Shown piece by piece: positions 1 to 64,000 of a stretch of DNA of 64,000 bases. The stretch covers positions 1-64,000 of the forward strand of contig CDMY01000476.1 of assembly GCA_001179505.1 (NCBI GenBank), given 5' to 3'. Each line of letters begins with the position of its first letter. The stretch's first letter is position 1. Both the position numbers and the translations under genes were made by a program. The stretch is from Vitrella brassicaformis CCMP3155. Lineage: Eukaryota > Protista > Chromerida. The notes beneath the pieces were generated by a model. The model had not been told where the DNA came from. It searched no databases and saw only the letters and a list, made by a program, of their open reading frames with translations.

Positions 1-1333
1 TCCCCCGCCCCCACCGCCAGATGACAGCAAAGAAGCCCTCGCCATCGATGAGGGGCTTGATGACGACGCCAAGAGCCACCGGAGCAACGCCGCCAAGACC
101 GAGGAGTCCGCCGACGAGAACAACGCCGAGACGTTCGCCGGCTTGACGACCCCGCAGGCAAGCTCCTATGGTGCCACGCCTGTGCTGGGAATGCATCAGC
201 ACCAGGGGCCATACGGTGGTGCTGGTGCTGGTGGTGCTGGTGGTGGTCAGATGAACGGCATGCAGCAGGGGGCCATCATGGTGCCAGTGCCCTACCCAAT
301 CATGAACCCCTACTTCGGCGGCGGCGCGGCCGCGGCCGCGGGAGCTGGGCCTGGTGGTGGGGGAGCAGCTGGGGGTGGTGGGGTTGTTGGGAGTGGTGGT
401 GGCCAGCCGATGGCCATGGAGGGGGGGGAGATGATGGGCGATGGACATCCTGGCGGCTTCGGCGACATGCAGCACTACCCGGCGTACCCCGGCGGCATGA
501 TGCACCAGGGAATGGGCATGGGCATGGGCATGGCTGGTGGTGGTATGCCGTCGCCGGCGTCGCTGAAGCGTCGCGACGAGGCGGCGGCCAAGGCGTTGGT
601 TGAAGAGCAGAAGAGGAAGCGGCAGGAGCACCAGGCTGCGCTGAGGAAGAAGGTCGTCGACATGCTCATGGAACAACTGTAAGACACACACACGCAGTGG
701 GAGGGAGGGAGACAGAGAGAGGGAGGGATGCCACTGAGAGGCGTGTCTCTCTCTCTCTCTCTCTTGTCAGTGAGACGGTGTTTGACGGCAAGTACCTGGG
801 CCGCAACATACAGCTGCGCAAGAGCATGTGCCAGCAGACGGGATGGGTCAGCGAGCAAACAACCACCCTCGTGCAAGCCCCCCTCCCCGTCAACCTCTCT
901 CTCTCTCTCTCTCTGGTTCACTCAGGTGTCTCTGAGCATCGTCCTGTCTGGAGGTCGTTTGGAGCAGTTCATCCGGGAGCACCTGACTCCCGAGCTGCTG
1001 TCGTCCCTGCAGACACCTGCCGAGCGTGACTTCGACCACGTCGTGCTGCACCTTCTCCAGGACGCCATCAAACAATCCGAGAGTGAGCTAAGAACCAGCC
1101 GGCCACACGCAGCGAGCATTGAAAAAGGTTGTATAATCTATCAGTGTTGGAGCTTGATGGCGAGGGCACCCGTCTCCGTCGGCAGCATGACTGGAGCCTC
1201 TGGTTGCTGCCCGGCAAGAAGTTCGCACCCTCGTCTGTGGCCAAGGTACGCAGTCAGGCACACTTGCAACGCCGCGCCCACGCACCCCTAGTGCAATGCA
1301 CGTCTGTGTGTGCCTTTCCCCCCTATCAGAAGG

Positions 1334-1364
<31 letters not shown>

Positions 1365-1500
1365 GCAGCAGCAGCAATCGGCCGCCACATCAGCAGCAGG
1401 GATGCTGGGCTCGATGCCCGGGTCCGGTGCTGTGAGCGGGTCCTTGGCCGCCGCCATGGCGCCCACCATCACCCCCAAGATGCACCTGCGGGAGACCTGA
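1..1500 (+). CDS. La-motif (winged-helix, LARP-like) RNA-binding protein, 5'-truncated by the window; Gly/Met-rich region before and poly-Q tail after the domain
   Basis: Exons 2-678, 771-846, 926-1082, 1145-~1245 and ~1330-1500 join through GT-AG introns into ...MEQLETVFDGKYLGRNIQLRKSMCQQTGWVSLSIV...QDAIKQSEMLELDGEGTRLRRQ. This matches the La-motif pattern QLE-x-x-F...L...GWV...S-x-x-LEL...G...RR. Confidence 0.65.
1333..1376 (+). repeat. Coding CAG/CAA poly-glutamine tract
   Basis: Mixed CAG/CAA run translating as a run of Q in the last exon of the La-motif gene. Confidence 0.9.
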
Positions 1501-3662
1501 CGACACCATGATGCAATGCGTACCATACACACACACACACACACACACATGGCACAATGCATCGTGAATGAATGAGTGCTTTTGGCAGTCGTTTTTCCCC
1601 TGATTGGTGCGTGGCGTGGGTGGGTGGGTGGGTGGGTGGACGGATGGACGGAGTGGTGTGGGTGGCGGTTGGTGTGCTGTCTGTGTGCCCTGGGGTGGGG
1701 CTGGGCGGGGGCTGTATAGAAAGAATGAAAAAAGGAAAACACGCAGTGATGGACGCCGTCTTTGTCATGCAGGCCTGTGAATGGGATCCATGGGTGGGGG
1801 GGCTGAATGACTGGATGGATGGACAGACGCGATGCGATGCGATGCGATCTACTTTGCCTAGATATCGTCCTACGTATGTTTAATTCTGTCTGTCTGTCTG
1901 GCTGTCTGTCTGTCTGTCACGCGCCAAGCACGCTCATGGATGCGTGGCGTTGCGTGCATCGGGATCAGCCAGCCATACGATTGCCTATCGCTTTGCTTTG
2001 GAATCAATCGACTGAGAGAGAAATGGGTGGCTGGCGATTTTGGATGGATGGATGGCTGTGGGTCCGGTCGTGCCGTGGCTTGGCTTGTCTGGCTGTCGTG
2101 CTTTGTCACAAACTGCTTAGCAAAGCGGACAAGGAGAAGAGGGGAAAGAGCGCGAGATAGATAGGTAGACAGACACAACCAACAAAGGCCGGGCAGAGCG
2201 GGGCGGGCCCACTCACCTACCCTACTCTCTCGATCGATCAATCATTGTTTTTGAGTCCGTCCGTCCGTCCGTCTCTTCTTTCCGTTGTGTTTTGTGCTCG
2301 CTCTTCTATCTATGTGCATGTGATGTGTGTCGATTGATGGACCCTACGAAATACACAGATGCACACGTACGTATGGCTGTCTTGTCGGTTGCTTACAAGG
2401 GCGGGAGCAAGGGCAGGGCAGGGCAGGGGAGGGAAGGGGAGGACGACAGGGATGGCACGTTATGGCATCCATCCCTCCCATCAATCCATTGGGGGCGGCT
2501 TTAAATTGAGAGAATGATGATGGCGTTTGCCGTGGGAGCCATCCGTCCATCTAATCTGCCGATTGGGGTGGGTGGGATGCATCGAACGAATCGAGACGAT
2601 TGAGGGGGGCGAGTGAGGTTGTGGAAACGTATGTAGCTGCAAGTGATCATATCGGAGGCACCCACTCGCTCTCTACCTCCCCGTCTGTCTGTCTGTCTGT
2701 CTGGCCGACGACGAAGAAGGACGACGTACTTGCTCCCTTATTGTGTCTGTGTGTCTCTGTGTGTGTGTGTGTGTATATATCGAATATCCTATCCACGCTT
2801 TGTCGCTTCGCTTGACTGCTTGGTTGATTGATGTCTCCCCGCCTTCTTGGTTGGTTGGTTGGTTGGCTTGTTGGTTGCTTGCGGACGGACATAAACAGAT
2901 AAATAAGTGAAGTCAGCCCCCTCGCTTGCTTGATTCCTTGATTCCTTGAATTCTTGCCTTCTTGCTTCCCTGCATGTGCCGTCTTGTGTTGTGTTGTGTT
3001 GTGTTGTGCTCCGTCGTGTGCACGTCATGTGGGTGGGTGGATGGTGGCCATGGGGGGGTGGGTTGAAGCATGAGTGAAGTGTTCTGTGTTCGGGGAGGGA
3101 GTGGGTGGGGCGGGATTTGTGCACGAGACCGATGAATGAATGGATGCCTGTGTGTATGTGGTGCTCATCATTTGCCAGCGATTGTCTTGTTGACAGAGCC
3201 ACACCTGCCTGGACGCCCTGTGCATGTGGCGTCTGGAGTTGACCGTGCGAGAGAAGGGGGCAGACGAATCCTTTGCCTCCCTGCTCTTGACGAGCATCTC
3301 CGACGCCACGTGGTGGGGCAGACAGCAGGCAGGCAGGCAGTCAGACCAGGGAAAGAGAGGTCAGCACAGGGAAGAAGGAGTGCCTTTCCTCTACTCTAGT
3401 ACTGAATCCGTCACGACACAGATTGGTTATTCTCTCACTGACCGACAGGGCACCATGTTCATACGTTAGTAGGGGTCCATGATGCTGCGATGCGATGCGA
3501 TGTCGTCATGTCACATGATGTCCGTGCTCGACGGCTGGCTGCATGGTGCGTGTGTGATTGACTTATTGAACGAGCTGCCACTTAAGCTGAAATGTCAATC
3601 GTCAAGAGAAAAGGACAAAGGCGCTCTCAGCCGATATACAAAAAAGTCATTCAACAGCCGTC

Positions 3663-4957
3663 TCATTCACACGAGTTGTCGCGTCCATGCACCCGATCCA
3701 TCAGGTCCCGCAACACCCGCTCAAAGTTGGCTGGCTGCATCAGCCAGAAGTGCCCCTGCCCTTCCAGCACATTCATCCGGCTGCCAGGCAGCCTCCCATG
3801 CACCATCCTGCCAAGCTCAATCGGGACAAACACATCCGCGTCGCCCTGCCATAGCGTCACTCGCCGACCCCTCCCAGCGCCGAAATCCCACCTCTCGCCC
3901 CAGGTCGGTGTGTCCCGGCCCTCCAGACAGGCATCGTACGTCACACCAGCGGCGCCCTGCTGGAAGGTCTCCCTCGTGTCGGCACAGAAGAGGGGCGCCA
4001 TCTCTGGATTGTGCAGCACCTCTCGATCCGCCTTTTACGCTCCGAAAAAGCTTGTGAACAACCGCAGAGCGGTTGATGGGGACGAGGCCGCCGCCTTCAT
4101 GAGCGCATTGGTCACGGCGAAGGACACACGAACGCCCCACGGCAGATTCTTCAAAGCCCAGTACTGCCACCGAGTGGCAAAGGGCAGATTGCGGAACGTC
4201 CCACGGTCAATCGACGAAGCGGGCAGTGACCTGCATGATAGACCCACACAGGTCACTGCCAGGATCACTGCCTTGTGGGTGTGCGTTCCCTCTCCCTCCC
4301 CTGTTAACCCAGCCACAAATGTTGCCGCGCGAAGCGGCGATGCCGGCAGGTGATAGAGGCAGCTCAGCACATAGGGCCCGCCGCCAGAGATGCCGAGGAC
4401 GGCAAACTCAGCCACTCCCAGGTGCCTCGCTAGGGCGCCGATAAGGTCAGGGAAGTCATCGATGGACCGGTTGGGGGCGAACTCTGATCTCCCCACGCCC
4501 GGCCGGTCGGGCGCTATCAGACGGACACCTTGGCTGCGCGCAGCGATGGCTCCGGAAAGGGACGAGAGGCGGGACGCCGGCCATCCATGGATGAAGAAGA
4601 CAGGCCAGCCGGACAGGTCACCGCATTCGAGAAAAGCCACCCGTTGACCTGAGGGAGGCACACACACGGCAGATGGGATAAAGACCTCATTGGTTCTCAG
4701 AGAGTGTGTGTGTGTCAGCGTGCGGGAGGATGTCGGTCACCGTCTATTGTCGTGAATGTTTCATCTTTGTACTCGCCGACGCGCTGCCTCCACTCATCCC
4801 AAGAGCTCGAGCTCGGAGCAGTCAACATGGCCCTCGAGCTGCACAGCAACAGCGGCCTGCGATGGATCTGCCAGAAAGGAGATGGATGCCTGGAAATGGC
4901 CGCAAAAGCAGCTGCGAAAGCGAAAGGAACGTTGTGGGCCTTCAGCGCCCGCAACAT
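3663..4957 (-). CDS. Alpha/beta-fold hydrolase (AB hydrolase-1 type) with a mitochondrial-transit-like N-terminus
   Basis: Motifs present: HGWP oxyanion motif, APDRPGVGRS, nucleophile elbow GISGG, acid in WQGDAD and His in EGQGH. The first exon (ATG 4957, MLRALKAHNVPFAFAAAFAAISR...) is Arg/Ala/Ser-rich with no early acidic residues and splices in frame to ...TIDG|QRVAFLECGD. Confidence 0.85.
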
Positions 4958-5422
4958 GACTCACACCACACGATCGACAGAGCGCTTTGAGCTCTCGATG
5001 CCTCCAAGCTTGCACCACCCTGGCCAAGCTGCGGCCAGTGTCCTGATGTGGCGTGATGGCTGCTTTTACCATCCGACGGCTCAGCAGATCGTTTCCCCCG
5101 TCTGATTGACGTGGACGTCGGACGGACGGGCGGCCGCTCCCTTGTCTTGCTTGTCTGGTTTGTGAATGTTTCGTGTGGCATCCCTGCGTGTCGTGGGCTG
5201 TGGATGGATTGAGTAGAAGGAACTCTCTGTCTGCATTAATTGCAATTCAAAACACTCATGCACTGAACACAGCGTCATTCGATCATTCATTCCGTCACGC
5301 GCAGGTGGGATGAAGGTCTCATATGTAAGAAGCTCTCTCACACAAGAGAATGTGTGAGAGACAGCCAAGCATCACAATCATTCAGCAGTCCGACTGCAAG
5401 CACACACGCACGCACAACTCGC

Positions 5423-8400
5423 TCACTGGTTGTCCTCAGGCTGTCGTTTCTCTGCGGCAGATGCAGGTGTGGGCGGCGCCTCCAGCTTCGGCGGGGGTGT
5501 CTTTGGTGGTGAGGGAGGTGTCACCTCTCCATCCCCCTGGCCCTTCTTCTTCTTGGCCATTTTCCGAGACGGCGGCCTCACTATCTTCACAGGAGACCTG
5601 CCAGCCGGTGTGCTCGCCCTGCTCACGGCTGTGCCGGGACGGCTGCCCGTGGGCGTCGTGTCGGCCGAGGCAGGGGCCGTCTGCGGACGCCTCTCGATTG
5701 GGAGAGGGGGCGGGGTCGACGGTCCGGCCGATGACGGCTCCTGCTGCTGCTGTTGCTTGGCCATTTGCTGGTCTCTGGCCAGTTGTTTGGCTTGTGCCAC
5801 TGACGCTGCGACCCTCTCTTCGATGGCCTTCTCCTGCGCCTCTTGTTCTGCTGGGGGTGTCTTGGGCTTGGGGCGACGCTTCGCTTTGGCCTTTCCCCTC
5901 CCCTGTGGCCGGCTCTTGCTCTCAGGCGAGGACGCATCCCTCTCGCTGCCGTCCTTGTCGGCCTGCTGCTGTGGCTGTGCCTGTGCCATGTCTCCTCCCC
6001 TCTTCACCTGCATCAGCGGAGCCGCCACTGCAGCAGCCAGGACGGTGGCCGGGCTGCTAGCCTCTACAGCTGGGTCTGGCTGAGGCAGCTGCATGTCGAC
6101 GGGCCTCTCTGTCGGCCTGGGCACTGCCTTGACGGGCTCGGCGGCCTCTTTCGGCCGCTCGCGTGGTGGTGTCCGGCGTGAAGAGGGGATGGCTGGGGAA
6201 GTGGATGGCGGCTCCGCGGCGCTTGGAACGTCGTTGGGGCTACGGACGCTGATGTCGTGAGTGGCGAAGCAGGTGAATGTATTGTATTAGTGTAGTCACT
6301 GCTTGTTTCTCAGGTGGTGCTTACGTGAAGTTGGTGTGTTCCTCGATGGCTTGGTCTGACCTGACGGCCCTCTTGGTCGTCATCGGTCGCTTTATGCGCT
6401 CCAACACACATCTGACAGCAAGACAGAAGGGAGAGAACAGAACACGAGACACGGGCATGGGAGTGGGAGTCTCTCTGGCTGACCTCAGCCTCTCAATAGC
6501 CGTGTCCACGGCATCGATGTTGCCGGGCAGCAGCAGCTGGAGGGCAAACTTGATGAAAAGGAAAGCTGCAACACACAAACAGCATGGCCCTCACCAGGTG
6601 CTGCATGCACGTCTCTCTCATGTCACGCACCGAAGCAGTAGAAGAACAGGGACTCTAGCGCGTCAAGTGGGTCGTCGTCATCGTCGCCCTGCGGGCCGTC
6701 CTCCGCCTTGGGCAGTATCCCGCCAGCACTGCGCACTTTGGCCGTGAACGAGAGCAGTGATGCGTTCGTGAAGATGGCAAGGTAATTCAGACCACTGAAC
6801 GGATAGAATGTAACACATAGAGTGACGGACTGCTTGAAATTGTGATTCAGACGGCCCACCTGAAAATGGCATGCCAGCATCCGATGTCGAACTCTGCCTG
6901 TGGGTGAGGTCTTCTGACTAGCGTCTTCAGCTTTGTCGTGTCGACATAGAGCTCAAACAAAGAAGCCAGGAAGACCAGCAGACCAGCGAGAGGGAATGAA
7001 ATGGAGAACAGGGCGAGAAAGCCGAAGCTAATGCTCAGCTCGAGGTAGTCGTTGATAGTTCCGTCATACGCTAGGACAGCCTCGCCGTAGGGGTCCATCT
7101 CCATCTCGCTGTCGACTTGTTGGATGATCCTCGACACACCCTTCGCCCCACCTGGCCCACCCTTGACGCCGTCCTCCTTTGTCCGCTGCCTTTCTTTCCA
7201 CTGTGCGACGATCCACGGCCTGCCAAGCTCCACCACGTTCATCAGGGCCCGGATCACTATCAGCGAAGTCAGCTGGGCATTAAGCTCATCCATGCAGTCT
7301 GAACACACAAACAGAGTGAGACGGACGGGCATGTGAGGGGTGGGGTGCGTTGCGGTGGGTGCATTACTTGGTCGACAGCCTTCTCTGTGCTCCTTGGCAA
7401 AGGCAATGAAGAACAGTGAAGCATACGAGTTAACAAACTGAAACCCAAGACACACGCAAGAGCACAGTGACAGTGCCTCCCTCCCTCCTCTTGTGAGAGA
7501 GAGGTACCATAAAGAGGAAGCTCTTGACCGCATACGAGTACTGGAAGAGGGAGTATGTCCGGTGGTTCTCCCACTTTGTGAGCGCCAGACAGACCGGCCG
7601 ATAAGCGGCGTTGAATATGTTCAGCTACACGTAGATGAGACGACGGACCACACACATTGTGCAGGCGCCACGTCTTATTCTACCCACCTGAATGGCGGTG
7701 AGGAGACCGACGACGTGCCCGCTCATATCGTAATCGAGCACATAAAACCACCCCTTGTTAGCAAATGTTTTCTGCAGCACATGCATGTAAGGACGGACAG
7801 TCATTATCCTCTCGCACAAATGTCTAATGTCTCACACACCTTGAGCGATAAGATCAGGATGACAAGTCCCAAAGCAACGAGCGAGAAGAGCACACTGACA
7901 ACGGCCGCGACACTGATGCGGGCATATTTCCTCAGAGGAGCGAAGTAGAGCTCGCCGGGCTCCCCAGTCACCGGCGAGCGCCGCAATATGCCGAAGAACT
8001 GCATCCGCGGGGGCTCGCTCACCGCCTCCTGGTGTCCCACACGCCCGAACCATAGAGCAATGCGCAGCTGTCTGCAATACAACCGACAACGGCTTCGTGT
8101 GTGTGTGTCTGTGTGTGTGTGTGTGCCTACTTCCTTTCCCATGCGATCAGAAAGCATGTGGTCCAGATTGAGAGGAAGAGGGCGTTGACCAGTCCAACAC
8201 GATACTCGAACTCATCATCGAAATCCAAGTAGTACAAAATCTGAAAGGCCACACCAAAATCTGACAGGACAGTGGCTACACTCCTTCTCACCTGGAAAGC
8301 CATGCCAAGAGCAGCGGGCCAGAGCATGCACGCCGAATAGTGCCGCAGGAAGCAGAAGTACACAGCGATCTTCTCGCCATAGTAAAACGCCTCATTCCTG

Positions 8401-11400
8401 AGGCGACATTCCAGCACAGAGAGACACCAGTGAGAGGAAAAGCTTTACCGCTCCCCAGCCTCCCACCCACCTATCCTCAAACATGGCCCCTAGGCATCGT
8501 GCGGTGCTTCTGAGGCAGCCACAGCAGCCTTCGTCGGCAGGTCTTTTGAACAGCAACGCACCAGAGGCCTGTATGAATGAATCGCTCAGACAGAGACACA
8601 GCAGTGTGCCTCTAGTGTTGACGGACACAACACACCGGCCCCAATCGCACCTCTTCAATGGTGTTCTCGACGGCCTGCTCGTCGTCCTGAGTGACGTCTC
8701 TGTGCTCCTGCGCCCGCTTGCTCCACCTGGAAGCCATCTCGCCGCCGTCATCGATCATCACACGTGCTGACGGCACCTTGCGGTCGCTCTGCGCCTTTGC
8801 TTGTGTCGCTGATGCGCCCTTGTTCGCGTCTGTGTCGTCTTCTGGTGTGACGAATGACCGCATGAGGGCATAGAAGGTCTCAATGGAGGTGAGGGCTGTC
8901 ATGCGCAACGGCAGGTGGGCGTATAGCTTGTCAACAGGGCGGACTGCAAACGAGCAGGGAGGCAACACAGCGGCTCGGCTGTTTGCTTGTTTTTTGTTCC
9001 TTTGCACCAATTGGAAAGAAGTCAACGACAAGGTCCTCTGTGATGAGCGTATAGAGGTCGATCTGCCTCATGATCTGGTCGTAGATGAGCCGCAGACGGT
9101 CAGTGGGGCTGAAGGGAATCGACACACTCGCACCTGCGCCAACAAAATGTCCGATGCGGTGCTTGTGGGTGTGCCCGTGTCTCTGTACGTCTCACCTGTC
9201 TTCAGCTTTCGGCATGGATATCTTGACCACAGCAGCGCGTGATAGGTGCGATCGTACTCGGCCAGCAGACGGGTGACAGGCTGGCGCAGACCTGATATGG
9301 GGGGCACCAAATGGCGACGGGCATTCTTTTCTGTTTGATCGCCCCATCCATCATCGCTTGTTTACCCACCGAGTCGCTGCCACACCGACTTCAGCTCGAG
9401 CTGTCTCATCTTGACAACCAGCTTCCGGCCCCACACGCCCTCCTCCCGCAACCGCACCCTCGTCTCCAAGTTGACCTCCCGCATGGCGTGCAGGGCGTCC
9501 TTGCCAGCCTTTCTCTCCTCCAGGTACCGCAAATACGTCCGCTCAATCTCGCCCCTCACTGCCTCCTCTGCCTCGCCCCACTCGTCGACATACGCCTGTT
9601 CCGACGTGGGTGTCTGGGCACTCTCCTGCGTGGCCGAGGCGTCGGGCTTGGCGATGTTCAGGCGTTTGAATGGCGCGGACAGGGCTGCGGTAATGTCTAT
9701 GATGCCAGGGGTTGCGGCTGGGGCTTTGGGTCGCTTCTTGGGGGCGGTTGTGTGTGCGAGGCGTTCCAGGCTGCCTCGTCTCCGTCGAAAGTACGCGGCC
9801 TGGGCCTGGATGGAGCCGTTGGTCGTGGACTCTTCCTGCACACACGTATGTCGTCGATGCATGAAGGCGCCCTTGTCCCCCTCCGCCCGTGTCTGTCTGT
9901 TGCATACCGCTTGTTTGAGCATCGTGTCGGTGAGGTCTCGGTATGCGCTCTGCACCTGTCTCGACTGTTTCTCCTGCGGGCCTGCGTAGAAGAGCTCAGC
10001 CAGGGGAGTGAAGCGGCTGGTGCAGGGCTCGTAGCTCTGAACATACCATGAATGGGGCATAAGTGGGCCATCCGTGTTTGGCATGAGTACCTCAGGGTCA
10101 GCGACGAGTAGGTTGATAGCCAGGGGATATCCCCTGCGGAGAGCGGCCGACTCGAGGTCTTGCTCGTCGCACGCCACCAAAATGTAGATGAACCTGAGAC
10201 ACACACACACACACACACACACATGGACAGCGCGATCTTTTGCTTGGTTTCACTCACTGGTAGTTGGACGAGAATGCCATCTCTACGGTGAAGTTCAGAT
10301 GGTGTACTAGCTTCGTCACAATCACATTGCGCACCTGACATCCACACAGACACAGACACGAATATTCGTAGCAATTACCTCCCATCCGTCCAATCGGTCC
10401 ACCGACCAGTGACATGAAGTCAAAGCACGTCACTGGCGTTCTGGACTGACACCATCCATGGCCAGCTGCGACGAACGAGCTGCTTTGGGGCGCATTGTTC
10501 GCAGGGGGAGCGGTCGAGTCGGCGTCGGCTTGATTGCTGGGGCCTGACGCTCGTGGCTTTCCTGCTGCTGAGCGATCCTCCTGGGAGACACACGACATAA
10601 TGCAGCCAATGAAGGAAGGTACGTGAGACGAAAGGCATTATTCTCTTCGTACAGCCGGCGAGAAGCCTCCTCCGTGAGACCAAGCTTTCCTCTCGGACCC
10701 GTCCCTTGCGAGCTTCTCCTCGCCGCCCACGATGGGAATATGGACTTCATCGCTTGCCACCTTTGAAGAGCTCGCAGGCTTTCTTTTGCACCAGCCTTGT
10801 CGTCTTGGGGCGTTAGGCAGCTGCTCAAAGGCCTGCATGCGACAAACATGGCCTCAGCTTAAGGCGCTCTCAGTGCTTGCTTTTGGCTTGCTTGTTTCTC
10901 ACCTCCATGAATTTTTCTTCTTCGACTTTAAATCGCCGCTGCTGCTGACTGACGCCGTTGACGAAGACCTCTTCGCCTCTAAATGACTTCCGGAATAGGG
11001 CCTCGGCCTCTTCGTACGTCACGCCCCTCTTCCTCTTGGCTGTGGAGGGGTGATCGGGGTTGGGCACCTATATATGAGACAAACGTAGAATCAACGCCCA
11101 CACACACCGACATCCCCGAATGATTTGCAGGTGAGGCTGTTGGTTGCTTACAACGATGACATAGTCCCACTGCAGCACCCCTTCGTGAAACTTGGCATTC
11201 TGAGAGACAACTGCCTTGCCATCTCCCTCCCGAGCATCCCCAAGGAAGAAGTGCACCAGCCTGTCAGCCCCGGCAGCCCCACCATGTACCCCCTGACCCG
11301 TCTCAGTTTCAGTCTCCGTCGCGGCCGTCATTTGCGGGATCTCTGCTCGGGGGGCCGCTTGCCTTTGCTTGACGAGCCTCTTTTCCGCTGTGTCGAGTGC

Positions 11401-11818
11401 CTCTCTGAGATGGGCCGCCTCCTGCCTGGCCTTCCTGAGGTGCGAACGGGTCTGATCCAGCTCGGCAAGCACATCATCATGGGCAGTTAGTATGTGGGGC
11501 AGGGAAGATGGGGAACTGGCCAGCTCGTCGCTCGCAGACGATTGACGTCCCTGTGCGGCAGACACAGATACATGGATGGGCCGGGTATGGATGGAATCTG
11601 TTGCCTGTCGTCACCTGCTGCTGCCTTAATATGCTGTCCTGGATGTCCAAGAGGCTGTGGAAGGGCGGACTCTCCATCCTGCGGAGCGCCTGCTCGTAGG
11701 TCTGGCTGAGGTAGGCGATGCTCTCTTCCAACGCCTGAATGTCCACCGTCCGTGCTGGATCCTGGGATGCTGGCGAGGAATCCATCCTGTCGTCTCTCTG
11801 TGGCATCAGATTGTGCAT
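5423..11818 (-). CDS. Anoctamin/TMEM16 family Ca2+-activated channel or scramblase with long N- and C-terminal extensions
   Basis: Family segments: WDYVIVV, YYGEKIAVYFCFLRHY, FQFVNSYASLFFIAF, DGTINDYLELSISFGFLALFS..FPLA, ELYVDTTKLKTLVRRP..IGCWHAIF. Many exons; both ends approximate. Confidence 0.9.
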
Positions 11819-11897
11819 TCGTGGGGAGATTGCATGCAGTTAGCTCGCAAACGATCTCCCTCAGTTTCGCGACTGCTCTCCCCCCAGACCACGACGA

Positions 11898-13386
11898 ATG
11901 GAGGCGTACGAGTGTCCTGTGTGCCACGAAAACATCTACTATGACGCAGCTCGGCGTATGATGCAGGCCGATGTGTGCGGACACAGAATGTAAGTGACTG
12001 CCGGCAGACACACACACAGCGCAGCAGCATCACCTGTCTGTTGTCTGTTGTGTGCGCCCTTCAGATGCTCCAAGTGCGTGGACAAGCAGTGTAAGGCAGC
12101 AGAAGAGCTCATCGCCTGCCATCTTCTGTGTCGCGTGTGTGTGTGTCACACAGATCAGAATCACTACACGATAGCGTGTCCCATCTGCCGGAATCCCATC
12201 AACAAGGACCAGTGGGGCGACAGAGAGCCGGACCAGAACGTATATGACGGCGAGAAGAGAGTCCGCAGGGACGTCAACGCGGTGTAAGCACAATCGAAGA
12301 CAGACAGACAGAGAGACAGGTGTCCGTGGTGGGTCTTCAGGTACAATAGGACGAGGGAGGACTTCGCCAACACGCCACTTTACAACGACTACCTCGAGGA
12401 GAAGGAGGAAGTCGGTAAGGATGGCACCCACAGAGGCAGCGCGGCATCGGACACCGGACTCACCCATCTGGCTGTGTGGTTCGCTCCTCTGCTGTGTGTT
12501 TTCTTCCTCCCTCCTCTCCGCCTTCAGTGTATGTGTTGGTCTACAGCAGCCGAGAAGAGGAGAAAGCGGAGGCGCGCACCAAGCTCGAGAAATACCGCAA
12601 CGACAACGCCACAGCCATATCGGCTAACAGACAGAAACAGGTCGGACGGACACCTTCCACAAATAAATGACACCTGACGGCCGGCCGGCCTCACTGCTGT
12701 TTGGTCATTTTCAGGAGGATCAGCTGGCGCAGAAGATCCGCGACATCGTCAGCAAGGAAGGGGACTTCTACGAGCGCGTCAAAGTCAAGTTCCAGCCCGG
12801 ATTCGCACCCGCAGCGCAGAACCTAAAACTCACACACGTATGTATGCGTGTGTGTATGCGTGTAATCGAGGGCACCCAGTCCGTCCGTGTATGTATGTCT
12901 GTGTCTGTCTGTTGTGCTGTCTGCCTGGCAGCGTCTGAAGGTGCAGTACTCGCATCTCTTCAGCGACACTGCTTCTCAGCGAAGGGCGGCGGCTGCGACA
13001 GCAGGGGCATCGACCGGATCTGCCGGGCTGCCCAGGGTGAGACGGACGGATGGACACGCACTCCCTCTTTTTTTGTGTGTGTACCTGTCGGGACGCGTGT
13101 GTGCGTGTGGCCGATTCATGCAGCCGTTGGGCGCCTTTCCCAGTGAGGATCGGCCGATGCCGTCTGAGCGGGCAGACTACCAGAGAGCTGTGTAAGTGCA
13201 ACGAGCACCCGCACGCACATGCCCCTCCCTCAATCGTGTATGTATCTGTGTGTTGTTGCGGTGTTGCTGGCTGGTCGTCGTTGGTCGATCAGCGAGGCGC
13301 AGAAGGCAGCGGGAGGGTACAGTGCAGCGCTGTGCCGCCGGAAGGCCAGGCAGATCCTCTACGACCCCTCCAAATGGTCCACCTGA
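11898..13386 (+). CDS. MNAT1: CDK-activating kinase assembly factor MAT1/Tfb3 (RING finger)
   Basis: N-terminal C3HC4 RING (CPVC...CGHRICSKC...CPIC), followed by EKRVRRDVNAVYNRTREDF...YNDYLEEKEE and a C-terminal AGGYSAALCRRKA, all typical of MAT1. Confidence 0.9.
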
Positions 13387-13629
13387 ATGAAGTCTGGAGC
13401 GAGCGACTAAGGAGGGTGGATGGTATGAGAGTGCTGCGACAGACAACGCGGGTGTTGATATGATATCGTGGGACGTGCAAACCGTAGACGAACATGTTGG
13501 TGGAGAAGTGAAGAAAACCGGAATACATAGTCCGTTCAGACAGACACACACACACATGGTACACATGGTCCGAGGGGTCGGGGGGAGTGGCGTGGACCCT
13601 TCGGACCAAAACATGAGACAGGCTATCGA

Positions 13630-14335
13630 CATCATCGAGACACCGACGCGCACCCACACATTGGCTGAAAAAGCTTTCTGATGAAATGACACACAGAACA
13701 CATACACAGCCTGTTCGTGTCGCCCAGCTGGGATGGCCGGCCGCATTCCCCCCTACCCTCCTCACACCCACAGACGCGTCCATCCATCTCCATCCATCCA
13801 TCCAGCCGTCCATATCGACAAGCCACCACACCATACAGGTCGGGCACTCGAGCGACTAAACAGAGAGACGACATCACTTTGTCGGTTTGGGCGAAATTGA
13901 CGAATGCACGTGCAGCAGTGCCCAGCGCACAACGGAGGCACCTCGAACGCATCCTTTTGCAGAGTGGTGTGCTGTGTGTGCCGGGGTGGCTGTCTGTGTG
14001 TCTGTGTGTGTGTCTGCGTGTGTCGGCTCAGTCGACCGATTCGTTGACATACACACACACGTTGTGCCGACCAACCCAACCCAACCCACTCACTCAGTTA
14101 GTCCTTGATGCAAATCACGATGGAAATGACGATAAAGCAGACAAAGCCACACACACACACATACAAACACTTGTGGATGGTGGACATCCGTCGACATGAC
14201 ACACCGACACGCGCACACGCTGGTTGATAAAGTACGTTGAGAAAATGACAGTGAGCAAAACACGTGCTGTGCGCAACCTGCCGCATTCCCCCCTACCCCA
14301 CCCTACGCACACGCACAGACACACATCCACACCCA
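13630..14335. repeat. Degenerate ~150-bp direct repeat pair between the MAT1 and AAAP 3' ends
   Basis: ACACCGAC..GCAC..TGG.TGA.AAAG..AAATGACA..GCCGCATTCCCCCTACCC..CACAGAC at ~13640-13775 and ~14200-14320. Confidence 0.6.
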
Positions 14336-14382
14336 TCTACCGCACCATAAATGTGGGGGACTCTACACACCAAACAGTGCGC

Positions 14383-16291
14383 TTAATTGGGGCTGAAGAG
14401 GTGGAACTCCTGCACGTTCTTGACCGTGTCCATCACCGCCGCAGCGGTCCCGCACACACACACAGTCGTGCCAGCCGCCAGCTCCACACAGCACACCACC
14501 CTCTCTACCAGAGATATCTCACGCCAATAAGCGCGAAGGTACAACATCACCTGCACACCGAGACACACGCACACGCATGTTTTTGTTAGTGTGCGTCTCA
14601 GTTGTACGTGCCTGCTCACCGGGAAGATGAAGGTCAGCTGCGTGATCCCCCACGCACCGATAATACTCGCGATGTCGCCGAAAAACGGCAGCATTTGTGC
14701 GAAGAACAGAGCGAGAGCCAGGACGCCACACCGCAGCAACACTCGCGTCACGCCAGCATTCACCGACACCCACTTGCCATTGCCGTCCTCTCTGTCGGTG
14801 GCACTTGTTTCTATGTCGTCTTTTGCACTCTCCGCGGCTGCCGCCGCTGTCGTGGGCACAATGGCTCCCTTGTGTGGGCTGTAGGTGAGCTGCGTCCTGA
14901 AGGCATCGGCCCATCGGGTGGGGATGCTGAGAGCGATCTCTAGGTTCAGACACAGAGGCGTCTGGCACAACACCTGGTCCGCCGTTGACATGAGAAGGAT
15001 CTAGACCAACACACATAAAGCAGAGCACAGAGCTGACTGGCCATTATTTCCGCGATTTTCGTTTCGCCTGCGTCTCTCGCTTACCATCAGGAGCATGCTG
15101 AGTACGAGGGGCTGACCGCTGTCCTCTTTGAGGGCGTCGATGTATGCGGGGGGCACCGACGCCCCGAAAGCGGCGTAGCCCATGAACGCCGTCAGCATGT
15201 TGAGCACAAGGCCCAGCCCACAGATGAAAGTCACCACACCCTCAAAATGCCCCGGATGGCGCATTTCGCGCACCAGCTCAGGGAACAGAATGTGACCGCC
15301 GAAACCTGCAGGATCAAGACACAAAGACACAGACATATTGACATGTCGTGGTTCTGATGCACTTCGTCATCGCATCAATCACCGCACCGGTGAGGATGTT
15401 GGCCACGCCGAGGAACAGTGTCCTGAACGATCTCACGTCTGTGTTGTTGACGGCCACCACAGAAGGCTCAATGCTCCCCCGCTGCCACAGCGCATATGCC
15501 GGCAGCACCAGGTTGGCCCCGCTCGCCAGAAGACCAGCAGACGACATCAGCGCCCCAGCATGGAAGGTCGGCACGAGCAGAGCCAACGCCAGGTAGATGG
15601 CGAAGGTGATGTACCGCCACTGCGCGCCGTTCAGCCGAACGCCAATAACCTCCTCAGGGAAAATGAGGGAGAACTGCGTCTGCTGGAAGATCGTGTTGCC
15701 GACGCAGTAGACGAACAGCTGGAAGATCTGCACGAAGCCGACGAAAGAGGCGAACCGTGGGCCATACAGGCTGACGGCAAGCTCTCTGTAACTGCCAGCA
15801 CAACGCGTCTTCACCTCCCCATTCTCCGCCTCTTCTTTGTAGAGCGTCGTGTCCTTGCAGAGCCTGCCCAGCATCAGCCCCGTGTGCCAGCTATAGAGCG
15901 CCGACAAGACAAACAACACAAGGGATGGCAGCCAACCGAGGAATGCCACAGCCCAGGGCAACAGATACGGCCAGTAGAGGAACAAGAGAGATTCCACGCA
16001 CGCGTAGCCCGACGAGAGGTGCCGGGCCACGCCGGCGTTGCCCGCCTTGACCGTGTCGTCATCACAATCCGTTGCAGCCACCGGCTTGTTGGCCCTCATT
16101 CTGGCCGCAAGGTTCTCGTTGAGATGGTAGTCGGTGAAATCCACGTGAAGGTCTGGGCCGTGGGCAGGCGCCGTGTGTGAGGCTGCTCTGCGGGGGGAAT
16201 GGTGGGCTGGCAATGGCAGCGAGGTGGACGGACTGGCAGCAGCCTGGGAGCTGTCGGTGTCAATCGCGCCATCTCGACTCTGAGCTTCCAT
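14383..16291 (-). CDS. Amino acid/auxin permease (AAAP, Aa_trans) family transporter
   Basis: Multi-TM segments: LPWAVAFLGWLP, SYRELAVSLYG, FGGHILFPELVREMRHP..F, GYAAFG, LPFFGDIASIIGAWG...TFIFP. Confidence 0.9.
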
Positions 16292-16699
16292 GTCGTTGTG
16301 CACTGGAGGGCCCCTGCCGCAGATCTGTCGTCGGATCTTCTCGTGAGGTCTTTCGGCCTCGTGAGTTGGTGCTTAGCTGATCATCTTGCTGCTGCTTCAA
16401 CCTCGGAGGAGTAGGCCTTTCTGCTTCTCCTTCTCGGTCTTCCCTGCGAGCTCAAAAGCTTCTGATGAGGCTGTAGTTGGACTCACTCAAAAGCTTGCAA
16501 TGGCCAATGGCAGAGGCGAAGAAACGCTGTCTGCGATAGATCTGAAGAGCCTCTGCCGACACAGAAGCGATGTAAGACAGAAGCGATGTAAGCACGTGGA
16601 TGGAAGTGATGTTCTTGGATGCCACTGATCTTCCCTGTCTTCGTCTTTTCCTCGTGTGTCCCTTCTGCAGCCGTCTTCCATACAGCCGCCTCTGCCATC

Positions 16700-17758
16700 A
16701 TGGGTCTGCAAACGAAGCACCTACATCCGTTGGCGCTCGTCATCCTGCTCATCTTCGCTGACCTCGCCCGTGTCGGGAGTGCGGCCCAGCAGGCCGTCGG
16801 GCGGCTCACAAGACTGCAGAGATACCAGCCCAAGGGTGTGCAGTCGCTGCTGGCCGGCGAGTCCATGAAATTGCAGCAGCGGCAGAACTTCAACATCGCA
16901 TCGGAAGAGGCGCTCAGCGCCCATGCGCGCGTCGAGCTGCAGGCGTCCTACACATACCGGGTCATCGCGGCGTACTTCGCCCGAAGCGACGTTGCGTAAG
17001 AGAGAGGGAGGGAGCGAGGGCCGCACGCGCTCAGCTGTCCGGTGATTGGTCATTTGGTGTCGTGTGTCACGCGGTGATGGTTGTTCTCAGGCTCGGAGGG
17101 TTCGAGGAGTATTTCCGGAAGAAGAGCGAGGACAGTCTCGAGAAGGCACAGACGTTCATCGACTACATGAACAGGCAAGAGGGAGGGGACCAATCAACGG
17201 TGTGGACATCGAATACGTGTGTGTGTGTGTGTGTGTGTGTCAGTCGTGGCGGCATCTTCATCTTCCAGATGCTGGAGGCGCCCCGTTACGACTGGACCAG
17301 CGCCACAGACGCCATGAAGCATTCACTCGCAATGGAATTGGACATCAGTGACTCACTCCTCAAGGTAGGTAGATCACCATGTGTGTGTCTGTATCGATGA
17401 CGCCGCTTCTGTCAGGTTCATCGGGTGTGCACAGAGGGCGGCGATCCGCAGTTCACCGACACACTCGAGACATTCTTCATGCGCCGCCAGGTCAAACCGC
17501 CACCCCACCACCCAGCCCATCCGCCCACACACTTGCCGTGCTGTCTAAGTGCAGGTAGAACATCTCAAGGAGATCGCTGACCTGCTGACCAACATCGAGA
17601 GGGTGGGCCACAAGGGCGTCGGCATCTACATCCTCGACCGCGCCCTCAAGCAGGGAGGCGCAGAGGGGGCGGGCGCCAACCCCAACACAGGCCTGCAGGA
17701 GGCAGAGGCCGGCGGGGAGGCGGGAGCGGCCGAGGCAGGCGCAGCCGGGGCCGGGTGA
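16700..17758 (+). CDS. Ferritin-family protein with N-terminal signal peptide and degenerate ferroxidase centre
   Basis: RQNF...ELQASYTY...YFARSDVALGGFEEYFRKKS...FIDYMNSRGG...AMKHSLAME...DPQFTDTLETFFMRRQVEHLKEIAD aligns with eukaryotic ferritin. Hydrophobic leader LALVILLIFADLARVGSA. Confidence 0.9.
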
Positions 17759-18281
17759 TCCATCGATCCATTGATCGATCCACACATGGGTTAGAGGAGA
17801 GAGATGAGACGGGCGGGAGCTCAGCAAGGGTATAGGAGGGGGGTTGCTGGCTGGCAGGGTTTTTTCGCAGTGGTGTGTATGTCTGTACATATGAATGAAT
17901 GGCATAGTGAGTTGACGAGCTGGTTAGGGCGAGGTGGGGTGGGGTGGGTGTGTGGCGCTCACATTGGTCGTGTGCGTGTTTGTTAGGTTGCTGGCTAGCG
18001 CCTGTCTCGCGCAGGGTTTTTCGGTCAGCAGGGCACAGAGACGGCGCCTTGCTGTCTTTCTGATCTACCTGTAGGTAGATTGCCCGTCATGTCATCTTCC
18101 TTATGATGTGTCAGTTAGTGCTAGGTCTTGTGGTGTGGCTGTCGATGGACGCACGCATTCTAGTCGGCCACTTACCATTACCATTGCGCTACGTGTCAAT
18201 CAATGTCCCTTGGTCCATCTACCCACACGCACGCACATGTCTACCCACATCCACATGTTCGCTATCCAGCTGTCTGTCTAT

Positions 18282-19425
18282 CTATCTGGGGGGCACAGCA
18301 CTTCGTGCGCTGGTGGGCCGGCCATCCCTGTCCCTGCCCCCTTCCCCGCCCCCTCCCCCTGTGTGTGTCGCGATCGGCGGCAGTGCGCTGCCAGCCGCCT
18401 CGGCCTCTCTGACGCGAGGCTGGCTAGACAGGCCGTGGTGCTCGAAATTCCGCACTATCACATCCAGCGATATCCGCACTGTGCCTGCACACACACACAC
18501 ACGCACACACACACACACGCACACACGTGTAGAGGGGGGGCGGGAGGGAGTTCTGTGTGTTTGTGTGTGTGTGCCTGTACGCACCCGATGAGGCGGCGTA
18601 GAGCCGGGAGCGGTCCTTGGCGTGCTTGTCGATGACCTCCAGCTGGGTCAGCTGAGGACGGCCGCCCACGTAGTGTGCTGATATGATATGAATGACACAC
18701 AATCATTATTCCTGGGTGCGTGTGTGTGGCCTTCAGCAACGTTGTCAGTCATCCACTGACCGTAGAGTTCCTCAGCGAACGTGCCGAGCGGCGTCCATGT
18801 GTTGACGTCTACCTCATAGTGGCCGGCCAGCGTCGGCAGACTCGACGTGCCGTACGACACTGCAGCCACAAACACACACAAACACACACGCACACATCCA
18901 TGCATGCCAGCCACAAATGCCTGTTTGCTTCTCTCCACTGGTCGCGTACGTACCTACAAACACCCTCCCAAACTCGTCGAGCCGCCAGATCTGCAGGCGC
19001 ACCCTGGGCCAGCCCGCGATGGATGTGGTGGCATAGTGCAGGTCAACAGGGTGGTTCCACACGTGAATACTCTCAACCTCCACCACACACACACACAATG
19101 CCTCCATCCATCCATCCATCCATCCATATTGCGCCGTGTGATTCCCTCGTCCATCTTCCCTTCCTCGTCTTACGTCTGTGTATGCCGTCTGCGTCTGCAC
19201 GGGTCCCTCCCCCGCCCGGCTAAGCGGCAGCCAGTGCGGCCCCGCCTCCACGCTCATCTCACAAAACACACCATCGCTCGCCGGCACGCCGAATCCCCAC
19301 CCTCCCTCCAGTGAGCCGATGAAGTGCACCTCGGCCGCACGGTCGCGGTCGGACCGATGGCGGTGGGACTTGGCCGGAGAAAAGGAACCGCGGACGGCGG
19401 AGGCAGCCCCAGGAGTGGCGCTCAT
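18282..19425 (-). CDS. B9D2: B9 domain-containing ciliary transition-zone protein (B9D2-like)
   Basis: AEVHFIGSLEGG, WNHPVDLHYATTSIAGWPR...W..DEFGR, TWTPLG, YVGGRPQL, GTVRISLDVIVRNF match B9D2. Confidence 0.88.
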
Positions 19426-19566
19426 CACGCTCGCGGCCAGATCTATCGATTCACAGCTATCATGATCCACAGATTTACAAGCTCGCCAGATTGCTCCTGG
19501 CCTTTTCCACAGTTTTGTCAGCACAGCAAAGGCACGGCAAAGGCCAGGGGGGAGCGGCGGATATCG

Positions 19567-21683
19567 ATGATGTTTGACCTGAGCCACGAGGTGCACTTCT
19601 CGCAGGACGACTTGCACCCCTGCACGTGCGACGAGGATTTCACACACAGGCTGCTCTTCCAGACCAACCCATGGCTCAACAAGCACTTCACCTTCGAGAA
19701 ACTGCTCGGGGCAGGTAGGTCTGCAAGCCTCATCGATGTGCGTCAGTCGTCTGTTTGCTTGACGCTGTCTTTGCTTCAGGTGCGTACGGTGTAGTGTACG
19801 CCGCGCTCAACAAGGCCCATCCGGCTGCTCGTGTGGGCGAGAGGGTGGCCATCAAGGCCATCAACAAGCAGTATGACAGCCAGCAGAACGAGATCAATAC
19901 CGGCATCGCTCGGACCACCATTCGTACGTGAAGCAGCAGAGCAGAGAGGAGGGGGGAGGGGCGACCAGCCTGTGTGTTTGTGTGTTTTTGTCTGTGTGTG
20001 TGTGTGTGTGTTTGAGTGTGTGTTTGATTTTCTCCGTTGCAGGTGAAATTGCGCTTCTCCGCCACATCTCTGACCACCCCCACGTCGTGTCGCTGCTCGA
20101 CATCCACCTCACACACGGCGACGGACCACAGACCTTCCTGCTCTTCGGTAGGCAGAGTGCCTCTTCTCTCACACAGAGATTCGCTCATGTGTGGAGGGGT
20201 GTGAGTGGACGTGTTGGTTATGTAGAGTACTGCGACACGGATCTGCGTGAGTACATGGAGAGCTGCGACGGTCCGCTGCCCTTTGCCACCGTCCGACGCC
20301 TGGCATACGAGCTGCTGCTGTCCGTCGCATACCTACACTCCAATGGCGGTACACCTGCAGAAGCAACGCGACAGCAGCCGAGTGGAGTGGATATGTGTGT
20401 GTGGTCTTATTGTGGCTGGCAGTGATGCACCGAGACCTCAAGCCGAGGGTGGCAGAACGAAAGAATGGCTACGTTTATTGGTCCTTGTGAATGGATGGAT
20501 TGACGCATGAATGCAGAACTTGTTGTTGCTCGGCGATCGCCTTGTGGTTGCGGACTTCGGCCTGGCCAAGATGATCCACCCGCCAATTGCCAAGAAACTC
20601 GAAACATCTGTGGTGGGATGGGGTGTGTAGACAACAAAGGGCGACTGGGTGGCGTGGCATGTGTGAAGGGTCTGTCTTCTCTGTCTGTAGGTGACGCTGC
20701 CCTACAGGGCGCCAGAGCTGCTCCTTGGCGCCAAGACCTACACCTGCTCCCTCGACATCTGGTGGGTTTGTGGGCACATCCCACCTCACTCTATGTCTCT
20801 CCGTGTGTGGCTAGGTCTGTGGGTTGTATCGTCGCCGAGCTGTTCACGGGTGTGCCCCTCTTCCTCAAGGAACGAGCACTCGAGGTTCTCTTCGACATCT
20901 ACAGCAAGCTCGGCACGCCCACACCCGACACATGGCCAGGCGTCGACCAGCTACCACACTACAGCACGGTGAGACAGAGAGAGGGAGGGAGGGAGGGAGG
21001 CAGGGGGAGAGAGAGAGACAAGCAACCAGAGAGATGCCTTTATGGCGGCCTTTCTCCTTCAGAAGCATCCCCAATACCGTCGCGACCCTTTTGAGGGCAT
21101 CCGTCAGGCGATGGAGGAGGCCCACATCATGCAATACCACGGGTGGTTCGCTGACATCACCGACACTCAATTCGACCTGCTGGTGGATCTCGTGTCGAGG
21201 TGGGGAGACATAGATGTGGTGGGTGGAGAGAGGGAGAGGTGGGTGACACACGTGTGTGTGTCTGTGTGTGTGTGTGTGTCAGTATGGTCAGGTGCAGCCC
21301 CGCCGACCGTGCCGGTGCCGTAAACCTGCTCACTCACGAGTTCTTCGGTCAGCTAGAGAGATATTGATTGAGTATGCCCTTTGCCCACGTCGTGTCTCCT
21401 CCTCTCCATGTATGCAGATGGCCTCGACAAGTTGCCCTGCCCCACAACGTTCTACCAAACGTCATCGGCTGTACCCCACCCCCACCCCCACCCACACCCG
21501 CACCCGCACCAGCTGCCGCCCTCCCTCACCAAGGCCACAGAGCATGACGACGACGTCTGTGTGCGTGCGTCCAAGCGCATCAAGACGAGCGGCCCTGCCG
21601 CAGACGCTGCGTATGTGCGAGCATCGAAGCACATCAAGACGACTGTTCCTGCAGCAGAGCGTGTGGCGATGGTGGATGGATGA
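19567..21683 (+). CDS. Cyclin-dependent kinase-like Ser/Thr kinase
   Basis: Spliced motifs: LLGAGAYGVV, VAIK, GIARTTIRE (PSTAIRE helix variant), HRDLKPRNLLL, ADFGLAK, VVTLPYRAPELLLGA, DIWSVGCIVAEL. Confidence 0.9.
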
Positions 21684-22054
21684 GTTGATGTGGGTGTAAG
21701 TGGGTGGAGGAATGCTGCGTGTTTGGATGCGTGTGGACCCACAATGTGCTGTGGGTGACTAGACTGGACAGTTAGACATGCATCGCACATCAACGTGTCT
21801 GTGGTGTTGTTGTCTTTGCGAGCAATTGGCCGTCCAATACAAGGAGACATCCGCCCGTCGGCACATCTACACGCATATATACAACACACCCGGCTGCCTC
21901 ACACGCTGAATGCACGTAGCCATGTTGGCTGCAGAAACAACAGAGAGCGACTCCGCGCATATAAACAGCAGACACAATATCTACATGTCCATCCATGCCG
22001 TCTACAGACCCACCTCGCCCAGCGCCCCTACGTAAGCTTCTCCTCTCTGTTTCT

Positions 22055-23153
22055 CTACAGATCGTAGCCCTTCATGGTCCACGTAACGGACCCCCTGCCT
22101 TTGCTTGCATAAGTCTCGAGCAAGATCTCCTCTCCCGCGGCAATCTCAGCCGTCGCCACAATGTCAATCCTGAAGAACCAGTCATCCCCCGACTCCTCAT
22201 CACTTGACTCTCTGTGGTTGTCCCATATGCTCGACCGCTGCCCTCTGCGCCTCCGTGCCCTCTTCTTCCCTCTCCCACAGAAGAGATGTGTCTCGGTGTC
22301 TGTCATTGGTCTCATGCGGCCGTCGGGCTCTCCACGCGCATACTCACACCGCCTGCATGGCAGGAAGAGAGAGATACAGAGAGGGAGAGAGAGAGAGAGA
22401 TGGTGTCTCGGAGTGTGTCGTGTATGGTCACCATGTGACGTTGTGGGCTTCTGGCGGCGGGTGTGCGACGTTGATGACGGCTCCGACATGGATGTCAGGC
22501 GATGCCCAGATGCACTCCCTGTCCGCCCATATTTTGTACAGGCGATAGGGAGGGGTCTGACACGAATCACCACGGGTCTGGCCGAGCCTGTTTCTCAGAC
22601 ACGTCAGGACGTCATCGTCACGCATGGCCGCCGGGAACCGGTAGCCGTCGACAGAGTGGATGACCTCGCCCTTCTTGCGAGGCACGGCAGTGAAGAGCCC
22701 CCTCTCCGCCCTGCCGTCGTGCTTTGCCACGCTTGAATGGTCGACGAATGTCTTTGTCTGGTGCAGCTTGGCAAGCAGAGCCACATATGAGCCCGATAGG
22801 CTGCAGTTGAGGAGATGGTGCGGGTCGACCTCCGTGGCCAGGGGGTGGCTGCGAAATCGCAGGGGGCTCCGACGGGGATCCGATGCGTCGTGCTCTTCCA
22901 AGACGTTGGGAAAGGGGGATGGATGGGGCTGGCGGGCAATGCAACGCGCACGCGGCCGAGCTCCGCGCAGGCCAGCACTCTTCATCTCTGGTGGATGTCC
23001 GACTCCAAGGAGCAACTGCCGGAGAGTGTCTGCAACAGACACACCCACCACACGTCGGGCAGAGCACACAATCGTGCTTGTACATGGCCTTGCAATGCAA
23101 ACCTCGAATATAATAAATGGGAGGAAGGGCAGGCGAGCTAATTGATGGCGCAC
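22055..23153 (-). CDS. SET-domain protein (divergent)
   Basis: RGLFT...KKGEVI (SET-N), VINVAH...AHNV (NHS-equivalent position) and IVATAEIAAGEEILLETY (SET-C). One phase-2 intron at 22353-22431 joins the two ORFs. Confidence 0.7.
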
Positions 23154-23279
23154 ACACTGGCCGTTGAGAACTGTTCCGTCGGCCGTTGAAATTGGTACCC
23201 GCGGATTTGCCGGCGGGACCTAGCGACTCCCGTCGCCAGTCGCAGTGACCGACTAGGACACCTGCACGTTCCCCTGACC

Positions 23280-26200
23280 ATGGCTGCTGCTCTCACCATT
23301 GCCAAGATGCTCTTCCTGCCCTCGCCCAAGATGTCCCTGATCATTCCCTCGCTTCACTACGATGACAACGAGCTGGAGGCGGCTTTTGCCGACAGAAAAC
23401 GGTCACTCTCGCGCAGAGCCATCGTGGTATGGACACACAACCCCACACACTTCGGTGCGCTCCTCCTACTGCCCTGCACCTTTTCTTTGTGCTCAGGTGC
23501 ATTTCTTCTGCTATGGAATGCTGCTGTTTTCCCGCCAACTCATCTTCATTTCGGAGAGTGAGGACTGGTGGCGGCTGCTGAAGCTCCACACGCCATTGGG
23601 ACAGCAGTTCCTGCTTTCCTGCTGCGTGACTTTCACTGTGATGGCCCTGGGCATCTATTGCTCCCTTCTGGCGGTAGGAAAGGGCAGCAGGGTCACCTGG
23701 CTGCAGATTTGTTTGTGGTCGTCTGTCGTGGCAGAGAAGCGGCTCTCGATGCCGGTCGCCCCAGATGCTGTACTACGTATGCCTCACGCCTTTGTGCATG
23801 GTCATCCACTCGGACGTCTTTCGGCAGGAAGTGATGGACCTGCTGCCCTTCCAAGAGAGCGTGGAGCCCTGCACATACTGCATGATGTATGTGCGTGTAG
23901 GAGAGACGGCTGCTTACATAGCTGAGAGTCAATCTCTCTGTCTGCGTGTGTTTATATGTGTGGCCGCAGAGTGGTATCAGCCTGTTTTCTTCACGTTTTC
24001 TTCTTCGACATCGTCCGCATGCTGCCCTCGTTCGCCATCTTTGGCCAATGGGTGCTGCCCTGGCTCGTCTTTGGCTCCAATACCTCCAAGCTCGCTGCCT
24101 ACATGCAGCACCCTTTCACCGTCTATAGGATGCTTACCATCGCCACGTTGGGCTCATGGGTCGGTGGGCGGAGAGATTGGCGCGAAGCAAATGCGAACGA
24201 CGTGTGTTGTGGCTGGTTTGTCTGTGTGAGCAGATAATAGTGACGGTATTCGTCCACGAGAAGGAGCAGAGGCGCACGTTCCGTCTGGAGGAAGAAGACA
24301 GACGCCGGCAGAAGCAGAGAGAAATGGTGTACGCAAAGACTTCACATGAGCTCAAAACCAAGTAAGGCTCGAGACGGGCAGACAGCCTTGTAAGGCTCGA
24401 GACGGGCAGACAGGCTTTGCGCGACGGTCGGAGTGCGCATCGATCCATGTATGAATGGCAGCATTCACCTCATTTCGCTGCGGAAGGAGCTCTTGGGCGA
24501 GACACTGACCAGTTCGGACCGCCCGGTGCCACGATCGACACTGTCGAAGGCCATGAAGGACATACACTCAATCCAACTGGTCTGCTCCACAGTGCAAATT
24601 GTGACACATATCACATGTGTATGCCGGGATGTATGTGTTATCAGGAGACCGAGGATTTGAAGACCACGGTGTTGGGGATTCTGGAGTTCGCGAGAGCCAG
24701 AGACAGAAAAGAGCCCGTATCGAACGCTGTCGTGGGTAGGAAGGACCCTCCATGTGTGTGGTGTGCATGGTGGGAATGGACCTTTCTTCTGTTGATGAAT
24801 GCATTGATGTCTCCTTCAGGCGGTGGTGTGCTGACTTTCTTCTCCCCCGTGAACCTCTATCGCGCCCTCGTCGATAAGCTTTCACTGCTGGCAGCGTGCA
24901 ACGGTCGGTTTATAAGAGAACAAACACAGCGGTCGGTCGGTTGATATTGAGGATACATCTGTGCCCGCATACCAACGTGTAGGCAACAAGCTGTCGATGG
25001 GTGTGGAGATGTGTGGGTGGGATGGCGACTTTCCGGACGTCACTGAGGAGTCGGTCATGGTCTATGGCGACGCCACCATGTTCCTCGTCGTGGTTAGCAA
25101 GACAGGGCGGGACAGAGGGAGGGAGAGGGACACAGGGCCAAGGATGGTGTGAATGGGATGTCAGGGGCGTAACTACATCACCAACAGCATCAAGTACTGT
25201 GCAGACGGCGTGATAGACCTCACTCTCAAGGTGGTGCTCCTGTCTTGCGGCGACGAGGGGGACGGCGATGCTAAGAAGATGACTGTGCGAGTCGATATGG
25301 AAGGTACGGCACAGACATGTGGATGGATTGAGGCCGGGATGCAGGTCTGTATGTATACTGTCTGAGTGCTGTGGTCGTTTCAGTCAAGGACACGGGCATA
25401 GGCATTCCAAAGGACAAGCTCAAGTCCGTCTTCCAACCCTATGTGCAAGCAGGTGAGACATATCATTCAAAGGCGACCTAACTGCCTTCTCTCCCTCCCT
25501 CCCTCCCTTTCTCCCTCCAGGTGGCGTGACATCGAAGACCTTCTCGACCCACGGTCTCGGCCTGTCGACAGTGCAAGACGTTGCCCAGTCCCTCACCAAC
25601 GGCAGAGTGTGGGCCGATTCGGACGGTCCCGGCACGGGAGCCTCATTCCACTTCACCGCTGAATACCAGGCACAGGTAGGCTGCATGAACGAAGATGCGT
25701 GCAGAGGGCCACACAAATGTCTTCAGCTGAAACAACTGCCGCCCACCCTGGGGGCGGTCGAGGAATGCGACAGCGAGGAGCAGCGTGAGGAGACGGCTTC
25801 AAAGAGCCTCTCGGTCCAGGGTGCCAGCAGCGAAGAGCAGAAAGACAGCAGTGGCACCATTTGTGACGTCAACAGCAGGTGGCCTAAGTGATCACACACC
25901 CGCACTTGTCTGCCTGTTTGTGTGTGTGTGTGGGCTGCTTTGGTTTGGCTGGTGCATGGCATGCAGTGTGTCGTCCGGGCGGGACATCTCTGGGCGTCAC
26001 GTCCTCCTTGTGGATGACATGCCCTTCATCCTGTCGATGCAGTCGTCATTCCTGGCCACACAGGGCGTCAAGAAAGACAATGTAAGTGGGTGGGATCCCG
26101 AGACATCAGCGCTCATCCCTTTGTGTGTCTGTGCGTGCGTGCGTGGCCACCAGATTTTTACCGCGCTTGACGGCATGTAGGACACCCAACACGTGCACAG

Positions 26201-27067
26201 GCCCCGCCGACTGCACTTATCTGCCTGTGTGTTCTCATTCTTGCAGATCTGCGCTCGAGTCCGTGCGAGACAAGATGCTCAGCGAGGGGCGGCTCTTCGA
26301 CCTCATTCTCACCGACCTGGAAATGCCCAAACTGAATGGAATCGACTTTGCAAAGTACAAGCAGCCGCCTGCGAAAGCTCTGCACACATCTTCGTCTCTC
26401 CGTCTGTGTGGGTGCACGCAGACGAGTCCACATGGCCTTCTGCGAGCTGGCGGCCGACGAGTCGCCACTGCCGAAGACGCCCGTCACGGGCATCATCTGG
26501 CCAGCCGGTGCATTCACAGAGCGCACGCCACTCGTGGCATTTCACATGTGCATCTTCGCGTGTGTGCGTCGTCTTCTGTGTCTGCAGGTGTGTCGTCCGG
26601 CTCGACCCTCACCGTGCCTTCCCTTGAGATGCTGACGCCGACGACCCCTCCGTCGAGCACCCGCACTTTGCTCGATGACGACAAGAGCCACAGCCAGAGC
26701 CACTTGGGCGAAAGCCCGCTTGACCAACTGATCGGCAAGCTGTCGACCGAGAGGATTTCCGCCGTGTTTGACAGAATTATTTGACAGAATTATCAACCTG
26801 ACGGACGAAGAACAGCAGCAGGAAACCGGCGGCGTCACCACTCTGTTTGAGTACCAGCTGCCGCTCGTGTTGGTCTCTGGTACGTGACCTCATTTCATTC
26901 GCTCGCTGCCTCCCCCAATCCCATCCCTGCCTGTGCGCGTGTGTGTCTCTGCAGGCGCGTCCAAGAGCGAGTTGGAAGAGATCGAGTCGACGGGTTTGTC
27001 CGCTAGGGTGGTTGAGAAGGGAGGGGTGAACCAGATCAAAGACCTCGTCAGAGACATGCTCACATAG
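23280..27067 (+). CDS. Membrane-bound hybrid sensor histidine kinase (TM region-HisKA-HATPase_c-receiver), apparently frameshifted inside the receiver
   Basis: H-box TSHELKT, N-box NYITNSIKY, G1 KDTGIGIP, F-box VFQPY, G2 HGLGLS; receiver VLLVDD...ILTDLEMP...LPLVLVSG...VEKGG. A 13-bp duplication at 26768-26793 creates a stop. The splice right after the H-box is ambiguous. Confidence 0.88.
24362..24417 (+). repeat. 28-bp tandem duplication beginning at a splice donor
   Basis: GTAAGGCTCGAGACGGGCAGACAGCCTT followed by GTAAGGCTCGAGACGGGCAGACAGGCTT (one mismatch). Confidence 0.9.
26768..26793 (+). repeat. Exact 13-bp tandem duplication inside a coding exon
   Basis: TTGACAGAATTAT twice in tandem. 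Confidence 0.9.
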
Positions 27068-27499
27068 ATGGAGCGTCTGTCTGTAATGGCGTGGAGGGAT
27101 TGAGGGAGGGAGGGAGGGAGGAGCGTGGCTGTCCTGCAGTCCATGTGGGTCTGCACGTGCCTCTGTCTGTATTTGGAGTATTTAGTTTGGTGTCTGCACA
27201 CACACATCAGGCAATACGCCGCAATTCTCTTTTTCCTAGGGTGGATGTCTGTCTGTGTGGTTGGGTGGGAGGCTCGTCTGTGTCTCGTTGATCGACGATT
27301 TAGTTGACGGGTGGGTGGGTGGGTGCATTTTTCGCCCTTTGTGTGTTGTGTGTGTCTGTTGGTGGCGTGATGCGGCTGATTAGGCGTGCAGATAGAACGA
27401 CGCGAGACTGATGGCGGCACACACGGACTTTCTACTGTTGTATGAATGAAGAGACGGTGAACGGTGAAGGGTTGAGAGGACGCCATCTAATATCACATC

Positions 27500-27945
27500 G
27501 GTCCATCCATCGGTTTGTCCGTCCACACACACACACACACAGACATTCAGACACACACACACACACTTACATAAACACCACACCACACCCCACCGCGTCA
27601 CCGCACATACATCACGTTCGTGAGCGTCTTGTGACTGATCGACGTCTGTCAGGTGAGTACATGGATGGATGGATGGATGGGCAGTGGATCGGGTGCTTTT
27701 TCTCTGGGCGTCATGTGTGCTGTGTTCTCGTGTACGCGGCGGCTCACGAGATGTTGGTTGAATGGTGAAGCCAATACAAGATAGATGCCCTCAATCACAT
27801 CAGCATATCGATCCGGCCATCCATCGGTCCGTCCACACACACACACACACACCTTCAGACACACATAAACACCACACACACGCGTGCATGTAACAACAAT
27901 ACATCACATTCGTGAGTGTCTTGACCGACTGACGTGACGTACCCA
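27500..27945. repeat. Degenerate ~140-bp direct repeat pair in the intergenic region
   Basis: CCATCCATCGGT..GTCCACACAC..TTCAGACACAC..ATAAACACCACAC..ATACATCAC.TTCGTGAG.GTCTTG appears at ~27500-27645 and again at ~27812-27940. Confidence 0.7.
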
Positions 27946-28056
27946 CACCGACTGGCTGACCGACCGACTGACTGGCTCAACCCCCATGCCACCCAAACAC
28001 AACACCAAACAATCGTACCAAATCAAATCACCACCTCTCCTCGCCCATCGCATTGA

Positions 28057-31000
28057 TTATCCCCCCCGCCCCCCATTCGCAATGTTATCGCGCAGCAGCC
28101 CCATCGAGTCGCCGTCAGATGACCCGCCCATAGAGTCGCTCCGCTGGCTCAGCGGCTGGGGCCCACTGCCACCCATGCCCATCGTCATCTCGACATCGCT
28201 CTTGGTGCTGCTGCTGCTGTCACGAGACGAGGGCGAGGGATAGTAGCTCTTGGTGCCCCTGCCGAAGGACCTCCTGCCGGTCATCGGCAGCAAGGCGTTC
28301 CCCTGACCGGGCGATTGCGTCACGCTGGTGGTGATGGGCGTGTGTGTATGGGAGTGGGGCCCGCTGAGAGACGGCTGGGTGCTGTGTGTGCCACTGCGGG
28401 CGGCTCCGCCTGTGTCTGACGGCCGCTCGACGCCCAGCTGCTGCAGGCGTCGCTGCCTTTCTCGGGCCAGGATGGCCCGGCCCTCCTGTGCGTCGGTGAG
28501 CTGCCCCGCCAGCGTGTCGGATGTGCCCGAGAAGACGTCAAATTCAAGAGACCGTAAACCCAAAAGACGAACAAACCGCTGCACACAATCACACACACAA
28601 TCACACACACACACACAGAGGAACATGTGGTGACACAGATGGATGGGAGGCTGGAGGCCAGTCGTATGTATGTGTGTATGTGTGTATGTGTGCGCGTGTG
28701 GCCAGCTACCTGATACAGATTGAGCAGATTGACGATTGCGAGGAGGACGACAGCAATGGGGAAGTAGAGGTTGAGCTCGTCACTCCCAAACACAGGCACC
28801 ACCCGCATCTGGCCGTAGAGCCCCTCGAAGGCCGTGTTGGGCACGTCGGCCAGCAGCACGAAGTGGAAGCACACGGGGGCGGCCAGTCGGCAGAAGGCGG
28901 CCGTGCAGAAGATGAGGCTGTTGGTGTCCGTGTTGTGGTTGGTGTACAGCCCGTACCACCCCGCCAGCTTGAGCTGGAACACGCCCCAGTAGGACGTCAT
29001 CACCATGTAAGTCAGCAGAGTCAGAATCAGCGTGTGCAGCCCAAACAGACGGGCGGATTGCGAGGCAGACGACGAATCGTGCGGAGAAGTAGAGGGCGGG
29101 GGAGAGGGGGCCGTGGTGGGTTGGGCTGGAGACGATGAGCTGTCTTCGTCAGCCGTGGTCGCCTCCTCTGTGTCGTGATCCCCGAGGCGCCTCCGATATC
29201 GCTCCATGTCCCTCAGGTCGAAGAGCTCGGGCACCACAAGCGCAGCCGACTCGTCAATGTCCTTTTCCATCTGCAGTGGGCCGCCGGCATCGTCCATCAT
29301 GCGGGGGTGAGGCTCCAGCCGGTCTGCGTCTGGCTCGTCTGCCCCGCCCACCACGTCCACCTCCACACCCATATCCACATCAACGGGCAAGAGAGAGGAC
29401 GAGTTGCCAATAGCGTCTTCCTCAAAGTCGATGCTGTCCTCGCTGTCGTCCTCATCGATGCCCCACTCCCGCAGCAGCGCATCTGCCGTCGTGTTGGCCG
29501 CATCCACAGGAAGAGAGAGAAGGGATGACACATTGCGAGCAGACGGCTGAATGGGCTCGCTGCCGTTGGGGTGGGAGCTGGGCGGCTCGATGGGGGCGGC
29601 GGCAGGTTCTCGCGGCACGGTTGCGTGGATGGCCCATGCAAGAGGGGAGAGGTTGACCTTGTCCTGGGCGAACATGCTCGCCTCGCCGACCAGGATGGCC
29701 AGGCTGAGGATGGCCGCCGTCACACCCGCCATGAGGCAGACCGGCCGCCTCAGCTTCTTGTGCCACAGGGTCATCATCCGCCGCCTCTGCCGGCGACACC
29801 ACGGCCCCTGCATGAAACACAGGGTGCCCCCCACGATCGCGGGCAGCGACCTGCTGCGGTGCACGCCGGCCGTCTCGGGATCCATCGGAGGAGACAGCAT
29901 CATCGATGTGGCTGTGCCGCCCGAGCCGTTCACAGCTGCTGCTGATGATGGGGCCGCGCGTGTGGGGTCGGGAAGGAAGTAGCCAAAGTCGAGGAGCTCT
30001 TCGTGCAGCGGGCAGTCCTCATGCAGAGCGTCGTCGACCAGGTCCTCCAGGAGAAAGCACGTCTGGCAGAAGCGCTTCCATCGACACTCGGCGCGCTCTG
30101 CCTCCGCAAGACACCTCTTGACATCGGCCCGCAGGTTGATCAGCCGCTCCCGGCCGATGTCGCGGCTGGTGGTGGTCTCGCGGTCGCGGGCGGAACCGGA
30201 CACGCTGCTCCCGCCCCCTGCGCGTGCCAGTGGGTGCCTCTCAACCATGTCGACCAGCTCGTCGACGTAGGGTCGGAGGGGGGATGATGGGTTGGTCTGC
30301 GATGCGACGGATCGGACCTTGCGGACGGCCTCGAGGAAGTCGTACTTGGCGCACAGCCTGGCCTCCTCGAGAGTGGTCGCCTTGATGCAGTGCTCGTACA
30401 GCATCTGGGAAGGGTTGGCCAGCTTGAACAGATGGCGGGGGATTGCGATAAGGCCATAACCTGAACAGCACAACACAACACGGGCAACAATGATGGGTGA
30501 GAGCTCCTAGCCGCTCTGAGTCCTTGCTGTAGAGGCGGACCGAGTAGCAGTGTGATGGCAAAGAGTCCCCATGTGTTTGCGATGGCGATGATGAGCCCCG
30601 ACCAGTGTGTAGAAAAGTCCCCCTTGGGCGTGAAGCCCATGTATAGCGTCACCAGTGACGTGACCAGCAGGATGGCCATGTAGAACAGCAGGTTCTTGCG
30701 CAGCGCACGCTTCAGTCGGTCACGGAACGTGAAATCACCGGCCCTCTCGTACTGATTGACATGACAGATATCGTCATAAACCAGCCATCAGGTTGTGTGC
30801 GTGTAGGTGGCCACCTCTGCGAGAATGGGATATAGTATCCAGCAGAGAGCGAAGACGGTCCAGTACATGGCCTCCCACGCCTGTGGGAGGCCCTCAGTCG
30901 CCGATGGTGGTGATGATGCACCACCACCACCAACTGCTGACGAGCCCCCTGCAGCAGCCGTGAGAGTCAGCACCATGTCCAATGGCAGCGTCACCAGGAT

Positions 31001-31226
31001 CGACAGAGATAGCACCAGACCTGAACACACAGCCAACACATCAGGAGGGAGCAGTGGCAGCCGAGACTGTGTGATTGGTTGTCTTTGTTGACCGACCTGA
31101 GAGTATGGCGAAGAAGGCGATCCATGAAACGTCGTGCCTTGCGTGGTGGGCGAGGACCAGCCAGCAGGACACCAGCAGCTCCAGGATGGTGGCCAGCGTC
31201 GTCACCACCTCCACCGACGCAAGCAT
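28057..31226 (-). CDS. LMBR1-domain membrane protein (LMBRD2-like)
   Basis: ILVTLPLD, WEAMYWTVFALCWILYPI, GDFTF..RLKRALRKNLLFY, IANTWGLF...LLGYGLIAIPRHL, NTDTNSLIF...CRLAAPVCFHF, FNLYFP-like ELNLYFPI. Confidence 0.88.
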
Positions 31227-31443
31227 CTCGGTTACTCGGTTTCGGCTGGCAATTAGGCAACGATAGATGCTAACCTCGAGCCATCACACCAGCACGGCCA
31301 AGCTCTGGTATTGGGTTCAGATTCACAGCGAGCTAATTCTCGACGGACGAGACAAGCTCGCACCAGGAAGGAGAATGAGGAGGACGGGTGGAAGCCCCGT
31401 CAGCGCTCCCGCTCACGCTCCCCTCAGCGCAGCCGTTCCACCC

Positions 31444-32029
31444 ATGACGGCCGGCCGTCCAGGGATGTGTCACTTCTCCAGAGTATCAACTTCGACGGTA
31501 CTCAAAATGCAGGCTGATGGTTTGACATATCCACTTCACCGTGTGTGGGACGTCCCGAAAGGACTCGACGTACGCCGCACTGTACGGATGAGCATTCACT
31601 CTCTTGCACATGGGTGTGTCTCAGCGGATTTTGCGGCGGCTCGTCAAGCATGAGGGCGGAGAAACGGTGGCCAAGTGCCGCAAAGTCGAGTCGCTCGGGC
31701 TGTTCCTGATCCAGCTGTGCGGCAACAAGGCGGTGGCAATGCAGAAGCTGATCAACACACAAGGACAGGTCGTCGAGTACGCCACTACAGCGTACTCGGT
31801 AAGTACCACTGACTGCCTGCCTGTGATTGTGGCGAACTGCTGACCTAGGCTATGCCTCTTGCTTGTTGTATTGCCTGCAGGTAAACATCACGCATGCCAC
31901 CCCAGAGAGCAAGGATGAAAAACCACACTGGAGGAGCACGTGATGGGCCCGATGTGGCGGCAGTCCAGCCGGCTGCACCAGGTCGACGTGTCGATCGTGC
32001 CGCACAACAAATGCTGGCACGCCTTGTAG
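31444..32029 (+). CDS. Small hypothetical three-exon gene; stop at 31943, or at 32029 if a 1-nt indel is corrected
   Basis: Phase-0 introns 31570-31624 and 31799-31880 give a continuous frame MTAGRPG...WDVPKGLD|RILRRLVK...TTAYS|VNITHATPESKDEK. No family recognised. Confidence 0.5.
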
Positions 32030-32035
32030 CCGCCC
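31922..32035 (+). repeat. Inverted paralogous copy of the last 35 codons, stop codon and following CCGCCC of the gene ending at 42305
   Basis: TTLEEHVMGPMWRQSSRLHQVDVSIVPHNKCWHAL* versus TTLEEHVMGPMCQQSSLLHQVEVSVVPHKKCWHGL* (42305-42412, minus strand). 28/35 residues identical; 14 nucleotide differences in 105. Confidence 0.92.
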
Positions 32036-32687
32036 TGTAGCCCGGCAGCGCAGCAGAGACAGGCATGGTAGCTATGGGTGGCTGCCTGACTATCGCTCGC
32101 TCGGTAGCCTACTTGCTGGAAGCTGGGAGCTCTCTCTGTCTGTCTGTCTGTCTGTCCTTTCCTCTCTGCGTTCCTTCTCTCTCCTCTCTGTGTGCATCCC
32201 TACGTCCCTCCCGCCCTCCAACCACCAGCCGGCATAAGTATTTTTGGAACCCGCTATAATGCGGCCTCCCTGGTGGTGCGGAGGAGTGAGTGGAGTGGAT
32301 GTGAGGCGGTGTGTCTATCGCTACCTACATTTTATATCCGTGGAAGGTTTTTGAGCGTTCTTGAGGTCTCTTGGTGGGTGAATGCTCTTCTTTTGTGAGT
32401 GCATGACCGAGCCACAGACACAGAGAGCTGGACAGAGACATGCAGTCGGGTGCATTACATTAACCGAGCGCATTGAATGTGGAGATTGGATGGACCCTTT
32501 CGACGATTCAAACTGTGGAACGTCTCATGAGATCGGTTCCCATCAAAAACAACTCATTCGACAGATTCCGTCCGTCCATTTGTCACGCATATACACACAC
32601 TGAGGATCGTCTTGAAAGGGAATGAGAGGGATGAATGAAATATGGATGGCGTCTATGGAATGGTGTGTGTGGCCGGCAGCAAGCAGC

Positions 32688-34020
32688 TCATTCCTCCTCC
32701 TCTTCCTCTTTCCATTCCTCTTCTTCGTCGCTTTCTTCGTCTTCGAAGTTGTCGTATTCTCCCTCATACTCGGCAGTGGCAGTAGTGGTCTGGTTGGTCT
32801 GCAGCTCACTGCCCGTGTGCCCAGCCTCCATGGCCTGCAGCTTGCGGCAGTAGGCCGCGGGGTCGGCAGAGTAGAGGGGCTTCATGGTCTCATCGCTGCC
32901 GGCCGTCCACTTCTTGCCGCGGCGGGTCCACAGCTGGTTGTAGAACGGCGCACTGCACCATCATCGAACATCACACAACACGCCACCCTCTCTCCATGTG
33001 TGTGTGTGTAAATGTGTGTGTCGTCTGTTGCTGTCTGACTGACCCGTCGCCCTCCTTTGATGCAATAAGGGAGAAGAGTTCGACTGTGCGGGGAAGCAGG
33101 GAGACATCTCCCGTCTCGACGTATTGACGCATCAGCCGGTTGGCCTCGATGGAGGCGGGGCAGAGGGGTTGGCCGTGGACGCAGCTCTGGTACCAACACA
33201 CACCCTGCAAAGACAACACAAAGCAGACAAAGATCTTGCAAAACGAGGGGTGTGAGGGATGGGTGTGAGAGCTTACATAGTCGAAGTCAGATCCAGGATC
33301 TCCCGTCCGTCTGCCTGGCGCAGGACCCTTAGCCACATTGCCGGGCATCCAGGTCACTGCAACACGGAGCTGAAGAGGGAACGAAACGAACAAACATCCA
33401 CCGTTCCATGCATCATCGAGAAAAGGCACCTTTTTGCGGAACTCCAGTTCGATGGGGTCGCTGGGGTCCTTCATGAAGTCCTTCCACTCCTGGACATCTG
33501 CCGGAGTGGCTCGGTTCTCCACGAATCCGCTGTAGTTGGGGGCGTGCTCTGCCAACACGTTGACGAACTTGCGGATCGCCTCCTGGCCCTCCTTCGGACA
33601 CACGGCCTTATTCCACCACTGCAAAGCAGCACACAAGAGGTCACGAAGCTCATGCAGCTGGGCCTGGTGCAGATTGACCTTGACAAGAAGGCTCTTTGGT
33701 ATTATGTGGTGGTAGGTGATCATCTCCCCAGCTTCTTTCTGTCTTTTGGCGTAGGGGCGGGCCTTCTTGATCGCGTCGTAGTTGATGCCCAGATTCCCAG
33801 CACCTGCAGATCAGAGATCAGAACACGGCAAAGATCCATGCAGATCCCGGCGTCGCCGTTTTGTGCTCCCCCACCGCCGTGCACAACACCTGGTGCGCAT
33901 CTGCGTGAGGCGAGCCCCATCATCCGAGCCGCGGAGGCCGTGGGATGTGAGTGAAGATGTGAGGATGAAGAGGATGGACAGGATGGACAAAAACAACAAG
34001 AATGCCTTGGAAAACGACAT
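32688..34020 (-). CDS. Hypothetical, possibly secreted protein with YHHIIP and WMPGN-x3-GP-x3-RR-x2-DPG motifs and an acidic tail
   Basis: Exons splice in frame to ...EMITYHHIIPKSLLVK|WWNKAVCP...DDAWN|VTWMPGNVAKGPAPGRRTGDPGSDFDY|GVCWY...EEEEWKEEEEEE*. A signal-peptide-like ORF begins at 34020 (MSFSKAFLLFLSILSILFILTSS), but its splice to exon 2 is ambiguous. Confidence 0.65.
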
Positions 34021-34159
34021 CTTCAAACAGCGGTGGGGATGGTGCGTGGTGGGGGAACGGGGAGGCGGGGTCTGATCAGTTTGTAAATTTCGGTTATGGA
34101 GAGCGCACTGATGAGTCCGCAAAGATCAGGAGGGAAGGCCCGGCAGGCAGTCCGCTGAA

Positions 34160-37100
34160 ATGCGGCTCTGCTTAAGGTGCAGTAACGAGAGAAGATCTGG
34201 GCGCGCATCTGCTGTATCTTCTCTCTGCAATGCTGTCAGGCCGCTATGTGTGCTGGTGCTGCGCCTCCTCCAGGCTCGTCCCGTCACCAGGAGCAGTGCA
34301 GTCGAGGCGACACCAATCCTGCAGTGAGCACGGCTCATGGATAAGGAAACGGATGGATGCACACCGCATCTCTCTCTTTTCTGTTTGGTCAGATACCCGT
34401 CGACTCCTCCCGGCCATGATTATATGAGCGTAGTAAGCGTCGCCCGGCCCGCTGACATCCACATGTGTGTCTGAATGCTCCTCCTTCCTGCCCGTAGGAT
34501 GAAGCGCTCAGCCGCATCGGCCACAATCTTCCTTTGGACCTCAGGGCCGCCCTCAGCCGGGGCAACAATGCCACGACTGTCACAGTCCCCCTCTCCTCAT
34601 CCCTGGCCGCCATCAACACCACAGCCACAGCCACAGCTACAGCCACATCCACATCAAATGGCACCCTCAGAGATATCGCAGTCGGGTCCCCTTTGGCTTT
34701 CATCGAGAGAGTGCCGACAGGCCACGGCCAGGGTGTGTCGGGCGTCACTAGTGTGGAGCTAACGGGGTCGTTCAGATCTGACCCCTCATCTTCTGCCGGT
34801 GATGGCGGCATAGCGGCGTTGAGCGGGGCTGCCCGCATGGCCAACCCTAAAGAGGCGCTGCAGAACCTGAATGATATTATTGAACGGACGCAGAGGGGGC
34901 TTGACGAGGCGTCGGTCATGTGCGCGTCCGAGACAGAGACGGCGGAACGCCTCTATGAAGAGCAGGACAGGTGAGCGTCCGCGTGCAGATGAACTGTGTC
35001 GACCGATCCTTGTTGCATTCAGGGAGCTGACCCGGCTCTCTTCGACTTTGGCTGACGCTGAGGCTCGCCTGGCGCAGTCCAATGCGAACACTCACCGCGG
35101 GAAGGCACAAATACAGGAGCTGCAGCTGCACCTGCACGACTTTCAAAAGGTATGTATGGTATGCGTATCTTGTGTAGTGTGCGCCATGCACGCACACAAA
35201 CGCGCAACACACTTCGGTGCTTGTGGCTGGCTTGCTGTTTGTAGAGTTGTCAGCTGTCAAAGGCGGAGAACACCCGGAAGCTCAACGACCTCAGAGACGA
35301 CCTGGCCGTAAGCTAACCGACATGAAACACCTCCAAGAGGGCTGTTGCTCCTTTGCTGTTCCTCCCGTCTGCAGAAGGCGAAACACGCTGTCGGTCTGAG
35401 CGGCTGCAAGAGGAAGAATACTGGCTCAGCCGCGTCTCTTCTCCAGTGCCACTCGCCATCCGGCAAGGCATTCCTCGCCCTGGACGCCAACACAATACAA
35501 GCCCACCTACGGGAACTCAAGACACCACACGCACTGCAAAGCCTGCAAAGGGCCCTCGTCCAAACGGGCAGGTTGCTCGTCATGCCGACTGCTCCGGGCA
35601 GACGGACTGGGCAGCTGCGTCGGCAACAAGGCGGTCGTCAGCGCGGCCATGCGTTCGTCAGCCGGCACAACGTGTCTCTACATCTCCATTCCCAGCATAG
35701 ACATTACCACAGGAGGCACAGACGGCACGGCAGGGGCAGAGGACGATGGCGCTTGTACCGGAGACACAGACACCGGCACCACCGTCTCCATCACCACCGA
35801 GCCGGGCGTCACATCCACCAACTCGCCGACCAGACCAGCAGCAACAATACGGCAGATGCCGTGTCTGTGTCTCGGTCGACGGTGCTTGTGTCTCGGGCTG
35901 CCGAGGCGAACGATACAACGGCCCCTGAGGGCCCAGTGAAGAGCGGGGCTGTACAAGTGGACTTGGAGGGGTACATGAAGAAGTGCGTCGTGGTTGGAAC
36001 ACCCGACTGTGGGCAGTTCAATGACAACATGGCATACATGGTGGGTGGCGGGCGGTGGGGGGGAGTGGTGGGCAACAGGCTGCTGAATGAGCATTGTGCG
36101 TGTGTCTGTGTCTGTGTCTGTCTGTGTCAGATTGGATCGATCGAGGCAGCCGCGATGGAGCTGCAGGCCCAGATGAACGAGGAGGCCAACAACTGCCGAA
36201 AGGCCAGGTAAGTGACAAGCCGCTTGGACACACACAAAGCTCATAAGCTCATACACACACATTGCTCGCATCTGTATTTCTCAGGACCCGTTACAATGAG
36301 GAGATAGAAGACTGGTCGGTCACAGTGGGCAACCTCGAAGCAGAGCTCGCCAGTAAGTGAAATCGCGCGCCAACCACCCCCAGCCCCCACCCTGCTGCCC
36401 TCCATCTGGTGTTCCAGAAATCGTGGCTGAGCTGAAGACCCTCCGAAGACAAGTTCGCGATAAAGAGTAAGGACACACATATGGCGAGCGGGCCGCGGAC
36501 AATGGTTTGCCCTCTCCCAGGTTGATGGTGGCCACGCAGCGGCGACAGAAGGACGTGACGGCGAGGTCCTGCTCAGCCGACATCAAGAAGGCGCTCGAGG
36601 AAATATGCGGCGCCAGAAGGTACACATGAACAACAACACACGCCGTCTGAGAGATTTCTCTCTGCATCGCAACCACAATGCCCGCATATCTGTCAGGTTA
36701 CGCAAAGAGGTGGCCATGCTGTCGGGAGACAACACGCTTCCATCGCGCTTCCAAGACGGCCAGGTGTCCCATTATTCAATCATCGTGTGCCTATGTCCAT
36801 GCTCACTGCGGCTGCGGCTCTCTCAGGTCGGCAACTGGACGGTGGGCCCGTGTTCGAAGTCCTGCAAAACCGACAGCAGTGACTCACCAGGCCAGCAGGT
36901 GCTCACCAGGGTTGTCGTCGCGCCGGCCGGCCCCATGAGCGCCAAGTGTCCGCAGCTGGAGCTGAGGAAGCCATGCAATGACGTCATGTGTCCCTTTGTC
37001 TACCCACTGGGGGAAGGTCACAGTGGTGGGAGACCATCCCTGCATCGCTACAGCCGTGCATGCAACCGAGTCTTTATGTCTGTGTGTCAGGAGTTCTTGT

Positions 37101-38423
37101 TCCGCCTCGTGTGGCGGTGGGGTCCGTCAGCGGATCCGGGAAGTGCTGTCTGTCACCGGCGATCGGGACTGCACGCCACCCGCACAGCCCCTTCAGGACA
37201 TAGAGGTGAGACAGACATGTTTGTGCTGGCCACCACAGGTGCAGTACAAAAATGAGGTCTATGTGTGTGGTCAGATATGCAACACGGCCAGCTGCAGTCC
37301 CGACTGCAAGCTTGGCGGCTGGGGCAACTTCTCGCTCTGCGACAAATCTTGTGGAGGGGGATTCCAGTTTTCAAAGAGGTAATTGACGACGCACACAGAC
37401 GCGAGACGCACATATGGGCCCCTCTTATTTATCTCGTGCAGGCCTGTGATTGAGGAGGCACGAAGTGGCGGCAGCTGTCCAGGGCCCCGAGCACACGAGC
37501 GGCTGAAGCGTCGGCCATGCAACCAACATCCCTGCCAGGACTCCATCAAATGCGCCACTGAAATGGACCTCGTCGTTCTGGTGAGTGACCTGAGAGCGAG
37601 ACGCGACTTTTGCAGCCCACCATCTGTTCCGCCATGATGTATGCATGTGTGGGTGCAGGTGGATGGGTCTGCCTCGATGACTGCCGGCGGCTTCTCTGCT
37701 GTCAAGGGCTTCCTCAAGACCCTCATCGGCAGAATGACTCTCAGCGGCAAACACGTCAAGGTACGCACGCATCAGAAGCACAGGCCAGCTGCGTCGCGGC
37801 ATTGCTCTCTCCATCTGGATGCAGGCGGGTTTGGTGCTCTTCCACGATATGGGGGTGGTTGCGTCCGGCCTCACTGCTGACGAGGCTGCTTTGAAGACGG
37901 CTGTGGGCAACCTGGACTTCCCTGCGTGGACGAGCAACCTCGCCCAGGCCATGGAGATGACGCAGCCCATTTTGATGGAGGGAAGGTCTGAAGCTGTGTC
38001 GGCCGTCTTGGTCATCACCGACGGCAAAACCAACGACGCGTGGCTGACCAAACAGGTCCACTCCACACACACACGGATGGATGGATGTAGCTGCGGAAAT
38101 GTGATGTCTCTTCCCTTCTACCCTCCGTGTTTATGTCTGGTCCAGGCGTCAGGGCGTCTGAGGCAGCGGGGTGTGCGGGTGGCGTCCCTCATCATTGGAA
38201 ACGACGCACCACAGGTAAACACGAGGACTCTCTTACACAGAGGGCAACAGGGGGCGTCTTGTGTGCTGGTTGCCGGCTGGGATGTGTGTAGGAAGAGGTC
38301 AGCGCTTGGGTGTCGTACCCCTCATCACACAACATCGTTATCGCTCCGGCGTTCGAGGACCTGGCGAGGAAAGAGCTGGTGACCAACCTGATAGCCAATC
38401 TGTGCCCCGTCGTCACGTCATAG
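34160..38423 (+). CDS. Extracellular-type coiled-coil + thrombospondin type-1 repeats + von Willebrand A domain protein
   Basis: TSP1 motifs WTVGPCSKSC...TR and WGNFSLCDKSCGGGFQ...R...CN..PC. vWA with MIDAS DGSAS, TSNL and VITDG. Heptad-rich N-terminal half. First exons approximate. Confidence 0.85.
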
Positions 38424-38632
38424 CTCTATCGGCACCGACACAGCTGGTACACTCAGACTTTTACTCGCCTCTGGTCAGCCGGTCATTGTCGTCGATCGCA
38501 GAGACACCTGTCCTGTCAGCGGGTCATCAATTGTTTTGAAGTTGGGTGCATGTGTGTGATGGATGGATGGACAGACATTCGTGTAGGGAATGAATCGATG
38601 GTAGGGTGGCTATGTGGCAGACAGACTGCCCC

Positions 38633-39106
38633 TCAACGCAACTCTATGCCGTGGTTTGGATCAATAGTCTGTTGAGTGAGGGACCTGCACACGCAGCTGT
38701 CTCAGCATCAGTGTCAGTCACTCGACGCACACGACAGCCAGCCAGCCAGCCAGCCATCATTCTCTGAAGGGCCACACCACCGCTCCACACACATGCACAC
38801 ACGGCAGCCATCCATCCATCCATCCATCTATCCATCCAATGGCCCTCTTGGACGCCAACGGCCCATCAGACGCTCCATGCACGCCCATACGTACCTCTCT
38901 CGTGCCACGCGATAGAAGATGAAGTGCTGATTGAGGTACGGGTCGTTCTCCATGACGGCCGACGGCGTTGTGATGGCCGCCATCGCAATTGCACTGTGGA
39001 GCCTTCGCTGCGGCATCGGCTTCAAACGAGTCGCATCTGCAATGACTTCTCTGACTGGTCCATGGCTTCGACGATATTTCTTCGACGAAAACAGAGGTGA
39101 GGACAC
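38633..39106 (-). CDS. Small hypothetical protein (two exons, start codon unresolved)
   Basis: ...MAAITTPSAVMENDPYLNQHFIFYRVARE-R|SLTQQTIDPNHGIELR* is joined by a phase-2 GTACGT...TGCAG intron. No family recognised. Confidence 0.35.
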
Positions 39107-39239
39107 TGCCGCTCAATAGGCTGTGTTCTGCGTCCCGAAGGCGCGGCAAGAGGTAATGGCTGAGAAAGGTTTCGCGAGGGATGCGAGCTTTTGGCCTGGA
39201 AGGTGGGAAGGGACGAGGCTGTGATCTAGGCTGCAGTCC

Positions 39240-41316
39240 ATGGGTGAGGAGTCCGTCGATGTCGCCCCGTTCTTGGGACCAGCCTCCCATGTGTCGAAAT
39301 GGGTCTTCACGAAGGATGAGCTGCAGCGGAGGAGGGCTGCCGCCAACCAAGATGCCTGCGGGAGAACAAACGAGGCCATCGACCACGGTGAGTGTGAGCA
39401 GCTGCAGCTGGCGCGCCATGCAGTAATGAATGTGTGGCTTTCGCTTCATCTTGCGTGTGTGTGCTGCTGGTGGGGACAGACAGGAAGCTTCGTCAGCAGC
39501 GAGATCAGGGTGAGCGTCTGGCGGTGTCGCTTGAGGAGGAGCTGATGCTGACGTCCTACTACAGCCACCGCCTCCTCAGCCTCTGTGATCACAAGAAATA
39601 CAGCTTCAGAGTCAAGGTGGGTGTGACCCGGCAGACAGGCAGGAGGGGAGCACTGTATGGTGTGTTCTTGGTTGCAGACGACTTCCACGATGTTCTTCAA
39701 GCGGTTCTTCGTCAACCGTTCCTGCATCGACTACGACCCCCTGCAGATACTGTGAGCGAGCGAAAGAGCGACAGTGTCAGTCAGCCCTCCAAGAGCGAAA
39801 GAGCGCATCCGTATCTATGTGTGTGTGTCAGTGTGGTGTGCATCGTGTTGGCGCACAAGGTGGAGGAGCTCCACGATGAGGACCTCAAGGCTCTCATACA
39901 CGGACTCAAGGTCCCCCTGAAGGGTGGGTGCGGAGAAGCAGACAAGCAAGACAGACAGCACTAATGCACATTCGTTTGGGCTGTGTGTGTGTGTGTGTGT
40001 GTGTGTATTGGTCAGTGATAGTTGACCTCGAGATAGAGGTGCTTGAGGCGCTTGACTTTGAGCTGCTCGTCACCCACCCACGATTCGCCATCCGAGAAAT
40101 GGTCGACGACTACCACACGGTCAGCACGAGTCGGTGAGAGGGTGGGGTCGGTGAGGGCGTGGGCATGGCACTGTATGTCTGATTTATTTATTTGTCAGTG
40201 GTGTGGTGAGCACGCGGTGCCTCAGTTACAGAAGGAGGATGCACTGCAGCTGGTCGAGGGCGCCGAAGGACTCGCGCTGCAGCTATACGAAACCGAGTCA
40301 GTCAGACGACGCCACACTGTCGCCCACACAATAGATAAATAAATGCCTCCGTCCATCCATCGTGTGTGTGTATACTGACTGACCCCCATGCCTCCCTCCG
40401 TTGCTGTGCTGTCCTGTGTTGACATCCCCAGCATCCCCCTGCTATGCACACCAGCCCATATCGCCGTGGTGAGCGTCAAAATCACAGCCGAGAACAACAA
40501 GCTCGATCTCAGTGACAAGTAGGGAGGGACGGACGGACCGGGTTGGTGGGCAAGGGCCCTTCTGTCAAACAGGACTCATTAATGTGTGGCTGCCCTCTTC
40601 ACGGTTGCAGGTTCATTGAGGAGTGTTTCGCATCGAGAGGGGTCGAGCTCGCCGCTGTCGAGCAGAAGGTCAAATTCATCAGGGTGAGGCCGGCAGCAAG
40701 ACTGTCGACTGATGGATGTGTGTGTGGGTGTTGTCTGTCTCAGGATGCAGCAGCGTCGATCAAGAGGCATGGGACAGACAGCCCAGAGGCGACGAAAGAA
40801 CAGGCAGGACATTGACACGCACAAGGAAGGCATGACATGACAGCCATCGATAGATTGTGTGTGTATGGGTGCAGGAGGCGGCAGCCAAGATCTTCAAGCG
40901 GTGTCAGAGCTGCAGGAAGGCCATCAAGAGGCTTCGGCATCACAAGGAACAAAGCGCAGAGTACGCAAACACACACACACACGGCAGGCGCAGCGCGCCT
41001 CCATTGACCTGTGCGGTGTGATCTGACCTGGGCAGGTCGGTAAAGGCGGGAGGCGTCAAGACAGAGGGTGACAACGGCAGCGAGAAGAAAGGCAAGCGCG
41101 ACAAGAAGGAGAAGAAGCGCAAACACGGAGGTGAATGCCGACACGGCACATCACCGAGGCAGCAACACAGACATGCAACGAACGACCTGTCTCCCTCCCT
41201 CCCTTGCTTGCCGTGCGCACCGATCAGATGTCGCCTTGGGTGGTGATGCGACGGACGACGTCAAGCGGCTCAAGATTGAAGACGACCGACCACAGCCATC
41301 GCCGTCAGATGGCTGA
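39240..41316 (+). CDS. CCNH: Cyclin H/Ccl1-like cyclin
   Basis: SHVSKWVFTKDELQRRRAAAN, LEEELML..YY, TSTMFFKRFFVNRSCIDYDP, CIVLAHKVEE and EIEVLEALDFELLVTHP match the cyclin H cyclin box and N-terminus. Confidence 0.85.
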
Positions 41317-42304
41317 GAGTGGCTGATATGATTGATGTTGGATGAACGGTCCGATACTTGTGGATACGCGCGAGGGGGATGGATCTTTTCATACCCCCTG
41401 TGATGACCAGTTGAATGAAATGATGCAGGGCAGGGACACGAGCAGCTGAGTGAGATGATGTGAAAGGGGCAATCACAGCTGCGCTGAGTGTCTGTACGTG
41501 CCATGCATGTGCGCAACGCATCCCACACACACGGATGGATGGATGGATGGACGGATGTACCTGTCTGTTGTGGGAGTGACTCATCATTCTCCCTGAAGCC
41601 ATCAATCACCTACACACGTTGTCGTTCATCATCATCATCCAATGAGATTTTGCGTTCTGGTCTGTGGTCGTGTGGTGGCTGGAGCACTAGGGCAGAGTCG
41701 ACTATGTTGGCGGTAGGCGCCTTTGCAGTGAGAGGCAACAAATAGTCCTTCAAGAGTGAGTGAGTCACCGGCACACATCACACACACAAGCCAGCTGTAC
41801 ACTCATCCATCTACCACACGCCCATCGACAAGCCTGGCCAGCAAACCATGGCAGCAACCCCCCTCGTCCAGTCTACACACTCCTCCATGCAGAGAGGGAA
41901 CAAATAGTCCTTACGTGAGCGACAGAAAAAGAGAAAGCGAGTCAGTCACCACCAACACACGCACGACCCAGCTGTACACTCCATCGACCAGCCAGCAGAC
42001 CATGGCGGCAATCCCTCTCATCCAACCACTCCTCCGCACCACCAGGGAGGCCGCACATTACGCGGGCACCAAAATTACTTAAGCCGGCTGGTGGTTGGGC
42101 AAGGGAGGGAGGGAGGGCGGGAGGGAATGCACACAGAGAGGGAGAGAGAAGGGAGGGAGAGAGAGAGAGAGAGAAAGAGAGAAAGGCACGGCAGCCGCAA
42201 AGGCAGCCAGTAGGCCAACGAGCTAGTCAAGCAAGCAGCGATCCAGCCATCCATCCATCTACCACCTGCCCACCATCCCTGTCTGCTGCCGGGCAAGCGG
42301 GCGG

Positions 42305-45140
42305 CTACAGGCCGTGCCAGCACTTCTTGTGCGGCACGACCGACACCTCCACCTGGTGCAGCAGGCTGGACTGCTGGCACATGGGCCCCATGACGTGCTC
42401 CTCGAGTGTGGTGGAGGTGGTGACGGGGATCTTGGGTGGGGGGCCCTGGCTGGCGCGCTTGAGCTCCTTCAACTTGCTGCACACACGCAGCGCAGAGAGA
42501 GACCACATGCAATCAAGGCATAATTGGTGGATGGATGGCGTGGGGCGCCCATGACTGAGTGAGTGAGGGAGTGGCTGACCGACCGCTTGGCGATGTCTCC
42601 GAGGTAGACGGCGGCGTACTTTGGCTTGAAGACGTCACTGTCCGCCAGGCGCCTCCCCTTCTCACGGGTCACGTACACCTCCACGATGGGCGGCGCGAAG
42701 GTGGTAGGGGGGCGGCTGGAGCCCTGAGCACGCACCTGGAGCTGCTCAACCCACAAACCAAGCTCGGCCTGAGAGGGAGGGGACAGGACACACACACACA
42801 CACACACACACACATTCACACGGTCGCAGCGGAAGGGTGGGTGGGGTGGGGAGGGGTGGGCGCTTACGCAGGACAGTATCGTCGTATTTTTCGGTATCTT
42901 GGTGACAAAGCTGTCCGTCACGGTGGCCGCCACCCGCACCACGTCAAACATCGACTGCATTAAGCGGACCATCCATCCATCCATAGGCGTGTGGTGTGCC
43001 GTGTTTCTCTCTGTGTGTTGTGCTTATCGGATGCATTGCAATGCATACCAGGCTGCCGTCGGCCATGTGGGCGAGATCGTAGGTCTTCTGAGTCAGATAT
43101 CGACGGCCGCCCCAGGGGGGGTCGATGACGGCCTGCACAGCACAAACACATCCGCATGATGGACGGACGTGTTGGCCTCTGTGCAGATGGGTGGGTTGGT
43201 GAGTATGTCGTGTGTCGACTGACTGACCAGGTCGGCCTTGAAGTCGTAGTTGTCCTACCGGTCTACTACGGACTCGTAGTCCTCGGGCAGGGCAATGACG
43301 GGCTCCACACCTGCACACCCATCCACACACACACACAAACACACACAGGGTGGTGGTGAGCGAGGGGTCTGTCTCTTCCTTCGTTGTATATTGCTACCGT
43401 ATTGTTTGGTGTTGTGCTCGAGTATCTCCACGTGCTCGGCTTCCTTATCCATACTATACACGCTGAGGCCCTCTCGCAACATTGCTATGGTATCCCCCCC
43501 TGCGCACACACACATACACAAGCACGACACACGAGGCATTCCGTCAGTCACATGTAGTGGATGTATGCGTGTGTGCCATTTGTGTGTGTACTGTATTATG
43601 TGTGTGTACCTGCCCCAGCAAAAAGGTCGACCACTGTGCCCTTGGGGTATAGCTGGCTGCAGCTGGCCGCCTGGTGGAGGGCGATGGCCTCTGGACTGAT
43701 ACTATATCTGGTCCACACACATACAACATGCACATCCATGGACCCTCTTCTTCGCCTCCCTCCCTCCCTCCCTCCCATGTGTGTCGTGTCGCTCCCTTAC
43801 GTCATCTCGTCATTCAGTTTGATAGGCCTGGTCGCCAGCCATCGCTGTCTCGCCTCCTTGCCCTTCCCAGCCGGTCCCTCTATGATTATTACCTTCACGA
43901 ACACCGAACCCTGCACAGCCACTCGGTGGGCGGCCTCGATGGCCTCCAGCTCCTGGCGCGTCGCCAGCCACATGGCGGAGGTCGTGGCGGGGTCGGGCCA
44001 TGTGGTGGTCATGGCTGAGTTGGTGGCCGGTGCGGCCGTCTGGTCTCCCGCCTTCTGCAGCACCGTCGCCTCCCGGGCCATACCCTCCTGCAACTCCCTG
44101 CACACATCAACACACATTCACACGGACTCGTTTGTGCAAGTGTATAAAGTGAAAGGCTCGTTTAGCTTGTGAATGTGTACCGCTTGGCCGCCTCGATGCG
44201 CTGTATGTAGGTAACCATGGCCTCTGCCTCCCTCCCTTGCTGACTCTGCACATACCCACACGCCATGCCACGATAGGCACACGGAGAGATGGATGAATGT
44301 CATGGATGTGCCGGTGCAGACGTGTGTGTGTGTTGGGGGTTAGTGGGGGGGTGGGGGGGTGGCGTACGCACCTCGGCCTTCGGTGTGGCGGTGACGGGCA
44401 CCTCGTTGCCGTCGGGGAACATGCAGGTGCTCTTGCCGTGCATCTTGCCGTTGACCCCGTCGCTCTCGTACTCCACCACGTTGTCCTTGGCGCTCACGGG
44501 CGTCTCCGCGCCCTCGCCGTGGCCCTTGTCGTTGCGCCACTGGCCCTGGTACACGTCACCCTCGAAGTAGCGGTAGGTCCCCCGGCCGTGCATCGTGCCG
44601 TCCACCCAGTCGCCCTCGCACTCGGCTCCTTTCTGGTAGGTCAGCTTGCCCTCGCCGTTGATGCGGCCGTGCTCCCACTGGCCCTCGTAGCGGTTGCCGC
44701 TCGCAAACAGCGCCGTGCCGTGGCCGTGGATGCGGTCGTCGACCCACTGACCCTCGAACAACTCACCCTCGTCCTCGTACTTCTCGTGCCCTGCACACCA
44801 CACCACACCACACCACACCATGACACGTGGACCGATGGATGGATGGATGGATTTGTTCCCGTGTGCTCGTGTTACTGGCTCACCGTTGTGTTTGATGACA
44901 GAGCCGTCGGCCAGCATGAGATCAGCCTTAAGGAACGCGGCCGGCGGCGGGCTCTTGGGCACCAGCTCGGCGACTAGCATGTCCATGATAGACATTGGTG
45001 GCTCCTCGTCCTCCGCCTGCACGCGGCCATTCAGAGAGAGAGAGAGAGAGAAGATGAAATGCGGCCCGAGAGTGGGGGAGATGGGCAGAGGGTGACGTGT
45101 ACAGCTGGGTGACATAGAAATGTGCGCTTTTCCTGACCAT
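42305..45140 (-). CDS. MORN-repeat / Tgs1-type RNA cap guanine-N2 methyltransferase fusion protein
   Basis: Tgs1 motifs: IKLNDEMT|YSISPEAIA, VVDLFAGAG|GDTIAM, ILEHNTKQY|GV, VIDPPWGG..Y, KIPKN. An upstream MORN exon (44372-44791) splices phase 0 to 44245, then phase 2 to 44097, in frame with the methyltransferase. Start could be 45140 or 44995. Confidence 0.8.
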
Positions 45141-45876
45141 CTTGGTGTTGGTTTGTGTGTCGTTCGGCCTCCCTATCCCTCTCATCAGATACCCCCACAG
45201 TCCCCTGCCAGACAGCACGCGGCAGCCACTTGAGGAACGGAGTGCACCACCTGGCCTTGCTCTCGCCTCACCTGACGTAATCCATCTGTATCCTTATCTG
45301 TATCAATCACTCAGTCAGACAGACCTGCACCACACAGCACACAGACAGCAAAGGCACTCATTCGGCGTCACGTCCGATGCAGTGCAGCGCCACACATCAT
45401 CATGATGGCGTGAATGCAGGAAAGAGATGTCAGCGGCCTTTTCCCCTTTGGCCCCTCCGAATACTCACCGTTATGGTCTCCTCTCTCGCCTACGAGGGCT
45501 CACTCTACTCGGGCTCACTCGCCGCTGAAGGTTTTTATGCTGCTGAAAGGCGCACTGGCAGTTGGCGCGCTCGATGTCATCTCTCGTTTTCAGCAGCCAG
45601 AAGCTTAATTTGCTCTGCAGCCGCGGTGACCTGGGGAAAGGCGCGATCGCGATCATCCGTGAAATCGCTCTCTTTGGAGAGGCAGTTTCGCGTGACGGTG
45701 GAGGCCTCGCCACGCTTCGTCGGTGCTCATTCTCCACAGCTGTGTTTGGCTGGATCGCCGACAGCGGCATCAACGAAGGGACGGTGCAGCCACTGATTAG
45801 CTGCTGATCCGCGTCTTGGTCGTTGGCCAAACAGAGAAGGGTCTGTCTGTCTGTTCAACGAAGTGTGTCAGAGGCC

Positions 45877-48944
<3,068 letters not shown>

Positions 48945-49949
48945 TGGGGTGCGATGGGGCGAATGGTGCGGTGTGGGCGGTTCTGGTTGGTGTGGGTAAG
49001 TGTTCGTACGTTCGTTCGGGTGCGCGTTGGCCATGTCAGGTTTCAGTCAGCGCTGTATGTATGCTGTGCCGTACCTACCGTCCCCCCCGCGCACACACGT
49101 GCGGGGCGCGGGGCGCTCTTTTTGTCGGTGTACTTTGCCGCTTAATGAAGGGAGGAAAGGGTGTTGCTTGAATTGAAGAGTGAATGGTGTACTTGTAAGT
49201 GGGTCCGTCAGTCCGAGTGCCGGTGTGGGTATGGTATGTGCCTGTCGGTGTGTATCTGTCTGTCTGTCTGTCTGTGGCGGCCCTTGCACTGCATTGCAGC
49301 CTGACGTTCCGGCGCATGCACATGATCGTGGGTGGATGCGTGTGTGTGTGAAGTGAAGGTCAGGCGGTGTGTGAAGTGAAGGTCAGGCGGTGATGGTGTC
49401 AATCAATCGGACTGACTGTGTGATGGTGAGGGGTCAATCGGACATCGAATGGACGGACTGCAGGTTTTGCGTGTCTAATTGGAGATGAACTCTCGCTCGA
49501 TGACGATGCATGCCCTCATTTGGTTTCAGCCTTGTCAGGTCGATCACACTGCGCTCAGTCATTGCATCCTGGTCATGGTGCTGAAAAAAAGGCCGACCTA
49601 AACCACATACACTCACTGATGGGCCACATGTCACGCGCACTATTAGAATGCGAACAATAAGGAAGAGACACACACAGTAGGAAGCCCCCCATCCCCCTCC
49701 CTCCCTCCCTCATATCCCTCTTTCCCTCATACGCCCACCCTATACCGATCATCCCCAGGGACCTTCTCACCCACCGCCTCTCTTCATCTTGAACAACACC
49801 ACAGGGCTCGACGACAGAAACTGCTCGCCGATCGGAGAGCGAAAGCCGTCCTCAATGCCCTCTGCGCCTTCCTCCTCCTCCTCCCGTTGGTCGTGCAAAA
49901 GGTGTGGGTGGCTCAGAATAGGTGAGGGAGTCGACACGGGAGATGCTGT

Positions 49950-50900
49950 ACTCATGTGGTTGTGCCTGCTGCTGCAGATGGTGGTGTGGTTGGGCGTGCT
50001 GCTGCGGGAGAGGGTGCTGAGCCGACGGCCTCATGTGGTGTGCTGTGGCTGGCGGACGAAGACGCGACAGTGCTGCTCCACCGCCTTGTCGATTCCGTGT
50101 TCCAGCAGGTCATCGTCGAGCGGTGGCGGCAGAGGATAGGCCGCTAGCAGCCCCGCCAGGATGTGGTTCAGCTGCCCGTGTCTTGAAGTACCTCTTCAGT
50201 GAAGGCGCCCCACCACTTGTCCCTGCGGCTTGCCGCCGCACACCATTTCCGCACCCCCAGGCGTCGTTCAGCTGGGTATTCCATCTGCCACATCAAGCAG
50301 CATAAGGTAGCCAGACAGGCAATTCCAATGAGACAGAGACCGATTCCGATGGACATGCTGCTTGGTGTGCCGTGTCTCTCCATGTGTGAGCGGGACTAAC
50401 CGACCGATCCACCCACGCACCCACCCACCCACCTCTTTTCGCTGCAATATCTCCTCCTCATCGCGAGGCTTCCCCGTGCCGAAGATCGACGCTGTGCGGC
50501 CCCTAATACACACACACACACAGACAGACAGACAGACAGACAGACAGCTAGAGAGAGACTCAAATGAGCGAGCACTGAAGAAGTGACTCACTGCCTGAGG
50601 AGCGATGCAGGTGTGTCGATGGGCCCCTTGGGTTTGTCGAGGTGGAGGTGCTGCACCGGGTGGAAGGGCTTGTCTTCCCCTGCTCCCGTCGCCCCGTGTG
50701 CCGACGACTCGGGGGTATTTCTTCGCTCAATCTTCGGAGCTCGCAAAACCGTTAAAAAGGCCGCGAAGGTCACCCGTCAGGTTCTCTCGGAGCTGAAAGA
50801 ACTCCACCGGGTGGCAGCGAGGCTCAGCAAGGACCAGAACACCAAGCATTTCTCCCGGGGCGAGAAAGGAACACCGAATCGAGGGCGGCCGCCAGTGGCA
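49950..50900 (-). CDS. Hypothetical protein with an eIF4B/eIF4H-like SIFG-x-x-KP motif; boundaries uncertain
   Basis: Exons ending 50592 and starting 50502 splice in phase 2 to HLHLDKPKGPIDTPASLLRQGRTASIFGTGKPRDEEEILQRKE, resembling the eIF4B RAASIFGGAKP segment. Confidence 0.45.
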
Positions 50901-50926
50901 CCGGTGTCGATCTTGGCTTCGCAGCG

Positions 50927-53869
50927 ATGACCTTCTCGTCCCCTCTCTCGTCGTGCGCCTCGGCGCTCCAGCGGGCGATGAAGAGGGTCCACCCCGGCCA
51001 GCTGAAGGACTTCATCCTCCTGATGCGGGATATCTACGGTGCGCCCTTCGTCACGCTGCTCACAAGTGTTTTCCTGGCGGTCAAGGGCATACTGTGGAGC
51101 TTCATCTGGCTCGGGCAGCTGCCGTAAGCAACCACCCTGGATCAGACATGTGTGTCTATCTGGCCGGCTGGTGGCTCGCTGGCTTTGGGTGGGTCGGATT
51201 GTTCTGATTGGCGCGGTCAGGTACTACAAGGAGATCGGCATCGATGGGTCGAGCTACCAGACACTGTTCTTCGTCGCCTTGATGCCATGGGCGATGAAGG
51301 GTACGTAGAATGAGGGAGGGGGGACAGGAGTTCAGACACCTTGCTTGTATCGTGGTGGTGTTGGTCTCTGGATCGATCAAAGGGTTGTTTGGAGTGATGA
51401 GCGACGTGCAGCCGTTGTTCGGGTATCACAAACGGCCCTATCTGGTGATCGGCGCCATCTCAGCCACTGCCGCAGCCCTCCTGCTGGCGGTCCTGCCGAG
51501 AGATGGTGAGACACACCATGCGTGGATGGGAAGGGGGTTTCTCCAGCCGCACTGGACTGACTGTTCTTCGTTCAGTTGCTCGCGCCACGCCTCAGATCGG
51601 CGCACTTGGGTTCTTCTTCGTGAGCGTCGGAGTGGCCATCATTGACCTCCTCGTCGAAGGTAAGGCAACCAAAACGACATGACCGCGTTGATGCTGCCAA
51701 CCAACCCACCCACCCACCTTGGTTGTGTGTCTCAGCCAAGTATGCGGAGATCATGCGGCAGAAGCACCTGGCTGCACTGGCCGGCGGGACGCCCCAGCTG
51801 GCGGTTAAGGACCGCACCGACGGCCCCGTCCCCTCAGAGATAGAAACCGTCACTGCCACGCCACAAAGGTTTGACAACAAAAGGTGGGGATGGCGACCGC
51901 ATCTCCATGTCTCTGTTGGTGTGTGTATGTGCAGTGTGGAGGGATCAACGGCAGTTGAGGTGGCAGACAGTGAGGGCGACAGCACGGACAAAGACCCGGC
52001 GAGCAAGGTCGTCACCTATGTGTGGATGTGCACCATCGTGGGCTGGTTCCTGGCGTCCTGCATGATCGGCCCCATCGCGGACAACTTCAGCGTGCAGCTG
52101 GTCTTCTGCGTGGGGCCCTTCCTCGCCGCCCAGGTGCTCATTCCGATTCTCAAGGGGTACCTGCCCGAGACACGGCTCCCACCAGGGGAGGCCAACAAGT
52201 TCCAGCGAGACAAGTTCCAGAAGGGCAAGGCGGTCTTTGGCCTCGCCTTCGCTACGGCCGTTGTCGCACTGGCACTGGCTCTTGCCGGTGAGGGGAGGGC
52301 ATTGTCGCGGCGGCGGGCATTGAGTGGAGTGATGTCGTGTTTTTGCAGGGCTGGTGGGTCCGCCTGAGACCAAATTGGCGGTTGCGGTGGGGGGCTCCTT
52401 GATCCTGCTGCCTCTGGCGTTTCGAGTGCTGCCCTGGAGACTGGCGTGTGTTAACGTGTACCTCTTCGTCTCAGGTGGGTACATAACATATCAGCTGATT
52501 TGATTGTCGGTGGCGGGACGGGCGAATTGACTGATATATACCTTCGCGCACCGCACCTGCTGTCCATGCGATGCGATGCGTGTGTCTGCAGAGGCGCTGT
52601 ATGTGTCTCTGCAAGGCGCGACTGACTACTGGTACACAGCGGGGCCTGAGTGCGTGCCGGGGGGACCTCATTTCACGTGGGTATCACTACTAGTGATTGT
52701 TGGCTGCGGGCGAATTGGCTATCCCTTTGGCGTATGTGTTTGTTAACACAGCTACACCTACTATCAGTCCTTCGCGCACATTGGTGAGCTAGCTACCTAT
52801 AGCCCGCAAAACACCTCATTGATTGGGATTGGGATGCGGCCCTTCCCTCCCCTGACTGACATGCAGTGTCAACATTTGGGTGCATGTTGGGTCTGTTTTT
52901 CTTCCACTCCTTCATCCGCAACTGGCGCATGCGGAAGGCCTTCTGGGCGACGACCATCATCAAGACGGCCGCGTGCAGCCTCGACATCTTCATTTTGCTC
53001 CGGTGGAACGTCCGCGTGGGCATCCCCGACAAGGTGGCCTTCATCTTCGGCGACGCCATGCTGCCGTCCATCGTGTGGCTGATGGAGTACATGCCCGGCC
53101 AGCTGCTCGTCTCGAAACTCGCACCGCCCGACATGTAAGTGCGGTGTGGAGGGAGAGATATGGAGGGAGGGGGGGAGCGAGGGCACTGGTTTGTGTACCC
53201 GTGTGAATGTGTGTGTCGGCAGGGAGAGCACCACTTTTGCCATTTTGGAAGGCTTCCGTATGTTCGGGTCAACGGTCAGCCGCGCCGTGGGTGTCTACGT
53301 GATCAACCAGGCCGGCATCAAGACCACGGTAACTTACTTAACCCAACCAAACCATATATCCAAACACAACACCGCATGAAGCGGGCGGGAATTCGACACT
53401 TTGATGTGTCCTTCCTCGTCCGTCTTGTGTCTGTCTGCAGCCGCCCGGTTGCGACTTCAGCGCCTTGCCTTTGCTGGTGGTCATCTGCCATATGGCGCTG
53501 CCTCTCATCGCCATCCCCCTCACATTCGTCCTCATCCCCAACAAGTACTTCCACGACCCTCTCGTCGACGTCGCCAAACCCCCGCCCGCCGCCGATGAGA
53601 CGCAGGAGTCGTCATCCGGCAAGATCGAGATGGCGGCGGGGACAGACGCGACGACCCATGACAAGGGCGATGCCGAGGTGAAGGAGTACGCGAGAGCTGA
53701 CTCCGTGCTGACCATCAGTACGACGCACACGCGCCAGGTGGCGTGTGGCGGGGGAGAGGAGGAAGGGGAGAGGGACAGGGAGGGGGAGAGCTGTGTTGAC
53801 GTCGACATATCGTCTTCGGCGGAATCGTCATCGCATGCCCCCACCTCCACACCCACACCGGCGGGCTAG
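50927..53869 (+). CDS. BT1 folate/biopterin transporter (MFS)
   Basis: PWAMKGLFGVMSD..PLFGYHKRPYL, DLLVEAKYAE, YLPE, ATDYWYTA..ECVPGGPHF, CSLDIFILLRWNVRVGIPDK.F.FGD, MPG..L.SKLAP..ESTTFAIL.GF. Confidence 0.92.
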
Positions 53870-54767
53870 ACTACACCACACCACACAGACGGCCGCCCGA
53901 AACTCATCTGGGAGGGGAGGGAAGTGGGGGAACGGCTGGGGGGCTTGTGGGGTGTCATGTCGATATGATACGGGACCGGATTGAGGGTCACATGTTTGTA
54001 GTGACGTGATTGCCGCCCGTTACATTGATGAGCGCTGTTGATGTGGTGTGGCAGGGCAGGCAGTGTCTCGAAGAGACGCCAGTGAACGGATGGATGCGTG
54101 CAATGACATGACATGATGATGTGACCATGGCCAGGTCATGATGTGTTTCCTTCCTGTCAGTCGGAGCAAGCACAGCGGCGACGCGCTTGACACTGCTTTT
54201 TTGCCGTCAGGTGGATGGATGGATGGATGGCAGAGAGATTTATGCGTTGTCTATGTGTGTGTGTGTGTGTGGATAGATAGCGTAGCATCCTGTCGATGTC
54301 GTCCGTACGCAGAGAGAGAGACAGACAGAGGGAGAGAGAGGGATGTGTCGATCTTCCTCCATTCACACAGAGTGTTGTGCGCATGACGGCGCAACGCTCT
54401 CATTTCATAGCTGTACATCCCATCCATCTGCGATGGCTGTGTGTATCCCGTCCGTTCTAGTGAGCACATTTGAAGTGAAGGAAGCATAGCATCTGGTGGA
54501 GTGGAAGGGCATTCAGCTGCTCAGAATGTCCGGCTGAGCTGACGACGACAGTCTTGTCTGCCTGCCTGTACACCACATACACAAAAGGGAAACATGAGTA
54601 GCCAACCCATCTGTCCATCGCATCGACCAAGCCAACATGCGTCGGTGCGACACACCGGGCGATACACATACGCACATAGCACTAAATCGGCATGCCCCTC
54701 TCTCCCTCCACCCCTCCATCCATTTATCCAGCCGCCCACACTCAGCCACACGCATATCGACCTGCCT

Positions 54768-57574
54768 TCAGCTCCCCTGTGAGCCCCACTCCTCCCCACT
54801 CTCATTATCTTCATCTTCTTCAACATACGCCTCGTAGTTCTGATGCCACTCATCGTGGGAGTCCATGTCCCCATCCTCCTTGGTCATCTTGTCCAGCTCC
54901 CCCCTGGTAATGAATCTCGGCAGCCGCTTCTGCCCGCTCATGCGGATGCGGCGCAGGGCCTTGGTAGGCCGGGACGACACCTCCCACCGGTAGTTCTCCG
55001 CCTGGGTCCGCCGCACCGCCTCCTCGCTGTTGCGTATCGTCAGGCTGCGATCCATCCCGCCATCACGGCCCTTACGCGGATCTGCAGACACGAACAGACA
55101 CACGGGGCGGGAGGAGTGGGCATCATGTGTATGTGTGTTTGGACTGACCGAAAATGGCTTTGGTGACGCCGTCGCCGCCCAGTATCCTGAGCGGCATGAG
55201 CCCCCTGTGCCGCAAAGCCACCTCGAGCAGGATGAGCACGTAGGCGTCGAGGGCGGCGTAGTGCCGCTGAGTGTCCGAGAGGGGCCTGAAGTTCCAGTTG
55301 GACAGCTGCGGGGCCTTGTCCAGGTGGCCACCCAGGAAGTCGACACACATCTCGCTCAGCGTCCCCAGCTCCACCAGCCTCTCGTGTTCGGCCTCGTGGT
55401 CCTTCAGCCTCCCCTCTCTCTCCCTCTCCATCACACGGCTCCCGCGAATGCTCCTCGGGTAATGCCGCCGCAGGTACCACTCGTCGCGCACGGATCTGGG
55501 CACTTTCATGTCGGCAGAGGGGCCGCCGATGGTGCCCTTGACGCGGATCTGCTGCTGCGCGTCGTGCAGCGACTGCTGGTGCAGGTCTGTGGCTCGCTGG
55601 AGGAGGGAGAAGTCGTGCGTCTCGAGGGCCTGTGTCAGGAGGTCTTGCACGTCGTGGATGGGCTCGGGCTCCTCTGGAAAGCTCACGCGAAATGTCTCTC
55701 TCCGGGGATCCCTGAAGCACCCACAGCACCCACAAGAGGCAACAGACAAAGCAATACACAAGAGGTGAGCGCCACCCTGTGGATGGATGGTACCATCACA
55801 CTGACTGACTGACTTGAGGTCGACAAAGTTGGTGAGAGTGTTTAGGAGGCCGACGTCTTCCATGGCCACACACAGCCGCTGGTAGTCGATTTGGAACTGG
55901 TACCCCACCTTGAGGATGTGCGGGTTGGTGAGCGTCCACCGCAGCAGCTGAAACTCCATCGACCGGTACAGCTCCGACCGGTTGTTGAGGTCCAGCAGGA
56001 ACACCTCGCTCGGCGTGGCCAGCTGCACCAGCGAAGCCCACTGCGGCGGGCTCCACTCGACGTCCAGCCCCACCATGTCCACCTGCCCCTCCTTCATGAA
56101 CCGAAACACCGCACTCAGCTCGCTCGGCGTGTCGATGAAGTGCACCTTCTCGTCGGGCAAAGGCAGCTCCAGCGGACCCACCCCACCACCAGCCGCTACC
56201 CCGCCGCTTTTCATTGCTCGCCGTCTGGCCGCCCGCACCCCCTGCGCACCGGCGTGCCAGTGGATGACTTTTGATTGCGGGTCGAAGTCCTTGGCGGCCC
56301 GGAAGCGGGCGCTCAGCTGGCGGCTCTCGCCGGGGGGCGCCAGCCACGACGCCACCACTGCATTCTCGGTGGTGTCCTCGTCTGTCCTTCTCGTGCCGCG
56401 CAGTGGCTGCCTTTTCCGCTGGAAGTGTAGGAAGCGAAGAAGGGCCCTCTCGGCGTGGCCGAAGCGGGTCACACGACGGATCGAGTCGGTCACGAACGCG
56501 TCTTGCTCCTCTCTGGGCCTTTCAGCACTCTGCCCCTCGCTCTCTCCTGTCGCTTGGTCTGTCGCCGTGGCGCCCTCCTGGCTCGCCTGTTGGTCTCCCG
56601 CGATGCGCGGCATGGCTGTTTCATCCCCTTCTGGCGGCAGTGAGGGTCTCGCAGCGGGGTCGAATAGCCACCGGTAGTCCTCCTTCAGCAGCATGGTGAG
56701 CACCGAGTCTGCGGGGATGAGATGTGGCTCTGCCAGGGCCTTCTCGATGTGCAGTGCGTGGGCGAAGCTCCAGGCGTCCCGCAGCAGGCCCGTGTGTTGG
56801 CTCCTGGCCTTGAGGCGCTGCAAGGCGTCGATGAGTAGGGGGAAGGACCGCAGGTTGGCCAGGAAGTAGAGCAGGGCGTGGAGCGAGTGGCGGCGGATGG
56901 TGAGGTCCAGCAGCTTCCCGAGCGTCCATGGGCTGCCGCCGATGCCCTCGTCCAGACTCTCCATGTCCACACCAACACACCAACACACACACACACACAC
57001 GAGAAATGCACATGTGTTGGTCAGTGTGACTCTGACTCTGATTCTGACCCACTTACTTTGATGGGATGGAACAGGAACGCCAGCTGCAGGGCCTCATAGA
57101 TGCGCGGGGGCTGTATCCCCCTCCCAAGCCGCCGCGGGCTGGTGAGGAAGGTCAGCAGGAGGTCGATGTTGCTCGCCTGCAGGAGGCCGCCCTTGACGGG
57201 CTCCCGCAAGTGCAGGTCGTCCAGCAGCCTCAAGAAAGCCCCGGGGCCCACCACATCCAGCAGCCGATTGATGTCGATGCGCTGGAAAGAGTCAGGATTC
57301 AGCGAAATGAACCTGCAAGCGTTCGTTCATCAGACTGATAAAGGCCACGCCCTGTTCCGTCGCTTGCTGTCTGCCATCCATCTGACCTGGCGAAGCTCTC
57401 GAGGACGGTGCGTTTGAGTCTGGCTCTGCGGCCCGTGCGTATGGTTGGCGAGATGCGGTGGAAGATGGCGGGGTTGAGGATCCCGAAGACCAGCTCGGCG
57501 CCCGGCTGCACGTGGTGCTTCTCAAACAGCAGACTGCACGAAGTGTACACGTCAGACTGAAACGCCTCTATTCT

Positions 57575-57607
<33 letters not shown>

Positions 57608-58247
57608 GAAAGCACCACACCAGCAAATAAATCCCATCGCACCTCTGCTTGGTCTCTTCGGCGTCCTCCGTGCCCTCGAGCGCATCAAGCGCCTGGAATA
57701 TGAGGTTTGCGGCGATCTCCTCTGTCCGCCCCTGGGCACACAGCCTCGGGAGCAGCTCGTAGAGCTTGGCGCCATGGTGGATGGTGAAGCGCTCTCTGGC
57801 TGGGGTGGCGGGGCGGACGTGTTTGGTCATCTCCACGTTCCGACGCAGTGCAGGGGGCAGGTCGACGGGAAACAGGGGCTTGTGCCGGCCTGCGGTGGGC
57901 GGCTGTTGATGATGCTGCTGACTGTGGTGCTGGCCAGGGCGGAGAGAGGCCGTCAGGCGAACGATGCTGCGACGCATTGCGGTTGCGACCCATCGAAAAG
58001 ATGATCTGTGCAGCAGATCTTGATCCTGGTTGTATCGAAGCCCATCCAAGACAACAGACCAGCGGGAAGAAGTCGCCGACTTTTGCGAGCTTGAAAGTGG
58101 CGAGCTAAGCGTGAAGCCTCCCCCTTCGCGAAGGGTTCCCCGAGCCGCCCGACACACCCCAGCAGCGCCATCGACATCTTTTTGTTTGAGGATTGAAGCC
58201 ACCCCAGCATCTTCCCTGTTCGCCTCGGCTGATGCAGGTAGGTACAT
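54768..58247 (-). CDS. DEDDy 3'-5' exonuclease of the WRN-exo/EXD3 (Mut-7/Nibbler) type
   Basis: ExoI VGLDVEW, LVQLAT..EVFLLD, ExoII KVGYQFQID, LSEMCVDFLG..LDK..QLSNWNFRPLS..Q, ExoIII YAALDAY. Long N-terminal region; start approximate. Confidence 0.88.
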
Positions 58248-58376
58248 GCAGGTGCACCGATGAGAGGCGGAGAGTATGCAGCACCATTTGTGTTTGGTTT
58301 GGTTTGGTGTCATGCAGGCAACATCGATTCCATCCATCTTGACCCCTTCAAGCCGACGACTGTCCAGCGATGGTCA

Positions 58377-59895
58377 ATGAATGGCCCTCCTGCCCCGTCC
58401 ACACCCACCGCTGTGACATCCAAGCAAGAAGGAGGAGGCGGCGGTCAGGTTGGTCAACCTGACCCGATGTGGGCATACAGCTCCTCACATCCATCTGACG
58501 AGGCAGCTGGTGTCGAGGTCTCCCACCACCAGCCTGCGGTGCATCATGCTGACGTGGTAGTCAACGCTCCTTGGGTGTCAGCGAGGGTGGCGCTTACGCG
58601 GCTGCCCGAGAAGAGCATCTCGTTCATCTCGGGATGGGTGGCGGGGCTCTCCGGCATCGTCGTGGCACATCCATTCGGTCAGGAACACAGGCAAAGGCAC
58701 ACCCATCCAATAAATTGTGCACAGCACAGATGCCTTTGTGCTGTGGTGCTGTGGTGCTGTGTGTGCGTCGATTTCCACCATGCAGACACGCTGAAGACCC
58801 GGCTTCAGATCGGCCGCACATCGTCGCACCACCACTTCAGGCTCTCCTCTCTGACCCCTCGGTACATCACCACCCTCTACGCCGGTGTCGGGCCCCCTCT
58901 ACTGGTGGCGGGCATCCTGCAGTCCTGCCTCTTCGGGTCGTTCAACCACTTCAAGGGCTACTTCCAGGGGCTGGCCGAGCCGCATGTGGCCCAGGCGAGG
59001 GCGTTGGGGAGCACTTATGGGTATGTCAAGGTGGCTGTGCTGAGCGGGCTGTCGGTGTTTGTGTCCGGTTCGTGTGCGGGGCTGTGCACGAGCGTCATAA
59101 CGTGTCCCAGCGGGATGGTCAAGGTGCAGCAGCAGTGCTCGCCGGACCTGACGATGCTGCAGGTCATCAAGGCACTCATTCGCAAGGGCGGGCTGCCACT
59201 TATTTTTAGAGGTACGTACGTACGAGGTGTTCACACACCATCCCATCCATGCCACCTCACTCACAAATGGCCGGCTGGCTTTGCAAGCTTGTTTGTCTGA
59301 CATCTGCTTGGGCTTGTTTGTATCAATCCAATCAGGTTACTCGGCCCACATCTTTATGGAGATCTTTGGGCGCGGCACCTACTTCACCGTATACGACGTC
59401 GTCAAGCGGGAACTTCACCAAACCACCCAGTCCCCCTCCCCTGCGCCCTCCCCTACTCCCTCTACCCCCCCTCCCTCCCCTCCCCCCTCCATGCCCTACT
59501 ACAAGCGTGCCGCAGCGGGCATGTGCGCCGGCATCGCCGGATGGCTCGTCGTCTTCCCCTTCGATGTCCTCAAGTCACGACTGCAGGCACAGCCGCTCTT
59601 CGAGGGCGCGGCGAGGATCCCATCAGGCCCCCAGACCCACCTCTCGGACCCCTATGCCTTTGACACGAGTGGCAGGCGGACGACGGAGCGGGCCACCGGC
59701 CACAGGGGGTGGGCGGCGCCCAAGAAGTACGAAGGGTTTTGGCACTGTGCGCGGGAGACGTGGAAGGAGGGCGGGGTGCGGGCGTTCTACCGTGGGCTGG
59801 GGTTCACGCTTGCAAGGGCGGCGCCGGTGGCGTGTGTGGTGCTGCCTGTTTATGACGTGACGCACGAGACGCTGCTGAGATGGAGGAATGGGTGA
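58377..59895 (+). CDS. Mitochondrial carrier (SLC25), carnitine/basic-amino-acid carrier-like
   Basis: Three repeats: HPFDTLKTRLQ, CPSGMVKVQQQ, FPFDVLKSRLQ. Also YEGFWHCARETWKEGGVRAFYRGLG..L.RA.P. Confidence 0.9.
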
Positions 59896-61395
59896 GTAGC
59901 TGAGGGGACATCGATGACAGGAAGAGACGATTGACGGACGACTGGCTGACTGTCAATGAGCAAAGATGGATGAGCGAGTATGTCGCCCAGCCACCGAGAT
60001 GTCCAGATCTAGAGTCCTATGTATGTCCGAGTATGGATGGTATGCCCTCACTGATGTCTGTCTGTCTGCCTCATGCCATGCCCGTTCTGTCTGTCCTCGG
60101 TCGAGAGAGCAGGCAGGCACTGCGGCAGCGAACCCCGCCCTCCTTGCTTGATACCCCCTACAATGGGGGGATTACACCGACATACAACCATCAAGTGCCC
60201 TTCACACACAGACAGCCAGCGGTCGCTCACTCACCGCTGTCTGTGCCCGTCGCTCCCTCACAGACCAATGAGTGGTGTAGTGCCTGCCACCCATTCATTG
60301 TCACCCCCTTGCCCCTCTACACACACACACACACACACACACACGTGCACACTACATTCAGCACATCACACCACATCATACGACACCACAGCCATTCACT
60401 CACCGATGTCAAGTCACAAAATACTGACACCACGCGACGCGCTGGGGGGGATCCCTCTCTATCGCCTCTTGATATATCACGGACGGACGGAAAAACACAG
60501 CCACACACACTCATACACTCTGTAAGTAAGTCACACGTGGTGCGTGATGCCGCAGACATGACAGGCAGGCAGGCAGGCACAGGAGCCGAGCCACCAGGCG
60601 GTCAAAACGTCGCCCGGGATCCGACCGACATGCAGCAGCACCGGCACCAGCAGCCGGAAGCACAAACATTCACCACTACTGTACACCACAAACACTCACA
60701 GAGACAGACAGACGGGCACACGAGGAGAGAGACAAAGGGGCGGGGGAAAAACCGACCGACAGACCGACCGACCGACCGACCGACCGACGCTTCCCATTCC
60801 ATCAACGAACGAACGACACGAGATCGGCAGACACACATACCCGCGGACCAGACAGGCAGGCAGACAGACATGAAGGCAGGAATGGAAGGAAGGCTGTAAA
60901 AGCTCGAATCGCACGCAACAATCATTCGCTCCGATACGAATTCGACACGCACACAGGCAGGCAGGCAGGCAAAGGCAAGGGAAACAGAAAAGCTCCTCTA
61001 TGCGATGTGATGCGATAAGTAAAGTCAAACACGCATTGAATGCATTGTGCTCATGTTGGGTTGGGGGGGACGGGCAATGCCATGGGGATAAACCGACAGA
61101 CAGAGAGAGAGACAGGCAGGCAGGGAGGCCAGAACGTGCCCTTATTGCGAGGCGGCTGACCGATCCGATCGTGCCGCCCAATGAATGTCAGTCACGCGTG
61201 TGGCAAAAAGACCGACCGACCGACCGACACAAACCAACCGACCGACCGACCGACATCGACTGGACGAAAATCAAAGATGGCAAAGCAAGAAGCAGTTAGT
61301 TAGCTGTAGATACGCGCAAACATGCACAACATACACACAACACACGAGTGCGCCCTCGCCGTCGATGGGCGGGGCGGGCCCATCAATGCATCACT

Positions 61396-62197
61396 TCACT
61401 TGGGGAGCATGTCGGCACTCGAGATCTGACACAGAGAGAGAGACAGACACATTACGCACGAAATCGCAACAGCACTCACGGCCCCCTGGCTGATTGAACA
61501 GGGCAGGGCGATCTCGCCGCCTTGACGCACCTCTTTTGATATGGCCCCATTGATGGCGCTGTCGGCCTTGTGGTACGTCTTGGCGTACTGGTCGTCAAAC
61601 TCCTTGGCGCGATTCAACCTACACAGGCGTTCGGGTCAATCCATCAATCTGCCCGCCAGTCGGTTCTGTCTGCTCGGTTGTTGTCCTCACTTGAATATGG
61701 TGGATGAGAGGAGGGCCGCCACAAAGCCGGCGAAGAAGTAGACGGGGAACCACTCCCCTCCACCATCAGCACCTGATTGATCAAGCGATAAGCAGGCAGA
61801 CATTGGCCTGTTGGGGTGTGTGTGTGTGTGTGTGTATGGTTGTCACCTTTGTTCATGACGTTGGTGGTGATGAATGCGACGGCGAGTGCGGGGTTGAGGC
61901 ACGCGCCGCTGACTGGTACCATCGTGCCCACCGACACGTAGATCTGGAAGCCAATCGCCAGGCCGAAATAATCGTTGGGGAAGTCACTGCCCCATAAACA
62001 AATGGATCGATGGATGACCATGCACATCATACGAACAGGCAGTCAGCACATCAGCAGACGACAGAGTCATGTCTGTCTTTGTGCGTGGTTTGTTTGGAGG
62101 CTTGGCTTACGTGTGTCCGAATGCCACGTGCAGGACGACCCAGTGAAAGAAGGCCGTCATGATCACCTCAATCTGCACACACAACACACAACACACA

Positions 62198-62234
<37 letters not shown>

Positions 62235-63101
62235 CAACAACCCAGACCAAATCCGGCAAGGACGCCATGCAGCACATGAGGTGGGTGGCCCCCTCCCTCC
62301 CTGCGTCTCCACTTAACCAGGAACGCCTCGCCGGCGCCGTAGACGGTTCCGTCAGGCCTCGTCCCTGGCGCGATGCCGATGGTCTCGCCGGTGATGCCCC
62401 AGGCCACCAGCGCACCGCAGAACGCACCCAGCATCTGGGAGCACCAGTAGGAAAACACCGACATGAAGGTGTGCAGGTCAGGACGGGCCAGCCACATCGC
62501 CTGCACACAGACAGACACATAGAGAGAGATGTGTGTCATCCACACGTATTTGATTTGAGAGTGATATGGCTGGCTATGTGTGTGTGTGTGTGTGGCTGGC
62601 TGACCAGGGATAGCCCGGGGTTGAAGTTGGATCCCGTGATGATGCCCATCGAGTAGATCATGGCGGCGCAGTAGAGTCCGACTTTGAGGGCTGTGTCGGT
62701 CTGCCCGTGGATGACGTTGATGCAGATCAAGAACGCCAGACCAAAAGTCACGCAGAACTCGCCCAGATAGGCTGCACACATACACGACCGACCGACACAT
62801 TTCCCCGTGGACCTTCGATCAACTGCTGTGTTTGCGGGGGTGCTGACTGACTGACTGACTGACCTCCAAAGTTGTAGTTTTGGTTGGCGAAGTTGTTCCT
62901 TTTGCCCAGTACCTGCAGCATCGCGTGGGTGCGTCCGCGGAGCAGACAGGCAGACAGACAGACAGGCAGCAGCACAGTGCTGATGCAGGCTGCATGCAGA
63001 GAATGGGATGTGCCTCTCATCTCGGTACCTACCTGCGCAACCTTCCTGAGGATGCCGTCGTAGGGCAGAGCGTCGTTGAACTTGATCGGGTTGAACACCA
63101 T
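61396..63101 (-). CDS. Aquaporin/MIP family channel with NPG and NPA-L motifs
   Basis: YLGEFCVTF, ITGSNFNPGLSL, YWCSQMLGAFCGA, EVIMTAFFHWVVL, GLAIGF, VSGACLNPALAV, WFPVYFFAGFVAA. Confidence 0.9.
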
Positions 63102-63442
63102 GATGATGTGAAGGACCAATGACTCACTGACTCGCTGACTGACAGCCCAAGAACCGAACCGCCTCAAAGGTCGATCAATGGATGCAACAATTGCTGTGCA
63201 AGCAGCGGTGCTCTGGCACTCTCTGGCGTCCTCTCTCCCTCCACCGTGGTTGCCTCTCGGCGAGCTTGCGGGGAGCGGTTCCCATGTTTACGAAGCTGAA
63301 GGAGGAGAGGCGATTGCCAGGCAGAGGAAAGACGCGCAGATCAGGTCCTTTCTCTTGTTGTCAGCCTTCCCTCCTGACCGCCTTGCTGCCGTCTAATCGA
63401 CCTCTCTCTCGCTCGAACCAACCACCACATACATCACTCAAG

Positions 63443-64000
63443 ATGCCGCCTCGGTGAGTGAGCAGAAAGACGAGCAGGGCTGCAGACACTGCACCCAAGG
63501 CTCGTGTGCGCGTGCTAAATGCTGCATGCATCTTGCATCATGCATGCCATTGAGCGCCCACTTTTCCTGTGTCGATGCAATGCAATGCAGCACTCCCATT
63601 CCCCTGATCACCGTGAATCCCGCCAAGAAGCCGTGGGAGCAGGAGAAGCCGCTGCACAACCGCTGGCACCCCGACATCCCCGCTGTGGCTGAGGTCAAGG
63701 AGGGCGACCTCTTCACCGTCGAAACCGTCGACTGGACCGGAGGGCAGATCAAAGACGATGACAATTCCGATGACGTCAAGTTTGTCGACCTCTCACAGGT
63801 CAGCCAGTCAGCCTCGCTCGTTCGTTCAGACACAGACACACATGGACGGGCAGATGTGTGGGTGTGGGTGTGGGTTCATGTCTGTCAGGTGCATTATCTG
63901 TCTGGTCCGATCAAGGTGACCGACAAGGACGGCGTGCCTGCCAAGCCCGGCGACATTCTGGTGGTGGAGTTGTCCAACCTCTACCCACTGGCGGGCGACG
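63443..64000 (+). CDS. fmdA: Formamidase/acetamidase (FmdA/AmdA), 3'-truncated by the window
   Basis: KPWEQEKPLHNRWHPDIPAVAEVKEGD.F.VET.DWTGGQIKDDD.SDDVK.VDLSQ|VHYLSGPI.V......PGD.LVVE. Confidence 0.92.

What the first reader, a model, noticed from the sequence alone, without database searches (positions are those of the whole stretch)
42305..45140. Chimeric gene: decayed MORN1-like fragment fused in frame to an RNA cap methyltransferase
The MORN exon (EGQWVDDRIHGHGTALFASGNRYEGQWEHGRINGEGKLTY...VDGTMHGRGTYRY.EGDVY.GQWRND..HG...VSAKDNVVEY...VNGKMHG) closely tracks, from my recollection, apicomplexan MORN1, the basal-complex/cortical scaffold, including its distinctive VSAK..VVE insertion. It appears to have two whole-repeat deletions and degenerate substitutions (W>G, Y>C). 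Canonical splice sites with matching phases (44372 to 44245, then to 44097) connect it to a Tgs1 domain with all core motifs. I know of no MORN-Tgs1 architecture. If expressed, it could tether cap hypermethylation to the cortex or membranes, or be a young exon-shuffling product.
Basis: partly seen in the sequence, partly recalled or inferred. Interest (0 to 1): 0.75.

Follow-up and report, generated by a model that had tools for sequence, protein, structure and literature searches.

The report
Decaying MORN1 fragment on Tgs1-like gene
In the alga Vitrella brassicaformis, a copied piece of the scaffold gene MORN1 is spliced in frame onto a divergent RNA-cap methyltransferase gene, but this is one of several such copies, the MORN piece evolves like junk, and this copy has a premature stop, so it is a gene-birth-and-decay curiosity, not a working new enzyme.

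Summary
On the minus strand (45285-42305), a MORN exon (44790-44372) joins a Tgs1-type (Methyltransf_15) methyltransferase through phase-compatible GT-AG introns. The locus is already a public Augustus model in Vitrella brassicaformis CCMP3155 (CEM16023.1 / A0A0G4FP57, 588 aa, MORN + Methyltransf_15).

- **Premature stop.** Methyltransferase exon 6 has an in-frame TAG (43257-43255). Paralogues have TGG or ATG there. The public model avoids it with a cryptic donor, dropping 13 conserved residues.
- **Not a one-off.** Copies with the same layout lie on contigs C430, C572 and C248, with fragments on C379 and C629. The canonical Tgs1 is on C562 and the real MORN1 on C22.
- **Exon 3 boundary.** Exon 3 runs to 43801, not 43893.

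The MORN exon is 88% identical in DNA to MORN1 exon 2. It evolves neutrally (dN/dS about 1), while the flanking exons are constrained (0.1-0.3). Among the best 150 hits from 1.84 billion protein representatives, only Vitrella proteins combine the two domains. I found no transcript evidence.

Verdict: a real, lineage-specific exon-capture family with a decaying MORN spacer, and this copy is probably a young pseudogene. The scan flagged a similar fusion on another piece of this genome (s1-227077).

The parts
45272..45285 (-). Annotated first coding exon (ATG at 45285-45283)
   Evidence: Matches residues 1-4 of the public model P0062.
45138..45204 (-). Second coding exon ('GLWGYLMRGIGRPND...'), conserved in paralogue models
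   Evidence: 100% tblastn match to P0062 residues 5-27. Related peptides occur in P0124, P0122 and P0121.
44884..45016 (-). Exon E0, a family-specific N-terminal exon under purifying selection
   Evidence: Seven copies in the genome. dN/dS is 0.11-0.28 against the C572, C629 and C248 copies, and neutrality is rejected.
44372..44790 (-). Exon E1, a MORN array derived from MORN1 exon 2 (about 5-6 repeats, degraded)
   Evidence: Pfam MORN. MORN1 proteins are the top solved-structure hits. 88% DNA identity to MORN1 on C22. dN/dS is about 1.
44181..44245 (-). Exon E2, start of the coiled-coil-like linker
   Evidence: Phase-compatible GT-AG junctions. 100% protein identity to the C430 copy.
43801..44097 (-). 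Exon E3, linker plus the start of the Tgs1 domain ('RWLATRPIKLNDEM')
   Evidence: The donor ac|GTAAGG at 43800 is needed to stay in frame. Same boundary in P0062. dN/dS for the linker is 0.30.
43610..43707 (-). Exon E4, 'SISPE' and the first part of SAM-binding motif I (VVDLFAGAG)
   Evidence: Aligned to human TGS1 through the paralogue.
43398..43499 (-). Exon E5, the rest of motif I and the acidic SAM-ribose residue (SMDKE)
   Evidence: Methyltransf_15 at 3.9e-6 on this exon alone.
43228..43310 (-). Ancestral exon E6. The public model uses only 43310-43267, via a cryptic donor.
   Evidence: The full exon is intact in C430 and C379. Its 3' part aligns to human TGS1 'LKADVV'.
43255..43257 (-). 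In-frame TAG nonsense codon in exon E6
   Evidence: TGG in C430 and ATG in C379 at the same codon. These are the only three copies of this stretch in the genome.
43049..43132 (-). Exon E7, motif IV DPPWGG (cap-stacking Trp)
42868..42954 (-). Exon E8, 'IPKN' (human 'LPRN')
42582..42768 (-). Exon E9, C-terminal part of the methyltransferase fold ('YLGDIAK')
42305..42476 (-). Exon E10, the family-specific C-terminal tail, with stop TAG at 42307-42305
   Evidence: dN/dS is 0.24.

Best explanation
The locus is a real chimeric gene of Vitrella brassicaformis. It belongs to a Vitrella-specific sub-family of a lineage-expanded, divergent Tgs1-like (cap guanine-N2 methyltransferase fold) gene family.

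How it arose (shown): a genomic DNA copy of MORN1 exons 2(-3) was captured between a family-specific N-terminal exon set and the linker and methyltransferase exons. The resulting unit, especially its 5' cassette, has since been duplicated. The window and C430 copies show patchy identity that fits gene conversion.

State of the MORN array (partly inferred): the indels in the window and C572 copies keep the reading frame. The exons on both sides are under purifying selection, and skipping E1 would break the frame. So the array is most likely translated. Its sequence, however, evolves neutrally, with repeat-unit deletions and loss of consensus Gly, Tyr and Trp residues. I read it as a decaying passenger or spacer, not a working MORN1-type scaffold module.

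State of this copy (shown, consequence inferred): it has a recent TGG->TAG nonsense change in methyltransferase exon 6, just before the DPPWGG motif. As assembled it cannot encode an intact enzyme. It is a very young pseudogene, or at best produces a cryptically spliced product lacking 13 conserved core residues.
For: Gene model and identity:
- Exon model with GT-AG introns of 83-126 nt and matching phases.
- The public model P0062 (CEM16023.1) has the same exons except the exon 6 dodge.
- Pfam finds MORN (79.5 bits) plus Methyltransf_15 (67 bits).

Origin:
- The real MORN1 is on C22; E1 is 88% identical to it in DNA.
- In the C572 copy the homology runs through the MORN1 intron and next exon, so the capture was at DNA level.

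Family:
- Full paralogue on C430, all exons 73-100% identical.
- C572 (P0124) and C248 have the same layout. Fragments lie on C379 and C629.
- The canonical Tgs1 is on C562.

Selection:
- MORN dN/dS is 1.15-1.28 against C430 (the two alignments used), 1.02 against MORN1 and 0.91 against C572. None is distinguishable from neutral (p 0.62-0.63).
- Methyltransferase exons 0.25, linker 0.30, tail 0.24, E0 0.11-0.28. Neutrality is rejected for the methyltransferase exons and E0.
- All indels against MORN1 in the window and C572 copies are in frame.

The stop codon:
- TAG here, TGG or ATG in the paralogues.
- The skipped residues align to the human TGS1 core.
- Lineage-specific changes in exons 4-8 are symmetric (2 non-synonymous, 6 synonymous each), so the lesion is recent.

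Gene conversion:
- Identity to C430 is mosaic: 94-98% across E1, intron 1 and E2, and 96% across E6 and intron 6, against 69-92% elsewhere.
Against: - I obtained no transcript data.
- The TAG could be an assembly error or a strain-specific allele.
- UniRef100_A0A0G4FP57 is listed with n=2 members at species level. This hints that a transcriptome-derived sequence identical to part of the model exists, so the locus may be transcribed with the annotated splicing.
- dN/dS of about 1 can also arise from diversifying selection, and gene conversion distorts dS.
- The MORN ORF is intact in this copy.
Confidence: 0.6

Rival explanations
1. Functional tethered enzyme. The MORN array still folds and binds MORN1, membranes or the cortex. 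It localises a Tgs1-like methyltransferase, and the TAG is bypassed or is an error.
For: - The open MORN frame lies between constrained exons, and the indels in the window and C572 copies keep the frame.
- The layout is retained at four loci.
- The methyltransferase motifs are kept and under purifying selection.
- MORN still scores 79.5 bits in Pfam.
Against: - MORN dN/dS is about 1 in every comparison, with consensus-destroying changes and repeat losses.
- The C430 copy has a +1 frameshift and falls below the Pfam MORN threshold.
- Only the N-terminal half of MORN1 is present, without the C-terminal repeats that form the dimer in the solved MORN1 structures (my reading of the literature behind 6T4D, 6T4R and 6T6Q; not tested here).
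- TAG in exon 6.
Confidence: 0.12
2. An intact gene that was mis-assembled. The TAG is a sequencing or assembly error or a private allele. The locus encodes a full Tgs1-like enzyme carrying a neutral MORN-derived N-terminal spacer.
For: - There is no excess of non-synonymous change on the window lineage in exons 4-8.
- The TAG sits in a 96%-identical tract and differs from the paralogue's TGG by one base.
- The UniRef100 n=2 hint of a matching transcript-derived sequence.
Against: - The public Augustus model had to splice around the TAG, so the TAG is in the deposited assembly.
- Other family copies are demonstrably broken, so pseudogenisation is common here.
- Base-level errors in Illumina assemblies are rare (general knowledge).
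Confidence: 0.18
3. Two units, not one protein. The N-terminal exons plus the MORN exon form a separate short gene or a non-coding leader, and the methyltransferase is translated from a downstream ATG (the Met in E2 or E3).
For: - The 5' cassette (flank, E0, start of MORN) duplicates on its own: three tandem copies on C629 and one on C379.
- The C430 MORN exon is frameshifted while its methyltransferase is intact.
- The Met in E2 is conserved in all E2-like copies.
Against: - The E1-E2 gap is only 126 nt, fits the gene's intron size range (83-126 nt), and has GT-AG ends in compatible phase.
- E0 is under purifying selection, and the window and C572 MORN exons have kept the frame.
- The public models join the two parts.
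Confidence: 0.1

Closest known systems
Trimethylguanosine synthase Tgs1 (human TGS1, PDB 3GDH/3EGI; Pfam PF09445)
   Same: - Same class I methyltransferase fold family.
- TGS1 chains are the only methyltransferases among the solved-structure hits (E 1.5e-19 for the 79%-identical paralogue).
- Motif I, the acidic SAM-ribose residue, the (S/D)PPWGG Trp and the P(R/K)N motif are all conserved.
   Different: - Not the orthologue. The canonical Tgs1 with 'YWQQRYSLFSRFDEGI' is on C562 and is only 32% identical.
- The N-terminal cap-pocket segment is shortened.
- It carries a family-specific C-terminal tail, a coiled-coil linker and the MORN/E0 N-terminus.
- This copy has a nonsense codon.
MORN1 (apicomplexan/chromerid basal-complex scaffold; PDB 6T4D, 6T4R, 6T69, 6T6Q)
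   Same: - The MORN exon derives from this genome's MORN1 exon 2 (88% DNA identity).
- It includes the long-loop repeat.
- MORN1 proteins are the top solved-structure hits.
   Different: - Only about 5-6 degraded N-terminal-half repeats are present. The C-terminal half is absent.
- It evolves neutrally, whereas the two MORN1 copies on C22 show dN/dS of 0.12.
Other MORN-plus-enzyme architectures (SETD7 lysine methyltransferase, plant PIP5K, Kinesin-MORN)
   Same: An N-terminal MORN array is fused to a catalytic domain. PIP5K and Kinesin-MORN appear among the solved-structure hits. SETD7 is from my own knowledge.
   Different: In those proteins the MORN array is conserved and functional, and the catalytic partners are unrelated to Tgs1. 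Here the array shows no constraint.

Membership tests
Tgs1 / Methyltransf_15 (PF09445) | Pfam profile match above the gathering score | tested here: met
   P0062 scores 67 bits (cut-off 22) and exon 5 alone scores 27 bits.
Tgs1 / Methyltransf_15 (PF09445) | SAM-binding motif I (VVDxFxGxGGN) and the downstream acidic residue | tested here: met
   VVDLFAGAGGD and SMDKE, aligned to human TGS1 through the paralogue.
Tgs1 / Methyltransf_15 (PF09445) | Motif IV SPPWGG with the cap-stacking Trp, and the PRN motif | tested here: met
   DPPWGG in exon 7. IPKN in exon 8, with Lys in place of Arg.
Tgs1 / Methyltransf_15 (PF09445) | Uninterrupted catalytic domain | tested here: not met
   In-frame TAG at 43257-43255, where paralogues have TGG or ATG. 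The public model drops 13 core residues to avoid it.
Tgs1 / Methyltransf_15 (PF09445) | N-terminal cap-pocket segment (human 'YWAQRYRLFSRFDDGIKLD') | tested here: inconclusive
   Only 'RWLATRPIKLNDE' remains. The canonical copy on C562 has the full segment.
Tgs1 / Methyltransf_15 (PF09445) | Orthology to the canonical Tgs1 of the organism | tested here: not met
   The best PF09445 locus is on C562 (85 bits), and it is 32% identical over 123 residues to the paralogue P0121.
Tgs1 / Methyltransf_15 (PF09445) | m7G-cap N2-methyltransferase activity | not testable with these tools
   Needs an enzyme assay.
MORN1 | MORN repeats whose closest relatives are MORN1 proteins | tested here: met
   Pfam MORN 9e-25. 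MORN1 chains score E 2.6e-52 to 2e-40 and the next family 4e-28.
MORN1 | Full array of about 15 repeats including the C-terminal half | tested here: not met
   Only a shortened copy of MORN1 exon 2 is present. The remaining MORN1 exons are on C22.
MORN1 | Strong purifying selection | tested here: not met
   dN/dS is 0.9-1.3 here, against 0.12 between the two MORN1 copies.

The most novel reading that the evidence does not exclude
The MORN/E0 cassette is a functional, mobile N-terminal module. Ectopic recombination has grafted it onto several diverged Tgs1-like paralogues, and it still docks these RNA methyltransferases onto MORN1-based cortical or basal structures. This would give chromerids spatially localised cap or RNA guanine-N2 methylation. 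The high dN/dS would then reflect diversifying selection rather than neutral change.
Probability: 0.08. Interest if true: 0.7.

Novelty: new variant of a known kind. Interest (0 to 1): 0.38.

Why it matters
- **Exon shuffling in progress.** The donor (MORN1 on C22), the recipient family, an intermediate that keeps the donor's intron (C572), further-decayed forms (window, C430) and broken fragments (C379, C629) all sit in one genome.
- **Annotation caution.** An automatic gene model and its UniProt name ('Trimethylguanosine synthase') can hide a nonsense codon behind an invented splice site.
- **An uncharacterised family.** Vitrella has an expansion of divergent Tgs1-like methyltransferases, at least one of them expressed (C445). 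Their substrates are unknown.
- **Function.** The case for a new functional 'cortex-tethered cap methylase' is weak.

Tried and rejected
- **Word-index protein search with exon 3 alone**: no hits, because the length limits exclude the full-length models.
- **Two scans of JGI metagenome/metatranscriptome contigs** for cDNA of this gene, with exon 3 and then P0062. They returned only distant MORN proteins, so the splicing and the TAG could not be checked on RNA.
- **Supplements of the genome paper**: they hold nothing on this gene.
- **Literature searches** for MORN + trimethylguanosine synthase, and Vitrella + trimethylguanosine: nothing relevant.
- **Donor at 43893 for exon 3:** rejected because it breaks the frame.
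- **Alternative genetic code (TAG as sense):** considered, but the paralogues carry TGG or ATG at that codon and the gene itself ends on TAG. Not tested genome-wide.
- **Transposon carriage of the 5' cassette:** the copies share a 5' boundary near 45480, but I saw no transposon hallmarks and did not pursue it.
- **Structure prediction:** not run. It would not discriminate between the explanations.
- **Joined spliced model:** Exons were searched one by one by reference, and full-length searches used only public proteins by id.
Full report
**Organism and locus**

The assembly has 72.70 Mb in 1064 contigs. This matches the published Vitrella brassicaformis CCMP3155 assembly (72.7 Mb, 1064 scaffolds; PMC4501334). 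A database protein from a 69,464-bp contig, which fits the length of this window's contig, is named as Vitrella brassicaformis CCMP3155: CEM16023.1 / UniRef100_A0A0G4FP57, 'Trimethylguanosine synthase'. It maps onto the window at 45285-42305, minus strand.

**Gene model**

Reading the minus strand and checking phases gives these exons:

| Exon | Coordinates | Content |
|---|---|---|
| first | 45285-45272 | ATG |
| second | 45204-45138 | conserved N-terminal peptide |
| E0 | 45016-44884 | family-specific N-terminal exon |
| E1 | 44790-44372 | MORN array |
| E2 | 44245-44181 | linker |
| E3 | 44097-43801 | linker and start of the Tgs1 domain |
| E4 | 43707-43610 | motif I, first part |
| E5 | 43499-43398 | motif I, rest |
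| E6 | 43310-43228 | contains the TAG |
| E7 | 43132-43049 | DPPWGG |
| E8 | 42954-42868 | IPKN |
| E9 | 42768-42582 | end of the fold |
| E10 | 42476-42305 | tail and stop |

- All introns are GT-AG and 83-126 nt long.
- Exon 3 cannot end at 43893, because that breaks the frame with exon 4. It must run to the donor at 43800, as in the public model.
Exons were searched one at a time by reference. Full-length searches used the public proteins P0062, P0121 and P0124 by id. Scripts computed phases and per-exon statistics only.

**Domains**

- Pfam finds MORN at 9e-25 on the ORF that holds E1, and Methyltransf_15 on exon 5 alone.
- On the public model, MORN scores 79.5 bits and Methyltransf_15 scores 67 bits.
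- The 79%-identical paralogue matches human TGS1 structures 3EGI and 3GDH at E 1.5e-19. No other methyltransferase appears among the solved-structure hits at E below 1e-5.
- In that alignment motif I, the acidic residue, the DPPWGG Trp and P(K/R)N are conserved.

**The missed stop codon**

- Exon 6 reads '...ESVVDR*DNYDFKADL', with TAG at 43257-43255.
- The C430 paralogue has TGG and the C379 fragment has ATG at that codon. These are the only three copies of this stretch in the genome.
- The residues after the stop align to human TGS1 'LKADVV', which leads into SPPWGG. They are therefore ancestral coding sequence.
- The public Augustus model avoids the stop with a cryptic donor (GTA|GTAGAC at 43266). 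This removes 13 residues that every other family member keeps.
- In exons 4-8 the window and C430 lineages each show 2 non-synonymous and 6 synonymous changes. There is no sign yet of relaxed constraint, so the lesion is young or is an error.

**Origin of the MORN exon**

- The best solved relatives of E1 are MORN1 proteins (E 2.6e-52 to 2e-40; the next family scores 4e-28).
- The genome's own MORN1 sits as a tandem pair on C22. E1 is 77-80% identical to its exon 2 in protein and 88% in DNA.
- The homology starts exactly at the acceptor of MORN1 exon 2.
- In the C572 paralogue the DNA homology runs on through the MORN1 intron into MORN1 exon 3 (81% over 491 nt). The capture was therefore of genomic DNA, not cDNA.
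- Relative to MORN1, the window copy lacks 16 residues, one residue, and one exact 23-residue repeat. It has W>G and Y>C changes at consensus positions. Its last 13 codons come from a downstream linker exon that C572 still keeps separate.
- The 'VSAK.NVVE' long loop is present in Vitrella MORN1. MORN1-like proteins from other sources have a longer repeat at the same place.

**A family, not a one-off**

- All eleven exons recur in order on C430 at 73-100% protein identity. A continuous 3-kb DNA alignment there is 82% identical.
- C572 (public model P0124, 703 aa) and C248 have the same order: E0, MORN, linker, methyltransferase.
- C379 holds a methyltransferase fragment lacking motif I, plus a detached 5' cassette. 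C629 holds three tandem 5' cassettes with a truncated MORN piece.
- Non-MORN relatives share the methyltransferase and the C-terminal tail: C445 (P0266) and C545 (P0168).
- The C445 gene is expressed. A spliced ORF (P0126) lies on JGI contigs from samples 3300017148 and 3300017297.
- The canonical Tgs1 is on C562.
- The C430 copy is also damaged. Its MORN exon has a +1 frameshift and a rearranged 5' part, which its public model again splices around. Its MORN score falls below the Pfam threshold.

**Selection**

| Region | Comparison | dN/dS |
|---|---|---|
| MORN exon | window vs C430 | 1.15-1.28 (two alignments) |
| MORN exon | window vs MORN1 | 1.02 |
| MORN exon | window vs C572 | 0.91 |
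| Linker (E2, E3) | window vs C430 | 0.30 |
| Methyltransferase (E4-E9) | window vs C430 | 0.25 |
| Tail (E10) | window vs C430 | 0.24 |
| E0 | window vs C572, C629, C248 | 0.11-0.28 |
| MORN1 itself | C22a vs C22b | 0.12 |

- The MORN counts fit neutrality (p 0.62-0.63). They differ from the methyltransferase exons (p 0.02) and from E0 (p 0.014).
- Neutrality is rejected for the methyltransferase exons (p 4e-7) and for E0 (p 0.006 and 7e-5).
- All indels in the window and C572 MORN exons keep the frame.
- Skipping E1 (419 nt) would break the frame.
- My reading is that the MORN segment is translated as part of one protein, but its sequence is not under constraint.

**Gene conversion**

- Identity between the window and C430 copies is mosaic. 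It is 94-98% across E1, intron 1 and E2, and 96% across E6 and intron 6, against 69-92% elsewhere.
- The 5' flank plus E0 is 78% identical in DNA between the window and C572, while their methyltransferase exons are only 40-46% identical in protein.
- This suggests the 5' cassette has moved or been homogenised between diverged paralogues.

**Distribution**

- An exhaustive HMMER search of 1.84 billion representatives with P0121 gave 6916 hits. Among the best 150, only the Vitrella proteins P0062/P0121 and P0124 combine MORN and the methyltransferase.
- Any protein combining a canonical Tgs1 domain (about 72-85 bits alone) with several MORN repeats should have scored above the rank-150 cut-off of 71 bits.
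- No paper describes the architecture.

**What remains open**

- Expression and actual splicing.
- Whether the TAG is present in the reads.
- Enzymatic activity of any family member.
- The UniRef100 entry is listed with two members at species level. This hints at a transcriptome-derived sequence identical to part of the model, but I could not open it.

**Verdict**

The chimera is real and specific to Vitrella as far as the databases show. It is already a public gene model, it is one of a family, its MORN part is decaying, and this copy is most likely a young pseudogene.

Noticed in passing
L021 (G000:C22:110000-119999), minus strand, about 5460-9330: The true MORN1 orthologue is present as two tandem, near-identical copies (dS 0.06, dN/dS 0.12) separated by runs of N. 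This may be a real tandem duplication or an assembly artefact.
   Followed up: partly
P0003 (MMETSP Transcript_18526); G000:C708:276610-277566 (-): A Vitrella transcriptome ORF joins the MORN1 N-terminal half (94% identical to C22) to an unrelated C-terminal region encoded on C708. The join falls in mid-repeat. It is either another MORN1-derived chimera or a chimeric transcript assembly.
   Followed up: partly
L047 (G000:C629:25000-34999), minus strand, about 6018-8613: Three tandem copies of the 5' cassette (flank, E0, truncated MORN start) plus an E2-like piece, with stops and no methyltransferase. All cassette copies share a 5' homology boundary near window 45480.
   Followed up: partly
G000:C572 (2510-2686, 29053-29223, 42398-42574, 44228-44404), C619, C445, C545, C802: A lineage-specific expansion of divergent Tgs1-like methyltransferases with a shared C-terminal tail. 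Four exon-9-like hits lie on contig C572 alone. Substrates are unknown, and at least the C445 member is expressed.
   Followed up: partly
window 45823-46840, plus strand: A protein-kinase gene, apparently CDPK-like by eye ('[12 protein letters not shown]...', 'HRDVKPE'), lies head-to-head with the MORN-Tgs gene, about 540 bp from its annotated ATG. No family scan was run on it.
   Followed up: no
window 42780-42830, 44800-44860 and many introns: Introns are rich in (CA/TG)n and (TGGA)n microsatellites. These translate as the recurrent 'HPSIHPSI' and 'WMDGWMDG' strings in ORF lists.
   Followed up: no
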